Assembly: GCA_965237415.1 (NCBI GenBank)
Contig: CBDEFM010000002.1
Location: forward strand, 2,624,001 to 2,688,000
Direction of reading: 5' to 3'
DNA: 64,000 bases
DNA from: Alphaproteobacteria bacterium
GTDB lineage: Bacteria > Pseudomonadota > Alphaproteobacteria > UBA828
Shown: positions 1-64,000 of the stretch, piece after piece
Layout: every line of letters starts with the position of its first letter
Position numbering within the stretch: position 1 is the first letter of the stretch
The notes under the pieces: generated by a model
What the model saw: only the letters and a program-made list of their open reading frames with translations
The model's database searches: none
What the model was told of the DNA's origin: nothing
Program-made: the position numbers and the translations under genes

Positions 1-74
1 TGACGTGAAGGGTCGACCATTGACGGAGGCGCGCAAGCGGCATATCCAGACGCGAACCCCTCGGATTGTGAGCG

Positions 75-1433
75 TTGGCCATCCGCCTTGCACGCGCCGC
101 TGCGTTCGCCTGCGTAACGCTCGCCTTGATCCTGGCGGCAGCGGCGCCGGCGAGGCCGCAGGGTATGTCGCTCATTCGCGACGCCGAGATCGAAGATACC
201 ATCCGCGACTATGCCGCGCCACTGCTGGAGGCTGCGGGCCTCGGTGACGGCGCGGTCAAGCTGCATATCGTCAACGATCCCAACATCAACGCCTTCGTCG
301 CCGGCGGCCCCAATCTCTTCCTGAGCAGCGGCATGCTGGCCGCCGCCGAGGACCCCGGCGAGATCATCGGTGTGCTCGCGCACGAGACCGGCCACATCGC
401 CGGCGGCCACCTGGTGCGTACACGGGACGCATTGGAGAACGCGTCGGCCGAGATGATCCTTGCGACGGTCCTCGCAGCCGGCGCCATCATCGCCGGCGAG
501 GGCGAGGTGGGAAGCGTGATCGTGAGCGGCGGCCAGGCGATGGCGCAGCAGTCGTTCCTTCGCTACAGCCGGGCGCAGGAGGAAAGTGCAGACCAGGCCG
601 CCATCCGCCTCCTCGATAGCACCGGGCAGTCCGCCGCGGGCCTCCTGCGCATGTTCCAGAGGCTTGAGGAGCGCGAGCGGTTCTCTATCGGTGAGGTGAA
701 CAGCTATGCGCGCACCCACCCGCTCACGCGCGAGCGAATCCGCTTCGTCCGCGACCGCGTGGCGGGGGAGAACCGGGTCGGGGACGCAACGCCGGACGGG
801 GTACGGGTCGCCCACCGCCGGATGGTGGCGAAGCTCAAGGGATTCCTCGATCCGCCGGAGGAGACGTTCCGTGCCTATCCGGCCGAAGACGAATCGACCG
901 AAGCGCGCTACGCCCGCGCGATCGCCTACTACCGCATCCCAGACCTGGAACGCGCGCTCGCAGCGCTCGATGCCCTGCTCGCGGACCACCCCGACGATCC
1001 CTGGTTCCACGAGCTCAAGGGGCAGATTCTCTTCGAGAACGGCCGTGTCAGGGAGGCGATCGCGCCCTACAGCCGCGCGGTGGCGCTAAAGGAAGACGCC
1101 GCGCTGCTGCGCCTCGGCCTTGCCCGCGCGCTGATCGAGACCGGCGATGCCGCGCTGATCGCACATGCCGTAGAGAACCTGGAGGCGGCGAGCCGGCTGG
1201 AGCCGAAGGAGCCCCAGCACTGGTATCAGCTGGGCATCGCCCGCGGCCATGCAGGCGAGCGCGCTGCCTCCTCCCTCGCGTTTGCCGAGGCCGCCTATCT
1301 GCGGGGCGACGCCGATAAGGCGCGATACCATGCGACCATCGCTGCGGAAGGCCTACCCCACGGCAGCGCGCGCTGGCTGAGGGCGGAGGATATTCGCAAC
1401 GCCGCCGAACAGGCCATGAAGGGGCGGCGGTAA
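75..1433 (+). CDS. M48 family metalloprotease with C-terminal TPR repeats (BepA/YfgC-like)
   Basis: Signal-peptide-like N-terminus, INAFVAGG, HExxH (AHETGH), YSRAQEESAD, THPLT motif, TPR-like helices. Confidence 0.9.
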   Translation: MAIRLARAAAFACVTLALILAAAAPARPQGMSLIRDAEIEDTIRDYAAPLLEAAGLGDGAVKLHIVNDPNINAFVAGGPNLFLSSGMLAAAEDPGEIIGVLAHETGHIAGGHLVRTRDALENASAEMILATVLAAGAIIAGEGEVGSVIVSGGQAMAQQSFLRYSRAQEESADQAAIRLLDSTGQSAAGLLRMFQRLEERERFSIGEVNSYARTHPLTRERIRFVRDRVAGENRVGDATPDGVRVAHRRMVAKLKGFLDPPEETFRAYPAEDESTEARYARAIAYYRIPDLERALAALDALLADHPDDPWFHELKGQILFENGRVREAIAPYSRAVALKEDAALLRLGLARALIETGDAALIAHAVENLEAASRLEPKEPQHWYQLGIARGHAGERAASSLAFAEAAYLRGDADKARYHATIAAEGLPHGSARWLRAEDIRNAAEQAMKGRR

Positions 1434-1449
1434 ACGCCGGTAGCGTCCC

Positions 1450-2442
1450 TCAGATGAGTCCGCCGAGCGGCGACGACGGGTCGGCATAGCGCTTCTTGGC
1501 CATGCGGCCGGCGAGATAGGCGAGCCGGCCCGCCTCTACCGCATGGCGCATGGCGTGCGCCATTAGCACCGGGTCCCGGGCACCGGCGATGGCGGTGTTC
1601 ATCAGCACCCCGTCGCACCCCAGCTCCATCGCCACGGCGGCGTCGGAGGCCGTGCCGACACCGGCATCGACCAGCACGGGCACGCCAATGCGTTCGACGA
1701 TGATGCGGATGCCGACCGGGTTCTGCACGCCGAGCCCGGAGCCGATAGGCGCCGCCAGCGGCATGATGGCGGCGCAGCCCATATCCTCCAGCCGCTTGGC
1801 CATGATCGGGTCGTCGCTGCAGTAGACCATCACCTCGAAGCCGTCCTTGATCAGGATTTCGGCAGCGCGGAGGGTTTCAGGCATGTTGGGATAGAGCGTC
1901 TCCTGATCGCCGAGCACCTCGAGCTTGACCAGCGACCAGCCGCCGGCCTCGCGGGCGAGCCTCAGCGTGCGCACGGCGTCCTCGCCGGTGAAGCAGCCGG
2001 CGGTGTTGGGCAGATAGGTGTAGCGCTTGGGATCGACGTAATCGATCAGCATCGGCGTGCCCGGGTCGGCGACATTCACCCGGCGGACGGCGACCGTGAC
2101 GATCTCGGCACCGGAGGCCTCCAGCGCCGCGGCGGTCTGCTCGAAGTCACGATACTTGCCGGTCCCGACGATCAGCCGCGAGCGGAAGCGCCGGCCGGCG
2201 ACCTCCCAGGTGTCGTCGTCCGCGGCGGCCGGTGCAGGGTCGGCACCGCCGCCGATGAAGTGCACGATCTCGAGCCGGTCGCCGGCGGCGACGGCGGTGC
2301 GGTCGTAGGCGCTCCGGGGCACGATCTCGAGATTGTGCTCGACCGCGATCTTGCGCAGATCGAGGCCCAGCCCCGTCACGATGCTGTGGACCGACTGAGG
2401 CTCCTCGAACTCGCGGAGCTCGCCGTTAATCTGCACCTGCAT
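1450..2442 (-). CDS. thiG: ThiS-ThiG fusion (sulfur carrier + thiazole synthase)
   Basis: ThiS-like N-domain (MQVQING...[10 protein letters not shown]), then ThiG motifs [33 protein letters not shown]. Start placed at ATG 2442. Confidence 0.93.
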
Positions 2443-2619
2443 GGGTGGCATTCCGTGCGTGTTCCGCATTCTGCCGCTCTGCAGCGGCCTTACCTGGAGT
2501 ATTGGTGAGGCCGCTGGCGATTTCAACCGGGGACGGCGGCGTTGAACGCGCGGATTGAAGCGCGAGTCCCAGCCGTGTTAGACCCGGCGTGCGGGCGAGC
2601 ATCACGACTCGGTGCGGCC

Positions 2620-3063
2620 ATGACTTACAATATCTTGATTTTGAACGGCCCCAACCTCAATATGCTGGGGTTGCGAGAACCTGAGATCTACGGTCGCCAG
2701 ACCTTGGACGATATTTGCGCGCTGTGCGAGAGCCACGCGGAGAGCCACGGGCTTGCGGTCGATTTCAGGCAGAGCAACCACGAGGGCGAGCTGATCGACT
2801 GGATTCAGCAAGCGCTGAAGGCACATGCCGGCATCATCCTCAATCCTGGCGGCTACACCCACACGTCGGTCGCCATCATGGACGCGCTGCGCGCCGTGGA
2901 CCTGCCAGCCATCGAATTGCATCTCTCGAACATCCACCGGCGCGAGCCCTTCCGCCGGCGCTCCTACGTCGCGCAGGCAGTGCGAGGTTCCATCTGCGGG
3001 TTCGGCGCGCACGGCTACCTGCTCGCGCTCGACGGGATGCGCGCGCTCTTGACGGAGGACTGA
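2620..3063 (+). CDS. aroQ: type II 3-dehydroquinate dehydratase
   Basis: LNGPNLNMLGLREPEIYG, QSNHEGELID, NPGGYTHTS, ELHLSNIHRRE; conserved aroQ-accB-accC order. Confidence 0.96.
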   Translation: MTYNILILNGPNLNMLGLREPEIYGRQTLDDICALCESHAESHGLAVDFRQSNHEGELIDWIQQALKAHAGIILNPGGYTHTSVAIMDALRAVDLPAIELHLSNIHRREPFRRRSYVAQAVRGSICGFGAHGYLLALDGMRALLTED

Positions 3064-3067
3064 CGCG

Positions 3068-3574
3068 ATGGCGGTGAAGCCTGTGCTGGAAGCCCGGCCG
3101 GAGGAGCCGGAGCCCGTGTTCGGACCTGACATCGAGTTGATCCGCGCGCTTGCTGCGGTGCTCGACGAGGCCGGCCTCACCGAGATCGAGATCGGCGAAG
3201 GCGCAAGCCGCATCCGCATCGCGCGAACCGCCGGGCCGCTCGTGGCGCCGCCACCTGCGCCCGCCGCACACCCCTTGCAGGCGGCGCCCGCACCGGAGGA
3301 GGTCCCGCCGCCTGGGCCGGCCCAGGACGATGCCTCCCACCCGGGCGCGGTGATTTCCCCGCTTGTCGGCGTCGTCTACGTGGCGCCGGAGCCCGACGGG
3401 CGTCCCTTCGTCCTGGTCGGCGACGAGATCCGCGAGGGCGATACGCTCTTCATCGTCGAGGCGATGAAGACGATGAACCCGGTCCGCGCCCCGCGTGGCG
3501 GCCGCGTCACCCGAATTCTTGCCGAGAACGGCGCCCGGGTCGAGTATGGCGAGGTCCTGCTGATCCTCGAGTGA
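3068..3574 (+). CDS. accB: acetyl-CoA carboxylase biotin carboxyl carrier protein
   Basis: Pro/Ala linker, biotinylation motif EAMKTMN. Confidence 0.95.
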   Translation: MAVKPVLEARPEEPEPVFGPDIELIRALAAVLDEAGLTEIEIGEGASRIRIARTAGPLVAPPPAPAAHPLQAAPAPEEVPPPGPAQDDASHPGAVISPLVGVVYVAPEPDGRPFVLVGDEIREGDTLFIVEAMKTMNPVRAPRGGRVTRILAENGARVEYGEVLLILE

Positions 3575-3579
3575 GGACG

Positions 3580-4938
3580 ATGTTCGACAAGGTCCTAATC
3601 GCCAACCGGGGGGAAATCGCGGTCCGGATCATCCGCGCCTGCCGGGAATTCGGCATCAAGACCGTCGCCGTCCATTCCACGGCGGACGCCGAGGCGATGC
3701 ACGCCCGGCTCGCCGACGAATCGGTCTGCATTGGGCCGCCCGCGCCAAGGGAGAGCTACCTCAACATCCCGGCGATCATCGCCGCCGGCGAGATCACCAA
3801 CGCCAACGCGATCCACCCCGGTTACGGCTTCCTCTCCGAGAGTGCCGATTTCGCCACCATCGTGGAGGAGCACGGTTTCATCTTCATCGGCCCGAGTCCG
3901 TCGCACATCACGCTGATGGGCGACAAGATCCGCGCCAAGCAGACCGCCGCCGAGCTCGGCCTGCCGGTGATTCCGGGCTCCGCCGCGGCACTGGAAAACG
4001 CCGATTCCTTTGCCCGGGCCGCTGACGACATCGGTTATCCGGTCCTCATCAAGGCGGTCGCGGGCGGCGGCGGGCGCGGCATGAAGCGGGTCGACAGCCG
4101 CGAAGAGCTGGCCGCGGCGGTCGCCACGGCGCGCGCCGAGGCCGATGCCGCCTTCGGCAACGACGCGCTCTATCTGGAAAAACTGGTCGCGGCCCCACGC
4201 CATATCGAGGTGCAGGTGCTCGCCGACCAGTTCGGCAACGCGGTGCACTTGGGCGAGCGCGACTGCTCCTTGCAGCGCCGCCATCAGAAGGTGCTGGAGG
4301 AAGCGCCATCGCCGGCACTGGACCCACACCAGCGGGCGGAGATCGGCGCGCGCGTCAGCGCCGCGGTCCGCGAGCTCGGCTATCGCGGGGTGGGCACGCT
4401 GGAGTTCCTCTACGAGGACGGTGCCTTCTATTTCATGGAAATGAACACGCGTATCCAGGTGGAGCATCCCGTCACCGAGATGATCACCGGGATCGATCTC
4501 GTGCACGAGCAGATTCGGGTCGCAGCCGGCGAGCCCCTCGCCTTCAGCCAAGAGGATGTGCGCTTCGAGGGCCACGCCATCGAGTGCCGGATCACGGCCG
4601 AGGACCCCGATACGTTTCGTCCCTCGCCCGGCACCGTCAGCGGCTACCACACGCCGGGCGGGCCGGGCGTGCGCATCGATTCCGCGCTCTATGACGGCTA
4701 CCGGATCCCGCCCTACTACGACAGCCTCATCAGCAAGGTGATCGCTCAGGCGGGCAACCGCACGGCGTGCCTCATGCGTCTCAGGCGGGCGCTGGAGGAA
4801 TACGTCATCCAGGGCGTCTCGACCACGATCCCGCTGCACCTGCGCCTGCTGGCCAGCACGGCGTTCGCCGAGAGCGCATACGACATCCACTGGTTCGAGC
4901 GCTTCGTGGCGGAGACCGGCACCGGTCCCGCGCCGTAG
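3580..4938 (+). CDS. accC: acetyl-CoA carboxylase biotin carboxylase
   Basis: [52 protein letters not shown]. Confidence 0.97.
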
Positions 4939-4948
4939 CCCAAACGAC

Positions 4949-5620
4949 ATGACCACGGTCGAGCTCACGCCGGCTCTGATCCTGCGGGCCTACGGCTGCG
5001 GGCTCTTCCCCATGGCGGAGGGCAAGGCGGAGCGTGATGTCTTCTGGGTCGATCCCGAGACGCGCGGCGTCATCCCGCTCGACGGCTTTCACGTGCCCCG
5101 CCGGCTCGCGCGCACGGTACGCGCCGGGCGCTTCCGGATCACCGTGGACCGCGATTTCCCCCGCGTCGTGCGCGGCTGCGCGCGCCGCACCGGGCGCCGG
5201 CCCGAATCCTGGATCAACGGGCCCATCTTCGAGGCCTACTGCGCGCTGCACCGGCAGGGGCACGCCCACAGCGTGGAGGCCTGGCAAGACGATACGTTGG
5301 TCGGCGGCCTTTATGGCGTGGCGCTGGGTGCCGCGTTCTTCGGCGAGAGCATGTTCAGCGCCGAGCGGGATGCCAGCAAGGTCGCACTCGTGCATCTGGT
5401 CGCACGCCTGAGGGCGGGCGGCTTCACCCTGCTCGATACCCAGTTCGTCACCCCGCATCTCAGCCGCTTCGGCGCGATCGAGATGCTGCGGGCCCGCTAC
5501 CTTTCGCAGCTCGCCGATGCGCTCCCGCGCCCCGCGACCTTCTATCCGTCCGGCTTCTCCGACGCGGCGTTTTCCGGTGCCGGCGCAGCCGCGGTGCAGG
5601 CGAGCACCCAGATGTCGTAG
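4949..5620 (+). CDS. aat: leucyl/phenylalanyl-tRNA--protein transferase
   Basis: [39 protein letters not shown]. Confidence 0.95.
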
Positions 5621-5970
5621 ACCGGGTGCTCGAGCGCCGCGAGACCCGGCGTGGACGAGAACATCCACCCCGTATAGAGGCGCACCGCGCGCTCATCGTG
5701 GTGTACCTCGTCGATCTCTAGGAAGGCCACGTTCTCCGGCGGCTCTTCGGGCGGCGCCGCGTGACAGGCACGCACAACGATGCGGAGCGTTCCAAAACGG
5801 ACGGGCCGGTCGAGGAGCACTTCCAGCCTGGAGGTCCGTGCCACCACCTTGTCCAGCGCCTGGAGCACGGCGACCCGGCGCTCAGCCGCGCCGACACCGG
5901 AGCCGACGCCATCGGCCACGGACGCAGCGAGCGTCGCGCCCGCTGCCAGGAAAAGAAGACCGAGCCTCAC
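5542..5970 (-). CDS. DUF2155 family exported protein
   Basis: LQALDKV...FGTLRI..RAC...[25 protein letters not shown]; lies downstream of mlaD as is usual in Alphaproteobacteria. Confidence 0.85.
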
Positions 5971-6411
5971 CTACTCCGTGCCGAACGCGAACTTGCCGAT
6001 CAGCTCCTCAAGCAGGAGCGAGGATTGGGTGTACGCGATGCGACCGCCGTCGGCGATCAGAGTCTCCTCGGCGCCCGGCTGGAGGTCGATGAACTTGCCG
6101 CCAAGCAGGCCGTCGCTGACCACTGCCGCCGTGGAATCCAGCGGAAGCTCGACCGTCTCGTCGATGCTCATGCGGAGCACGGCGCGGTAGGTCTCGGGCT
6201 CGAGTGTGCGCTCGATCACGGTGCCGACCTTGATACCGCCGATGCGCACGTCGGACCCGTTGGCGATGCCGTCAACGCGGTTGAACGCGGCGCTCACCTC
6301 GTAGCCGCTCACCGTGGCGACGCCGCTACGGGTATAGGCGAAGACGACGAAGCCGATGGCCACCGCCAGCACCACTGCACCCAGCAGGGTCTCGACAAGG
6401 CTCCTCGACAT
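5971..6411 (-). CDS. mlaD: outer membrane lipid asymmetry maintenance protein MlaD (MCE domain)
   Basis: N-terminal TM helix, GSDVRIGGIKVG, SDGLLGGKFIDLQPG, TQSS; GGAGG RBS before ATG 6411. Confidence 0.9.
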   Translation of the reverse strand: MSRSLVETLLGAVVLAVAIGFVVFAYTRSGVATVSGYEVSAAFNRVDGIANGSDVRIGGIKVGTVIERTLEPETYRAVLRMSIDETVELPLDSTAAVVSDGLLGGKFIDLQPGAEETLIADGGRIAYTQSSLLLEELIGKFAFGTE

Positions 6412-6544
6412 GGCGACCTCCTTCCGTGCTTCTACGCGGAGGATTGCTGCCTCGCCCCGCCTTGGCAAGGCCGCCTCGAGTCGCAGTTTGGCACAGCGCA
6501 CACAGTCTCGGATACCAACTCTGGATGAAAGCTAAGCGTCGTCG

Positions 6545-8557
6545 GACAAGCAAGGCGGATGGCTCGATTTCGCCCTCGGGCAACCGGCCCGCGATCGCGG
6601 GGCCATCGGAGACGAACTTGGGCTGCCAGGCGATGCGATGCTTGCTGTATGGCAGGTCGACCCGCCGCGGATTAGAGATGAAGGAGAAGTACTTCTCAAT
6701 GTGAAGGACGAGGTCTCCGGTCGCGCCGTCGTAGCAGCTGATGCTGCCAGATACCCATTCGCCGGTCGGTACCGAGTACTGGCCCTTGTCGTCGACTTCG
6801 TACCGGATATTGCCGGGATAGGTGACGTGGCAGGTCAGGCGCGGCACCGTGGGCGCGCGCAGGAATGTCACGCCCTCGGCCCGCCGGGGAATGGCGAAAA
6901 GATCGGCGCCGAGCATCAGGTCGTAGAGAAACGACTGCAACCCACCGTCGAGCAAGGCCGGGAAGGAGACGTAGCCCTCCTCCTGGCCGCTCTTCCACAG
7001 CCCTTCGTCCACTTCGACATCGAACAACAGATAATCGGTCGCGACATCGCGCCGCAGCCGCCGCATGTTGCGGAAGCAGGGGCCGTATTGGAAGGTTTCG
7101 CCGAGGACCGTCTCGAAGCGTTCGTAGAGCTCGTTGTCCGCCGCATAGGCCAGGGGCTCATAGCGCGAGGAGTCGATAGCCGTCAGATGTTCCGGCACGC
7201 TCGGCGCATGGTCGGCGCCGACGAGCCGCACGTGGCCGCGGCAGTGCAGCTCGCTCTTCGCGTCGACGTCGTAAGGCTGGGTCGAGATGGTGAGTGTGAA
7301 CTCATCCGGGGAATTTGAGACCGGCTGCAGGGCCGTCTGCAGCCGCACCGGCGTCCTGGGGATGGGGCAGGGCTGGGGGAATTCGAGCATCTCGATATGA
7401 ACGGGAGCACCTTCGAGAGCCTGCAGAACGAGTTCGATATAGCCGGCGGCCGGCATGATCGGTGCGTGGTGGACGCGGTGCTCCGCCAGCCACGGAAAGG
7501 CCCTTTCTGACAGGCGCGCTTCCAGAAGCAGGTGATCGCAGGGGACCCGGTGGCCTACCAGCGGTCCGTGCGAGTACTCGCTCCGCTTCTGCAGGAACTC
7601 GTCGTCCAACGTGTTGTCGACGCTCTTCTGCTCGTCGCGAGGGTGCCCCGGCAACAAGTGGACGATGGGCGTCGGCCGCGGATACTGGGCCGCGAAGTCC
7701 AGAGGCACGCCAGCCTTGAAGAGAGCGCCCAGGGCCGCGTTGACCGCGGTTGCCTCGATCACGGCGTAGATAGGGTCTCCGTCCCGTTCGGCGGCCGCCA
7801 GGGGCTTGATGGCGAAGACGAACGATCCTTCGGAACGCATGTAGCCGTTGGCCTCCGCATCGAAGGAATGGCAGATACCCTCCGGGCTGATGACGCCCAT
7901 GAGGTTGAAGCTGCTGCTCATCCTGCCGCTGCCCAGATAGGTGACGGCGCCGACGAGCGCCTGTTCGCAATCGCCGCACGCGAGCGCATTCATCGCCGCG
8001 TGCAGGGCACTCAGGCAGGCGGAGCAGCCCGTGCAGTAGGTCGCGGACGATCCCATGAGGTTGAAGTGGTACGAGACCCGATTGGCCAGCACGACAAGGC
8101 TGATGCCGGACACGGAATACTCCGTGACACCATGCTACGGCCGCCAGTTGGATACGGCGGGAACCTGCGCGCCGATAAAGACGCCGGTGGGGCTGTTGCG
8201 CAATGAAAGAAGGTCCCAGCCAACGTGTTCGATGGCCTCCCACGCGCAATTCAGCAGCATCCTTACTTGCGGTTCGGTCTGCTTCAATTGGTTGTGGGAC
8301 ATGCCGAAGAACGTCCGGTCGAATAGCAATTCGTCGTCGTCGCGAATCAGCCCCTCGTAAGGGCTTGCAAGACGCCCCGGACCCGAAAATTCCCCGGTGG
8401 GCAGGTGGCCTTTGCCATAACGGTCGCTTATTGGCTCCTGGACAACCTCCCGCTCGCTAAGGAGGCGTCAGAAATCCGAATCCGAGTGAATTCCACCGGG
8501 CATACGGTGGCTATACCCCACGATGGCAACGTCGTTCTCGGTCTTCGGTAACGTCAT
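6545..8557 (-). pseudogene. decayed type I PKS/FAS gene (partial KS joined to post-AT linker and DH domain)
   Basis: One reading frame from ATG 8557 (MTLPKTENDVAIVGYSHRMPGG) with in-frame TGA 8470-8468 and TAG 8137-8135. KS motifs EPQVRMLL, ANRVSYHFNL, CTGCSA, FDAEANGYMRSEG. Jumps near 7735 to LGALFKAG and DH motif HRVHHAPIMPAAGY. The 3' end is approximate. Confidence 0.85.
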
Positions 8558-8860
8558 GCTATCGCTCGAAGTCACGACACCACGGCAATCGCCACAGACC
8601 AGCCGTCCACATGCGCGCGCGCATTATGCCTCGGCACCACGGAAACAACTCAGTTGATTGGGTGTCGCGGTATTCTGTGGTCCGTTTCGGAACGTACGTT
8701 CGAAACGTAGCCCTATCCCGCCCCTTCGTCCACGAGGTCGTTCTCGCATATTGATTGCGAACGAGGGCTGCAGCACGCCGCAGATGTTACTTACCCGGTG
8801 TATTCTCTCCTCAGGGAAATAGCGGGGCGAGGAAGCGCCGCCGGCGCCATCGCCTGACGG

Positions 8861-9268
8861 CTAACCCACGATCTCGCCTTCCACCATCGCGACCGCCTCA
8901 ATCTCGATCTCGAGCTCCGGCAGCGCCAACCCCGTGATCTCGACGATCGTGTCGGCCGGGTAGGGCGGGGTGAAATACTTCTCGCGCAGCGCCACAATCT
9001 TGCCGAAGTTGCCCATGTCCTTCAGGTAAATGTTCACCTTGACGATCTTTGCGAGGCTGGAGCCCCCGGCCTCCAGTACCGCTGCCAGGTTCTTGAAGGT
9101 CTGCTCGGCCTGAGCGTCAAAGTTGCCGACGCCCACGATAGTGCCGTCGAGGTCGATCGCGGCCTGGCCGGAGACGAAGATCAGGTCGCCGACGCGGTAG
9201 GCCTGTGCCAGCCTGAAGGCCTCGTAGGGATCGGGATCCGTCTTGATGCGAATTGCGTTCTCGGCCAT
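8861..9268 (-). CDS. RidA/YjgF family protein
   Basis: IFVSGQ, VKVNIYL, PADTIVEITGLALPELEIEIEAVA. Confidence 0.9.
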   Translation of the reverse strand: MAENAIRIKTDPDPYEAFRLAQAYRVGDLIFVSGQAAIDLDGTIVGVGNFDAQAEQTFKNLAAVLEAGGSSLAKIVKVNIYLKDMGNFGKIVALREKYFTPPYPADTIVEITGLALPELEIEIEAVAMVEGEIVG

Positions 9269-9378
9269 CGATCTTCTCCGTCGTAGGCGCCGCAAAACGG
9301 GGCGTCGCGATAAGCCAGTCTCGCCCACAGCGCCCCTTGATGCTAGGACGCGCCCTGCGGCAGCAGGAGGCACACGAC

Positions 9379-10176
9379 ATGAGCGACACCGTGCATATCG
9401 AGCGAGAGAATGGCATCGCCCGGGTGACCCTCAACCGGCCGGAGGTGCTGAATGCCCTTGATGCCGAGCTCTGCGAGGCGCTTCTGGCGGCCCTGGCCGC
9501 GCTGGAGCGCGATTCCGAGACCCGCGTGCTGGTGCTGCGCGGCGCGGGCGGGCACTTCATGGCGGGCGGCGACCTGCGCTCTTTCTACGAGCTGATCAAG
9601 CTCACGCCGGATGAACGCCGGCAGCACTTCGAGGGGTTCATCGATGTGGTCCACCGCATCATCCGGATCATGCGGCGGATGCCGCAGCCGGTCATCGCCA
9701 GCATCGGCGGCGCCACCGGCGGCTTCGGACTGAGCCTGGTTCTCGCCGCCGACCTCGCGGTCTGCGCCGCGGACAGCATCTTCACCATGGCCTATTGCCG
9801 CATCGGCACGAGCCCGGACGGCTCGTCGACCTGGTTTCTGCCGCGCACGGTGGGCGCCAAGAAAGCGATGGAGCTTGCGCTCCTCGGCGACCGCTTCGGC
9901 GCGCGCGAGGCCGAACGGCTCGGCATCGTGAACCGCGTCGTCTCGCCGCACCGGCTCGAGGAAGAGACCGAGGCGCTGGCCCACCGGCTTGACTCGGGCC
10001 CTGCCCGCGCCTACGCCAACACCAAGCGGCTGCTCGGCAATTCGGGCCATGCCTCCCTCGAACAGCAGCTCCAAGCGGAGGGCGAAATGTTCGCGGATTG
10101 CGCGGCGAGCGACGATTTCGCCGAAGGAGTCGCGGCCTTTGTCGAGAAGCGTAAGCCCACCTTCACCGGGCGCTGA
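9379..10176 (+). CDS. enoyl-CoA hydratase/isomerase family protein (PaaG-like)
   Basis: TLNRPEVLNAL, FMAGGDL, IGTSPDGSST, DFAEGVAAFVEKR; GGAGG RBS. Confidence 0.9.
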   Translation: MSDTVHIERENGIARVTLNRPEVLNALDAELCEALLAALAALERDSETRVLVLRGAGGHFMAGGDLRSFYELIKLTPDERRQHFEGFIDVVHRIIRIMRRMPQPVIASIGGATGGFGLSLVLAADLAVCAADSIFTMAYCRIGTSPDGSSTWFLPRTVGAKKAMELALLGDRFGAREAERLGIVNRVVSPHRLEEETEALAHRLDSGPARAYANTKRLLGNSGHASLEQQLQAEGEMFADCAASDDFAEGVAAFVEKRKPTFTGR

Positions 10177-10179
10177 GCG

Positions 10180-10920
10180 ATGGCCGGGCGGCTCGCGGGA
10201 AAGACCGCGCTGATCACGGCAGCGGGGCAAGGGATCGGCCACGCGACCGCCGTCGCATTCCACAACGAAGGCGCGGTTCTCTGGGCGACCGATATTGAGG
10301 AGGCCAAACTCGCTGGCCTCGCCACACTGGAGGGCGTCACCTGCCGGGCGCTGGACGTCCGCGATGCCGGTGCCGTCGCAGCCGCGGCCGATGAGATCGG
10401 CGACCTCGATGTGCTCTTCAACTGCGCCGGCCGCGTGCCCCACGGCGCGATTCTCGATTGCGAGCCCGCGGTCTGGGAGGAGACGCTGAGCCTCAACGTG
10501 ACCGCGATGTACCGGATGATCCGCGCCTTTTTGCCAGCAATGCTGGCCCAGGGCGGCGGCTCGATCATCAACATGGCGTCGGTGGTCTCATCGGTGAAGG
10601 CCGCGCCCGACCGCTGCGCCTACGGCGCCAGCAAGGCCGCCGTCATCGGCCTCACCAAGTCGGTCGCGTTGGACTATGCGGCGCAAGGGATCCGCTGCAA
10701 CGCAGTCTGCCCCGGCGCGGTCGATACCCCTTCCCTCGAAGAGCGATTCAACGCCCGCCCGGACCCCGAGGTTGCGCGCGAGGCCTTCCTCGCGCGCCAC
10801 CCGGTGGGGCGGATGGCAGCGCCGTCGGAGATCGCGGCGCTCTGCGCCTATCTCGGCTCGGACGAGTCGGCGTTCGTGACCGGCCAGGCACTGGTCATCG
10901 ACGGTGCCTGGGGGCTGTGA
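10180..10920 (+). CDS. SDR family oxidoreductase (BDH2-like)
   Basis: TAAGQGIG, LFNCAG, YGASK, CPGAVDTPSL. Confidence 0.88.
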   Translation: MAGRLAGKTALITAAGQGIGHATAVAFHNEGAVLWATDIEEAKLAGLATLEGVTCRALDVRDAGAVAAAADEIGDLDVLFNCAGRVPHGAILDCEPAVWEETLSLNVTAMYRMIRAFLPAMLAQGGGSIINMASVVSSVKAAPDRCAYGASKAAVIGLTKSVALDYAAQGIRCNAVCPGAVDTPSLEERFNARPDPEVAREAFLARHPVGRMAAPSEIAALCAYLGSDESAFVTGQALVIDGAWGL

Positions 10921-10929
10921 CCGCCGGGC

Positions 10930-13116
10930 TCACTCTCCTGCCGCCGGGCCCCTATTTCCGGTAAGCGCGGCCACCATGTTGTCGATCAGCCGCATGCCGA
11001 TCCCCTCGTCGAGGGAGAGGATCGATTCCGGGTGGAACTGCACGGCGGCGATCGGCTTGGCGCGGTGCTCCAGCGCCATGACGATGCCGTCGTCGGTTTC
11101 GGCAGTGACGGCGAGGAGGTCGTCGGGGAGCGACACGCGCCGGGCGTAGAGCGAGTGGTAGCGGCCGACGCGGAAGCGCCCCGGCAACCCCTGGAAGAGC
11201 GCGCTGCCCTGCACCGTGACCTCCGAGGGCTTGCCGTGGACCGGTTCGTCGAGCTGGTCGAGCCGGCCGCCGAAATACTCGGCCACGGCCTGCAGCCCGA
11301 GGCAGACGCCGAACAGCGGCACGTCCTTCGCCAGCACGAGGGCGATGGTCTCGGCGGTGCCGAAATCCTCGGGCCGGCCGGGGCCGGGCGAGAGCACGAC
11401 GAGATCGGGCGCGCCCTCCCGCAACGCTTGGCGCGCGGGCTCGGGCCGGAGCGTCTCGACCTGGGCGCCGGTCTGGCGCAGATAGTTGGCGAGCGTATGG
11501 ACAAACGAATCCTCGTGATCGACCAGAAGCACGCGCCGCGCAGTCCCCGGCCGGGCCGAGGGCGCGTGCGCCGGCGCCGGTGCGGCCTCAGCCCGCACGG
11601 CCGCGAATAGCGCGGACGCCTTGAGCCGGCACTCGTCGTCCTCGGCTTGCGGCTCGCTGTCGTAGAGCAGCGTGGCGCCGGCCCTGATCTCGGCGATTCC
11701 GTCCTTCATGCGCACGGTGCGGAGCGTGAGTCCAGTGTTCATCGCCCCGTCGAAGCCGATGCGGCCGATGGCGCCGCCGTACCAGCGCCGCGCCGAGCGC
11801 TCGTTCGCCTCGATGAAGCGGATCGCCCAGTGCTTGGGCGCGCCGGTCACCGTCACCGCCCAGGTGTGGCTGAGGAAGGCGTCGAGCGCATCGAACTCAG
11901 GGCGCAGGATGCCCTCCACGTGATCCACCGTGTGGATCAGGCGCGAGTAGAGCTCCACCTGCCGGCGCCCGATCACCCGCACGGAGCCCGGCTCGCAGAT
12001 ACGCGACTTGTCGTTGCGATCGACGTCGGTGCACATGGTGAGCTCGGCCTCGTCCTTGGCCGAGTTGAGGAGCTTCGCGATCTGGGCGGCGTCCCCCAAC
12101 GCGTCCTTGCCACGCGCGATGGTGCCAGAGATCGGGCAGGTCTCGACGCGGCGGCCCTCCACCCGCACATACATCTCGGGCGAGGCGGCGACCAGGAACT
12201 CGCCGGCGCCCAGGTTCATCAGCGCGCAGTAGGGCGCGGGGTTGAGGGTGCGCAGGCGGTCGAACACCGCGGACGGCGCATCGGCGCAGGATTCGCTGAA
12301 CTGTTGGCTCAGCACCACCTCGAAGAGGTCGCCCCGGCGGAACGCATCCCTGGCGCGCTCCACAGCCGCCGGGTATTCGCCCGGCTGATGGTCGTTGGCA
12401 GGCGGGTTGTTGCCGGGAAGCGCAGGCGCGTAGGCGTCCTCCCGAGGCGCGCGAGCCATGTCGCGCGTGTCGCCGGCCTGGGTGACGAAATCGTAGCGGT
12501 GCCACATTGCCCGGTCCGACATGTGATCGACGACAAGGATCTCGTCCGGCACGAAGAGCACCAGGTCGCGCTGGTCGGCGGGTCGCTCGAGGCGCAACTC
12601 CACCGGCTCGAACTGGTGGGCGAGGTCGTAGCCGAAGGCGCCGTAGAGACCGAAGTGCTGGTCCTCGTCGTTGCTGAAGAGCTCGATGACCGCGCGCAGC
12701 AAACTGAAGATGGAGGGCTGCCGGCTGCGCTGCTCCTCGGGCACGATCTCCGTCGGCCGGCGGATGCGTCCTTGAAGGCGATCGGCCTCCGCCTCCAGCG
12801 AGGCGACGGCATCGAGCGGCTCGATCGCGGCGCGGATCGGCTCGATCAGGACCTGGCCTCTCGGCTCCAGCGCCGTGACCTCGAAATCGCGCCCGCGGCA
12901 GATAATGGCGAGCGGCGGGGCGGCAAAGCCTAAGTCCCAGCGCGTGTAGCGGCCGGGGAACTCAAAACACGACGACATGAAGACGCCGGGGTGGCGGTCC
13001 AGCCGCTCGACCAAGGCCGCGGCCGCAGGCTCGCCGTCCACCTCCAAATCGCGGCGGTGGACCGTGATGCCGCCGCGGGTGCGGTAACGGCGGTCGAGGG
13101 TCGCAGGTTCGCTCAT
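10930..13116 (-). CDS. trpE: anthranilate synthase, fused component I + glutamine amidotransferase
   Basis: TCPISGT, ELTMCTDVDRNDK, TVTGAPK; C-terminal GATase DHEDSFVHTL, SPGPG, GVCLG, QFHPES. Confidence 0.95.
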   Translation of the reverse strand: MSEPATLDRRYRTRGGITVHRRDLEVDGEPAAAALVERLDRHPGVFMSSCFEFPGRYTRWDLGFAAPPLAIICRGRDFEVTALEPRGQVLIEPIRAAIEPLDAVASLEAEADRLQGRIRRPTEIVPEEQRSRQPSIFSLLRAVIELFSNDEDQHFGLYGAFGYDLAHQFEPVELRLERPADQRDLVLFVPDEILVVDHMSDRAMWHRYDFVTQAGDTRDMARAPREDAYAPALPGNNPPANDHQPGEYPAAVERARDAFRRGDLFEVVLSQQFSESCADAPSAVFDRLRTLNPAPYCALMNLGAGEFLVAASPEMYVRVEGRRVETCPISGTIARGKDALGDAAQIAKLLNSAKDEAELTMCTDVDRNDKSRICEPGSVRVIGRRQVELYSRLIHTVDHVEGILRPEFDALDAFLSHTWAVTVTGAPKHWAIRFIEANERSARRWYGGAIGRIGFDGAMNTGLTLRTVRMKDGIAEIRAGATLLYDSEPQAEDDECRLKASALFAAVRAEAAPAPAHAPSARPGTARRVLLVDHEDSFVHTLANYLRQTGAQVETLRPEPARQALREGAPDLVVLSPGPGRPEDFGTAETIALVLAKDVPLFGVCLGLQAVAEYFGGRLDQLDEPVHGKPSEVTVQGSALFQGLPGRFRVGRYHSLYARRVSLPDDLLAVTAETDDGIVMALEHRAKPIAAVQFHPESILSLDEGIGMRLIDNMVAALTGNRGPAAGE

Positions 13117-13147
13117 GGCGCCCTTATCCCACCTGCCGACGGGGCCA

Positions 13148-13266
13148 ACAAGCCCAGACCAGTTGAAATACGAACAGGGAACGGCAACGCGAGACTGTCG
13201 GCCGAGAAGGATCGTTCATTACGCCATGACCCAGCACCTGCGAACCGGGGCCCGACAAGCCCAGAC
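13148..13266. repeat. 12-bp direct repeat ACAAGCCCAGAC at the left edge of the lower-GC islet
   Basis: Exact copies at 13148-13159 and 13255-13266, both preceded by GGGGCC. Confidence 0.6.
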
Positions 13267-13304
13267 AGGCTTGCGCCTGCCATCCGAAGTTCTTACGTTA
13301 ACGA

Positions 13305-13334
13305 TTGACAGCTTGGACACTTCGGCGATACGAA
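13305..13334 (+). promoter_or_regulatory. possible sigma70 promoter for the three-gene islet
   Basis: Perfect TTGACA at 13305-13310, but only a weak -10 (TACGAA) at 18 bp spacing. Confidence 0.3.
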
Positions 13335-13383
13335 AGGATGGTGCCATGTCTCCTGAAGCTACCAAAGGTGCCGAGCGGAACTA

Positions 13384-14208
13384 GTGATGAGCGAGTACCT
13401 ACCATATTCGGGCACTCATTCGATCCAAGAAGCGGTCATTGCGATTCATTTCCGGGGCAGAGTATCCCCCGAAGAAGTAAGGTATGCTAGGGACACCGCT
13501 AAGGCCGAGCTAGATAGTGTTCTTCCGCGGCTAAACGAACATCATCAAGTGCAAGAAATTAAGATAGAGCAGGGGCAGCTTTCTCAATTGTCTGGAGAGC
13601 CTCGCCTCGTAGGCTTTGAGCTATCGAAAGTGCAGGCAGATGCCAAACCGGCTCGCGTTCTTCGCTTGTTTGAAAACATGATAACCGTTAATTTTTTGCA
13701 GTACAAGGACTGGGGAACGACCCTGACTGCTAGTCTCGGGTATACCAAACTATTGTTGCAGGCCGTCAAACTTCCTGCAAACCCAGTTCAGGCGTTCAGC
13801 TTGAGGTACATTGATCGGTACACGTATGACGGCTCGTTGAATGAACCTAACGCTGGACTCCTTCTTCGGAAAGGAAACGACTACATAGCGCCGTCTTGTT
13901 TCGGCGCAGGTCCATTGTGGCATTGCCATTCTGGTTGGTTTGAGGCACTCAACAGTGTCGATAAGATCCTTAACCAACTCAATGTTGGAAGTACGATTGT
14001 TGATCAAGTTTCGACAGTTACTATTGACCACAATGCGATCTGCCAATTAAGTTTACCTCGACAATCCATTGAGGCTCTCTTCGAACCCCCGTCAGGGAAG
14101 GACGCTGGGATTGAATACGCGCTAGACCGCCTTCATGACAAGAATGGAGATATATTGAGGAACATGCTTGTGCCCGAGATGCTGGATAGGATTGGACTTC
14201 AAGCATGA
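13384..14208 (+). CDS. TIGR04255 family protein (sporadically distributed, unknown function)
   Basis: N-terminal HSIQEAVIAIHF, central Y.DW, SLRYIDRY motif and late TIDH; lower GC than flanks. Confidence 0.7.
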   Translation: MMSEYLPYSGTHSIQEAVIAIHFRGRVSPEEVRYARDTAKAELDSVLPRLNEHHQVQEIKIEQGQLSQLSGEPRLVGFELSKVQADAKPARVLRLFENMITVNFLQYKDWGTTLTASLGYTKLLLQAVKLPANPVQAFSLRYIDRYTYDGSLNEPNAGLLLRKGNDYIAPSCFGAGPLWHCHSGWFEALNSVDKILNQLNVGSTIVDQVSTVTIDHNAICQLSLPRQSIEALFEPPSGKDAGIEYALDRLHDKNGDILRNMLVPEMLDRIGLQA

Positions 14209-14759
14209 CTGCGTCTAATTCGGAATTGAATTATCAGACCTCCATGCTTGGGGCAATATCGTACGACATGGGCGTAGAGGAAATTGGCCGTGTGGAATGG
14301 CCTCAAATAACAGATTTAGAAGATTGTTCGGTTAAATTGATCGGAGAAAAACTTGTCTTAATTACCGCGGTTGCGCCTTTCGAGAAGATGACGGTTGCGC
14401 CGCCGACGCTTTCAACGGTGCATAAACTGACAATGAAATTGAAATCTCTTCAGAATATGCCCGATAACGAAAAATGGCCTGGATCCACCTGGCCCAGCGC
14501 TCAAGCCTTTGAGGACGCACATCTGTTCATTCATCGCTCAACTTTAAGCTCGATTCCGACACCTGAGGTCAAATTAGCAAACGATGGCGAAATAAATTTC
14601 CTGTGGACGGGAAATGAGGTTCATGTTGATTTAGGATTCTATGGAACGGGCGCGTTTAGCTATTTTGCGCGCGGAAATGATGAACGAAGGCTCCACGGAG
14701 AATGTGTGCCGGCATCAAAAGGTTTGCCGCAGGAAATAGTGGCGCTGTTCGCGGCTTAG
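14205..14759 (+). CDS. hypothetical protein, middle gene of triplet
   Basis: ATGA overlap with upstream gene; C-terminal domain W.GS..PS..A...A..F...P......DGEI.F.W. Confidence 0.7.
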   Translation: MTASNSELNYQTSMLGAISYDMGVEEIGRVEWPQITDLEDCSVKLIGEKLVLITAVAPFEKMTVAPPTLSTVHKLTMKLKSLQNMPDNEKWPGSTWPSAQAFEDAHLFIHRSTLSSIPTPEVKLANDGEINFLWTGNEVHVDLGFYGTGAFSYFARGNDERRLHGECVPASKGLPQEIVALFAA

Positions 14760-14766
14760 TTCAACA

Positions 14767-15258
14767 TTGACAGGCTCTTCTCCCCACCTAGATGAATATA
14801 CTAGTGCCACACCGGATATTTCACCCGGAGTTGTCGAGGATTCTGAACTCCTACTTCGCGAGATGTTTAATCCCCATCACGTGAAGAATGGGAAACTTCT
14901 CGAAACAGCGATATCCCTAGACGATTTGCTATCAAGAGGGTTTTCTGTTCATCGAATTACGTACGTGAGTCGAGAACTCGTCAAAGGGTCAATGAAGGAA
15001 CGCTTTTCAAGACCGAGACGGGGACCAGCCTGGAAAGAAGAGGGAGTGGCGAGACTACAAACTGGCGCAGTTCGCCGCCTTCGAGTCGATGACCAACAGG
15101 CCCTAGTGGTGATCGATACGGCAGACGCAAGTAATCAGGGACACGCCAGCATATACGCTAAGGCGCCGGACATTGGCAAAGCGCATGCGCGGGAACTGCG
15201 GTCACTATTGCTGCCACTCTTGCAGGAAAGAATGTCCGTAGATCAAGCGTTTGAGTAG
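14767..15258 (+). CDS. hypothetical protein, possible ADP-ribosyltransferase/RES-like fold toxin
   Basis: TTG start, 7 bp gap after previous stop; pattern ELLLR...GFSVHR...GHASI. Fold assignment is inference. Confidence 0.55.
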   Translation: MTGSSPHLDEYTSATPDISPGVVEDSELLLREMFNPHHVKNGKLLETAISLDDLLSRGFSVHRITYVSRELVKGSMKERFSRPRRGPAWKEEGVARLQTGAVRRLRVDDQQALVVIDTADASNQGHASIYAKAPDIGKAHARELRSLLLPLLQERMSVDQAFE

Positions 15259-15286
15259 GTGCCCAGATGGGTTTTAGAGGCCGCCC

Positions 15287-16711
15287 TCACGCCCGCCGTA
15301 ACTCCACGATGGATTCGTAGAGTGTCCCACCATTCGCCTTGCCGGCACGAACACTTGACTCGACGATGCTGCTACCGACCCGGGTTTCGCGGGGAACGTG
15401 AATTTCTATCACCCGGAAGCCGCGCGATTCAGCGATGGCGGCGAGGAAGCGATCGGTCGGGATCGGCACCCCCTGCAAGATGGAGTTGCCGATGACGACC
15501 AGGGCGGTCGCCTTCGGACGCAAGCACCAGGCCGCACCGTCGAGGAAGCGGGCACAGTCGTTGAAATACTGAGCCGCGTAGTTGGCCCAGCCGTTGCCGC
15601 CGTAGACGCCCTTGTCGGGGTTCCGCTGCCGCACCGTGTCGATGGCCTCTCGAATCGCGCTGTCGTCGATGGAGGGGTCGAGGTCGATCCGCGCTTCGTC
15701 ACGGGCGTTCTGCCAGTAGGTGCCGAAGTTGAGCTCTTCCAGCCGCTTCATCTCGCGTGGTGCGGCGCAGAATCCCAGCCAGTAGAGGTGCGGGCGCGTG
15801 TTGCGGTTGTAGTGGTAGTTGTTGAGATAGGGCGGTGAGGTGACGAGCAGGTCCACGCTTTCCGCCGGGATCGCACTGTAGCCGTCGAAGAACGAGCGCT
15901 CGAAGACTCGCCCGTCCCCTCGCTCGGGGTTCTCGCGCGCGCCGCGATACCAGGCGGCATCGTCCGCCATCTGACGGAGCTTGGCCGCAATGGCACCTGC
16001 CACGTCGTCATCCACGACCTCCGGCCGCCCGACCGACGCCTTGCGACCGAGGCTCGGCTCGTAGGAATAGTTTGAGTAACCCACCATTGTCGCCGCAAAG
16101 GCGAGACGGAATAGGCTGGCGATCGGCGTCTCCAGCGGCGCCATGAAATCGAAGGCCAAGAGGACCTTGCGCTCGACCGCCGGGCTGTAGAACGGCGCCC
16201 GCGTGCGGAAGGCGGCGGGAGGCACCGCCTCGGGCGCGCAGCCTGCGTGCTCGCTATCCTCCATGAACGCAACGAATTCCGCGACGGAGGCCCTGAGCTG
16301 CGCGGGCTCCAGCCGATGGGCCCCTAACTTCGTCCGCGCGGCGAAAGCAGCGTAGGGATTGATTTCGAAGCCGATAGCCTCGTGGCCTGCGAGGTCGGCT
16401 TCGATCAGCGTCGTGCCGACGCCGGCGAAGGGATCGAGCACCACGCCCTGCTCCGGCCCCGACAAGTGACGGTCCAGCGCGTCCTGAACGAACTGCCGGG
16501 AAAAGCCCGCGATCCAGGGAACCCACCGGTGCACCGGCGTCTCCCGGTTGGCCATGAAGGCGGGGTCGCGGAATCCTCCGCGCTGGGGAGCCCGGCCGTC
16601 GGTGACTTCAGGCGGCCGGTCCCCCAAGGGCGAACCGCTATCTTCCCGTTCACGTCGTGCGCCGACGCGGTCTTCGAACTGAAACTCTGCCTGTCGCGGA
16701 TGCTGCGGCAT
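15287..16711 (-). CDS. DNA methyltransferase, N4-cytosine type, alpha motif order (resembles M.AvaI/M.BsoBI group)
   Basis: HRWVPWIAGFS, motif I DPFAGVGTT preceding motif IV TSPPY; start may lie further downstream. Confidence 0.85.
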   Translation of the reverse strand: MPQHPRQAEFQFEDRVGARREREDSGSPLGDRPPEVTDGRAPQRGGFRDPAFMANRETPVHRWVPWIAGFSRQFVQDALDRHLSGPEQGVVLDPFAGVGTTLIEADLAGHEAIGFEINPYAAFAARTKLGAHRLEPAQLRASVAEFVAFMEDSEHAGCAPEAVPPAAFRTRAPFYSPAVERKVLLAFDFMAPLETPIASLFRLAFAATMVGYSNYSYEPSLGRKASVGRPEVVDDDVAGAIAAKLRQMADDAAWYRGARENPERGDGRVFERSFFDGYSAIPAESVDLLVTSPPYLNNYHYNRNTRPHLYWLGFCAAPREMKRLEELNFGTYWQNARDEARIDLDPSIDDSAIREAIDTVRQRNPDKGVYGGNGWANYAAQYFNDCARFLDGAAWCLRPKATALVVIGNSILQGVPIPTDRFLAAIAESRGFRVIEIHVPRETRVGSSIVESSVRAGKANGGTLYESIVELRRA

Positions 16712-16727
16712 GTCTCCCGACGGTCGG

Positions 16728-17705
16728 TCAGGGGGTCAGGATCGTCGAGCCCGTGGTCTTCCGGGCCTCCAGATCGCGATGCGCCTGAGCGGCCTCGGCC
16801 AGCGGGTAGGTCTGGTGAATCTCGATTCTGACGGCGCCCGAGCGCACGACGTCGAAGAGGGCGCCTGCGGATTCCTCAAGCTCGGGCCGGGTCGCGTTGT
16901 AACCGAAGAGGGTGGGCCGCGTGATGTAGGCACTCTTGGGCGCGAGTCTCGCCAGGTTGAAGTCGGTGATGGGGCCGGAGGCGTTGCCGAAGCTCGCCAG
17001 CGTCCCGAGCCGCGCGAGGCTCTTGAGCGAGCCTTCCAGCGTGTCAGCGCCGATGGAATCGTAGACCACGGGCACGCCCTGGCCGTCGGTGATTTCCATG
17101 ACGCGCTCGGCGAAATCCTCTGTCCGGTACATGACCGGGTGGTCGCAGCCGTGGGCGCGGGCGAGCGCGGCCTTCTCCTCCGAGCCCACGGTGCCGATCA
17201 CCGTGGCCCCCAGGTGCTTGAGCCACTGGCACTGGATCAGTCCGACTCCGCCGGCGGCGGCGTGCACCAGCACGGTCTCGCCGGCCTTCACCGGGTAGGT
17301 GCGGCGGATCAGATATTCGACCGTCATGCCCTGGAGCATCATCGCCGCGCCCTGCTCGAAGCTGATGTCGGCGGGCAGCTCCACCAGCGATCCCGCCGGC
17401 ATCACACGGGCCTCGGAATAGCCGCCGGGGGGCGGCGGGCTGGCGTAAGCGACGCGCATGCCGGCGGAGACCTCGGCGACGCCCTCGCCTACCGCCTCGA
17501 CCACACCCGCCCCCTCCATGCCGATGGGCCAGGGCAGCGAGGGCACCGGGTAGAGGCCGGTGCGGTGATAGACGTCGATATAGTTGAGGCCGATTGCCTC
17601 GTGGCGCACGAGCGCCTCGCCGGGGCCGGGATCGGGCAGGGTGACATCCTCGTAGTGCAGCACCTCGGGCCCGCCGGCTTCGTGCATCCGAACTGCCTTG
17701 ACCAT
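16728..17705 (-). CDS. qor: NADPH:quinone oxidoreductase
   Basis: GGPEVL, IGLNYID, HAAAGGVG, YDSIG, TTGSTIL. Confidence 0.9.
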   Translation of the reverse strand: MVKAVRMHEAGGPEVLHYEDVTLPDPGPGEALVRHEAIGLNYIDVYHRTGLYPVPSLPWPIGMEGAGVVEAVGEGVAEVSAGMRVAYASPPPPGGYSEARVMPAGSLVELPADISFEQGAAMMLQGMTVEYLIRRTYPVKAGETVLVHAAAGGVGLIQCQWLKHLGATVIGTVGSEEKAALARAHGCDHPVMYRTEDFAERVMEITDGQGVPVVYDSIGADTLEGSLKSLARLGTLASFGNASGPITDFNLARLAPKSAYITRPTLFGYNATRPELEESAGALFDVVRSGAVRIEIHQTYPLAEAAQAHRDLEARKTTGSTILTP

Positions 17706-17750
17706 GAGTCGTCCTTTCTTGTCGGGGGCGCCCGCCCGGCTGCGCTCGGC

Positions 17751-18224
17751 TTAGACCGAAAGCGTCGGCGGAAGCGCGCGTTCGAGCGCAAGAAGTTGGC
17801 GCTTGGTATCACAGCCGGCGCCGCCGGAGAAGCCGCCGAGCGCGCCGCCCGCCCCAACGACCCGGTGGCACGGGATGACGAGGGGGATCGGATTGGCACC
17901 ACAGGCGCCGCCGATGGCGCGGGGCGCGCTGTCAAGCTCGCGGGCGAGGTCACCGTAGCTCCGGGTTTCGCCATAGGGAATGGCCTGCATCGCCGCCCAC
18001 ACCCGGCGGCGGAAGGGCGTCCCTTGGGGCGCGAGGGGCAGCGCGAATTCGCGGCGGTCGCCGGCGAAATATTCGGTGAGTTGGCCGGCGGCCTCTGTCA
18101 GCACGCCGGTGTTCGGGCCGGGTCCGCCGCCGCCACCGAAGTCGATCGCCGTGACTGCGCCGTCCTCGGCGGTGATCGTGAGCGGGCCGACGGGGCTTTC
18201 GATGGTGCAGCTGGTGGCTGTCAT
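17751..18224 (-). CDS. ogt: methylated-DNA--protein-cysteine methyltransferase
   Basis: ESPVGPL, GTPFRRRVW, IPYGETRSY, active site PCHRV; ATG at 18224. Confidence 0.93.
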   Translation of the reverse strand: MTATSCTIESPVGPLTITAEDGAVTAIDFGGGGGPGPNTGVLTEAAGQLTEYFAGDRREFALPLAPQGTPFRRRVWAAMQAIPYGETRSYGDLARELDSAPRAIGGACGANPIPLVIPCHRVVGAGGALGGFSGGAGCDTKRQLLALERALPPTLSV

Positions 18225-18229
18225 AGGTC

Positions 18230-20269
18230 TCAGCCTTCGCCCGGTGCGCGTGCGGCCTCGTCGAGCGCGCCCTGGAGCGCGTGCGGTTCGGTCACCGGCA
18301 GTGAGCAGACCGGGCCCACGCAGACGTAGGCCGTGGCCCGCCCCTCGTGCTGCCCCTTGCCGGCGGCGGGATGGCCGATCGCAAGCGCATCCCCCGGCGC
18401 GAGCACGCTCAGCACACGGTTGGGCAAGCTCGTTGCGTAGATAGCGTCGATGAGGGCTCTCGTCCCCTCCTCCGCTGGCTCTCCGCAAACCACCACCTGC
18501 ACCGCGCGGCGCAGCACCTCGCTGTTGTTGGCGAGCGTCGACAAGGGAGAGAAGTTCCCCTCCAGCTCGCCGGAGAACGCCTTCACCAACGCCTCGGCGC
18601 GGTCGCGATAGCCCGCCTCGCCGGTGAGATAGTGGAGGCGCGCGAGCACGCCCACCATGGTGCCGTTGCCGGCGGGCGTTGCCGCGTCGTGGGCCGTCTT
18701 GGTGCGGCTGATGCTCGTCTCGCCGTCGTCCGGCGTATAGAAGTAGCCACCCTCCGCCTCGTCCCAGTAGTGGGCGTCGAGGACCGCGACCCAGCCCTGC
18801 GCACGGGCGAGGTAGGCACCGTCGCCGGTCGCCTCCGCCAGCATCAGGGCCGCCCGCGCCATCTCGGCATAGTCGTCGAGGAACTCCACGTCCTTGGAGC
18901 GGCCGTGGCGGGCCGAGTGGCGGAGGCGCTCGCCTGCCGCCATGGGTCCTGCCACATAGTCGAAGGCTTCCACCGCCGCGTCGAGCCACGACTGCTCGCC
19001 GAAGACACATCCGGCGGTGGCGAGGGCCGCGATCATCAGGCCGTTCCAGTCGGCGAGCACCTTATCGTCCCAACCTGGGCGCTCCCGGCTGGCACGACGC
19101 TCCAGCAGCACCGTGCGCAGCTTGGCAAGCCGGGCCTCGTCCGGCGTCTCGTCGGTGCCGGGTGGCAAGAGGCGGTTGAGGATCGTCTTCCCCTCCCAGT
19201 TGCCGCCTGGCGTCACGTCGTAGACGGCCTTGAAATAGGCCGCGTCCGCGCCGAGAAGCTCGTCGATCTCGGCCTCGTTCCAGACGTAGAACGTGCCTTC
19301 CTCGCCTTCCGAATCGGCATCCAGCGCGCTCGCGAACGCGCCCTCGCCGGTGCGCATCTCGCGCAGCACCCAGGCGACCGTTTCCGCCGCGCGGGCGGCG
19401 AAGAGCGGCTCGCCCGTCTCCTGCCAGACGTGACACAGCAGATCGAGAAGCTGGGCGTTGTCGTAGAGCATTTTCTCGAAATGGGGCGCGAGCCAGCGCT
19501 CGTCGGTGGAGTAGCGCGCGAAGCCGCCGCCCAGATGGTCGTAGATGCCGCCCTGGCACATGCGTTCCATGCTCAGTACGACGGCGGTCTTCATCAAGAG
19601 CGACCCGGTTCGCAAGTAGCTGCGCCAGAGAAGCTCCAGCATGGAACATTGCGGGAACTTTGGCGCACCGCCAATGCCACCGTGGCGTCCGTCGACCTCG
19701 CGCAGCAGAGTCCGCGCCATGTTCTCGGTTTGTACCTCGGTCACGGCCTCGCCGGGCTTACTACGGGCGAGTCCCTGCAACGCTTCGACGAGCGCTGTTC
19801 TGTTTTTGTCCACTTTGTCGCGGTCGCCGCGATAGGTCTGCTCGATCAGGCGCAGCACATCCTTGAAGCCGGGGCGGCCGAAGCGCGGCTCCAGCGGGAA
19901 GTAGGTGCCGCCCCAGAAGGGCTCGGCGTCGGGGGTGAGGAACATGGTGAGCGGCCAGCCCCCCTGCTGGCCCATGAGCGCCAACGCCCGCTGATAGATG
20001 GTGTCGAGGTCGGGGCGTTCTTCGCGGTCCACCTTGATGTTGACGAAGAGCCCGTTCATCAGCTGAGCCGTCTCATCGTCCTCGAAGCTCTCGTGGGCCA
20101 TGACATGGCACCAGTGGCAGGCGGAGTAGCCGACCGAGAGCAGGATCGCCTTGTCGGCCGCCTTCGCCTCGGCCAGCGCCTCCGGCCCCCACGGGCGCCA
20201 GTGCACCGGGTTGTCGCGGTGTTGCAGGAGATAGGGGCTGGATTCGGCGCCCAAAAGGTTCTCGCTCAT
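18230..20269 (-). CDS. thioredoxin-domain protein YyaL/SSP411 family
   Basis: [49 protein letters not shown]. Confidence 0.92.
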
Positions 20270-20526
20270 GGCCCTTCCCGTCTGGTTCGGACCGCGCGCG
20301 CCAGCGGGGCGGCCTGGCGCCTGAGCATAGGGTGCCGCGCCCTCAGTCGCCAGCCCGGCACGCCGATCACCGTACTGGTGAACAACGCAACGCTCCCGCC
20401 AATGCAGCAGGCGCGGAGAATTGGATTGTCCGCGTTGGGCTGTGCTCGTTACAATATTTGAGCGTGAGGAAGGAGGCCGTTCGCACAGAGCTGCCTCGAG
20501 TAAACAGGCGGCGATGTGGGGTATTT

Positions 20527-21662
20527 ATGCATACGTCTTCGAAAAGGTTGACCTTCCTATTCCTTGCGGGATTCATGCTCGCCGGATGCACGGCAGCGAG
20601 CATCAGCCCAAATTCGGGGGTCGAAAAGAGAGTGGACCACGCGGCAACCATCGTGCCGCTGATCGACGTGGCCCAGCGCACCGCCGAACTTGCCACGATC
20701 CCGGAAAACGAGAGACACCGCTGGTGCCAGTCATCTGTGGTGCGTGTGTATCTAACTCGCAAAGCAAGAATCCGGGGCCGGATAACGCATCAACGATCAA
20801 ACGCACAGTCGGCCGGAAACGCGCTTTTCGCCAACGTTGAAGCCTATTATGCCGGAAAAATGACGCCGCCAGAGAAATTCGCAACGCTCTCGTAAAGGGA
20901 TCGCGGATCGATGCCTTCACAATTCTTGTTCCTTATAGACCGCGTGGGCTAATCGGCTACAACGTAATGAACGAGCCAGCCTTCCAGGTCGCCAACTTCA
21001 TGGTACCGCTGGCGCACGCCTACCTCATTCTTAGAAAAGAATATCCCGGAGAACAGGAGCTCATCGCGGATGTCAAACGTTGGGGCGATGAATTATTCGA
21101 GGTAACTCGTCGTGCAAACGACGACTTTATCGGGCAATGGAGAGGCATTGACCGCCGTGCTCACATCGCAGCCGGCTGGGCATCTTGGGGAAACGCGGCG
21201 AACAATCGCGCCGCGTTAGAATACGCCTATCGTTATTACTTCCATGCCCTTACCGGCACCGGCAAGGGCGGCGCCGATCTGGTCTGGATCGACGTGCCCT
21301 GGACGGGAGGAACCCGTCTCTCTCACGTGAACGCAACGCTTCAGTCGGCGCTGGTCGCGGCCCATGCACTCCATCGATCGGGCGTTGGCGACGTCTACAC
21401 GGTTGCTCCAGCCGGCGGAACCCTGGTCGAAGGTATAGCGTGGTTCTGGGATGCATACGACAGCGAGCGCCCTCTTAACCTGGGCCACGAGCGGCACACT
21501 GGATCCAAAGGAGTCGGTTGGGTCGAGTTGTTCCTGCACGAATTTCCAGAGCATCCATCGGCTGCGGAGATGGAGGCCTGGCTCGACAACAAACGGCCTC
21601 TCTACGTTAACATGGGCGGCGGACCCACCACGTGCCTCTATCGCCGCGTTCCGCAGCGGTAA
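20527..21662 (+). pseudogene. frameshifted lipoprotein gene, possibly alginate-lyase-like alpha/alpha fold
   Basis: Lipobox LAGC after signal peptide from ATG 20527. Adding one A to the A5 run at 20856-20860 joins ORF ..20895 to ORF 20967..21662 (YYAGKNDAAREIRNALVKG...MNEPAF). Confidence 0.65.
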
Positions 21663-21780
21663 CGCCCACCGTTCGCGAATTGACGCTGAAGCGCTGACGA
21701 AGCCTGCTGACGTAGCCGGGTAATGGGGTATGATCGCGCCCGCCGTTCGGCTCAGATCGGTGCCGCTAGCGAGGTTCCCC

Positions 21781-22053
21781 ATGAAGGTCAAAATCGAGAT
21801 CGACTGCACGCCGGAGGAGGCGCGGGCCTTCTTCGGGATGCCGGACCTGTCGGCGGCCCACGCCGCCATGGCCAAGGGCCTGGAAGCGCGGATCGCGGAG
21901 GCGATCGGCACCATCGATCCGGAGGCGCTGTTGAAATCCTGGCTTCCCGGCGGGCTCAAGGGCTTCGAGGCCATGCAGAAGGCCTTCTGGGAAGGTTTTG
22001 GGCAAGCCGGCGGCGGCGCACCCAAGGGCGGAGGCGGAGGCGGCGCGGGATGA
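21781..22053 (+). CDS. DUF6489 family protein
   Basis: MKVKIEIDCTPEEARAFFGMPDL signature. Confidence 0.85.
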   Translation: MKVKIEIDCTPEEARAFFGMPDLSAAHAAMAKGLEARIAEAIGTIDPEALLKSWLPGGLKGFEAMQKAFWEGFGQAGGGAPKGGGGGGAG

Positions 22054-22439
22054 GCCAAGCGGACCCGCCGCTCTACTACCGGCGCCATGTCTTCTGCTGC
22101 GTCAACACCCGCGCGCCCGGCCACCCGCGCGGCTGCTGCAGCGCGAAGGACTCCGTGAAGCTGCGCGCCCACATGAAGGCGCGCGCCAAGCAGCGCGGGC
22201 TTTCCGACGTGCGCATCAACGCGAGCCAATGTCTCGATCGCTGCGAATTCGGGCCGACCATGGTGGTCTATCCCGAGGGCGTCTGGTATGCGGTCAAGAC
22301 GGTGGCGGATGTGGACGAGATCATCGAGACTCACCTCGTGGGCGGCGGCCGGGTCGAGCGGCTGATGCTGATGCCGGACCAGCCGTTCCCCGACGAGGCC
22401 GGAGACACCGGCCGGGTGGCGGCAACCGCCGCCTCCTGA
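22050..22439 (+). CDS. thioredoxin-like (2Fe-2S) ferredoxin
   Basis: HVFCCVN.R..GHPRGCC, CLDRCEFGP.MVVYPEGVWY; ATGA overlap with previous gene. Confidence 0.9.
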   Translation: MSQADPPLYYRRHVFCCVNTRAPGHPRGCCSAKDSVKLRAHMKARAKQRGLSDVRINASQCLDRCEFGPTMVVYPEGVWYAVKTVADVDEIIETHLVGGGRVERLMLMPDQPFPDEAGDTGRVAATAAS

Positions 22440-22477
22440 CCCGGTGCCGGCACGCGGGCGGGCCGGCCGTACGAGAG

Positions 22478-23812
22478 ATGACTGGCGACACCATCTTCGC
22501 GCTGTCGAGCGGCGGTGGGCGCGCCGCCATCGCGGTGGTCCGCGTCTCAGGCCCCGCGGCACGAATGGCGCTTGCGGGAATTGGCGGCGAGCCGCTGCCC
22601 GAGCCACGCCAGGCTACGCTCCGGCGCTTCCGCCAACCGGAAACAGGCGAGCCCTTTGACTGCGGCCTTGCCCTCTGGCTCCCGGCACCCGGCAGCGCCA
22701 CCGGCGAGGACATGGCGGAATTCCACGTCCACGGTGGCCCTGCCGTCCTCAGCGCGCTGTTGGAGGCGCTCGGGGCACTTCCCGGCCTTCGTCCTGCCGA
22801 GCCAGGCGAGTTCACCCGCCGCGCCTTCGAGGCAGGCCGCCTCGACCTCACCGAGGCGGAGGGGATCGCCGACCTGGTGGCGGCCGAGACCGAGGCCCAG
22901 CGCCGCCAGGCGCTCGCCCAGATGGAAGGGGGGCTGCATCGCCTCTACGAGGGCTGGCGCGACCGGCTGATGGCGTTGAGGGCGCATGTCGAAGCCGCCA
23001 TCGATTTCTCGGACCAGGACTTAGGCGAGGACCCCATGGCGGCGGCGGCGCCGGACCTTGCGGCGCTGGAAGCCGAAATCGCGGCCCACCTCGACGATTC
23101 CCGGCGAGGCGAGCGCCTGCGCGAAGGCTTCGCCATCGCCATCGTGGGCGCACCAAATGCCGGAAAATCCAGTCTTCTCAATCGCTTAGCGGGACGAGAC
23201 GCAGCCATCGTCTCGACCCGCGCGGGCACAACCCGCGACGTGGTTGAGGTTCGTCTCGACCTCGCAGGCTGGCCCATCACCCTCGCCGACACCGCCGGCT
23301 TGCGCGAGAGCAGCGACGAGATCGAGAGCGAAGGCGTGCGCCGCGCGCTCGACCGTGCAGCGAGCGCCGATCTCTCGCTGGTCGTCTTTGACGGCGCTCT
23401 CTGGCCGGACGCCGACGCAGCGAGCCTTGCGATGCTGGGCGACGACGCGCTGGCGGTTCTGAACAAGACCGACCTCCTCTCAAGCCCTGTACCCGATCGC
23501 ATTGATAGACACGCGGCGCTTGGAGTCTCGTGCCTCACCGGCGCCGGCATCGAGGCGCTGCTGGAGACGCTCGTGGCGGAAATCGCGCAACGATACCCGG
23601 CAGGCGGCGCGCCAGTGCTCACCCGCACCCGGCACCGGCACGCCGTCGTGGAGTGCCGCGACGCGCTGACGCGTGCCCTCGCGGGGCCGGCCGACGAGCG
23701 GCTTGCCGAGGAGCTCCGGCTCGCGGCGCATGCGCTCGGCCGCATCACCGGCCGCGTCGATGTCGAGGCCGTGCTCGACCTCGTCTTCCGCGACTTCTGC
23801 ATTGGAAAGTAG
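22478..23812 (+). CDS. mnmE: tRNA modification GTPase MnmE
   Basis: DTIFALSSG, TGED..EFHVHGG, GAPNAGKSS, GTTRD, DTAG, NKTD, C-terminal FCIGK. Confidence 0.97.
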   Translation: MTGDTIFALSSGGGRAAIAVVRVSGPAARMALAGIGGEPLPEPRQATLRRFRQPETGEPFDCGLALWLPAPGSATGEDMAEFHVHGGPAVLSALLEALGALPGLRPAEPGEFTRRAFEAGRLDLTEAEGIADLVAAETEAQRRQALAQMEGGLHRLYEGWRDRLMALRAHVEAAIDFSDQDLGEDPMAAAAPDLAALEAEIAAHLDDSRRGERLREGFAIAIVGAPNAGKSSLLNRLAGRDAAIVSTRAGTTRDVVEVRLDLAGWPITLADTAGLRESSDEIESEGVRRALDRAASADLSLVVFDGALWPDADAASLAMLGDDALAVLNKTDLLSSPVPDRIDRHAALGVSCLTGAGIEALLETLVAEIAQRYPAGGAPVLTRTRHRHAVVECRDALTRALAGPADERLAEELRLAAHALGRITGRVDVEAVLDLVFRDFCIGK

Positions 23813-23877
23813 CAGCGCACACGCGTGCTTGGTGCTTTACGAGCGGAGGCGTCTGCCCTATAGGGAGCGCCGTCTGA

Positions 23878-25818
23878 ATGAGCCAGGCCGCAGACCGGGC
23901 GGCCGGGAGGGCGGCCATGGGCCGCGAGCGTTTCGATGTGATCGTGATCGGGGGCGGCCACGCGGGATGCGAGGCCGCGGCAGCGGCCGCGCGCGTCGGC
24001 GCAGCGACCCTGCTTCTCACCCAGAAGCGCGAAACCATCGGCGCGATGTCGTGCAATCCAGCGATCGGCGGCCTCGCTAAGGGCACGCTCGTGCGGGAGG
24101 TGGACGCACTCGACGGGCTGATGGGCCGTATCGCCGACGAGGCGGGCATTCAGTTCCGCGTGCTCAATCGCAGCAAGGGCCCGGCGGTGCGCGGGCCCCG
24201 GGCGCAGCAGGACCGCGCGCTCTACCGCGCGGCCATGCAGGCGGCGCTCGACGCCCAGCCCAACCTGACGATCCGGGAGGGCACGGTCGAGGACCTGGCG
24301 CTTGACGCGTCGGCGCAGGCGCGGCCCTCCGTGCGCGGCGTGCTGCTGGGAGACGGCGAGTCCATTCAGGCCCCACGGGTGGTTCTCACCACCGGCACAT
24401 TCCTGCGCGGCCTCATTCATATAGGTGAGCGGCAGATCCCGGCGGGCCGTGTCGGCGACGCGCCAGCCACGGGCCTCGCGCTCGCCCTTGAGCGGCTGGG
24501 CTTCCGCCTCGGCCGGCTGAAGACCGGCACGCCGCCCCGCCTCGACGGCCGAACCATCGACTGGGCCGCGCTGGAAGCGCAGGAGGGCGACGAGCCGCCC
24601 GAGCCCTTCTCCTTCCTCACCGCCGCGATCACGCGGGCGCAGGTGCCCTGTCACATCACCGCCACGGGGCCTGAGGGCCACGACCTCATTCGCCGCAACC
24701 TCGCGCGCTCGCCCATTTATTCCGGTGCGATCGAGAGCCGGGGCCCCCGCTACTGCCCCTCGATCGAGGACAAGGTGGTACGCTTCGCGGGCCGCTCCTC
24801 TCACCAGATTTTCCTTGAGCCGGAAGGACTTGACGACCATACGGTCTATCCCAACGGGATCTCGACCGCGCTGCCGGAGGACGTGCAGCGGGCGCTGGTG
24901 GCGACGATTCCGGGGCTGGAGCGGGCGGCGGTGCTCAGGCCCGGCTACGCCATCGAGTACGACCACGTGGACCCGCGCGAGCTAGGCCCGGCGCTGGAAA
25001 CGGCACGCATCGCAGGCCTCTATCTCGCCGGCCAGATCAACGGCACCACGGGCTACGAGGAGGCCGCAGCCCAAGGCATCGTCGCCGGCATCAACGCCGC
25101 GCGGGCGGCCGGTGGCGGCGGGCCGTTCACGCTCGACCGCGCCGATGGCTATATCGGCGTGCTGATCGACGATCTCATCACCCAAGGGGTGAGCGAGCCC
25201 TACCGAATGTTCTCTTCGCGCGCCGAGTACCGCTTGAGGCTCAGGCCCGACAATGCCGACCGGCGCCTCACGGCACGCGGCATCGAGGCGGGCTGCGTGG
25301 GGAGCGAGCGGTCGCGGCGCTTTGCCGTCAAGAGCGCGGCGCTGGAACAGGCCGAGCACCTGCTCGACTCGCTCGACGCCACGCCAGATGCGCTGCGCCG
25401 CCACGGCATCCCGGCGAACCGGGACGGGCGCAGGCGCTCTGCCCGCGATCTGATCGGCTATCCGTCCGTGACCCTGGAGCAACTCGCGGCGCTCTGGCCG
25501 GCGCTGGGAACGCGGGAGCCTGAGATCGTCGCCGCGCTGGAGAACGACGCCCACTACCGGGGATATGTGAAGCGGCAGGAGGCGGACATCGCGGCCTTCC
25601 GCCGGGACGAAGCGCTCAGACTGCCGGGGGATCTCCGCTTCGAGCTGGTGGGCGGCCTTTCCTACGAGATGCGCCAGCGTCTTTCAGCCGCGCGGCCTGC
25701 GACGCTCGGTGCGGCAGGGCGTGTACCGGGGGTGACACCGGCGGCGCTGACGGCGCTGCTCGCCCACGTGCGCAAGACCCATACCCGCGAGTCCGCGGCG
25801 GAGGCCGGGCGCGGCTAG
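23878..25818 (+). CDS. mnmG: tRNA uridine 5-carboxymethylaminomethyl modification enzyme MnmG
   Basis: [52 protein letters not shown]; start may be 23917. Confidence 0.97.
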
Positions 25819-25823
25819 GTCGA

Positions 25824-26450
25824 ATGGAGCCGGGCGAGGCCTTCCGGCGCGATGTTTCACGTGAAACACGCGAACGGCTCGAAATCTACGAATCCCTCCT
25901 CCGGCGCCGGCAGCAGCATACGAACCTGGTCTCGGCCGCCTCGCTGCCCGCGCTCTGGACCCGCCACTTCCTCGATTCGGCGCAACTCGCCCCCCTGCTC
26001 GCCGACGACGCAACGGGCCACACCGTCGATGTCGGCAGCGGCGCGGGTTTTCCGGGCATGGTGCTAGCGATCATGGAGAGAGACCGCCACGTCACTCTGG
26101 TCGAGGCCAACGGCAAGCGCTGCGCCTTCCTGCGCGAGGTCGCAGATGCCACCGGCACCGCAGTCTCCGTCATCGAGGGCCGGCTCGAGGCGCCGGAGGT
26201 TCTGGCGGAACTCGCGCCGGTCGGCACGATTGTCGCCCGCGCCTGCGCGCCGTTGGTCGAATTGCTAGGTCTTGTTTTCCCTGTGTTAGCACCCCATACA
26301 TATTGTATATTCCCGAAGGGGCGCCGCTACCGAAGTGAGTTGGAGGAAGCTCGCCGCCGCTGGGATTTCCGGGCAGACATCGTCCCCAGCCGCACCGCGG
26401 CGGAGGCGCGCATATTGAGGATCAGCGATGTCGAACGCCACCGTTCTTAA
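25824..26450 (+). CDS. rsmG: 16S rRNA m7G527 methyltransferase
   Basis: VSRET, NLVS, RHFLDS, DVGSGAGFPG, ARA, PKG. Confidence 0.95.
   Translation: MEPGEAFRRDVSRETRERLEIYESLLRRRQQHTNLVSAASLPALWTRHFLDSAQLAPLLADDATGHTVDVGSGAGFPGMVLAIMERDRHVTLVEANGKRCAFLREVADATGTAVSVIEGRLEAPEVLAELAPVGTIVARACAPLVELLGLVFPVLAPHTYCIFPKGRRYRSELEEARRRWDFRADIVPSRTAAEARILRISDVERHRS
25853..25868. promoter_or_regulatory. parS centromere-like site
   Basis: Perfect palindrome TGTTTCACGTGAAACA, matching the established parS consensus, just upstream of parA-parB. Confidence 0.93.
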
Positions 26451-27306
26451 GTCCGGAGTGCCCAGCACGCCGGCCGCACAGGCTCCGCGCGCCGAGGCGG
26501 GGCGGCCTCGGATCATCGCGGTCGCGAACCAGAAGGGCGGCGTCGGCAAGACCACCACCGCCATCAATCTGGGCACGGCGCTCGCCGCTGCCGGGCGTCC
26601 GGTGCTGCTCCTCGACCTCGACCCGCAGGGGAACGCCAGCACCGGCCTCGGCATCCCGCAGGCGGAACGCGTGCCGGGCAGTTACGGGCTGCTTCAGGGC
26701 GCATCATTCGATGAAATTGTGCGCAAGACGCCCGTTCCGGGCTTGACCGTCCTGCCGGCGACCCGCGACCTCGCGGCTGCCGAGATCGAACTATCCCAGA
26801 GCCCACGCCCCCAGCACTGCCTCCAGGAGGCGCTAGCGCCGGCGCTCGCCCAAAGCGGAACGCTCGGCAGCGGGCTCGGCTATGTGCTGATCGACTGCCC
26901 GCCTTCGCTCGGCATGTTGACGATCAATGCCCTCGTCGCGGCCGACTCGGTTCTGGTGCCGCTCCAATGCGAGTTCCTGGCGCTGGAGGGGCTGAGCCAG
27001 GTGCTCAGCATCGTCGACCGCGTGCGCACCGCCTTCAATCCCGCGCTTCGCGTCCAGGGCATCGTGCTGACCATGTACGACAAGCGGAACAACCTCTCCG
27101 CCCAGGTGCGCGACGATGTGCGGACCCATCTGGGCGATGCGGTGTACGACACGATCATCCCGCGCAATGTGCGGGTCTCCGAGGCGCCGTCCTACGGCGT
27201 GCCCGTCCTACTCCACGATTTCCGCTGCCCCGGCGCCCAGGCCTACGCTCATCTCGCGGGCGAGATGCTCCGGCGCGAGCGAAGCATGAAGGAGAGCGCT
27301 GCATGA
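26428..27306 (+). CDS. parA: chromosome partitioning ATPase ParA
   Basis: NQKGGVGKTT, DLDPQGNA, IDCPPSLG, PLQCEF, IPRNVRVSEAPS. Confidence 0.96.
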   Translation: MSNATVLKSGVPSTPAAQAPRAEAGRPRIIAVANQKGGVGKTTTAINLGTALAAAGRPVLLLDLDPQGNASTGLGIPQAERVPGSYGLLQGASFDEIVRKTPVPGLTVLPATRDLAAAEIELSQSPRPQHCLQEALAPALAQSGTLGSGLGYVLIDCPPSLGMLTINALVAADSVLVPLQCEFLALEGLSQVLSIVDRVRTAFNPALRVQGIVLTMYDKRNNLSAQVRDDVRTHLGDAVYDTIIPRNVRVSEAPSYGVPVLLHDFRCPGAQAYAHLAGEMLRRERSMKESAA

Positions 27307-28196
27307 CACCCGACGCGAGCGGTCAGCCGCGTCAGCGCGGCCTCGGCAAGGGCCTTGCCGCCCTCCTCGGCGAAACCATGGAGCCGGGGACGCTCGGCGG
27401 GCGGGAGGGGGCGCTGCTCTCAATCCCGATCGAGCACCTGGCGCCACATCCCAATCAACCGCGCCAACACTTCGACGAGGCCGAGATCGAGAGCCTGGCC
27501 GCCTCGATCCGCGAGAAGGGCATCGTCCAGCCTTTGGTGGTGCGGCCGGGCGACGACGGCGCGCCTTACCAAATCGTCGCCGGCGAACGTCGCTGGCGGG
27601 CGGCGCAGCGGGCAGGCCTCCACGAACTGCCGGCGGTGGTCCGCCACCTGAGCGAGGCCGAGAGTATCGAAATCGCGCTCGTCGAGAACCTTCAGCGCCG
27701 CGATCTGAACCCGCTGGAGGAAGCCAGTGCCTACCGGCGCCTTATTCGGGACTTCGACCACCGCCAGGAGGATGTCGCGACCGCGCTCGGCAAGTCGCGC
27801 AGCCATGTCGCCAACACGGTGCGCCTCCTCGATCTCCCCGAGAAGGTGAAGGCGCTCGTCGACGATGGCACGCTGAGCGCCGGCCACGGCCGGGCCTTGC
27901 TCGCAGCCGCCGATCCTGCAGCGCTTTCGGGCACGGTGGTGCGCTTAGGGCTTACCGTGCGTCAGACCGAGGCCCTGGTGCGCCGCGCCGGGGAGGGGCG
28001 CACCGGCCGGACGAGGCCCCCGACGTCCGACCCCAACCTCAAGGCGCTGCAGAACGACCTCAGCCGCGCGCTCGGACTCAAGGTGACCATCGACCCCGCT
28101 GCGCGCGGCGCCGGCGGTCGCATGACGATCGCCTACAAGGAGCCGGAGCAGCTCGACGCGCTCATCGGGCGTCTGCGGGCGCCCTCGGAGTCCTGA
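27303..28196 (+). CDS. parB: chromosome partitioning protein ParB
   Basis: RGLGKGL, QPR..F, GERRWRA, ENLQR.DL, KSRSHVAN, LSAGHGRAL. Confidence 0.96.
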   Translation: MTPDASGQPRQRGLGKGLAALLGETMEPGTLGGREGALLSIPIEHLAPHPNQPRQHFDEAEIESLAASIREKGIVQPLVVRPGDDGAPYQIVAGERRWRAAQRAGLHELPAVVRHLSEAESIEIALVENLQRRDLNPLEEASAYRRLIRDFDHRQEDVATALGKSRSHVANTVRLLDLPEKVKALVDDGTLSAGHGRALLAAADPAALSGTVVRLGLTVRQTEALVRRAGEGRTGRTRPPTSDPNLKALQNDLSRALGLKVTIDPAARGAGGRMTIAYKEPEQLDALIGRLRAPSES

Positions 28197-28417
28197 GTCG
28201 CGATAGGCTAGCGCCATGGATTGATTCCGCATTTATCCGTTTATGTCAGAGGCTTGTGCGCCTGCCCTCAAGACAGCATGTCTTGCTAACTATATTGGCA
28301 ATTCGCGGCCTGCGGCACGAGCATCGCGCCGGGATTTCTATTAGCATAGCATGTGTATTTGGGCGTCCGTCAGCCCGAAGCGCCGCGCATAACCCGTATT
28401 TCTTACCAGGGTCCCGG

Positions 28418-28680
28418 CCCCTCCCCTCCCGACTCACCGGACCATGGTGCGAAGCGGGGCGTGCGGCTTCTGCGCCAGGATCGGGCAATGTGCCGATCAT
28501 ATTCCCGCGCGCGTATCCGCGCGCCGCAGCGCGAGAGCAGGCGGGCCAAGGCAGACGGAGTGCGCGGGCGAGCGCGAACCTGTTTCGCGCCCGCGACCCT
28601 GCTGTGGCGCGTGCGCGACCTTGCCCCGCGGAATCCCACTTATCCCACTTAATCCCGGCGAATCCCGCTCGAAATTTAGA
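28418..28680 (+). repeat. dispersed ~270-bp non-coding element, copy 1, with 4 phased ATCCC units
   Basis: Shares identical blocks with the reverse complement of 57571-57858: 13 bp (28471-28483), 20 bp (28502-28521), 27 bp (28642-28668). Confidence 0.85.
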
Positions 28681-28734
28681 TCCTGCCCGGAGCGGATGGC
28701 GGAACCCCACCGCGACCGTGGCGAGAAATACGGG

Positions 28735-29991
28735 TCAGGTATTCATCGAGGCAAAGAAATCCTCGTTGGTCTTGGTCGTCTTGAGCTTGTCGACCAGGAA
28801 CTCCATAGCGTCCACCGTGCCCATGGGCGAGAGGATGCGGCGCAGCACCCACATCTTGGCGAGCGTCGCCCGGTCGACCAGCAGTTCCTCCTTGCGGGTG
28901 CCGGAGCGCGCTATGTCCATGCTGGGCCAGGTCCGCTTGTCGGCAAGCTTGCGGTCCAGGATGATCTCGGAGTTGCCGGTGCCCTTGAACTCTTCGAAGA
29001 TCACCTCGTCCATGCGCGAGCCGGTGTCGATCAGCGCCGTCGCAATGATCGTAAGCGAGCCGCCGAACTCGATATTGCGGGCCGCGCCGAAAAAGCGCTT
29101 GGGCCGCTGCAGCGCGTTGGCATCCACGCCGCCGGTCAGCACCTTGCCGGACGACGGCACCACCGTGTTGTAGGCGCGCGCCAAGCGGGTGATCGAATCC
29201 AGCAGGATCACGACGTCCCGCTTGTGCTCCACCAGCCTCTTGGCCTTCTCGATCACCATCTCCGCCACCTGGACGTGGCGCGAGGCCGGCTCGTCGAAAG
29301 TCGAGCTCACCACCTCGCCCTTCACCGAGCGGTCCATGTCGGTGACCTCCTCGGGCCGCTCGTCCACCAGCAGCACGATGAGATAGGCCTCGGGGTGGTT
29401 CTCCTCAATCGAGTGCGCGATGTTCTGCAGCATCATGGTCTTGCCGGTGCGCGGCGGGGCCACGATCAGCGCACGCTGCCCCTTACCGAGCGGGGCCACG
29501 ATGTCGAGGATGCGGCTCGTGGTGTCCTTCCGCGCCGGGTCGGCGACTTCCATGCTGAAGCGCTGCTCGGGGTAGAGCGGCGTCAGATTGTCGAAATTGA
29601 CCTTGTGGCGGAGGTTCTCCGGCGGGTCGAAATTGATGTTGTTGAGCTTGAGCAGGGCGAAATAGCGCTCTCCATCCCGCGGCGAGCGAATCTGGCCCTC
29701 CAGCGTGTCGCCCGTGCGGAGGCCGAAGCGGCGGATCTGGCTGGGGCTGACATAAATATCGTCGGGGCCAGGCAGATAGTTGGATTCCGGCGAGCGCAGA
29801 AAGCCGAATCCGTCCTGCAGGGTTTCCAGCACGCCCGAGCCGAAGATCGCCTGATCGTTCTCGGCAAGTTGCCGCAGTATCGCAAACATCAGGTCTTGCC
29901 GGCGCATCGAGTTCGCGTTCTCGATCTCGAGCTCCTCGGCGTAATCGATCAGTTGAGTCGGGGTCTGGGTCTTGAGTTCTTGCAGATGCAT
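28735..29991 (-). CDS. rho: transcription termination factor Rho
   Basis: [61 protein letters not shown]. Confidence 0.98.
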
Positions 29992-30201
29992 GGCGGGAGC
30001 TGCCGTTGTGGACGGGGAACCGCACCGCCGGACGGCGGCACGTGAAGGGCGCAAACCTGGTGAGGGCGGCGAGCGGCTATTTGCGAGAGAATGCGCCGAC
30101 GGCGGGCAGGAGCCCCGCCCGCTGCGGCGGACGCGTGTCTTACCCTATCGGGTGCCGTTCCGCCGTGTCAAACGAAGATTCCATGGCGGTATTCGCAGCA
30201 C

Positions 30202-31320
30202 TCATGGCCTCACGGCGGCGTCCGTCAGGGGTGGCTTGAACTGCTTGGCGAGCGCCAGCCCCTGGCGCTGGTAGGAGGAGCCGATACCGTGTCCGTAAAG
30301 CTCCGCCGGGCGTTCGGTCAACGGCTCGAAGAGAAGCCGGCCAATTGTCTGGCCGTCCTCGATCATGAACGGCACGTCGTGGGAGCGGACTTCGAGGACC
30401 GCCCGCGTGCCGCCGCCACCGGCTTCATCATGCCCGAAACCGGGATCGAAGAAGCCCGCGTAATGCGCGCGAAACTCGCCGACCAGTGTGTCGTACGCCA
30501 CCATCTCAGCGGCGTGGTCCGGGGGAATCCGAACCGACTCCTTCGAAGCCAGGATGTAGAAGTCGTCCGGATTCAGGATCACGCCGCCAACGCTCGGCCG
30601 CGCGATCGGCTCCCAGAAGTCGGCGGGTATGTAGCGGCCGACTTCGTCGAGGTCGATCAGGTCGGTGTGGCGCTTCGCCTTCCAGCCGACGAGGCCGCCG
30701 CCGCCGCCAGCAAGATCGACAGAGAGCGGCAGGCCACCGGCAAAGCCGCCGCGCGCAACCTCTCCCTCGATCAGGCGCCGTTCTGCGTGCAGGCGCTCGA
30801 GCGCACCTTCGGAATAGCCGGGCGCCCCACGCTTGAAGCGTATCTGATTGAGCCGGCTTCCCGCGCGCACCACGATGCTGAAGGTGCGGGGCGAGACCTC
30901 GGCGTAGAGCGGCCCCCGGAAGCCGGCTTGCGCCCGGTCGAACTCGTGCGCCTCGTCGGCGATGAGCCGGGTGAAGATGTCGAGCCGCCCGGTGGAGCTC
31001 TTGGGGTTGGCGTGCGCCGAGACGTCAGGCGCGAGCGCGAGGCTCTCCATCAGCGGGACGATGTAGACGCAGCCACGCTCCAGCACGGCGCCAGGCGCGA
31101 GGTCGACCTCGTGCATGCCTAAACGCTCGATCTTCGCGCGGACGCTCTCGCGGCCCGGCAGGAAGCTCGCACGTACCCTGTACGCGGTTGGCCCCAGCCT
31201 GAGATCGAGGCTCGCCGGCTGTATCTGGCCCGTCCCGATAGGCACCGCCGCGTCGACCCCGCCCTCAGCGATCAACACGGCGATCGCCGTGCTTGAGAGG
31301 ATCCCAGCTCGCTCAGCCAT
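30202..31320 (-). CDS. dcd: dCTP deaminase (long alphaproteobacterial type)
   Basis: QIQPASLDLRLG, ANPKSSTGRLD, HYAGFFDPGFG, VLEVRSHDVPF, SYQ.QGL.L.K.F. Confidence 0.9.
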   Translation of the reverse strand: MAERAGILSSTAIAVLIAEGGVDAAVPIGTGQIQPASLDLRLGPTAYRVRASFLPGRESVRAKIERLGMHEVDLAPGAVLERGCVYIVPLMESLALAPDVSAHANPKSSTGRLDIFTRLIADEAHEFDRAQAGFRGPLYAEVSPRTFSIVVRAGSRLNQIRFKRGAPGYSEGALERLHAERRLIEGEVARGGFAGGLPLSVDLAGGGGGLVGWKAKRHTDLIDLDEVGRYIPADFWEPIARPSVGGVILNPDDFYILASKESVRIPPDHAAEMVAYDTLVGEFRAHYAGFFDPGFGHDEAGGGGTRAVLEVRSHDVPFMIEDGQTIGRLLFEPLTERPAELYGHGIGSSYQRQGLALAKQFKPPLTDAAVRP

Positions 31321-31340
31321 TGTTCACGCTCCTCGCCGGC

Positions 31341-31784
31341 TCAGAACGGCTTGACGATAACCAGAACGACGATTCCGATCATGGCCAGCGTCGGCACCTC
31401 GTTCATCATGCGATAGAAGCGCGCACTGCGGCGGTTGCGGCCGGCTGCGAAATCCCGACGCCAGCGCGCTAGCAACCCGTGATGCGCGGCGAGCAACGCC
31501 ACCAGGGCGAGCTTGGGGTAGATCCAGATATCGCCAGACCAGTCGACCGCGCCAGGGTGCGCCAGCAGGGCGCCGCCGAAGCCGAAGGTCGCCACCATGC
31601 CCGGGTTGATGATCACCCGGAGCAAGCGGCGCTCCATGACCTTCAGGGTCTCCGAGAGCTCGGAGCCCGTCTCGGCGCGAGCGTGATAGACGTAGAGCCG
31701 GGGCAGGTAGAGCATTCCCGCCATCCAGGCGATCACCGCGATCACGTGCAGCGCCCTGAGCCACGTGTAGAGATCGTCGGCCAT
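31341..31784 (-). CDS. hemJ: protoporphyrinogen oxidase HemJ
   Basis: ALHVIAVIAWMAGMLYLPRLYVYH, MERRL, NEVPT, VKPF. Confidence 0.95.
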   Translation of the reverse strand: MADDLYTWLRALHVIAVIAWMAGMLYLPRLYVYHARAETGSELSETLKVMERRLLRVIINPGMVATFGFGGALLAHPGAVDWSGDIWIYPKLALVALLAAHHGLLARWRRDFAAGRNRRSARFYRMMNEVPTLAMIGIVVLVIVKPF

Positions 31785-32824
31785 CAGTGCGCAGCCAGTG
31801 GGCAGCAGCGGTGGACGCCGGGACAGAGCCGCCCGCCCTCGCCGGAATCCAGCCCAGAGACGCCACTCGCCGTGAAAGCTCCGCGCACGAGGTCAGCAAG
31901 AGCCGAAATAAACGAAGGATGGGTGCCGAGTGCCGGCACCCGGTGGTAGGCGGGCACACCCACCGCGTGCGCGTGGTCCCGATAGGTGACGTCGAGCTCC
32001 ATCAGTGTCTCGCTATGCTCGGAGACGAAGGCGACCGGTACCACCACGACTGGCACGCGGTCGTGGCCAGCCCGCTCGATTTCCTCGGCGATAGAGGGTT
32101 CCAGCCAGGCCAGCGGCCCCACCTTGCTCTGATAGCAAACTCTCCAGGCTAGCCCCTCCCGCCCCAAACGCGCAACGATCCCCCGCGCGGTCTCCTCCAC
32201 CTGCCACTGATAGGGATCGCCGCGGGCGACTACGCGTTTGGGCAGGCCGTGGGCGGAGAATAGCAAGCGCGGCTCACCGGCCTCTGCTGCGGCCGCCAAC
32301 AGCGGCTCGATCAGCGCCGCGTGGGCCGCCACCAAGCCTTCCGCCCGCGGGTAGCAGCAGACGGCATGCGTCGGTGCGGCAATTCCCACAGCCCCTGCCG
32401 CCGACCGCCAGGCAGCAAGAGACGATGCCGTGGTCGTGGTCGAGAACTGGGGGTAGAGAGGCAACAGTACGATCCGATCCGGCCGGAAGGCGGCAATCTT
32501 ACGTGCCGCCGCCTCGCTCATCGGGTGCCAGTAGCGCATGGCGACGACGACCTCGACCTCGCCGAGATCCTCCAACGTGCGACCAAGCGCAGCCGCCTGC
32601 GCCTCGGTCTCGCCAAGCAGCGGCGAGCGCCCCCCGATCGTGCGATAGATGTCCCGTGCTCCCGGGCCGCGCCGGCGCGCGATCAGGCGAGCAATCAAAT
32701 GGCGCACGAGTGTCGGCGCACGAATGATCGCCGGATCCCGGAACAGATTACGCAGAAAGGGTTCGACGGCATCGAGCGAGTCCGGCCCGCCCAGGTTGAA
32801 CAGAACCACGGCAATGCGGCTCAT
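31784..32824 (-). CDS. hemH: ferrochelatase
   Basis: NLGGP, GGRSPL, AMRYWHP, LYPQFS.TT, FSAHGLP, YQSKVGP..WL.P, FVSEHSETL. Confidence 0.96.
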   Translation of the reverse strand: MSRIAVVLFNLGGPDSLDAVEPFLRNLFRDPAIIRAPTLVRHLIARLIARRRGPGARDIYRTIGGRSPLLGETEAQAAALGRTLEDLGEVEVVVAMRYWHPMSEAAARKIAAFRPDRIVLLPLYPQFSTTTTASSLAAWRSAAGAVGIAAPTHAVCCYPRAEGLVAAHAALIEPLLAAAAEAGEPRLLFSAHGLPKRVVARGDPYQWQVEETARGIVARLGREGLAWRVCYQSKVGPLAWLEPSIAEEIERAGHDRVPVVVVPVAFVSEHSETLMELDVTYRDHAHAVGVPAYHRVPALGTHPSFISALADLVRGAFTASGVSGLDSGEGGRLCPGVHRCCPLAAH

Positions 32825-33873
32825 TGTCCGTTCCCGTCAGGCCACCCACGCACAAGTTCCGAGAGCGCGGCGACGTGCTCAGGTGGGGTCTGAGGCACCA
32901 CGCCCTCGCCGACGTTGAACACGAAGGGTCCGTGCCCGAGCGCATCCAGAATAACGCTGGCGGCACGGCGCAGCGCAGCGCCGCCCGCGACCAAAGCCGC
33001 GGGATCGAGGTTGCCCTGTACCGTGCATCGCGGTTGTAATTTCGCTGCGGCCCAGGCGGGCGCCACGGTGCTGTCGATGGAGACCGCATCCACGCCGGTC
33101 TCCGCCGCGAAGCGCTGGTAGGCGATACCAGCGCCGCGCGGATAGCCGATCACCGGGGCCGCCGGGTGCACCGCCTTCACGGCGGCCATGATCTTCGCCA
33201 CAGGCCCGGTACACCAACGCTGAAACTCACTCTCAGGCAACGCCCCAGCCCAGCTATCGAAGATCTGAACCGCGTCGGCGCCTGCGTCGAGCTGGGCGAT
33301 CAGGTGTGCAGCGACCGCCTCCTGCACTGTGTCGATCAGCCGTGCGAAGCTCTCAGGATCGCGATAGGCCCAGCCCTTCACGACCATGAAGTCTCTGCTC
33401 CTGCCGCCCCCGATCATGTACGTTGCGAGCGTCCACGGCGCTCCCGCAAAACCCAGAACCGTCGTCCCGGCCGGTGCAGCCGCAACGACCCGCTCCATGG
33501 CCTCGTAGACGGGCGCGAGATGCTGTCGCTGACGTCCCTCATCAAAGATCGGGAGGGAGTCTCCCTCCCGTATGGGCTCCAGGCACGGACCCTCGCCCTC
33601 CTGGAACCAGAGCTTCACTCCGAGCGCTTCCGCCACCACCAGAATGTCCGAAAAGAGAATCACACCGTCGAGGTCGAATCGCTTTAATGGCTGAATGCTT
33701 GCCTCCGCTGCCAACGCCGGGTCGTAGCAGAGGTCGAGGAAGGATCCGACCCTGGCCCGCAGCGCGCGATATTCCGGCAGATAGCGACCCGCCTGGCGCA
33801 TGAGCCAGAGCGGCGGCGGGTGCCGCACCTCACCCCGAAGAGCGGCGAGAAGCGGCTTGGTGCGTGCGTCCAT
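32821..33873 (-). CDS. hemE: uroporphyrinogen decarboxylase
   Basis: WLMRQAGRYLPEYR, ILFSDIL, GFAGAPWT, QIFDSWAG, QGNLDP. Confidence 0.96.
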   Translation of the reverse strand: MDARTKPLLAALRGEVRHPPPLWLMRQAGRYLPEYRALRARVGSFLDLCYDPALAAEASIQPLKRFDLDGVILFSDILVVAEALGVKLWFQEGEGPCLEPIREGDSLPIFDEGRQRQHLAPVYEAMERVVAAAPAGTTVLGFAGAPWTLATYMIGGGRSRDFMVVKGWAYRDPESFARLIDTVQEAVAAHLIAQLDAGADAVQIFDSWAGALPESEFQRWCTGPVAKIMAAVKAVHPAAPVIGYPRGAGIAYQRFAAETGVDAVSIDSTVAPAWAAAKLQPRCTVQGNLDPAALVAGGAALRRAASVILDALGHGPFVFNVGEGVVPQTPPEHVAALSELVRGWPDGNGQ

Positions 33874-33879
33874 GATCAC

Positions 33880-34290
33880 GAATCGGCCTTTGTCCCCGGT
33901 TTTGGCAGACTATCTTCATTAAATGAATTTATAGAAGGATAGTTGATGTTGTAGGCAGGAAAGAGGGGATTGTCCCGTTCATCCCAGAGGGGGGGCTGGT
34001 GACGGATCAGGCCGGATGGGCGCGGCGGCAGTGGTGGAAAAGCGGCCAATAGCTGCCATTGCATGGGCTCCCAGCGTGGCTGAGAAAGCGGGAACAACGT
34101 GGAACGATGTGGAGTATGGTGGTGCTTTCACCGATATCCCCACTATGCCGAGCCTGCGGATTGGTTGATCCAGCAAGCTGGGGACAAGCTGCAAGGAGGC
34201 GGCAGTGGCTGCGTTGCTCACCGAATTTTCCATAGTTGAGCGTTGAGAGCACACGCTGCGAGAACTGCGTGACCGGGAACCCGAGCGAAC
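33880..34290. other. probable chromosomal replication origin (oriC)
   Basis: Divergent hemE / DUF299 intergenic region, the established oriC position in Caulobacter and many Alphaproteobacteria; AT-rich tract ~33909-33953; degenerate DnaA-box-like 9-mers (GGTGGAAAA, TGTGGAGTA, TGGGGACAA, TTTTCCATA); parS/parAB nearby. Confidence 0.75.
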
Positions 34291-34292
34291 CC

Positions 34293-35099
34293 ATGCGGCG
34301 CTTCCACCTGCACTTGGTCTCCGACGCCACCGGCGAGACCTGCATTACGATAGCGCGGGCCGCGGCGGCACAATTCCAGGGCGTGGATGCCGTCGAGCAT
34401 CTGTGGTCGCTCGTCCGCACGGAAAGCCAGCTCCGTCGCGTACTGGCCCATGTCGAGGCCGAGCCCGGGGTCGTCATGTTCACCCTGGTCGACCCGCAGC
34501 TTCGCGCCCTTCTGCATGAGGAATGTCGGCGCATCGATGTTCCCTGTATCCCCCTCCTCGACACGGTGATTGCGGCGTTGAGCGGCTTCCTCGGTATCGA
34601 GAGCCGCAATCAGCCGGGCCGCCAGCATGTCATGGATGCAGCGTATCTGAAGCGCATTGAGGCGATGAACTTCGCGCTCGGCCATGATGACGGCCGCTCG
34701 CCGGTGACGCTGGGCGAGGCGGATATCGTGCTCGTTGGCGTCTCTCGAACGTCAAAGACGCCCACCTGTTTCTACCTCGCAAACCGGGGCCTCAAGGCCG
34801 CGAACGTACCGGTGGTTCCTGCGTGCCCGTTACCGCGGGAGCTCGGGGGGTTGACGGATGCGTTGGTTGTCGGCCTCACCTGCCACCCGGAGCAACTGAT
34901 CGATGTCCGCCGCAGCCGCATGCGCATGATCGGCGACATTGGCGAGACCGGCTACGTCGATCCCCTCCAGGTCGAGGAGGAGGTGCGACAGGCGCGCCGA
35001 CTCTTCGCGGAGGCCGGGTGGCCGGTGATCGACGTGACCCGCCGCTCGATTGAGGAGACCGCCGCCGCAATCCTCCAGCTGCACGACCGCCGCGCTTAG
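34293..35099 (+). CDS. ppsR: pyruvate, water dikinase regulatory protein (kinase/pyrophosphorylase, DUF299)
   Basis: HLVSDATGET, HDDG, GVSRTSKTPT..YLANRG, IDVT.RSIEETA. Confidence 0.92.
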   Translation: MRRFHLHLVSDATGETCITIARAAAAQFQGVDAVEHLWSLVRTESQLRRVLAHVEAEPGVVMFTLVDPQLRALLHEECRRIDVPCIPLLDTVIAALSGFLGIESRNQPGRQHVMDAAYLKRIEAMNFALGHDDGRSPVTLGEADIVLVGVSRTSKTPTCFYLANRGLKAANVPVVPACPLPRELGGLTDALVVGLTCHPEQLIDVRRSRMRMIGDIGETGYVDPLQVEEEVRQARRLFAEAGWPVIDVTRRSIEETAAAILQLHDRRA

Positions 35100-35180
35100 G
35101 CCGCCCGAGCGGTTGGCGCGGCGCCGGAAGCGTATATTCTGCAATACGCCTGAGACCGGCGAGAGGGGAAAGGCGCATCC

Positions 35181-35822
35181 ATGGCAACGGCTGAGGCGGG
35201 TCCGGCTTCTCACGGAGAGATCGGTGACAGGCAACTCGTGCTCGCCTCTCAGGCGGCTGTGCGGGCGTCGATGCTGCAGGCAGTGGGACTCTCCTTCACG
35301 GTACAGCCGGCGCGGGTGCACGAGGGCGCGGTCAAGGACGCCATGCGGGCCGAGGATCCCGAGGGCCGGGAGACCGCGCGGGCGCTCGCGTCACTCAAGG
35401 CCCGCCGGGTCAGCGCCGGCGCGCCCGGTGCCTTCGTCATCGGCGCCGACCAACTTCTCGTCTGTGGCGATGAATGGTTCGACAAGCCGGTGGATGTGGA
35501 CGACGCGCGGGGGCAGCTGAAGCGGCTGAGGGGTCGCCGCCACACCCTGGTGACGGCCGTCTGCGTGGTCCGCGATGAGGCTGAGATCTGGAGCGATGTG
35601 GCATGTCCGCAGCTCACGATGCGACCTTTCTCCGATACCTTTCTGGAGCACTATCTGGAGCGGGCCGGCGATGGCATCCTTGCCTGCGTCGGGGGTTACG
35701 AGGCGGAGGGGCTGGGCGCGCAGCTTCTCGCGGAGATCGAGGGCGACTGGTTCGCGGTGCTGGGCCTGCCGCTGATGCCGCTTCTCGCCTTCCTCCGCGA
35801 GCACGGGCTGGTGGAAACGTGA
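35181..35822 (+). CDS. maf: Maf family nucleoside triphosphate pyrophosphatase
   Basis: LVLAS, LASLKA, IGADQ, KP, H.L.TAV, GLPL. Confidence 0.9.
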   Translation: MATAEAGPASHGEIGDRQLVLASQAAVRASMLQAVGLSFTVQPARVHEGAVKDAMRAEDPEGRETARALASLKARRVSAGAPGAFVIGADQLLVCGDEWFDKPVDVDDARGQLKRLRGRRHTLVTAVCVVRDEAEIWSDVACPQLTMRPFSDTFLEHYLERAGDGILACVGGYEAEGLGAQLLAEIEGDWFAVLGLPLMPLLAFLREHGLVET

Positions 35823-36658
35823 TCCTCTCGGGCGCGGCGCGGCTGGCAGGGGTCATGGGTTGGCCGGTCGCACACTCGCGTTCGCCGCGCATTCACGGCT
35901 ACTGGCTGGAGGAGAAGGGAATCGACGGTGCCTACCTGCCGCTTGCTGTGCGGCGCGAAGCGCTCGGTGCGGCGCTTGCGGCGCTGCCGGCTCTCGGATT
36001 TCGCGGCTGCAATCTGACCGCGCCGCACAAGGAGGCCGCGCTCGCCCACATGGCTTCACTGTCGGAGACCGCGCGCCGCATCGGCGCCGTGAACACCGTG
36101 ACGGTGGGCGAGGACGGCGCGCTCCACGGCGACAACACCGATGGCTTCGGCTTCATCGGCCACTTGCGTCAGGAGGCACCGTCGTGGGAGCCCGCTCTAC
36201 CGGTGGCGATGCTTGGCGCTGGCGGCGCAGCGCGCGCGGTCGTGGATGCACTCTCTGCCCAAGGGGTTAGGGAAATCCGCGTGGCCAACCGCTCGCCGGA
36301 GCGCGCGGGGGCGCTCGCTGCGGCGGTCGGCAACACGGTCCGCCCCGTCCCATGGGAGGACCGCGAAGCAGCGCTCGAGGACTGCGGCTTGCTCGTCAAC
36401 ACCACGACCCTCGGCCAAGTGGGTAAGCCTGCGCTCGATCTCGATCTCGGGCGGCTTCCGTCCGGGGCCGTGGTCTACGATCTGGTCTACGCGCCGCTGG
36501 AGACTGATTTGCTGAAGGCGGCAGGGGCGCGGGGCCATGTGGCGGTGGACGGGCTCGGCATGTTGATTCATCAGGCGCGGCCTGGCTTCGCTGCATGGTT
36601 CGGCGCCGTGGCCGAGGCCACGGCGGCGCTTCGCTCCTTCGCCGCAGACGGGCTCTGA
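35819..36658 (+). CDS. aroE: shikimate dehydrogenase
   Basis: GWPVAHSRSP.IH, NLT.PHKE, GAVNT, NTDG.GF, GAGGAAR, DLVY.P..T; GTG start overlapping maf stop. Confidence 0.94.
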   Translation: MILSGAARLAGVMGWPVAHSRSPRIHGYWLEEKGIDGAYLPLAVRREALGAALAALPALGFRGCNLTAPHKEAALAHMASLSETARRIGAVNTVTVGEDGALHGDNTDGFGFIGHLRQEAPSWEPALPVAMLGAGGAARAVVDALSAQGVREIRVANRSPERAGALAAAVGNTVRPVPWEDREAALEDCGLLVNTTTLGQVGKPALDLDLGRLPSGAVVYDLVYAPLETDLLKAAGARGHVAVDGLGMLIHQARPGFAAWFGAVAEATAALRSFAADGL

Positions 36659-36670
36659 CGGGGGCCGGTC

Positions 36671-37339
36671 GTGGTCGTCCTCGGACTCACCGGGTCGATC
36701 GGCATGGGCAAGACGACCGTGGCTGCTGCCCTGAAGGCTTCGGGTGCCGCGGTCTACGACGCCGATGCGGCGGTTCACCGGCTGCTCGCGCCGGGCGGGG
36801 GGGCGGTGGCGCCGGTGCTCGCGCGCTTTCCCGCTGCCGCATCGGGCGAGGGCGCGTCGCGCGCGGTCGACCGAGGGGCGCTCGGCGCCCACGTCTTCGC
36901 GGACCCGGCGGCGTTGGCCGAGCTGGAGTCGATCCTGCATCCCCTTGTTCGCGCGGGCGAGCGGCGCTTCCTCGCGGCCAGCCAGCGCCAGGGCTGCCGT
37001 CTCGCGGTGCTGGACGTGCCGCTGCTCTTCGAGACCGGCGGCGAAGCCCGCTGCGATGCCACTCTGGTTGTGTCAGCCCCCGCCGTCGTGCAGCGCGCAC
37101 GGGTGCTGGGCCGGGCACGCATGACGGAGGAGCGCCTGGCCGCCATCCTCGCTCGCCAGATGCCGGATGGGGAGAAGCGGCGGCGCGCGGACTTCGTGAT
37201 CCGGACCGGGCTTGACAGGCGGGTCTCACGCCTGGCCGCGCGCAGAATCGCGGCCCGGCTCGCCGGCGCGCGCGGCACGTGCTGGCCCTCGTGTTGGGCG
37301 GGTGCGCTGAAACCTGCTCAGGGGGAAGCCCATGCGTGA
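36671..37339 (+). CDS. coaE: dephospho-CoA kinase
   Basis: GLTGSIGMGKTT, DADA.VH, ILHPLV, DVPLLFE. Confidence 0.95.
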   Translation: MVVLGLTGSIGMGKTTVAAALKASGAAVYDADAAVHRLLAPGGGAVAPVLARFPAAASGEGASRAVDRGALGAHVFADPAALAELESILHPLVRAGERRFLAASQRQGCRLAVLDVPLLFETGGEARCDATLVVSAPAVVQRARVLGRARMTEERLAAILARQMPDGEKRRRADFVIRTGLDRRVSRLAARRIAARLAGARGTCWPSCWAGALKPAQGEAHA

Positions 37340-38009
37340 GGTCGTGCTCGATACAGAGACGACCGGCCTGGAGCCGTCGGCGGGCCACAGGATCGTCGAA
37401 GTCGGCGCCGTCGAGCTGGTGAACCACATCCCGTCCGGCCGGCGCTTCCAGCGCTATCTCGACCCCGAGCGCGACATGCCGGAGGGCGCCGAGCGCGTGC
37501 ACGGACTAACCCGCGACTTTCTCGCAAAACATCGGCGTTTCGCCGAGGAGGCAGACGCGATCCTCGAATTCATCGGCGACGCGAAGCTCGTCATGCACAA
37601 TGCCCCCTTCGATCTCGGTTTCCTCAATGCCGAGCTGGAGCGCATCGGCAAGGCCCCTATCCCGCCGGAACGGACGGTGGACACGCTGGTCATCGCGCGG
37701 CGCAAGTATCCGGGTGCGCCGGCGAGCCTGGATGCGCTCTGCAAGCGCTTCGGCATCGACCGCTCCGCGCGCGAGAAGCACGGCGCCTTGCTGGACGCCG
37801 AGCTTCTGACCGACGTTTATCTGGAACTCACCGGCGGCCGCCAGCCGGCGCTCGGGCTGCAGCAGGCGGTGCGACCGCTCAACAACGCCGGGCGGGCGCC
37901 GCGCGCGGCCCGTGTCCGCCCGGCGCGCCCGCACGCGCCCAATGAGGCGGAGGCCGAGGCTCACGCCGCTTTCGTCGCGACCCTGAAGAACCCGATTTGG
38001 AACGCCTGA
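37332..38009 (+). CDS. dnaQ: DNA polymerase III epsilon subunit
   Basis: LDTETTG, HNAPFD.GF, SLDALC.R, HGALLDAELL..VY. Confidence 0.96.
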   Translation: MREVVLDTETTGLEPSAGHRIVEVGAVELVNHIPSGRRFQRYLDPERDMPEGAERVHGLTRDFLAKHRRFAEEADAILEFIGDAKLVMHNAPFDLGFLNAELERIGKAPIPPERTVDTLVIARRKYPGAPASLDALCKRFGIDRSAREKHGALLDAELLTDVYLELTGGRQPALGLQQAVRPLNNAGRAPRAARVRPARPHAPNEAEAEAHAAFVATLKNPIWNA

Positions 38010-38029
38010 GCGTCAGGCAGACGAGCCCG

Positions 38030-38881
38030 TCAGCCGACCCGGGCCATGACGCCGCCGTCCACCGGGAGTGCGACGCCGGTGATGAATCGGGCGGCGTCGG
38101 AGGCGAGAAAGAGCGAAGCCTGGGCGACGTCCCAGGCGCTGCCCATGCCGCCCCTGAGCGGGGTCCAGGTGTCGCGGGTGGCGGCGATCTCCTCGCGCGG
38201 GCGGCCGTAGCGGCGGGCTTGCGTGTCCACCGCCATGGGCGTGTCCATGTAGCCCGGCAGGATGGCGTTCACGCGCACGCCGTCGGGCGCGCAGTCTAGC
38301 GCGAGCTGGCGGGAGAAGGCGATCATCCCTGCCTTGCTCGTCTTGTAGGTCACGGACTTGTAGTCGACCACCGCCGCGATCGACGAGATATTGGTGATCA
38401 CGCCGCTACCCTGGCTTTGCATGACTGGGACGACGTGCTTGCAGGCCATCACCGTGCCGCGCAGGTTGATCGCCATCACCCGGTCGAAGCTCGCCTCGTC
38501 GAGGTCCGCGAGCGGCGAATCCCCGCCCGTATAGGCGACGCCCACGTTGTTCTGCAGCACGTCGATGCGCCCGTGGCGCTCCACGATGGCCTGGACGACC
38601 GCGATCAGTGCCGCCTCCTCGGTCACGTCGGCGACCAGTGCCTCGGCGCTGCCGCCGTCGGCCTCGATCATGGTGGCAGTTTCCTCGGCCGATGCGCGGT
38701 CCCGGTCGAGCGCAATAACGTGCGCGCCGGCGCGGGCGAAGAGCATGCACGTGGCTCGGCCGTTGCCGATCACCGGCCCCGGCGTCTGGCCGGCGCCGGC
38801 CACGATCGCGACCCGGCCGTCGAGGCTCAGCGTCGGGCTTTGCCAGGGTTCCGCGCTGGCGGCGGAGGCTTCGTCGGTCAT
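38030..38881 (-). CDS. SDR family oxidoreductase
   Basis: GAGQTPGPVIGNGRA, NNVG, YKTSK, NAILPG.MDTPM. Confidence 0.88.
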   Translation of the reverse strand: MTDEASAASAEPWQSPTLSLDGRVAIVAGAGQTPGPVIGNGRATCMLFARAGAHVIALDRDRASAEETATMIEADGGSAEALVADVTEEAALIAVVQAIVERHGRIDVLQNNVGVAYTGGDSPLADLDEASFDRVMAINLRGTVMACKHVVPVMQSQGSGVITNISSIAAVVDYKSVTYKTSKAGMIAFSRQLALDCAPDGVRVNAILPGYMDTPMAVDTQARRYGRPREEIAATRDTWTPLRGGMGSAWDVAQASLFLASDAARFITGVALPVDGGVMARVG

Positions 38882-39134
38882 GGCGATGTCCGGGTTCGCG
38901 GTGGAAAGAGGACCAAGAGGCTCGACAGGGGCGCGCGGCTTGTCAAGGCGGACGATACATAGCAGGGAGGGTGGGCAAAGTGGATGCCGGTCCCCTGTCA
39001 GCCCACAGCCTACGATATGTTGGGAGCTGATCATTCACGATCCCCTCCAAAGCGCCGATGCCCCAAGTTGTCTGATCTAGGCTTCCGGTTGATACTTTCT
39101 AATGATGGCTTGATCTCAACGAGCATTGACTTAT

Positions 39135-39683
39135 ATGTCAATAGCTGCTCAAGTACAATCGCTGGTGAACGCCAAGCGTCTACATTACGTGGAACCCCTT
39201 GACGCCAGCTTGGAGGTGAAGCGCGTCATGGTGGTGTCAGATGAAGTCCAGGAATTGCTCGATGGTCCTTGGTCCACTGGAGGTCTAGCGCGGCGCGCAA
39301 ACCGCCTTCGGGCCGACTTAGAGATGTTCGTCAGGGGACAGGTTCTGGGAATCTCGATGACACCGTACAGACACAAATCAGCGTATATGGGGCTACTGGA
39401 TCCCCCTGAGCGAGGCTTCTGGGATATCAGAAGCCGCGATCCGAAACCTGCTTTGCGAGTCTTGGGGCATTTCGCGGACGTGAACTTGTTTGTAGCATTG
39501 GTTTGGCACCCACGATCTGTCGAGGTGGATGGTAAACCGCCTTTAGGCGAAGCGCGAGGGCTGAATTGGGAGATGGCTAAACTGCAGTGTGAAGAAATGT
39601 GGAAAGGGCTATTTCCAAACCACCTACCGAAAACCAGGGAGAAGATCGGTGACCTTATCGGCGAGAACACATTTTTGGTCTGA
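39135..39683 (+). CDS. putative RelE/HigB-like toxin
   Basis: C-terminal pattern L.PPERGFWDIRSRDPKPALRVLGHF resembles RelE-superfamily strands; lies upstream of an HTH gene; lower GC. Confidence 0.6.
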   Translation: MSIAAQVQSLVNAKRLHYVEPLDASLEVKRVMVVSDEVQELLDGPWSTGGLARRANRLRADLEMFVRGQVLGISMTPYRHKSAYMGLLDPPERGFWDIRSRDPKPALRVLGHFADVNLFVALVWHPRSVEVDGKPPLGEARGLNWEMAKLQCEEMWKGLFPNHLPKTREKIGDLIGENTFLV

Positions 39684-40092
39684 GATCGAGGACCTGGATG
39701 CTCGCATACCAGCGGAAAAGCTTGAGTACCTCAGCGAGCGGTTCCGCAATGACCTATACGACTTCGTTCTGCAGAAATTTATGGAGCAAGGGGAGAAGCG
39801 CGGACTAAACCAGGCGCAACTAGCGAGAAGGCTCTCTTACGACCCCGGTCGTCTCAACAGACTGCTGGGAGCGCCCGGGAATTGGACGCTGGGCACGGTG
39901 AGCGACTTGCTCGTAGGAATTTCCGGTGAGTCCTTGGACCTTCAAGCTACCGAAGTTCGGGGAAATACCGTGCGGAATTTTAGCGTACACGATCTGCTAG
40001 ACTCCGGGTCGGGCCTCACTATCGAGAGACGCAACCCGGAGTCGGTGGTAACAGGCAGCGTGAACACGATTAGGATAGCGCACGTCCAATGA
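39649..40092 (+). CDS. XRE-type HTH protein (HigA-like antitoxin) with C-terminal extension
   Basis: GLNQAQLARRLSYDPGRLNRLLGAPGNWTLGTVSDL; GTG 39649 preceded by AGGGAGA; overlaps the toxin gene. Confidence 0.7.
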   Translation: MTLSARTHFWSEIEDLDARIPAEKLEYLSERFRNDLYDFVLQKFMEQGEKRGLNQAQLARRLSYDPGRLNRLLGAPGNWTLGTVSDLLVGISGESLDLQATEVRGNTVRNFSVHDLLDSGSGLTIERRNPESVVTGSVNTIRIAHVQ

Positions 40093-40499
40093 CTGACAAG
40101 GATGCTCTAAAGGTGAAAATCCTGTCTGTCGTCGTGTGTGACGATGTGCGGGAGGAGAACAATGGAAAGGAAATCCTAATTGGAGTGTATAGTGGTGCGA
40201 TAACTGTTCATATGATTCCAAGTTTACCCTTACCTCTGAGATGTTGGGTTAATCTAACGATTCAAGGGCCGAGCAAGGTCAAATTGTATTTTAGAGCAAG
40301 GGATCATGACAATAAGGAGATATTTCAGGCACAATTAGAAACCGGGACGGAAGACGAGATAGGTATGGGAAGTATCCCCTTAGGACCGATCATATACACA
40401 CTTAGAGATCCTGAGGGGAGCCTAAAAGTCGACTATAAGGAAGGAGAAGGCGATTGGGCCAATATCATTACAAAGAGTGTAAAATACCAAAGTAAATGA
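40089..40499 (+). CDS. DUF6941-like beta-rich protein
   Basis: N-terminal VVCDDVREENNGKEILIGVY signature; ATGA overlap with HTH gene; very AT-rich for this genome. Confidence 0.65.
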   Translation: MTDKDALKVKILSVVVCDDVREENNGKEILIGVYSGAITVHMIPSLPLPLRCWVNLTIQGPSKVKLYFRARDHDNKEIFQAQLETGTEDEIGMGSIPLGPIIYTLRDPEGSLKVDYKEGEGDWANIITKSVKYQSK

Positions 40500-40583
40500 A
40501 TTTCGGAATGCCACTCGCTACCGTTTGTTGCACAAACGTCGCGTGTAGACCCTAATCCGACACCGCACCCGGAGCATTGAGCC

Positions 40584-41420
40584 ATGAAAGTCGGCGTGAC
40601 CATCTTCGCCACCGACTATTGCATCGCGCTCACCGAGCTCGCACCGGCGTTGGAGGAGCGGGGGTTCGACGCCCTCTTCGTGCCGGAGCACACCCACATC
40701 CCCACCAGCCGCCGCTCGCCCTGGCGGGGCGGAGCGGAGTTGCCGCCGGAATACTCCCACACGCTCGATCCATTCGTGAGCCTCACCGCGGCAGCGGCGG
40801 TGACCAGCACGCTCCGCCTCGGCACCGGCATCTGTCTCGTCACCGAGCGCGACCCCATCGTCACCGCCAAGGCGGTGGCGAGCCTGGATCTGGTCTCCGG
40901 CGGGCGCTTCGAGTTCGGCATCGGCGCCGGCTGGAACGCCGAGGAGATGGAGCATCACGGCACCCGCTTCGAGACCCGCTTCCGCCTGATGGAAGACCGG
41001 GTCAAGGCCATGCAGGCGATCTGGGCCGCGGACGAGGCCAGCTACGAGGGCGAGTTCACCTCGTTCGAGCCGAGCTGGTCGTGGCCCAAGCCGGTGCAGA
41101 AGCCGCATCCGCCGATCTTGCTGGGGGGTGAGACCGTGCACACGATGCGCCGGGTGATGGATTTCTGCTCAGGCTGGTTCCCGCGCGGCGCGATGCTGCC
41201 CGATCCGGCCGAGGGCATGAACCGGCTGAGCGCCGCTGCCGCCGAGGCGGGCCGCGACCCGGCCACGGTCTCTGCCACGGTCTTCGGCGCGCCGGCCGAG
41301 GCCGGTTATCTGGATGCCTGCCGCGCGGCCGGAATGGATCGCGCGCTGCTGCTGTTGCCGTCCGAGGGGCGCGACGGGGTTATGCCGCTGGTCGACCGCT
41401 ACGCCGCTCTTATCGGATGA
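40584..41420 (+). CDS. LLM class oxidoreductase (F420-dependent Rv2161c-like family)
   Basis: EHTHIP.SR, DPFV.L, AKAVASLD..SGGRF..GIG.GWN.EE, PKPVQ.PHPPI. Confidence 0.88.
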   Translation: MKVGVTIFATDYCIALTELAPALEERGFDALFVPEHTHIPTSRRSPWRGGAELPPEYSHTLDPFVSLTAAAAVTSTLRLGTGICLVTERDPIVTAKAVASLDLVSGGRFEFGIGAGWNAEEMEHHGTRFETRFRLMEDRVKAMQAIWAADEASYEGEFTSFEPSWSWPKPVQKPHPPILLGGETVHTMRRVMDFCSGWFPRGAMLPDPAEGMNRLSAAAAEAGRDPATVSATVFGAPAEAGYLDACRAAGMDRALLLLPSEGRDGVMPLVDRYAALIG

Positions 41421-42891
41421 GCGGGCGTCGGCTGAGGTGAGCCGGCGTTAGAGAGCGAAAGGCTTCTCTTGCGGCCTCGGCGCCGAGCGCGCCCCAAAGC
41501 GCGCCGCCGAGTACGGCCCCGAGCGCGCCCCACGGCTTCTGTTCCGCGAGCGGCCGCTCCGCTCCCCGCCGTCCCTTGACGCGCACCTTGAAGGATTCGT
41601 CCGGCGCAGGCAGGGGTATCTGGGTGGTCTTCAGGCTGTAGTCGGTGCGGTCGAGGTCGAGGTCGACCTCGTGCAGGATGGTTGCCATGGTCGCGGCGAT
41701 CTGCACCTCGGCGAAGCCGTTGCCGAGGCAGCGATGGGGGCCGAGGCCAAAGGGCGCGTAGACGTAGGGCTGCTTGTGCTCCGCCCGCTCCGGACCGTAG
41801 CGGTCGACGTCGAAGCGCTCGGGCTCCGGGAAGAATTCGGGCAGGTAGTGGGGCACGGCGGTGGCGATCATCACCCGCTCGCCGGCGGCGATGCGATGGC
41901 CTGCGAATTCGAAGGAGTTGGTGGCGGTGCGGATGAGCAGCGGGGTTACCGGATACATCCGCATGGTTTCCAGCGCTGCGCGGTGCATCGTGTCCATCTC
42001 GCGCAGGCGCTCGCCCCGGGGCCTGGAGCCGGTGAAGAGCGCTTCCGCCTCCTCCCGCACCCGCTCCAGCACGTCCGGGTGCCGCAGCAGTGCGTAGAGC
42101 ATGAAGGCGCAGGTGCCCGCCACGGTGTCCAGCGCCGCGACGAAGGGGCCCATTGCCGCGATCTTCAGGTCCGCTTCGGGAAAAAACTTCGGGTCAGCGT
42201 CGTGCAGGTCAAGCAGGTCGTCGATCAGGTCCGGCTCGGCGCCGTGCCGCTCCCGCATCGTGCCCGAGTGGCACTCGATCACCTCGTGATAGAGCTTGTC
42301 CACCTGCGCCGAGGCGCGGCGGAAGCGCGGCGACCAGCGCAGGTAAGGCCTGGGCACCATGGTGGCCGACAGCAGGCTGTGGACGTAGCAGACCAGGTCG
42401 TCGTTGTAGGGGCGGGGCGAAACGCCGGCCACCAGGGTACCCACCTGGTCGGTGACGATCCGCTGCAGCGCCGGCACCGCCGACATGGGCCGCGTGAGCG
42501 GCCACGCCGCGATCTCCCGGCGGGCGATATCGACGAGGCCGTCAATGTGCTCCACGGCGTACTCGCGGGAATAGCCCCGCCTCAACGTGCGGCGAAATGC
42601 CGCGTGCTCCGGCCCGTCGGCGCTGAGCGTGGAGCGCGCGGCGCCGAACCAGGCGTTGAAGCCGCTCCAGAACTCGAAGGAGCGAAGGTGCTTCGTGCCC
42701 TCCCGCGCGAGGAAGCGGTTGGCCTCCATCCCGGCCAGCACGGTGAAGCGGCGGTTGAGCAGCCGCATGCCGAACACCGGCCCGTGCTCCATGTAGCTGT
42801 CGGTGAGGAAGGCGCGCGTGTCCCGCGCCATGTCGAAGGCGCTGCCGACGACCGGCAGGCCGCGCACCAGCGGAATCGTCGTGATGGCCAT
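41410..42891 (-). CDS. cytochrome P450
   Basis: I-helix AALDT, ExxR (ETMR), PERFD..R, heme motif FGLGPHRCLG. Confidence 0.93.
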   Translation of the reverse strand: MAITTIPLVRGLPVVGSAFDMARDTRAFLTDSYMEHGPVFGMRLLNRRFTVLAGMEANRFLAREGTKHLRSFEFWSGFNAWFGAARSTLSADGPEHAAFRRTLRRGYSREYAVEHIDGLVDIARREIAAWPLTRPMSAVPALQRIVTDQVGTLVAGVSPRPYNDDLVCYVHSLLSATMVPRPYLRWSPRFRRASAQVDKLYHEVIECHSGTMRERHGAEPDLIDDLLDLHDADPKFFPEADLKIAAMGPFVAALDTVAGTCAFMLYALLRHPDVLERVREEAEALFTGSRPRGERLREMDTMHRAALETMRMYPVTPLLIRTATNSFEFAGHRIAAGERVMIATAVPHYLPEFFPEPERFDVDRYGPERAEHKQPYVYAPFGLGPHRCLGNGFAEVQIAATMATILHEVDLDLDRTDYSLKTTQIPLPAPDESFKVRVKGRRGAERPLAEQKPWGALGAVLGGALWGALGAEAAREAFRSLTPAHLSRRPLIR

Positions 42892-43268
42892 CTCCCAGCC
42901 CTCTGCGGTTCGGCGCCGGCCCGCCACCGATCGAGGGTGGGCAGCCGCCAGTGCGCCGCCGCTCAGGGAGATAATGGGTCCGAATAGGCCTGAATTCCAG
43001 CTCTTCCTGTATGTCGGAAGGTGTTATTTGGTATGCCGCCGGACAATGGGGTGGACGCCAATGCAATTCCGGCACGTCCGAAGTGCCGGGCGGGCCGAAC
43101 GTTGGGCCGAGACGCGCAGCCCGGGGAAACTGGGGCTCCCAGCGTATGGCAGACGCCGCGCCGCGCCATCGTGTGGCAAATGCAGCCGGTTCGATCGCCC
43201 CGGCCTGACTAGGTGGAAATCGTTCGCGCGTGGTATAGGCGCGCGCCATCTTCAAAGGGGGGAACGCG

Positions 43269-43721
43269 GTGGAATTGAGCACCGAACGGCGTGACGGCGT
43301 GTTGTTGGCGAACGTGAGCGGGCGGATCGATCCGAAAAGCGCCGGGGCGCTCGAGACGGCGATCACCGGTGCGCTCCAGAACGGCGACCGCGCCGTGATC
43401 CTGGATTTCGAGCAACTCGTCTATATCGGCAACAGCGGCATTCGCGCGCTTCGAGTCATCGCCAGGATCCTTCGCGATCGTGATGCAGCCTTGGTCATTT
43501 GCTCGCCGCAGGGTGTCGTCGCCGCGGTCTTCTCGGGGAGCGGTGTGGACACGCTCATCACGGTCGACCCGACCAGGGCCGCCGCCTTTGAGGCCCTCAA
43601 CACCCGACCAGGTGCCGCCCTCTTCTCGGCCGCCCGCTCCGCGACGGATGCCGAGCCCGCCACGATGCGGGGGTGTATGGCACCGGACGACCAGCGCTTC
43701 CTCCATACCACTCGCGCATAG
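43269..43721 (+). CDS. STAS domain protein (anti-sigma factor antagonist)
   Basis: SGRID, ILDF..L.YIGNSGIRAL, VF..SG. Confidence 0.8.
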   Translation: MELSTERRDGVLLANVSGRIDPKSAGALETAITGALQNGDRAVILDFEQLVYIGNSGIRALRVIARILRDRDAALVICSPQGVVAAVFSGSGVDTLITVDPTRAAAFEALNTRPGAALFSAARSATDAEPATMRGCMAPDDQRFLHTTRA

Positions 43722-43854
43722 TTGATCGCCCGCGGGGTTGGCACGGCTAGCAATCGCTCGTATCGTTCGTCCACGCCGAGTACAGGGGCTGGGCGACGAC
43801 ATGCGATCCCCGACAAGGGCTGTGGACTGCGTCCGCTCATCCGGGAGCTAGAGC

Positions 43855-44067
43855 GTGGAAGCCGCGCGTATCGTTATCGAGGTCCTGCAGTACTACGGCT
43901 ATATCGGGCTCGCCGTCGCGGCCGCATTCCTGCTCTTCGGCATCGAGCGGGTGGATGCCGGCGCGCGACGCTCCTACGCCTTCCGCCCGCTCCTGATTCC
44001 GGGCTGTATCGTACTCTGGCCGCTGGTGATCGTCCGCTGGGTCGCGGCGGAACGGCAGCGCGGCTGA
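43855..44067 (+). CDS. small two-TM membrane protein, first gene of redox operon
   Basis: Two hydrophobic segments, RVDAGAR.SYAFRPLLIPG...LWP. Confidence 0.7.
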   Translation: MEAARIVIEVLQYYGYIGLAVAAAFLLFGIERVDAGARRSYAFRPLLIPGCIVLWPLVIVRWVAAERQRG

Positions 44068-44080
44068 GCGGTCTCTCGTC

Positions 44081-44260
44081 GTGCAGCGCCGCCACCGCAC
44101 CACCCACGCCTACATCTGGAAGGCGCTCGCCATTTTTCTGCCGGCGATGCTGATCGCGGCGCTTGCCGTTCGCCAGCACGGGCCGACCGAGAAAGCGGCC
44201 GTGCAGATCGAAAAGCCCGCCGCCGAGGTCGAGGCACCTGCCGAGGGAACCGAGCCGTGA
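44081..44260 (+). CDS. small single-TM protein (59 aa, absent from supplied ORF track)
   Basis: GTG 44081 to TGA 44260 reads MQRRHRTTHAYIWKALAIFLPAMLIAALAVRQHGPTEKAAVQIEKP...; fills the operon gap. Confidence 0.65.
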   Translation: MQRRHRTTHAYIWKALAIFLPAMLIAALAVRQHGPTEKAAVQIEKPAAEVEAPAEGTEP

Positions 44261-44276
44261 GGCAAGGGGCTGAGCG

Positions 44277-45347
44277 ATGAGCGTGCGCTACGCGCCGGTC
44301 GGCTGGAACCGCAACAAGATCGTCTACGACGTCGTGTTGCTGGCGGCCGTCGTCGCGTACATCTTGCTCTTCATCAAGATCGCGCCGAGCTTCCAGGACG
44401 TCACGCGGCCGACCAGCGGGGCGATCCTCAGGGCGCAGGCTTTCGGCACCTGTGCCTTCCTGATGCTCACGTTCATCCTCTGCATCGGGCCGCTGGCGCG
44501 GCTGGATACGCGCTTTCTGCCGTTGCTCTACAACCGCCGCCACTTCGGTGTGATCACCTGCGCGGTGGCGTTCACCCACGCGAGCAGCGTCGTCAGCATC
44601 TATTTCTCGTTCAGCCCGCTCAACAAGTACGTGGCCGTGCTCGCGAGCAACTCGAGCTACGATCGCTTTCTCGGCTTCCCCTTCGAGACCTTCGGCATCT
44701 TCGCGTTGTTCCTGCTTTTGGTGCTTGCGGCGACGAGTCACGACTTCTGGCTCAAGTTCCTGACGCCGCCGATCTGGAAGGCGATCCACATTTCGGTCTA
44801 TGTCGCCTATGCGTCGATCGTTTGCCACGTGGCGCTCGGCTCGCTGCAGTCGAAGCAGAGCCCGCTCCTCGCCGTCATCGTCGGTTTGAGCGTGGTTGCG
44901 GTCACCGGCCTGCACCTCGTTGCCGGGCGCATCGAACGGCAGAAGGACCGGAATACTGCCGAAAACGCCGAGGAGGCGCCCTGGGTCGTCGCCGGCGATG
45001 TGGAGTCCGTGCCCGACGGGCGCGGCATCGTCGTGCCGCTGGAAGACGGCGAGCGGGTCGCGGTCTTCCGTTACGGCGACAAGCTGTCGGCCCTCGCCAA
45101 TGTCTGCGCCCATCAGAACGGGCCGCTCGGCGAGGGGCGCATCATGGACGGATGCGTGACCTGCCCGTGGCACGGCTTCCAGTACCGGCCAGAGGACGGC
45201 TGCTCGCCGCCGCCCTTTACCGAGAAGGTCGCAACCTATCGGCTCAAGCTCGACGGCAGGCGAATTTTGCTCGATCCCCGGCCGAACGCGCCCGGCACCT
45301 TTGTCGAGCCCGTGCGCGTCGAGCCCGCGAGCGTGACGGAGGCGTAA
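44277..45347 (+). CDS. ferric-reductase-like transmembrane domain fused to C-terminal Rieske [2Fe-2S] domain
   Basis: MsrQ-like YNRRHFGV, LAATSHD, WKAIH..VY; Rieske CAHQNGPL...CPWHG. Confidence 0.85.
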   Translation: MSVRYAPVGWNRNKIVYDVVLLAAVVAYILLFIKIAPSFQDVTRPTSGAILRAQAFGTCAFLMLTFILCIGPLARLDTRFLPLLYNRRHFGVITCAVAFTHASSVVSIYFSFSPLNKYVAVLASNSSYDRFLGFPFETFGIFALFLLLVLAATSHDFWLKFLTPPIWKAIHISVYVAYASIVCHVALGSLQSKQSPLLAVIVGLSVVAVTGLHLVAGRIERQKDRNTAENAEEAPWVVAGDVESVPDGRGIVVPLEDGERVAVFRYGDKLSALANVCAHQNGPLGEGRIMDGCVTCPWHGFQYRPEDGCSPPPFTEKVATYRLKLDGRRILLDPRPNAPGTFVEPVRVEPASVTEA

Positions 45348-45348
45348 A

Positions 45349-46137
45349 ATGGCAGGCCGCGCGCCAGACCCGGGCTTCTTCGTCGGCTACTTGAACACCG
45401 TGCCGCGCCCGCTCGCTATCTTCCTGGTGGTCGCAGCCGCTCTGCTCGTGGGCGGCATGGCCGGATTGGCCTTCGCGCTCGGCACCAACGTGAACGATCC
45501 CGGCGACGGTGCGTTCGCCCGCAAGCTCGGAAAGCAGGCGATGAGCGGCGTGCTGCTCGAGAATCCCTATCCGATCCTGCGGGTGCGCCCGGACGCGAAC
45601 AATCCCGAGCCCCGCACGATCATGCTCACCGTGCCCGGCAAGCGCAGCGTCAAGCGCCGCGGTCGCAAGCTCTTCGATCAAGTGGTCGATGTCAGCGGCT
45701 TCCTCTTCCAGCGCGGCGACATCGACATGCTGCAGGTCCAGGGCAAGAACTCGTTGATAGCGGCGGAGGCGGGCGAAGGCGAGCCGCCGCCCACCTTCAC
45801 CCCGGCGCCGGCTGAATCCCTCGGCCGCTGGCGCCTCATCGGCGAGATCTGCGACAGCAAGTGCCATCTGGGCGCCATGCGCCCGGGCGACGGGCTCGCG
45901 CACAAGGCCTGCGCCAATCTCTGCATTTCTTCTGGCGCCCCGCCGATCTTCGTCACGGAGGAGGAAGGTGCGGTCGAGGGCGAGACGTTTCTGTTGATGG
46001 CCGATCAGGATGGCGGGCCGCTCCCCGACGACTTCGGCGACTATGTCGCGGTCCTCGTCGAGCTCGAAGGCGAGGTCGAGCGCCTCGACGATCTCCTCGT
46101 CTTCAAGGTCGATATCGACAAGGCCGAGGTGCTCTGA
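45349..46137 (+). CDS. membrane-anchored Cys/His-rich hypothetical protein
   Basis: N-terminal TM helix; GEICDSKCHLGAMRPGDGLAHKACANLCI motif. Confidence 0.75.
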   Translation: MAGRAPDPGFFVGYLNTVPRPLAIFLVVAAALLVGGMAGLAFALGTNVNDPGDGAFARKLGKQAMSGVLLENPYPILRVRPDANNPEPRTIMLTVPGKRSVKRRGRKLFDQVVDVSGFLFQRGDIDMLQVQGKNSLIAAEAGEGEPPPTFTPAPAESLGRWRLIGEICDSKCHLGAMRPGDGLAHKACANLCISSGAPPIFVTEEEGAVEGETFLLMADQDGGPLPDDFGDYVAVLVELEGEVERLDDLLVFKVDIDKAEVL

Positions 46138-46140
46138 GCG

Positions 46141-46392
46141 ATGCGCAACGCCGCCTGGATCGTCGCCGGCATGATCGCGACCGCGGGCCTCGGCTACGCG
46201 TCCTACTGGGTCTATCTGGAGGTACAGCAGCAGATTCGCGGCACGCTGATCTCCGGTTTCGGCATCTTCGCAGGCGTCATGGGCGCCTTCGCCCTGCTCG
46301 GCGTGGCCCACGTGGTCTCCACTCAAGCCGAGCGTCTGCTATGCAGGCGCAAGACGCCCTCGGCCGAAGACAAGACGCCAGGGGGCGCGTGA
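46141..46392 (+). CDS. small two-TM membrane protein
   Basis: 3 bp gap after the previous stop; two hydrophobic helices. Confidence 0.55.
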   Translation: MRNAAWIVAGMIATAGLGYASYWVYLEVQQQIRGTLISGFGIFAGVMGAFALLGVAHVVSTQAERLLCRRKTPSAEDKTPGGA

Positions 46393-46444
46393 CGTTCGAT
46401 AAGGCGCCGCGCATGCCCAGCGCGGCGGCAGAAGGCACAAGTCG

Positions 46445-48055
46445 ATGAACAAGATCGCAATCAAGACGCTTGACGAATTGGGTGACCGAGAGCCGGCCTA
46501 CGCGCTAGTCGGCGACGTCGATCTCTGCGTCGTGCGCTACGACGACAACGTGTCGGTCTTCTACGGCCGCTGCCTGCACCGGGGCGCGCTCATGGCCGAC
46601 GGCCATGTCGACGGCGAGAACCTGATCTGCGGCGTCCACTACTGGGACTACCGCCTCGATACCGGCGTCAGCGAATACAATAACGAAGAAGTCCTGCCCA
46701 AGTTCACCTCGTGGACTGAGGACGGCCAGGTTTTGGTCGACGCGGACGAGATCGGCGCTTGGGGGCAGGACCACCCGCAGCCCTTCCAGCGGGACGAGTA
46801 TCTCGGCCTCTACGCCGACACGCACCCCGCGCCCGAGGAGCCCCATGTGGGGCTCATCCAGGGCTATGCCAGGGACGGGCTCAGCAAGACCGGCCACCAC
46901 GGAGTCGTCGTGGCCATGGGCGTGCCACGCCAGGATCTGCCGAGCTGGGACGACATCCAGTTCATCACGGCGCAACTTCACCGCATGCCGCACTTGGATG
47001 ACGAGGCCGTCGGCACCGAGGTGGTGATCGGGCCGAACGCCCAAAAACCGCTCACCCTCGACATTCCGCTCCTGGTCTCGGACATGAGCTTCGGCGCGCT
47101 CTCGGAGCCTGCAAAGGTCTCGCTCGCGCGGGGCGCGGAGCTCTCCGGCACCGGCATCTGCTCGGGCGAGGGCGGCATGCTGCCGGAGGAGCAGCAGGCC
47201 TGCAGCCGCTATTTCTACGAGCTCGCCTCCGGCCGGTTCGGCTTCTCCTGGGACAAGCTCGAGCACGTGCAGGCCTTCCACTTCAAGGGCGGCCAGGGCG
47301 CCAAGACCGGCACCGGCGGGCATCTGCCGGGCGACAAGGTAAGGGGCAAGATCGCAGAGGTGCGGGGGCTTCCGGAAGGCTCGCCCGCAGTCTCGCCACC
47401 GCGCTTCCCGGACTGGACGGACTGGCGCCAGGTGAGAGATTTCGCCGACGAGGTACGCAGCCAGACCGGCGGCATCCCCATCGGCTACAAGCTCTCGGCC
47501 CAGCATATCGAGAAGGATATCGACGCCGCGCTCGAGGTGGGGGTCGACTACATCATCCTGGATGGGCGCGGCGGCGGCACAGGTGCTGCGCCGCTCATCT
47601 TCCGCGACAACATCTCGGTGCCGACTATTCCGGCGCTGGCGCGCGCCAGGCGCCATCTCGGCGCGTCGGAGCGCCAGGACGTGACGCTGGTGATCACTGG
47701 CGGCTTGCGCAAGCCCGCCGATTTCGCCAAGGCGCTGGCGCTGGGTGCGGATGCGGTCGCGGTCTCCAACGCCGCGATCCAGGCGATCGGCTGCCTCGGC
47801 ATGCGCGCCTGTCACACCAACAACTGCCCGGTCGGCATCGCGACCCAGAAACCCCATCTCACCGCCCGGATCGAGGTCGAGAAGTCTGCACGGCGTCTCG
47901 CCAACTTCTTCGAGGCAAGCGTAGAGTTGATGAAGATCATGGCGCGCGCCTGCGGGCACGCGCACTTGAACGAGCTCGCGCTCGACGACCTCGTGACCTG
48001 GAAGGAGGATGTGTCGCGGCTTGCGGGCGTCGCCTACGGCGGGGTCGGCGGCTAA
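46445..48055 (+). CDS. Rieske domain fused to glutamate synthase FMN-binding domain
   Basis: CLHRG...CGVH Rieske; DMSFGALS, SGEGG, GQGAKTGTGGHLP, DGRGGGTGAAP, [3Fe-4S] motif CLGMRACHTNNCP. Confidence 0.9.
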   Translation: MNKIAIKTLDELGDREPAYALVGDVDLCVVRYDDNVSVFYGRCLHRGALMADGHVDGENLICGVHYWDYRLDTGVSEYNNEEVLPKFTSWTEDGQVLVDADEIGAWGQDHPQPFQRDEYLGLYADTHPAPEEPHVGLIQGYARDGLSKTGHHGVVVAMGVPRQDLPSWDDIQFITAQLHRMPHLDDEAVGTEVVIGPNAQKPLTLDIPLLVSDMSFGALSEPAKVSLARGAELSGTGICSGEGGMLPEEQQACSRYFYELASGRFGFSWDKLEHVQAFHFKGGQGAKTGTGGHLPGDKVRGKIAEVRGLPEGSPAVSPPRFPDWTDWRQVRDFADEVRSQTGGIPIGYKLSAQHIEKDIDAALEVGVDYIILDGRGGGTGAAPLIFRDNISVPTIPALARARRHLGASERQDVTLVITGGLRKPADFAKALALGADAVAVSNAAIQAIGCLGMRACHTNNCPVGIATQKPHLTARIEVEKSARRLANFFEASVELMKIMARACGHAHLNELALDDLVTWKEDVSRLAGVAYGGVGG

Positions 48056-48061
48056 CGAGCG

Positions 48062-49120
48062 CTAGAGGTTCTTCGCGAACTCTCTATTCGCGGCCGGTAT
48101 CTCGGGGACCGTGCCTATGTAGGCGTGGCGGGACATGTCGGGCGAGTACTTGCTCGCCGACGGACGGCGGCCGAGCGCCTCCGCCATGCTGCGGATGTGA
48201 TGGGGTGCCGCGCCGCAACAGACCCCGAGATAGTTGACGCCGAGCGCCTGTGCCTGCCTTGTGAATTCCGAGATCTCGTAGCGGTTGCAGGCGAGGTTGT
48301 CGAGCGCGGTGGGGAAGGCGCGTCCCTCCGGCAGGCAGGCGCAATCCGGGTCGCTGAGCGACATGAAGGTCGGCTCGTCGGCGCGGGTGCGGTAGGCCAC
48401 CGGCAGCGCCGAGACGTGGCAGCTCACCGCCTCGCGGATGGCCCCCAACAGCGGCAGCATGGTCGCCGGGCCGCGCGCGCAGTTGAGCCCGACGACATCG
48501 GCGCCCGCGTCTTCCAGGCGCTTGCAGGCATCGGCCGGGGTCAGGCCCTCGCGGGTGTGCGGGTCGCGGAAGATGGCGAGGTTGATCACCGCGGGCAGGC
48601 CTGCCGCCTTGATCGCTGCGAGCGCGAGCAGGGCCTCGCTCACGTAGCCGATGGTCTCGGCGACGATGAAGTCCACGCCCTCGTCCACGGCCCAACCCAC
48701 CTGCTCGTCGAACATGGCACGCACCGTCCGCGCGGACTCAGGATCGCCGTCCACGAAAATGTTGGAGTTGCACACATTGCCGGCGACCAGCGCGCCGCCC
48801 TCTTGCGCCACCACCCGCGCGAGGCGGATCGCGGTGCGGTTCATTCTTTCGAGCCCATCTTCCTTGCCGATCAGCCTGAGCTTCTCCCGATGGGCGTAGT
48901 AGGTGAAGGCGAGCATGACGTCGGAGCCAGCGCGCAGGAAGTCCCGGTGCAGCCGTATCACCGCATCGGGGTGTTCGAGCACCGCCTCGGGCACGTAGGG
49001 GCCGGCGGTGACATAGCCCGCGCGCTCGAGCTCGAACAAATAGCCCTCGGCGCAAATGACCGGTCCCGCTTCGAGCCGTTCAAGAAGGCCCGGCGCTGCC
49101 GCCGCAACAGGGTCAGTCAT
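48062..49120 (-). CDS. homocysteine S-methyltransferase family protein (BHMT-like), copy 1
   Basis: ICAEGYLFELE, AFTYYAHREK, Zn ligands GLNC and GVCCG; ATG 49120 preceded by AAGGAG. Confidence 0.9.
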   Translation of the reverse strand: MTDPVAAAAPGLLERLEAGPVICAEGYLFELERAGYVTAGPYVPEAVLEHPDAVIRLHRDFLRAGSDVMLAFTYYAHREKLRLIGKEDGLERMNRTAIRLARVVAQEGGALVAGNVCNSNIFVDGDPESARTVRAMFDEQVGWAVDEGVDFIVAETIGYVSEALLALAAIKAAGLPAVINLAIFRDPHTREGLTPADACKRLEDAGADVVGLNCARGPATMLPLLGAIREAVSCHVSALPVAYRTRADEPTFMSLSDPDCACLPEGRAFPTALDNLACNRYEISEFTRQAQALGVNYLGVCCGAAPHHIRSMAEALGRRPSASKYSPDMSRHAYIGTVPEIPAANREFAKNL

Positions 49121-49185
49121 GCAAGCATTCTCCTTAGTTCGCGCTGGCGGTGCGGCTGAGCGTCTCCCCTGAGCCCCGATCAGCG

Positions 49186-50244
49186 CTATAGGTGCTTCGA
49201 GAACGCCTTGTATTTGGACGGCACCTTCTCGGACGTGCCGTAAAAGGCGTGCGTGGTCATGTCGGGCGAGTACTTGCTCGCCGGCGGGCGGCGGCCGAGC
49301 GCTTCCGCCACGGCGCGGATGTGGTGGGGACCGGCGCCGCAGCAGACCCCGAGATAGTTCACGCCGAGCGCCTGAGCCTCCCTGGTGAACTCCTCGATCT
49401 CGTAGCGGTTGACGGTGAAGGGATCGAGCGCGGTCGGGAAGGGGCGCCCATCCGGCAGACAGCCGCAACCGGGATCGCTGAGCGACTGGAAGGTCGGCTC
49501 GTCGGCACTGGTGCGGTAGGCCACCGGGAGCGCCGCGACGTGGCAGCTCACCGCCTCGCGGATGGGGCCCAGCAGCGGCAGCATGGAGGCAGGGCCGCGG
49601 GCGCAGTTGAGCCCGATCACGTCGGCGCCCGCGTCCTCCAGCCGCTTGCCCGCTTCGGCCATGCTCAATCCATCCCGCGTGTGCGGCTCGCGGTGGACGG
49701 CGAGGTTGATCACCGCGGTCTGGCCGGCCGCCTTGATCGCTTCCAGTGCGAGCAGGGCCTCGCCGACAAAGGAGATGGTCTCGGCCACGATGAAATCCAC
49801 GCCCTCGTCGACGGCCCAGGCCACCTGCTCGTCGAACATGGCGCGCACTTCCCGTGCGGACTCGGCGTCGCCGTCCACGAAGATGTTGGAATTGCACACG
49901 TTGCCCGCGACCAGCGCATTGCCTTCCTGCGCTGCTTCCCGCGCGAGGCGGAGCGCGGTGCGGTTGATCTCCTCGAGCGCGCCTTCCTTGCCGATCACCC
50001 GGAGCTTCTCTCGATGGGCGTAGTAGGTGAAGGCCAGCATGACGTCCGAGCCCGCATGCAGGAAGTCGCGGTGCAATTGGGCCACGACCTCCGGGTGGTC
50101 CAGAACAGCCTCCGGCACATAGGCCCCGGCGGAGAGATAGCCGCGGCGCTCGATCTCGAACAGATAGCCCTCGGCGCAAATGACCGGCCCTGCCGCCAGC
50201 CGCTTGAGAAGACCTGGTCCGCCAGCCACCGTGGCGTCAGTCAT
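49186..50244 (-). CDS. homocysteine S-methyltransferase family protein (BHMT-like), copy 2
   Basis: Same motifs as copy 1, same length (352 aa). Confidence 0.9.
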   Translation of the reverse strand: MTDATVAGGPGLLKRLAAGPVICAEGYLFEIERRGYLSAGAYVPEAVLDHPEVVAQLHRDFLHAGSDVMLAFTYYAHREKLRVIGKEGALEEINRTALRLAREAAQEGNALVAGNVCNSNIFVDGDAESAREVRAMFDEQVAWAVDEGVDFIVAETISFVGEALLALEAIKAAGQTAVINLAVHREPHTRDGLSMAEAGKRLEDAGADVIGLNCARGPASMLPLLGPIREAVSCHVAALPVAYRTSADEPTFQSLSDPGCGCLPDGRPFPTALDPFTVNRYEIEEFTREAQALGVNYLGVCCGAGPHHIRAVAEALGRRPPASKYSPDMTTHAFYGTSEKVPSKYKAFSKHL

Positions 50245-50263
50245 GGTGCAGCCCTTCCTGTTG

Positions 50264-51205
50264 CTAACCGCCGGCTTGGCCGGGGTGCAGTGGCGAATCC
50301 TTCACCCGCCACAGGAACCGCCGCACGATATCGCCGTAGCCGGCGAACACGAAGCCTCCGTTGTCGGCGAGCACCCGCTCCCGCTCCGCGCGGTAAACGC
50401 GGGGCAGGTCGTACCACGGGATGCCGGGTCGCTCGTGGTGGAGCGCATGAAAATTGTTGCCGAGGAAGAGCAGCCTCATCAGGGGGCCGGCTTCGACGAT
50501 GACAGTGCTCTCTGCCTGGTCCGCCGCCGGGCGATGTTCGTAATAGGAGCGCAGCAGGATGAGCGCGGTGCCCGGATAGACGTAGAGCATGACATAGGCC
50601 CAGAGCGGGATGCCGCAGACGACCACTACCCAGACCAGCACCAGCGCCGTCAGCACCACATGTGTCGCCCAGATTTGCGCGCATCCCGGCTCACCGCGAA
50701 CGAGCCGGGCGCCTTCCTCCCGCCAGAAGGCGAGAATGGCCAACGCCGGCCCCAGCAGCAGCCGGCCGGCCAGCGTGTTGTGGACCCGTAACAAGAACCG
50801 CCGGCCCCGGCCCAGCCGCCGCCACCGCGCAGGGTCAACGTAGAAGCTTTCGGTGTCGGCCAGCGGGTCGGTCAGGTGCGGGGTGGCGTGGTGCCGGAGG
50901 TGCCGGCTGCGGTAAAGGGAGTACGGCAGCCACAACGCGATCGGCGCCATGGCCAGTGCTGTGTTGAGCTCGGGCCGCCGCGTCGGATGTCCGTGGATCA
51001 CCTCGTGCTGCAGGCTGCCGTGCCAGCCGATCAACCAGCCGCCGAGGGGCAGGACCAGCCACCACGGCAGCGCATGATGGTACCAGGTGAGCGCCAGCCA
51101 CCCGCCGTAGATCGCCGCCGCCACAAGCCACGTCGGCCCCTCGACACGTCGCCAGAGGGCAGGGAGTTCCGCTCGTGCGAGGGAATTGTCGAGATCTTGT
51201 TCCAC
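50264..51205 (-). CDS. fatty acid desaturase family (membrane di-iron) protein
   Basis: His boxes QHEVIHGH, HLRHH, EH, HALHH; start uncertain (GTG 51205 or 51265). Confidence 0.85.
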   Translation of the reverse strand: MEQDLDNSLARAELPALWRRVEGPTWLVAAAIYGGWLALTWYHHALPWWLVLPLGGWLIGWHGSLQHEVIHGHPTRRPELNTALAMAPIALWLPYSLYRSRHLRHHATPHLTDPLADTESFYVDPARWRRLGRGRRFLLRVHNTLAGRLLLGPALAILAFWREEGARLVRGEPGCAQIWATHVVLTALVLVWVVVVCGIPLWAYVMLYVYPGTALILLRSYYEHRPAADQAESTVIVEAGPLMRLLFLGNNFHALHHERPGIPWYDLPRVYRAERERVLADNGGFVFAGYGDIVRRFLWRVKDSPLHPGQAGG

Positions 51206-51366
51206 GGCGACCCGGTTGTGGCGGCGACGACGGTCCACACTGCGACCTGCCCGCTGGTGAAACAACGTGGGAATTCGCTCGCTTCGTCACCTTATGCGAT
51301 AATATTGCGCTATCTATGATATAAAACGCCAAACGATGACTTGACGCCCAGTCAGGAGAAAGGCGC

Positions 51367-52224
51367 ATGGACCGGCGTGACACGGCGCAACGCTTCCGAG
51401 AGCGACTGCGCGAGGCCATGGAGAGGGCGCAAGTCAACCGTTCGGCCCTCGCCGCGCGCATCGGTATCGACCGTTCCACGCTTTCGCAGCTTCTCTCGCC
51501 GGAGGCGGATCGTCTGCCGCGCGCCGACACCGCCGCGGCGATCGCTTCCGCCCTTCATGTCAGCCTCGACTGGCTGCTCGGCCTCAGCCAGCAGCCGAAA
51601 CTCGGCGCCGACATCCTGCTCGAATCGGTGGAAGTGCGGGCGAGCGCGGACGAGCCGGCGGATGAAAGCCTCGCCGCCTGGTACGCCGAGGCGGTCGGCT
51701 ACAAGATCCGCCACGTACCCGCGACGCTGCCTGATCTGATGAAGACCGAAGAGGTGCTGGACTACGAATACCGTGACTTCGCCGCCAGATCGACCGACCG
51801 GGCCATCGCCATCTCCCACGGCCGCCTCGCCTATGTACGGCTGCCGGAGACGGACATCGAGATCTGTCAGTCGCGACAGTCCATGGAATCCTTTGCGCGC
51901 GCCGAAGGCATCTGGCGCGATCTCGCGCTAGCGGCCAGGCGTGAGCAGCTCGATCATATGATCGCGCTGATCGACGAGCTCTATCCCACCCTGCGGATGT
52001 TCTTCTTCGACGGCCTCGCCCACTTCTCCGTCCCCTACACGGTATTCGGGCCGCAGCGGGCGGTGGTCTACGTCGGTCAGATGTTCTTCACATTCAACAC
52101 GCTCGCGCACATCCGCGTGCTCACGCGGCACTTCGACGCCCTGGTGCGGGCCTCCACCGTGCCGGCCCATGTGGCCGTCGATTTCCTGCGCGAGCTGAGG
52201 GGCGGGTTGGGCGGGAGCGTTTAG
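51367..52224 (+). CDS. XRE family HTH transcriptional regulator
   Basis: NRSALAARIGIDRSTLSQLL...VSLDWLLG; divergent from the desaturase gene. Confidence 0.85.
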   Translation: MDRRDTAQRFRERLREAMERAQVNRSALAARIGIDRSTLSQLLSPEADRLPRADTAAAIASALHVSLDWLLGLSQQPKLGADILLESVEVRASADEPADESLAAWYAEAVGYKIRHVPATLPDLMKTEEVLDYEYRDFAARSTDRAIAISHGRLAYVRLPETDIEICQSRQSMESFARAEGIWRDLALAARREQLDHMIALIDELYPTLRMFFFDGLAHFSVPYTVFGPQRAVVYVGQMFFTFNTLAHIRVLTRHFDALVRASTVPAHVAVDFLRELRGGLGGSV

Positions 52225-52350
52225 CCACCCTGAATGCCGCAATCTTGCGGCACAGGCCATGACCCCGGCGGGAATTCCGGGTAAAGACCTCAGATCGAAA
52301 CCGCATACGCTCGATCAGCTCGACGCTACGAACAGGGAAAGGTCAGCGCC

Positions 52351-53373
52351 ATGCCACGCATCGTACGCTTCGCCAGACATGGCGGGCCGGAGGTCCTTGA
52401 GGTTCGTGACGAGCCGCTCGAGGAACCGGGGGAGGGCGAGGTCCGCCTCAAGATCGAGGCGATCGGCCTCAACCGGGCGGAGATCATGTTCCGAAACGGC
52501 GCCTACGTGGCGACTCCGACCTTTCCCTCCCGCATCGGGATCGAGGCGAGCGGCGTAATCGATGCGCTGGGGCCCGGCGTCACGGACTTCGCGGTCGGCG
52601 ACCGCGCCGCCGCCGTGCCCTTCATCTCGTGGGACAAGTGGGGCAACTGGACCGCCGATTCGGTCATCAAGTACGGCGTCTATGGCGAGAGCGCGGTTGT
52701 GCCCGCGTTCTGCGTCGCCCGTAGTCCCGACGGGATCTCGGCAGTCGAGGCCGGCGCAATCTGGTGCCAGTATGCGACTGCCTGGGGAGGGCTCGTGGAC
52801 TACGGAGAGGTATCGGCCGACGACATCGTGCTGGTCACGGCGGCGAGCAGCAGCGCTGCTCTCGGCGGGTTGCAGATCGCGAAGAACGCCGGCGCCACGG
52901 TCATCGCTGCGACACGCAGGTCGGACAAGGCAGATTTCCTGCGGGGCGCCGGGGCCGATCACGTAGTCGCCACCGAGGAGGAGGACCTGGAGTCCTGCGT
53001 GAAGGAGATCACCGGCGGCCAAGGATTCACCATCGCCTACGATCCGGTGGGCGGCGCCTTCATCGGCGATCTCGTCGCGGCAGCGCAGCCCTATTCCCTC
53101 ATCGTCAACTACGGCAACCTCCGCACCGAGCCGATCGACATCCCCGTCCTGCCGATGCTCGCCAAGCGGCTGCGCTTCAAGTTCCACAGCCTGTACGACA
53201 CGATGCGCCTGCCCGAGAAGCGCGCCGCCTGCTTCGCCTTCGTCCACGACCAGGTGGCCAGCGGTGCGCTGAAGGTGATCGTCGACCGGACCTTCCCCCT
53301 CGAGGAAATCGTGGACGCGCACCGCTACATGGAATCCAACGTGCAGCGCGGCAAGATCGTCGTTACAACCTGA
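52351..53373 (+). CDS. MDR family NADPH:quinone reductase-like oxidoreductase
   Basis: GGPEVL, IGLNRAE, TAASSS, DPVGG, AHRYMESN...GKIVV. Confidence 0.88.
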   Translation: MPRIVRFARHGGPEVLEVRDEPLEEPGEGEVRLKIEAIGLNRAEIMFRNGAYVATPTFPSRIGIEASGVIDALGPGVTDFAVGDRAAAVPFISWDKWGNWTADSVIKYGVYGESAVVPAFCVARSPDGISAVEAGAIWCQYATAWGGLVDYGEVSADDIVLVTAASSSAALGGLQIAKNAGATVIAATRRSDKADFLRGAGADHVVATEEEDLESCVKEITGGQGFTIAYDPVGGAFIGDLVAAAQPYSLIVNYGNLRTEPIDIPVLPMLAKRLRFKFHSLYDTMRLPEKRAACFAFVHDQVASGALKVIVDRTFPLEEIVDAHRYMESNVQRGKIVVTT

Positions 53374-53463
53374 GGCACGCCGCCGGTGACGCCCGCCGGG
53401 TTGGCGCGTGCGAGGTGTAAGGGCAACATCGAGCTTCGAGGGATCAGGGGAACGGACGGATAG

Positions 53464-54378
53464 ATGGCACTTGCCGCCGCCCACGCGGGGCGCAGGCCCC
53501 CGCTGCCCGACCTTCGGCGCATTTTCGCCGACGCCAAGTTCTACTGGCTGGTGCTGCCGGCCTTCACCTTCTTTCTGATCTTCTTCGTCATCCCGACCGT
53601 CTCGCTGTTCCTGATCTCCTTCGACAAGTCGGTCGCGGGCGTGGTGGACATCCAGTGGGACTTCACGCTGAAGAACTACATCCGGTTCTTCAACCGCTCG
53701 CTCTACTACGAGGCGGCGATCCGTTCGATCGGGCTGGCGGCGCTGGTCTCGGTCTGCACGCTCGCGCTTGGCTACCCGCTGGCCTATTTCGTCGCCAAGA
53801 CCAAGCATCCCGGGCGCAACACCTTCTACATGATCCTCGTGCTGAGTGCGATGCAGCTCGACATGGTGATCCGCCTGTTCGGCCTGATGGTGCTGATGGG
53901 CGACAACGGGATCATCAACGGCATCCTGCGCGACGTCGGCGTCATCCGCGAGCCCTTGCCGCTCATGTACAATTTCTTCGGCGCAGTGGTCGGGCTCGTG
54001 CAGTTCACCTTGCCCTTCATGGTGTTGTCGTTGATCGGCATCATCAGAAGCATTCATCCGTCGCTGGAGGAGGCCGCGCGCAGTCTCGGCGCCAACCGCT
54101 GGACTACGTTCTGGCGAATCACCTTCCCGCTCAGCATGCCGGGCATCCTCGCCGGCACGCTGCTCGTCTTCGCCATCTCCATCTCGTCCTACGTGGTGCC
54201 GGCGCTGATGGGCGGCTGGAAGGTGATAGTGATGCCGCTCCACATCTATCAGCAGATCGCCGAGATGGGTAAGTGGCAGTACGGCGCGACCATTGCGGTC
54301 GTGCTCTTCGTCACCAGCATGATCGCGGTCTACATCTACCAGCGCTTCGCGGCGCGCACCGCAGGCGGGCGGGCCTGA
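53464..54378 (+). CDS. ABC transporter permease (PotB-like)
   Basis: LGYPLAY, LPFMVL, EAA loop SLEEAARSLGA. Confidence 0.9.
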   Translation: MALAAAHAGRRPPLPDLRRIFADAKFYWLVLPAFTFFLIFFVIPTVSLFLISFDKSVAGVVDIQWDFTLKNYIRFFNRSLYYEAAIRSIGLAALVSVCTLALGYPLAYFVAKTKHPGRNTFYMILVLSAMQLDMVIRLFGLMVLMGDNGIINGILRDVGVIREPLPLMYNFFGAVVGLVQFTLPFMVLSLIGIIRSIHPSLEEAARSLGANRWTTFWRITFPLSMPGILAGTLLVFAISISSYVVPALMGGWKVIVMPLHIYQQIAEMGKWQYGATIAVVLFVTSMIAVYIYQRFAARTAGGRA

Positions 54379-54379
54379 G

Positions 54380-55267
54380 ATGGCAGAGATGGTGACGGAT
54401 ACGGGGCCCGCGCCGCGCGGCGGTGGCTGGCTGCCCTTCGGCCGGCGGAACGGCCCGCGCGAGGAGCCGGCGGTCGCGTGGCCGCTCCAGATCGGCGCCT
54501 GGCTCGCCTTCGTCGTGCTGCTGCTGCCGGTGGTCATCGTGGTGCTGGCCGGGCTCAACTCCGGCGAGCACCTGACCTGGCCGCCGGAGGGGCTCTCGCT
54601 CCGCTGGGTATTCGCGTTCTTCGAGGCGAGCGAGTTTCTGGACGCCTATGTGTTCAGCCTGTGGCTCGCGGTGGTGGTCATGGTGATCTCCACCACGCTC
54701 GGCACCATGGCGGCGATCTTCCTGACACGCATGACCTTCCCCGGCCGCAACCTGCTCAGGGCTTACTTCCTCTCGCCCCTGATCCTGCCGGGAATCGTGC
54801 TCGGCCTCGCGCTCTACGTCTTCTACGTAACCAGCGGCATCGGGCTCTCGCGCACGCTCCCGGGGCTCATCATCGGCCACGTGCTGGTGACGGCGCCCTA
54901 TGTGATCGGCACCGTGTCGGCGGCACTCTTCAACTTCGACATCGCGTTGGAGGAGGCTGCTCGCAGCCTCGGCGCCAGCCCGCTGACGGCGTTTCGCAAG
55001 GTGACGCTGCCGATCATCGGGCCGGGAGTCGCCGCCGGCGCGATCTTCGCCTTCATCGTGTCGTTCGGCCAGTTCGACGTCTCGCTCTTCCTGAGCACGC
55101 CGAACTATACGCCGCTGCCGATCGCGCTCTATATTTCGCTCAGGTACACCTTCGAGCCGACGGCGGCGGCGGCGGGCATCTTCGCGATCGCGCTGGTGGT
55201 GGTCTCGATGCTGCTCGCCTCGCGGCTCATCAACATCCGGCGCTTTGCCGGGATCAAGTTCTCGTAA
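54380..55267 (+). CDS. ABC transporter permease (PotC-like)
   Basis: PPEGLSLRW, SPLILPGIVLG, LEEAARSLGA. Confidence 0.9.
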   Translation: MAEMVTDTGPAPRGGGWLPFGRRNGPREEPAVAWPLQIGAWLAFVVLLLPVVIVVLAGLNSGEHLTWPPEGLSLRWVFAFFEASEFLDAYVFSLWLAVVVMVISTTLGTMAAIFLTRMTFPGRNLLRAYFLSPLILPGIVLGLALYVFYVTSGIGLSRTLPGLIIGHVLVTAPYVIGTVSAALFNFDIALEEAARSLGASPLTAFRKVTLPIIGPGVAAGAIFAFIVSFGQFDVSLFLSTPNYTPLPIALYISLRYTFEPTAAAAGIFAIALVVVSMLLASRLINIRRFAGIKFS

Positions 55268-55300
55268 CCGACGATGCAATCGACAAAAGGAGAATGAACG

Positions 55301-56425
55301 ATGACCGGCAAGCGCATTTCCAAACCGTCCCGGCGTACTGTCCTCAAGGGAGTGGCGGCGGGCGGCGCAGCGGCTGCCTCGACGCAATTCGGCCTCTTCA
55401 ACATCAACCACGCCTGGTCGCAGGACGTGCACTGGGACGGCGAGCCCTTCGACGCCGGCGGCGCCACCTTCATCCTCGGCGAGTGGGGCGGCTTCTGGGA
55501 GGAGTTCGTCCGAGGCGCCGTGATCGAGAACTTCGAGAAGACCTACAACTGCACGATCGCCTACGATTCCTCGTGGCCCTGGTTCCCGAAGTACGTCGCC
55601 AGCGGGCCGCAGGACCCCGCCTTCCACATGTGCAACTGGAACCTGCCCGAGATGATGAAGACAGCGCGGGCTGGCGATTACTTCCTGCCCATCGAGGACA
55701 TCAAGGCGAACGTGCCGCACGCGGCCGACTGCTGGGACTTCGCCTTCGCCAACGGCATCGGCGTGACCTGGGCCTTCGGCCAATACGCCTACGTGTACCG
55801 CACCGACCTGGTCGATCCGGCGCCCGCCGACTTCAAGTCGTTCTGGGAGGACCGTTTCGCCGGCAACCGCGCCACCTACATCACCTCCAACACCCTGCAG
55901 ATGGTGTTCTTCATCACCGCTAACGTTGCATGGGGCGACGGGCCGGAGGACATGGACGCGGGCTTCGACGCTATGCGGCGCGCCATGCCGATGAAGATCA
56001 GCGACTTCACCGGCAACATGCAGACCCTGGTGGAGCGCGGCGAGGTGCACCTCGGCGTGCAGTGGGAAGGCGAGGTCTACCTGCAGATGGACAAGGGCAT
56101 CTCCGTCGCCCCGGTGATCTGGGAGGTGCGCAAGCCGATCCTGACCCAGACCAAGACCATCAGCCGCTATTCCGACCCGGTGCAGAAGAAGCTCGGCTTC
56201 GCGCTGATGAACGAGGCGCTGAACCCGGCCTATCAGGCGAAGAGCGGCTCCACGTTCTACCTGCGGCCGACCAACGGCAAGGCGGAGGTGGCGGACAACC
56301 TCGCGAGCAAGGGCGTGGTCAACCAGGCCGGTGCCATGGAAGGGCTCTGGATCCCGGATTGGAACTGGTATCTCGACAACGAGGACGACATCGTCGAGAC
56401 CACCAACGAGATCTTCGGCGGCTAG
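55301..56425 (+). CDS. ABC substrate-binding protein (PotD/PotF-like) with Tat signal
   Basis: SRRTVLK twin-arginine motif; WGG; operon context. Confidence 0.85.
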   Translation: MTGKRISKPSRRTVLKGVAAGGAAAASTQFGLFNINHAWSQDVHWDGEPFDAGGATFILGEWGGFWEEFVRGAVIENFEKTYNCTIAYDSSWPWFPKYVASGPQDPAFHMCNWNLPEMMKTARAGDYFLPIEDIKANVPHAADCWDFAFANGIGVTWAFGQYAYVYRTDLVDPAPADFKSFWEDRFAGNRATYITSNTLQMVFFITANVAWGDGPEDMDAGFDAMRRAMPMKISDFTGNMQTLVERGEVHLGVQWEGEVYLQMDKGISVAPVIWEVRKPILTQTKTISRYSDPVQKKLGFALMNEALNPAYQAKSGSTFYLRPTNGKAEVADNLASKGVVNQAGAMEGLWIPDWNWYLDNEDDIVETTNEIFGG

Positions 56426-56458
56426 CGCTGTTTCCCGGGCGGCTGAACGGGACGGCAC

Positions 56459-57529
56459 GTGTCGGACGTCGAGCTTTCGGGCCTGACGAAGCGCTACGGC
56501 GAGACCCTCGCGGTCGACGATGTCTCGCTCCGGGTCGATGAGGGAGAGTTCTTCTCCCTCCTCGGCCCGTCCGGCTGCGGCAAGACCACGACGCTGCGCA
56601 TGATCGCGGGCTTCGTCCGCCCGAACGAGGGCCGCATCTTCATCGGCGGCGAGGACATGACCCTTCTGCCGCCGGAGAAGCGGGGGATCGGGATCGTCTT
56701 CCAGAACTACGCGATCTTTCCGCACATGACGGCGTTCGACAACATCGCCTTCGGCCTGAAGATGCGGAAGGTGCCGAAGCGGGAGATCCGCAGCCGCGTC
56801 GGCAAGGCCCTCGAACAGGTCAATCTCGACGGTTACGAGCGGCGCTATCAGCGCGAGCTGTCCGGCGGCGAGCAGCAGCGCGTGGCGCTCGCCCGTGTGC
56901 TGATCACCGAACCCAAGATCCTGCTTCTCGACGAGCCCTTGAGCGCGCTCGACAAGAAGCTCCGGGAGGAGATGAAGTACTGGATCAAGGGGCTGCAGCA
57001 CTCCCTCGGCATCACCACCGTCTACGTGACCCACGACCAGGGCGAGGCACTCACCATGTCGGACCGGATCGCGGTGATGAACCGGGCCCGGGTGGTGCAG
57101 ATCGGCGCGCCCGATACGATCTACGAGCATCCGACCGATCGTTTCGTTACCGACTTCATCGGCGAGTCCAACATTCTCGAAGCGCGGGTCGCGGCGGTGA
57201 GTGGGGATGAATGTCGCGTCGCCGTAGGCCGGGTCGAGTTCGCAGCACCGCGGCGCGACGGGATCGAGACCGGCCAGACGGTGGGCTTCGTGGTGCGGCC
57301 GGAGCGTGTGCTGATCGGCCCCGCCGCCCAGGCTGTTGACGGTCCGAAAGTCACCGCGACCGTGGTCGATCGCAGCTATCAGGGCGCGATTATCCGCTAC
57401 CGATTGCAGTTCGAAGGCCAGGAAATTGTTGCCGAGGTTCCCAACCGGCCCGATCAGCCCGATCTCGCCGACGGAGCCGAGGCCGTGATCGGCTGGACCG
57501 TGGCGAGCAGCGAATTGCTCGTCGACTGA
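56459..57529 (+). CDS. ABC transporter ATP-binding protein (PotA-like, TOBE domain)
   Basis: GPSGCGKT, LSGGEQQRVALAR, LLLDEPLSALD, VTHDQ. Confidence 0.93.
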   Translation: MSDVELSGLTKRYGETLAVDDVSLRVDEGEFFSLLGPSGCGKTTTLRMIAGFVRPNEGRIFIGGEDMTLLPPEKRGIGIVFQNYAIFPHMTAFDNIAFGLKMRKVPKREIRSRVGKALEQVNLDGYERRYQRELSGGEQQRVALARVLITEPKILLLDEPLSALDKKLREEMKYWIKGLQHSLGITTVYVTHDQGEALTMSDRIAVMNRARVVQIGAPDTIYEHPTDRFVTDFIGESNILEARVAAVSGDECRVAVGRVEFAAPRRDGIETGQTVGFVVRPERVLIGPAAQAVDGPKVTATVVDRSYQGAIIRYRLQFEGQEIVAEVPNRPDQPDLADGAEAVIGWTVASSELLVD

Positions 57530-57570
57530 TTCCTGCGGCTCCCGCGCGCAACCCGCGGGACGCGCGCAAA

Positions 57571-57858
57571 CTAAAATTTAGGCGGGATTCGCCGGGATTA
57601 AGTGGGATTAAGTGGGATAACTGGGATTCTGGAGGCACGCGGCGGCCGTCCCGAATTCTTCTATCGTCGTCGCGGCGCCCGGATGGCAGCCGCTCGACCG
57701 ACGAACGCCCGCTCGCCTCACCTCCCGAGGCCTGCTCGCTCTCGGGCTGCGTCTCGCGGATACGCGCGCGGGAAATTGATCTACGCATGGCGCGATCCTG
57801 GCGCAACCGGCGCGCATCGTGCACCGCACCATCGTTCGGAGAGTCGGGGAGGAGAGGG
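57571..57858 (-). repeat. dispersed ~280-bp non-coding element, copy 2, with 5 phased GGGAT units
   Basis: GGGAT at 57584, 57594, 57604, 57614, 57623; reverse complement matches 28418-28680 in collinear blocks. Confidence 0.85.
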
Positions 57859-57883
57859 AAATGAGGGTGGCGCAGCCTGCGTC

Positions 57884-57930
57884 CCCTCTCCGCCCCCGGG
57901 GGCGGAGAGGGTCAGGGCGAGGTGGGGGGG
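57884..57930. repeat. REP-like palindromic element
   Basis: Perfect 28-bp palindrome CCCTCTCCGCCCCC/GGGGGCGGAGAGGG (57884-57911) followed by TCAGGGCGAGGTGGGG, resembling the CCCTCTCCC..GGGAGAGGG..GGGTGAGGG repeats common in proteobacteria. Confidence 0.7.
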
Positions 57931-57970
57931 ATGAGGAGCAAAGTGGGGTGGAAATTCGGCCGCGCCGCGC

Positions 57971-59074
57971 TCAGACGAGCTCTTCGATCGGCGTATAGAC
58001 GTCCGCGATCCCGAAATATTTTGGGCCGAACACGTCGAGCGCCTCGGGCGTGCGCATCACCGGCGGCACGCTGACTCCCACCACGCGCACCCGCTGGCCG
58101 TACTTGAGCCCCTCGGTGGTGATGGGCTCGGCGTTTTCCTGATCGAGGATGCAGATCAGGTCCGGCACCATGCCGAGCGTGCGCTCGCCCTGCTGGGCGA
58201 CCAGGAACTCGTTTTGGAAGCGCACTTCCAGTTGCTCCCCCGTGCTCCCGCCGATGCCCTCGAAGATCACCCGCCCGATGGCCCAGCCCCGCGTGGTCTC
58301 GCGCAACAGGTCCACCACCTTGCCTTCGAAGAGCACCTTGCAGAAGCGCTTGTCGCGCGAGGTCTCGAAATAGCGCGCAAGCCCGGCGAAGGGGTCGCTC
58401 TGCGTCTCCCGCGCCTCGCGGATCGAGCGGCCGATCTCCATGGCGAGCGTGGTCGTGTAGAGCACGCCGGTCTCCTTCGCCTCCTTGCCCGACATCGAGT
58501 AGAGCGCGATCTCCGACTTGGTGCCCATGCAGGTGCACACCGCCCGCGCGAACCATTCGGATTCGAGGTTGCTGCGGGCGCGGACGATGACCTCGTTGTC
58601 GTGCTCGTCGCGGAGCACGATGGGTGAAGCCGGCACGCCGTAGACGCCGAAGGTGCACATCTGCAGCTCGGGGAAGGCGCGCCCCATGCCGTCGCCGTCC
58701 ACAACGGGCAAGCCGGTCAGGGCGCCGATCACCATGGGGAGCGTGCCGTTGATGCCGCCGGCCTCTGCGGCAATCAGCGCGTCCGCCTTGCGGCCCTTCT
58801 CGCGCTCGATCGAGCGCAGGCATTTCACCATGGAGAGCGCGCTCGGGATCTTCTCGACCATCACGGTCGGCGCGCCCATGTTGGCGACCGAGACGACGAA
58901 GTCGTCGTCGTCGAGGTCCATCGGGTCCATGATCGTGATGTCGGCGCCTTCCTCCAGCTTCTGCCTGAGGATCAGCCCGCCGACGTAGGGATCGCCACCG
59001 CCGCCGGTGCCGAGAAAGGCGGTGCCGCGCAGGAAGTCCGGCAGCAGGTCGAGGTGCATCTTCATCGTTGGCAT
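57971..59074 (-). CDS. DUF917 family protein
   Basis: G.AFLGTGGGG.P, MGAP.V..EK, EAGGIN, VDGDGMGRAFPELQM, FQNE.L, VPDLI. Confidence 0.9.
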   Translation of the reverse strand: MPTMKMHLDLLPDFLRGTAFLGTGGGGDPYVGGLILRQKLEEGADITIMDPMDLDDDDFVVSVANMGAPTVMVEKIPSALSMVKCLRSIEREKGRKADALIAAEAGGINGTLPMVIGALTGLPVVDGDGMGRAFPELQMCTFGVYGVPASPIVLRDEHDNEVIVRARSNLESEWFARAVCTCMGTKSEIALYSMSGKEAKETGVLYTTTLAMEIGRSIREARETQSDPFAGLARYFETSRDKRFCKVLFEGKVVDLLRETTRGWAIGRVIFEGIGGSTGEQLEVRFQNEFLVAQQGERTLGMVPDLICILDQENAEPITTEGLKYGQRVRVVGVSVPPVMRTPEALDVFGPKYFGIADVYTPIEELV

Positions 59075-59111
59075 TTCCTTGCTTTCGCTCCTGCTTGCTC
59101 GCTGCTCAGCC

Positions 59112-60650
59112 TTAGGCGAGATCGCCCACCGCCTTGACCCGCACCCGGCAGGCGGCGCCCGGCAGGTAGGCGAGGGGGATCTCCTCGACCTCGATGATCT
59201 CGATGCTGGCGGGCTCGGCGCCGGCATCGACCGCCTTGGCCTGCGCCTCGTCCTTGGCCTGGGCGATGGCGTTCTCCCGCCCCTCCTGCTCATAGGAGAA
59301 GACGCGGTCGACCTCGCCGCCAACCTGGGCGATGGCGGCGCCGATGGCGTTGGCGACCGCCGAATGCTCGGGAATGCTGAGGGTCGAAACGCCGGCGAGT
59401 TCGCGCTCCATCAGGATGCTGCCGCCGCCCACCAGGATCGCAGGCACCGGCTCTGCGCTCGTCTTCATACGATCGATCGCGTCCTCCACCATAACGTGGA
59501 TTTTCTCGAGCGCACGCCCCACGGCCGCGCCGTCCAGCCCGGCGACGGCCTCACGGTTGCCGATATCGGCGAGGCCCGCCGCGACGGCGATGTCGGTGGC
59601 GGTGAGCGTGCGGCCGCCGAAGACCAGCGCCTTCTCGGTGAGCTCGAAGCCGACGGAATCGGGGCCGACTGTGACCGGATCGTCGCCCCGCACCAGGCTG
59701 CCGCCGCCCAGCCCGATCGCCAGCACGTCGGGCATGCGGAAATTGGTCCGCACCCCGCCGACATCGACGGCAACCGCCGATTCCCGCGGGAAGCCCCGGG
59801 CCAGCACGCCGACATCGGTGGTGGTGCCGCCGATATCGACCACTACGGCGTTCTCCTGGTCGGAGAGGAAGGCCGCGCCCCGCATGCTGTTGGTGGGGCC
59901 GGAGGCGAAGGTCAGCACCGGATAGCGCTCGACGTAAGCCGCGCTCATCAGAGTGCCGTCGTTCTGGCTAATGAAGAAGGGGGCCTCGATTGAAAGCTCC
60001 TTCAACGCCTCGCTAAAGGAGCCCACCACCTTGGCGGAGAGCGAGACCAGGGCTGCGTTCATCACCGCCGCGTTCTCGCGCTCGATCAGCCCCACCCGGC
60101 CAATCTCGTTGGAGAGCGTGATCTGGGCATCCGGGTGTTCGGCCCGGATGATCTCGGCGGCCCGGTCCTCCTGAGCGCTGTTGAGGGGGGCGAAGACCGA
60201 GGAAATTGCGATCGATTCCAGTCCCTTGGCGGCAATGTCCCGGGCGATGCCGGCGATCTCGGCTTCGTCGAGGGGCGAGATCTCGCGCCCGTCCACCTCG
60301 TAGCCGCCCTTCGCCATGTAGACGTGGCGCCCGATGACATCTACCAGGTCGCGTGGCCAGTCGATCAGGGGGTTGAGGCTCTCGGTCGCCGGCAGCGCGA
60401 GACGAACGATGGCCACCGGCACCAGGCGCCGGCGCTCGACGATCGCGTTGGTGAACTGGGTGGTGCCGATCATTACCCCGGCGATGGCTCCGGGTGCGAT
60501 CGCCGATTGGGCCATCACGCCCTCGATCGCAGCCACCACGCCTGCGCCCACATCGGCGGTGGTCGGTGCCTTGATGGAAGCGACGACCGTCGCGCCGTCC
60601 ATCAGCACCGCATCGGTGTTGGTTCCGCCGACATCGACACCGATTCTCAT
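59112..60650 (-). CDS. hydantoinase/oxoprolinase family protein
   Basis: IGVDVGGTNTDAV, ERENAA..NA, SGPTNSMRGA, DIGGTTTDVG, VANAIGAA. Confidence 0.92.
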   Translation of the reverse strand: MRIGVDVGGTNTDAVLMDGATVVASIKAPTTADVGAGVVAAIEGVMAQSAIAPGAIAGVMIGTTQFTNAIVERRRLVPVAIVRLALPATESLNPLIDWPRDLVDVIGRHVYMAKGGYEVDGREISPLDEAEIAGIARDIAAKGLESIAISSVFAPLNSAQEDRAAEIIRAEHPDAQITLSNEIGRVGLIERENAAVMNAALVSLSAKVVGSFSEALKELSIEAPFFISQNDGTLMSAAYVERYPVLTFASGPTNSMRGAAFLSDQENAVVVDIGGTTTDVGVLARGFPRESAVAVDVGGVRTNFRMPDVLAIGLGGGSLVRGDDPVTVGPDSVGFELTEKALVFGGRTLTATDIAVAAGLADIGNREAVAGLDGAAVGRALEKIHVMVEDAIDRMKTSAEPVPAILVGGGSILMERELAGVSTLSIPEHSAVANAIGAAIAQVGGEVDRVFSYEQEGRENAIAQAKDEAQAKAVDAGAEPASIEIIEVEEIPLAYLPGAACRVRVKAVGDLA

Positions 60651-60851
60651 GCCCACGCCCTCCGAATCGTGCGGGCGCATCCTAGCCCGGAATTCTCGCC
60701 GGGGTCATGGTCTGCACGGCACTTTCCGGCCGGCATGATCCACGTCATACCGGAGGCTGCGATTGCTCGCCTAAACTGCACAATCCCGAACTGGCACGGT
60801 CCTCGGGCCTAGGTGCCAGGCAACGGGCGCTGCGGAGAAGGAGGCTTGACC

Positions 60852-61673
60852 ATGGCGTACAAGGAAATCGTCGTGCACGTGGGTCCCGACGAGCGGTCGG
60901 CGGTGCGGCTCGATGCCGCAGTCGAGCTGGCCGAACGCCACGAAGGCAAGGTGACCGGCGTCTACGTGCTGTCTCGTCTCATCGTCCCCGGTTTCGCCAG
61001 CTTCGAGCTCTCCACGGAGGTCTACAAGCGGCTGGATACCGAACAGCGTGCGCTTGCCGAAGAAGCCGAGCGGCAGTTCGCAGAGCGGATGGCGAAGTCG
61101 ACGGCGCCTTCCGAATGGCGGCTCACGACGGGCGACCCCGTCGATGCGCTCACGACGAGCGCGCACTACGCCGACATCGCCGTCGTCGGCCAGACCGACC
61201 CCGACGATGCCAACAGCCTCTCCGGGCTGGCGGACAGCGTGGTGCTGGGCGCGGGTGGCCCCGTGCTGGTCTGGCCCTACGCCGGCTCGTTCAGCGCCAA
61301 CGCGGAGACGGTTGTGCTCGCCTGGAACAGCACCCGCGAGGCGAAGCGTGCGCTCTCCGACGCGCTGCCCATCATGCAGCAGGCGAGCAGGGTTATCGTC
61401 CTCGGCATCGACACCGGCGACGGCAAGCACATAGCGGGTGCCGACGTCAGCGCATACCTGGCACGGCACGGGGTCAGCGCAGAGGCCCGGCACACGGTCA
61501 GCTCGTCGGACCTCGGCGCCAGCGACGCCCTCCTCTCGGAGATCAGCGATCTCGGGGCCGGCCTCCTCGTCATGGGCGGCTACGGCCATCACCGCATGCG
61601 GGAGGTTCTGCTGGGCGGCGTGACCCGCGACATCCTGCGCCAGATGACCGTGCCGGTCGTGATGTCGCATTAG
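60852..61673 (+). CDS. universal stress protein (tandem USP)
   Basis: YKEIVVHV, AWNSTREAKRA, LLVMGGYGH.R.RE.LLGGVTR. Confidence 0.92.
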   Translation: MAYKEIVVHVGPDERSAVRLDAAVELAERHEGKVTGVYVLSRLIVPGFASFELSTEVYKRLDTEQRALAEEAERQFAERMAKSTAPSEWRLTTGDPVDALTTSAHYADIAVVGQTDPDDANSLSGLADSVVLGAGGPVLVWPYAGSFSANAETVVLAWNSTREAKRALSDALPIMQQASRVIVLGIDTGDGKHIAGADVSAYLARHGVSAEARHTVSSSDLGASDALLSEISDLGAGLLVMGGYGHHRMREVLLGGVTRDILRQMTVPVVMSH

Positions 61674-61697
61674 CCGGGAGGCTGTGACCGAGGCGGC

Positions 61698-62600
61698 CTA
61701 GTAGTCGCGAAGCTCGGAGGCTTCGGTTGCGGCCTTCGCGCCGCCCCGCATCCGCCCGCTGGTCCAGACGCCGAGGATCGTCGCGAGATAGGGCAGCGAG
61801 AGCAGCACGTCATGCGGAATGCTCGCGCCGAAGAGAAGCTGCAGCCTGATCCCCGCGACGCCCACCAGGCTGAAGAACATCGCGGCGAAGGCGGCGCCGA
61901 TGGGGTGGGACGCGCCGAAGATGACGGCGGCGAAGCTCATGAAGCCCCGGCCCGCCGTCATGTTCTGCGCGAAGATGTGGAGGCCGCCTGCCGCAAGCTC
62001 GCCGCCGCCGATGGCGCAGAGAACACCGCCTGCCGCGAGCGCGATGAGGCGCGCGCGGGCCGGATTGGTGCCCACGCTGCGCGCTGCTAACGGATGCTCG
62101 CCTGCGGCGGCGAGCCGCAGGCCGAAGCGCGTGCGCCGCAGCAGCACCCACATGCCCCAGACGACGAAGGGCATCATCAGCACGAAGATGGAGAGTCCGC
62201 CATAGGTGCCAAAGGCATCGCCGAGCCGGGGCACGCCGAAGGGCGCGGTCACCGCGGCGAGGCTGCCGAAGAGGGCCTGCACGGCGAGCGCCGTGCCACC
62301 GATCCCAAGTCCCGTGAGGCCGAGTCCGGCGATGATCGGATTGGCGCCCAGCTTCTCGATCACGAACCAGAGCAGGACCGAGGCGGCGACGCAGAGCACG
62401 CAAGCGATCGCGATGGCAGCCGGGAACGAGCCGGTGAGCACGATGCCGAGGATCGTCGCGCAGGCGCCGATGATCATTACGCCTTCGAGGCCGAGGTGCC
62501 AGACGCCCGCGCGCTGCGCGATGACGCCTGCCATGGTGACGTAGACCAGCGGGGTGCCGGAGCGCAGGATCGCCACCATGAGCTCGTGAAACTCGGTCAT
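61698..62600 (-). CDS. ABC transporter permease (nucleoside/BMP-type)
   Basis: TPLV....G...QRAGV..LGLEG, RTRFGLRL.AAGEHP, MTAGRGF, LPYL. Confidence 0.88.
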   Translation of the reverse strand: MTEFHELMVAILRSGTPLVYVTMAGVIAQRAGVWHLGLEGVMIIGACATILGIVLTGSFPAAIAIACVLCVAASVLLWFVIEKLGANPIIAGLGLTGLGIGGTALAVQALFGSLAAVTAPFGVPRLGDAFGTYGGLSIFVLMMPFVVWGMWVLLRRTRFGLRLAAAGEHPLAARSVGTNPARARLIALAAGGVLCAIGGGELAAGGLHIFAQNMTAGRGFMSFAAVIFGASHPIGAAFAAMFFSLVGVAGIRLQLLFGASIPHDVLLSLPYLATILGVWTSGRMRGGAKAATEASELRDY

Positions 62601-63643
62601 GTGGGCAGCCTGGCTGCCCGCAGGAGGCGGTCCAACAATCCTGACTTCGCGGTGATGAACAGCGCGACGGAGGCGTTGAAGATGTCGATGGCGGCGGCCG
62701 GAAGGCCGGCCAGGATCGGCAGATAGAGCGCGGCGTACGCAAGGCCGCCAAAGAAAATGCTGACGACCGCCGTCGCGAGCACCGAGAGGTTGGCGACCAG
62801 CGCGATCAGCACAGCGGTAAAGCCATGGCCCGGCAGAAATCCGCTGGCGATGCGCCCGGTCGGGCCGAGCAACTCGATGGTGCCGGCAAGCCCGGCGAGC
62901 GCCCCTGAGATCAGGAAGCTCGAAAGACCCAGCGTCCAGAGCCGCGCGCCCTGAAACCGCACCATGGTCGGATTGCGCCCGGCGAGGCTCGCGAGCATGC
63001 CGAAGGGCGTGCGGTTGACCAGCACCCACATGGTGAGCGCGACGACGGCGGCGATACCGATGATGGCGGGCGAGATGCCCTGGGAATCGCTGATGCGGTA
63101 GAGCGCCGGCAGCATTGGGCTCGCTGCCTGCTGGCCGGTGCCGGACGGGTCCTTGAGCGGACCAGAGGTGACGTAGACCAGCACAAGGGCTGCGATGAAG
63201 TTGCCCATGAGCGTCGTGATGACCTCGTCGGTGCCCGAGCGGAGCCTGAGATAGCCCGGCCAGAGCGCCCAGAGCGCGCCGCCGGCCATGCCGGCGAGGA
63301 AGGACGCCGGTAGCACCACGGCTGCCGACGCACCGCCGAGCAGATCCGTGACGAAGGCGGCCGAGATGGCGCCGATATAGAACTGGCCCTGCGCGCCGAT
63401 GTTGAAGAAACCGCAGCGGAAGGAGATCGCGACGCCCGTTGCGGTGATGAAGAGCGGCAAGGCCCAGCGCAGGCTCTGCGCCCAGCCACCCGCGCGCAGG
63501 AAGGCGCCTTCGACGATGGCCTCGAACATTAGCAGGGCCGAGTAGCCCGCAAGCTCGAAGATGACGCCGCAGAGTGCGAGCGCGAGCACGATGAAGGCGA
63601 GTGTGCGGATCACCGCGCCCGCGCGGATGTTCATGCCGCTCAC
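62597..63643 (-). CDS. ABC transporter permease (nucleoside/BMP-type)
   Basis: FNIGAQGQFYIG, EVITTLM.N, SGALAGLAG. Confidence 0.88.
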   Translation of the reverse strand: MSGMNIRAGAVIRTLAFIVLALALCGVIFELAGYSALLMFEAIVEGAFLRAGGWAQSLRWALPLFITATGVAISFRCGFFNIGAQGQFYIGAISAAFVTDLLGGASAAVVLPASFLAGMAGGALWALWPGYLRLRSGTDEVITTLMGNFIAALVLVYVTSGPLKDPSGTGQQAASPMLPALYRISDSQGISPAIIGIAAVVALTMWVLVNRTPFGMLASLAGRNPTMVRFQGARLWTLGLSSFLISGALAGLAGTIELLGPTGRIASGFLPGHGFTAVLIALVANLSVLATAVVSIFFGGLAYAALYLPILAGLPAAAIDIFNASVALFITAKSGLLDRLLRAARLPT

Positions 63644-64000
63644 GCGGACGCCCCGGTCATGGCGCGTCCCACCGCCGCGATGTCATAGGGCGGTACGAAC
63701 TCGGCGACGATACGGCCCGAGAGCATGACCACAAGGCGGTGGCCGATGTCGAACAGCTCGTCGAGATCGGACGAGATCAGCAGCACGCCGCAGCCCTGCC
63801 CGGCCGCCTCGCGGAGCGCCGACCAGACGAAGTCCGTGGCGCCGATATCGAGCCCGCGCGCCGGCTGGGCTGCGATGATAAGGCGCGCATCCCTGTCGAT
63901 CTCGCGCGCGAGGATGATTTTTTGGGCGTTGCCGCCGGAGAGCGCGCCGGCGTTCTGGCTCGCCGACGCGTAACGCACCCCCCAGGCCTTGAGGGACTCG
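63640..64000 (-). CDS. ABC transporter ATP-binding protein, 3' part (runs off the window)
   Basis: LSGGNAQK, QPARGLDIGA, LISSDLDE. Confidence 0.88.
   Translation of the reverse strand, partial: ESLKAWGVRYASASQNAGALSGGNAQKIILAREIDRDARLIIAAQPARGLDIGATDFVWSALREAAGQGCGVLLISSDLDELFDIGHRLVVMLSGRIVAEFVPPYDIAAVGRAMTGASA

Follow-up and report, generated by a model that had tools for sequence, protein, structure and literature searches.

We describe the gene anatomy, protein folds, synteny and cis-element of a compact three-gene operon in a 64,000-nt stretch of alphaproteobacterial DNA (contig CBDEFM010000002.1; hereafter the window), together with the modularity of its third gene family, DUF6941, across toxin–antitoxin (TA) families. 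Our tentative reading, which we give nearly even prospects, is that the operon is a type II TA module of higBA architecture, in which the DUF6941-related ORF3 would hold and shield the C-terminal tail of the helix-turn-helix (HTH) protein ORF2, working much as SecB-type toxin–antitoxin–chaperone (TAC) systems do.

An accessory island carries three overlapping genes

The operon lies in a small, horizontally acquired island (Table 1). GC content of the 500-nt bins covering 39000-40499 is 0.53, 0.54 and 0.46, versus 0.67-0.71 in the flanking bins (flank about 0.69). In run X5, a contig of depth 108.8 links 38911 directly to 40583, omitting 1671 nt with 123 other letters in place, and the island-containing contig has a depth of 4.04. 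Contigs from the RNA libraries X3 and X4 also cross the island, but as contigs they carry no information on transcription, transcript ends or strand, and we do not take them as a sign of expression. The flanks of the island contain no convincing direct or inverted repeats, and a promoter/terminator scan returned no promoter 5' of ORF1 and no terminator.

Table 1. Features of the three-gene module, numbered from the first nucleotide of the window
Feature	Position	Strand	Description
Low-GC accessory island	38912..40582	.	Carries all three genes; some close relatives have it and others lack it
Palindrome ATTGAC-TTATAT-GTCAAT	39125..39142	+	18 bp; spans the start codon of ORF1; candidate operator for ORF2
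ORF1	39135..39683	+	182 aa from ATG; putative toxin, RelE/HigB fold
ORF2	39649..40092	+	147 aa from GTG; HTH protein of XRE type, putatively both antitoxin and repressor
ORF2 C-terminal tail	39985..40089	+	Residues about 113-147; variable, Ser/Thr-rich, short alternating-hydrophobic end
ORF3	40089..40499	+	136 aa; DUF6941-related all-beta sandwich

ORF1 and ORF2 overlap by 35 nt in the window (39649-39683), the overlap of the pair being about 30 nt, and the ATG of ORF3 shares an ATGA with the ORF2 stop codon (40089-40092), an arrangement of translational coupling. The GTG of ORF2 lies 7 nt past a GGAG and its closest homologues have the same length, and an in-frame TTG at 39126, 5' of the ORF1 ATG, would extend ORF1 to 185 aa. 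The database homologues (52 for ORF1, 75 for ORF2 and 28 for ORF3), together with the AF2 models of ORF1 (mean pLDDT 95.3) and ORF3 (pLDDT 92.5), argue that the three frames are true genes and not chance frames. The first-pass annotation had described an AT-rich, overlapping, toxin-first three-gene operon; each of its features was found where it had been placed, and the ORF coordinates confirm both the length of ORF1 and the two overlaps. The other, first AT-rich three-gene operon of the window is located at 13384-15258.

ORF1 adopts a RelE/HigB fold

The structural model of ORF1 bears out its proposed likeness to RelE/HigB, though sequence models detect nothing. It is a compact alpha/beta structure with N-terminal helices on a 4-5-stranded antiparallel sheet, as in the RelE/ParE fold. 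Structural comparison with VIA-align superimposed it on Streptococcus pneumoniae HigB (6af3_A) with a Z-score of 10.9 and an rmsd of 2.3 Å over 105 of 114 residues, and on Mycobacterium tuberculosis HigB1 (7nbu_Y) with a Z-score of 8.4; RelE/ParE-type TA entries fill 22 of the 23 top rows. The Foldseek comparison that had been suggested as a check again placed RelE/ParE-type TA families on top, with S. pneumoniae HigBA (6af3/6af4) at an E-value of 3e-3. The part aligned to the HigB core comprises residues 29-161, leaving an N-terminal extension (1-28) and about 20 C-terminal residues (162-182) outside it.

At the sequence level, ORF1 shares 15-18% identity with S. pneumoniae HigB. It matched no family in Pfam, NCBIfam, PADLOC or PHROGs; a Pfam domain is present in none of its 52 homologues, and 0 of 33 homologues matched any Pfam family. 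An hhalign comparison with three Gp49 toxins was not significant (E 0.078), the ORF1 profile searched against PDB sequences gave a chance match only and no toxin, and 26 pattern matches in viral contigs included 0 confirmed homologues. This lack of a detectable sequence relation to known toxins, which makes the catalytic competence of ORF1 no more than putative, weighs against the tail-holding model.

Among the invariant residues of the ORF1 family are R30, R99, R101, R108 and R127, of which the last four map to strands 96-100, 107-115 and 118-126. Their spacing along the sequence (2, 7, 19) resembles that of K52, K54, R61 and R81 in E. coli RelE, and they may be basic catalytic residues of the sheet surface. 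Disrupted copies of ORF1 are found at four related loci (L005, L019, L024 and L110), which suggests that carriage of the gene may have a cost.

ORF3 probably belongs to a divergent DUF6941 branch

ORF3 itself scores 22.6 bits against DUF6941 (PF22091), under the 27-bit gathering cut-off. Despite this score, it is best regarded as a divergent branch of DUF6941, because its homologues match the family and the Atlas clusters agree: PF22091 is matched by 19 of 29 aligned homologues (E up to 0.01) and carried by 14 of the 28 database homologues, and the closest Atlas clusters are DUF6941 with a score of 0.93. At L027, a locus with a HicB antitoxin, the third gene reaches 66.2 bits.

The AF2 model of ORF3 contains ten strands and no long helix. 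ORF3 has no match to SecB, Pfam yielding DUF6941 alone at E-values up to 1, and no SecB entry occurs among the fold matches listed. The initial description of the protein as DUF6941-like, beta-rich and not SecB-like thus agrees with model, homologues and searches. Two sets of structural neighbors were considered as functional clues and set aside: UNC119/PDE6D (TM 0.4, rmsd 7-8 Å) reflect a generic sandwich, and Asf1/SoxZ, with Z-scores of about 8.9, share a generic Ig-like sandwich with 548 chains at Z of at least 5. DUF6941, which comprises 7,383 clusters when grouped at 50% identity, has no described function and no mention in the literature searched.

Gene order is conserved and the third position varies

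In all 24 related genome loci, ORF1 and ORF2 are adjacent, with ORF2 always directly after ORF1; a DUF6941-like gene then follows in 19 of them, giving a co-oriented order of three families. A class-wide survey extended this picture, with a third gene that is DUF6941-like by profile in 7 of 10 further genomes with analysed loci and by eye in one more (L114). The order, overlapping or near-abutting, is kept down to a toxin identity of about 35% and across phyla. An IS1-family transposase adjoins many of the related loci.

Elsewhere, the third position holds proteins of an unrelated family, about 217 aa long (4 loci), DUF3467 (1 locus, L112), a fused DUF429-like domain (1 locus) or nothing (2 loci). 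The 217-aa family is not similar to the 274-aa protein encoded in the first island of the window, and it matched only unnamed Atlas clusters. A possible relationship of DUF3467 to SecB found no backing in a PDB sequence search or in the literature, and was dropped.

The start of ORF1 is marked by the 18-bp palindrome of Table 1, which occurs once in the window versus 0 expected. Among 43 distinct loci, 35 have an exact copy of its core, TTGAC-N6-GTCAA, where ORF1 starts, and 6 more have one with a single mismatch (41/43). We consider this element, on its sequence, a candidate operator for ORF2.

DUF6941-like genes recur behind other TA pairs

The first-pass annotation had named beforehand a survey of DUF6941 neighborhoods as a result on which its proposal could fall. 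Within this branch of the family, the outcome was favorable. Six of 400 further genomes from the phylum carry a DUF6941-like gene, which in five lies directly behind a small ORF and an antitoxin-like gene: one Pfam-confirmed HicA–HicB pair, two XRE HTH genes, one ORF1/ORF2-like pair and one MqsA-like gene (TIGR03830 at E 4e-5, below cut-off). Metagenomes contributed 32 non-redundant DUF6941 clusters whose upstream sequence reached 1000 nt or more; a TA-like pair precedes 30 of them, including a Pfam-confirmed Gp49 toxin with an XRE antitoxin. In viral contigs, both DUF6941-like matches (2/2) have the same arrangement. Since a single motif was used (for the metagenome scan, from alignment A5), the metagenome and viral scans sample one branch of the family. 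Another phylum contains a homologous MqsA-like module with a DUF6941-like gene.

DUF6941-like genes thus lie behind ORF1/ORF2-like, HicAB, Gp49–XRE and MqsA-like pairs, one family of third proteins joined to several TA families as in TAC systems. This recurrence behind unrelated TA pairs suggests that ORF3 could be a novel helper or sensor, distinct from SecB. Outside this branch, the linkage is missing: three of four DUF6941 matches in another phylum lack a TA pair, as do the DUF6941-like genes at L032, L063 and L086, and such unlinked members weigh against the tail-holding model.

These unlinked genes would also suit a reading in which ORF3 is an unrelated passenger, or in which there is no TA system at all, ORF1 being a catalytically dead RelE fold and ORF2 an ordinary mobile-element regulator. 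The failure of family models to recognize ORF1 and the IS1-family transposase near many related loci would fit it too. However, a passenger would hardly be expected to keep its place in a tightly packed gene order over such divergence, nor to recur behind Pfam-confirmed HicAB and Gp49–XRE pairs, and the five invariant arginines of ORF1 and the cost hinted at by its disrupted copies speak against a dead fold. We regard this reading as highly improbable.

ORF2 is an HTH protein with a variable C-terminal tail

The window copy of ORF2 matches HTH_31 weakly (E 0.012), and its profile aligns with the HTH of HipB (E 0.012); among 40 homologues, HTH_31 is found in 24 and HTH_3 in 23. The family therefore has the Cro/C1-type HTH of XRE, HigA-like antitoxins. 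The alignment is conserved up to about residue 112 and is followed by a variable tail of about 35 residues, whose alternating hydrophobic end contains the residues that the first-pass annotation had quoted.

A pattern of Ser/Thr/Gly-rich sequence, then alternating hydrophobic residues, then the C-terminus is present in 30 of 64 non-redundant tails compared with 11.1 ± 3.0 in shuffles, the pattern having been defined post hoc, after the data were seen, and most of the tails sharing ancestry. Antitoxins of other families beside DUF6941 likewise run 55-105 residues past their domains. At L004, where the third gene is absent, the antitoxin has 132 aa and lacks the tail end. Collectively, this joint loss, the enriched pattern and the long extensions of partner antitoxins favor the tail-holding model. 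Against it stand the variable third position, the lack in the ORF2 tail of the aromatic pattern typical of SecB chaperone-addiction segments (ChADs), and the DUF6941-linked XRE proteins of L028 and L029, which have their HTH at the extreme C-terminus and no C-terminal tail. Complex prediction of ORF2 (alignment A3) with ORF3 (A2) gave ipSAE values of 0.19 and 0.25, where the mark is 0.32, without controls, and counts neither way.

The tail-less proteins of L028 and L029 would be more readily understood if DUF6941 bound the toxin or else the TA complex in its folded state, or acted as a swappable trigger sensor or specificity subunit and not as a tail holder. A constant toxin and antitoxin followed by a changing third gene (DUF6941, the 217-aa family, DUF3467 or a fused DUF429-like domain) is typical of exchangeable sensors, and the ORF1 segments outside the HigB core could dock a partner. 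Yet the coupling partner of gene 3 is the antitoxin gene, not the toxin gene, long C-terminal extensions occur on DUF6941-adjacent antitoxins of four families, and at L004 the third gene and the tail end were lost together. On this evidence, we consider such a toxin-, complex- or trigger-directed role unlikely, though it deserves some weight.

The tails could also be contacted with the opposite outcome. If DUF6941 were an adaptor through which the antitoxin tail reached a protease, toxin release would be promoted, an effect of opposite sign to that of a chaperone; the short hydrophobic or Ala-rich C-termini of many tails look degron-like by eye, and in some TAC systems elements of the ChAD are described as ClpXP-dependent (10.1101/2024.02.24.581848). 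We find this improbable: an adaptor co-translated constitutively would render the module self-toxic, and the loss of gene 3 together with a shortened tail at L004 fits dependence better than antagonism.

A proposed mechanism

In the tail-holding model, ORF1 would be a toxin of RelE/HigB fold, acting most likely as a ribosome-dependent mRNA endonuclease, and ORF2 would be the HTH antitoxin that neutralizes it and probably represses the operon through TTGAC-N6-GTCAA at the toxin start codon. ORF3 would be a dedicated accessory, made together with the antitoxin by translational coupling, that holds the disordered ORF2 tail and protects it against aggregation or proteolysis. Loss of ORF3, or its diversion by, for instance, a phage protein or stress, would then set the toxin free. 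The module would thereby follow the principle of SecB-type TAC systems with an unrelated third protein. Of the TAC-like reading first put forward for this locus, the fold of ORF1, the HTH protein with its tail, the DUF6941 and non-SecB identity of ORF3 and the TA linkage have stood; that ORF1 is toxic, and that ORF3 binds the tail and serves as chaperone or phage sensor, we infer from gene order, modularity and tail features.

A more far-reaching version, which we hold to be possible but somewhat doubtful, is that this DUF6941 branch forms a second class of dedicated TA chaperones or sensors unrelated to SecB. As small beta sandwiches, its members would capture a C-terminal, strand-forming degron carried by antitoxins from four or more families (ORF2-type XRE, Gp49-partner XRE, HicB and MqsA-like) and release it when phage or stress clients compete, so that the TAC principle would have evolved at least twice, and ORF1 would found an unseen RelE-fold family with an operator at its start codon. 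If true, a SecB-unrelated partner for the same antitoxin families would make the guarding of a labile antitoxin tail a general, convergently evolved design. It would give DUF6941 a first testable function, and would add as new parts a RelE-fold toxin family invisible to current family models, together with a candidate operator, unusually well conserved, that overlies a start codon.

Comparison with known systems

TAC systems have recently been described as phage sensors. In the literature searched, tripartite TAC modules occur only with SecB-like chaperones; the supplementary tables of TAC and NetFlax studies may list third genes of the present kind. SecB-like chaperones are reported to go with HigA, MqsA and HicB antitoxins (PMC3581621), and the occurrence of DUF6941 behind several TA families parallels this, with HigA-, HicB- and MqsA-type antitoxins among its partners too. 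The ChAD is outlined as a C-terminal extension, both disordered and variable, that contributes strands to the sheet of the chaperone (10.1101/2024.02.24.581848).

The closest known counterparts in layout are HigB1–HigA1–Rv1957 of M. tuberculosis and HigBAC of E. coli, which have the same order of toxin, HTH antitoxin and small third protein. M. tuberculosis HigB1 shares the fold of ORF1, and there as here the antitoxin ends in an extension that is variable and disordered. Unlike these modules, the one described here has in third position a DUF6941 sandwich, all beta and without a SecB match, its antitoxin tail lacks the aromatic ChAD pattern, and its toxin is missed by Gp49/HigB models. S. pneumoniae HigBA, the best structural match of ORF1, is also toxin first with an HTH antitoxin; however, it consists of two genes, and ORF1 is longer by its two terminal extensions.

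CmdTAC is a tripartite system whose accessory protein is described as guarding an unstable antitoxin and sensing phage proteins (PMC11618068; 10.1101/2024.02.24.581848), and it is the functional model that we propose for the present module. CmdTAC combines an ADP-ribosyltransferase toxin with a SecB-like accessory protein, whereas the corresponding places here are taken by the RelE/HigB-fold ORF1 and the DUF6941-related ORF3.

A low-GC island carries three overlapping genes

ORF1 (putative RelE/HigB-fold toxin), ORF2 (putative XRE-type antitoxin) and ORF3 (DUF6941-related third gene) share one strand and fill a stretch in which GC content falls to 0.53, 0.54 and 0.46 in three successive 500-nt bins (39000–40499), versus 0.67–0.71 in the flanks. 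The overlaps described in the first-pass annotation, 35 nt between ORF1 and ORF2 and a common ATGA between ORF2 and ORF3, are both present. For ORF2, the GTG start agrees with its closest homologues, which are also 147 aa long and align from residue 1. The flanks hold high-GC housekeeping-type ORFs, including, as named by eye, a minus-strand gene resembling short-chain dehydrogenases and another resembling luciferase-like oxidoreductases. In one public run, an empty-site contig (depth 108.8) runs from 38911 straight to 40583, carrying 123 other letters instead of 1671 nt, and the island-bearing contig of the same run has a depth of 4.04. This joint sets the island limits, and island carriage differs among close relatives as a presence/absence polymorphism. 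A search at the island edges found no flanking repeats. The 334-aa dehydrogenase-like ORF probably begins downstream of its listed start, at the Met preceding TDEAS, because its first ~51 codons would otherwise enter the island (left edge 38912).

Another low-GC island of the window (GC 0.47–0.54) contains three ORFs (274, 184 and 163 aa) that abut in the same orientation, with an ATGA overlap at 14205–14208, and none of the three matches Pfam at E up to 0.01; the island has no sequence relation to the ORF1–ORF3 island and is adjoined by a 474-aa ORF that is DNA methyltransferase-like by eye.

Coordinates of the module, its variants and neighbouring features
Feature	Location	Strand	Description
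ORF1	39135-39683	+	182 aa
ORF2	39649-40092	+	147 aa from GTG, 7 nt downstream of GGAG
ORF3	40089-40499	+	136 aa
Palindrome	39125-39142		contains the ORF1 ATG
Module island	about 38912-40582		limits from the empty-site contig
Dehydrogenase-like ORF	38030-39034	-	334 aa
First low-GC island	13384-15258		three ORFs
Methyltransferase-like ORF	15287-16711	-	474 aa
217-aa family gene	L010:3991-4644		after ORF1/ORF2-like pair
217-aa family gene	L019:5889-6554		after ORF1/ORF2-like pair
217-aa family gene	L022:5978-6466		after ORF1/ORF2-like pair; 162 aa
217-aa family gene	L108:379-1032		after ORF1/ORF2-like pair
Transposase	L001:4006-4947	-	IS1 family
Antitoxin fusion	L111:1712-3208		ORF2-like, DUF429-like C-terminal region
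DUF3467-like gene	L112:969-1277		102 aa, after antitoxin
DUF6941-like gene	L121:1474-1956		away from TA pairs
DUF6941-like gene	L122:1471-1860		away from TA pairs

The third position of the module varies

Scanning one genome per species with an ORF1 motif returned 24 loci, most of them in uncultured Alphaproteobacteria; a few are gammaproteobacterial, and one comes from an Alicyclobacillaceae MAG. An ORF2 homologue lies directly 3' of ORF1 in all 24, and the third gene is DUF6941-like in 19 of them, i.e., 18 by the ORF3 profile (five belonging to the profile's own alignment) and L015 by Pfam (E 4.6e-4); among these DUF6941-bearing loci, L005 is frameshifted. An unrelated family of ~217 aa, with no Pfam or NCBIfam match and unnamed nearest Atlas clusters, occupies the third position in 3/24 loci (L010, L019 and L022), and the third gene is absent from two loci (L004 and L023). 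Of 400 other genomes of the class searched by profile, 11 contain ORF1, but not one of the three genomes of the same family does. Ten further genomes were analysed, with DUF6941 found by profile in seven and by eye in one (L114), the 217-aa family in L108, a DUF429-like antitoxin fusion in L111 and a DUF3467 third gene in L112, a breakdown that sums to 11 entries for 10 genomes, one figure being off by one. The fused C-terminal region in L111 spans ~335 aa and matches DUF429 weakly (24.1 bits), and the L112 gene scores 24.8 bits (cut-off 25).

The distribution of the ORF1 module is sporadic, as expected of mobile cargo. In many loci a divergent IS1-family transposase lies upstream of the toxin gene (PF03400, 32.4 bits in L001); the distance is ~100–130 nt in L001, and likewise in L002, L006, L007, L016 and L021, where the minus strand also carries a gene for a small basic protein downstream of gene 3. 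Neither gene occurs in the window. The three genes may move as cargo of a transposon.

ORF1 is a predicted RelE/HigB-fold protein

ORF1 has no match in Pfam, NCBIfam, PADLOC or PHROGs, and at an E-value limit of 0.01 its 33 aligned homologues have no Pfam match either. Its 52 database homologues, typically 175–182 aa, are all unnamed or "hypothetical", and their alignment is well conserved, with a W-D-I-R-S-R-D-P motif and 16 invariant columns that include R30, R99, R101, R108 and R127. The spacing of the invariant arginines at 99, 101, 108 and 127 presumably resembles the catalytic set of E. coli RelE. The AlphaFold2 (AF2) model (mean pLDDT 95.3, pTM 0.91) gives no Foldseek match in the PDB at E 1e-3 or better, the best being S. 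pneumoniae HigB (6af4_A, E 3e-3, TM 0.57 on the target), with V. cholerae HigB2 and M. tuberculosis HigB1 also among the top matches. The all-against-all VIA-align comparison is clearer: 6af3_A aligns with Z 10.9 (rmsd 2.3 Å, 105/114 residues), ribosome-bound M. tuberculosis HigB1 (7nbu_Y) with Z 8.4, and RelE/ParE-type toxin-antitoxin (TA) entries make up 22 of the 23 top rows. The structural match spans residues 29–161, leaving residues 1–28 and 162–182 as additions. Profile-profile comparison of ORF1 with three Gp49-family toxins fell short of significance (E 0.078), though the expected strand region aligned. Judged from its model, ORF1 is a RelE/HigB-fold protein, as had been proposed from the sequence, and its family is unrecognised by sequence models; it thus belongs with the RelE/ParE superfamily by predicted fold but not by sequence family. 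Broken copies of ORF1 occur through frameshifts (L005, L024 and L071) or an inserted element (L019 and L110), each with an intact antitoxin.

The start of ORF1 is embedded in a palindrome, ATTGAC-TTATAT-GTCAAT, present once in the window versus 0 expected. Across all fetched loci with the ORF1 N-terminus present, TTGAC-N6-GTCAA stands at the same place: of 43 distinct start regions, 35 have an exact copy and six more a copy with one mismatch, the two misses being one script offset error and one degenerate copy. The near-invariance of the first ORF1 residues, M-S-I, is probably due to the palindrome covering the start. No Shine-Dalgarno sequence precedes the ORF1 ATG, and a consensus scan found no promoter upstream. 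We read the palindrome as a candidate operator of the HTH antitoxin, whose co-invariant recognition region is consistent with this role.

ORF3 is a DUF6941-related beta sandwich linked to several TA families

ORF3 scores 22.6 bits against DUF6941 (PF22091), under the 27-bit cut-off. Matches to the family are found for 19 of 29 aligned homologues, 14 of 28 homologues in the database contain it, and in the ESM Atlas the closest clusters are DUF6941 (score 0.93). Its AF2 model (pLDDT 92.5) consists of ten strands, with no true helix. Fold searches return generic Ig-like sandwiches only, with UNC119/PDE6D at TM about 0.4 (rmsd 7–8 Å), Asf1 at Z 8.9, SoxZ at Z 8.8 and a total of 548 chains scoring Z ≥ 5. 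Nothing in Pfam, Atlas or fold searches ties ORF3 to SecB. ORF3 is a DUF6941-related beta sandwich, in agreement with its initial description as DUF6941-like, beta-rich and unlike SecB. At E up to 1e-3, a profile of diverse DUF6941 members retrieves 7,383 clusters (50% identity), falling to 3,872 at 1e-10; the best 150 of the 7,383 are 123–174 aa long with a single matched stretch each. The literature searched contains no mention of DUF6941.

Linkage of DUF6941 homologues to TA pairs had been set as a test that could refute the first-pass reading. In 400 other genomes of the phylum, the ORF3 profile detected DUF6941-like genes in six, five of them with the gene directly following a small ORF and an antitoxin-like gene. 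In L027 all three partners exceed their cut-offs (HicA 30.6, HicB 49.6 and DUF6941 66.2 bits); L028 and L029 have XRE HTH proteins (HTH_3, 56.6 and 48.9 bits) after ORFs of 195 and 137 aa unnamed by models; L030 combines distant ORF1- and ORF2-like genes with DUF6941; L031 encodes an MqsA-like protein (TIGR03830, E 4e-5, under cut-off); and L032 has no TA pair. A metagenome scan with the motif G-K-[ED]-[IL]-L-I-G-V-Y gave 71 loci in 47 clusters at 90% identity, 32 of which, with at least 1000 nt upstream, were analysed. By profile, 22 have both ORF1- and ORF2-like genes, three ORF2-like alone, one ORF1-like alone and six neither. Among these six, L040 pairs Gp49 (38.9 bits) with a 201-aa XRE antitoxin in which the HTH stops near residue 94, L054 is of the same type by alignment and Pfam HTH, L080 is a HicAB module, L092 is TA-like by eye, and L063 and L086 have no TA pair. 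A TA-like pair thus precedes DUF6941 in 30/32 metagenome clusters, and both viral-contig hits are triplets (one beside a phage-repressor-like gene, by eye), in samples biased towards the C-D-D-[VI]-R-x-E branch. In another phylum, DUF6941-like genes occur in 4/400 genomes and one is TA-linked, in an L031 homologue with 40–45% identity in both partners; the remaining three have unrelated contexts. The linkage therefore holds for the C-D-D-[VI]-R-x-E branch and not for DUF6941 as a whole. Of the DUF6941-like genes of L121 and L122, found in another phylum away from TA pairs, one follows a ComM/Mg-chelatase-like gene and the other an H-E-x-x-H metallopeptidase-like gene in a restriction-modification-like neighbourhood, both by eye.

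Antitoxins preceding DUF6941 extend past their domains

The window copy of ORF2 is weakly HTH-like (HTH_31, E 0.012), HTH_31 and HTH_3 match 24 and 23 of 40 aligned homologues, respectively, and the family profile aligns with the HTH of HipB antitoxins (E 0.012). The core, strongly conserved as far as residue ~112, contains an invariant L-L-x-A-P-G-N-W-T stretch and is followed by a tail of 20–100 residues with little sequence conservation. ORF2 is thus a putative XRE-type HTH protein with a variable C-terminal tail, in line with its original description. In L004, which has no third gene, the antitoxin is 132 aa long and the end of the tail is missing. Antitoxins of other families preceding DUF6941 also extend well past their domains: Pfam domains end at residue 107 of 164 in the L027 HicB, the HTH ends near residue 94 of 201–205 in XRE partners of Gp49, and MqsA-like proteins continue 55–70 residues past the region common to them. 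The antitoxins of L028 and L029 lack a C-terminal tail altogether.

A set of 64 non-redundant antitoxins encoded upstream of DUF6941 shows enrichment of Ser/Thr 12–16 residues from the C-terminus (19–29/64 per position) and of hydrophobic residues 4–9 residues from the end. The pattern of an S/T/G-rich segment, then alternating hydrophobic residues, then the end occurs in 30/64 tails, versus 11.1 ± 3.0 in composition-matched shuffles (0/1000 reached 30) and 11/64 in an internal control segment; this enrichment is suggestive only, because the pattern was defined post hoc and most of the tails are related by descent. Two of eight ORF2-like antitoxins without a DUF6941 neighbour have the pattern, a sample too small for comparison.

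Comparison with SecB-type toxin-antitoxin-chaperone systems

In the best-supported reading, the module would be a higBA-type TA pair with a translationally coupled accessory protein acting on the antitoxin tail. The three-gene anatomy of the first-pass annotation is confirmed; its further proposal, that ORF3 may bind the tail and serve as chaperone or sensor, is plausible and better motivated than before. If true, DUF6941 would be a non-SecB third-gene partner for several TA families; the abstracts and text passages of the TA literature searched do not mention DUF6941 or another non-SecB chaperone. SecB-like chaperones are described with HigA, MqsA and HicB antitoxins in PMC3581621, and 10.1101/2024.02.24.581848 describes them as binding the disordered, variable C-terminal chaperone-addiction extension (ChAD) as added beta strands and as being divertible by a phage protein. 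The module shares the architecture and modularity of SecB-type toxin-antitoxin-chaperone (TAC) systems but lacks a SecB-like chaperone, and since its third protein is not SecB-like, it is not a TAC member as defined. By analogy, it may nevertheless work like a TAC system with an unrelated third protein.
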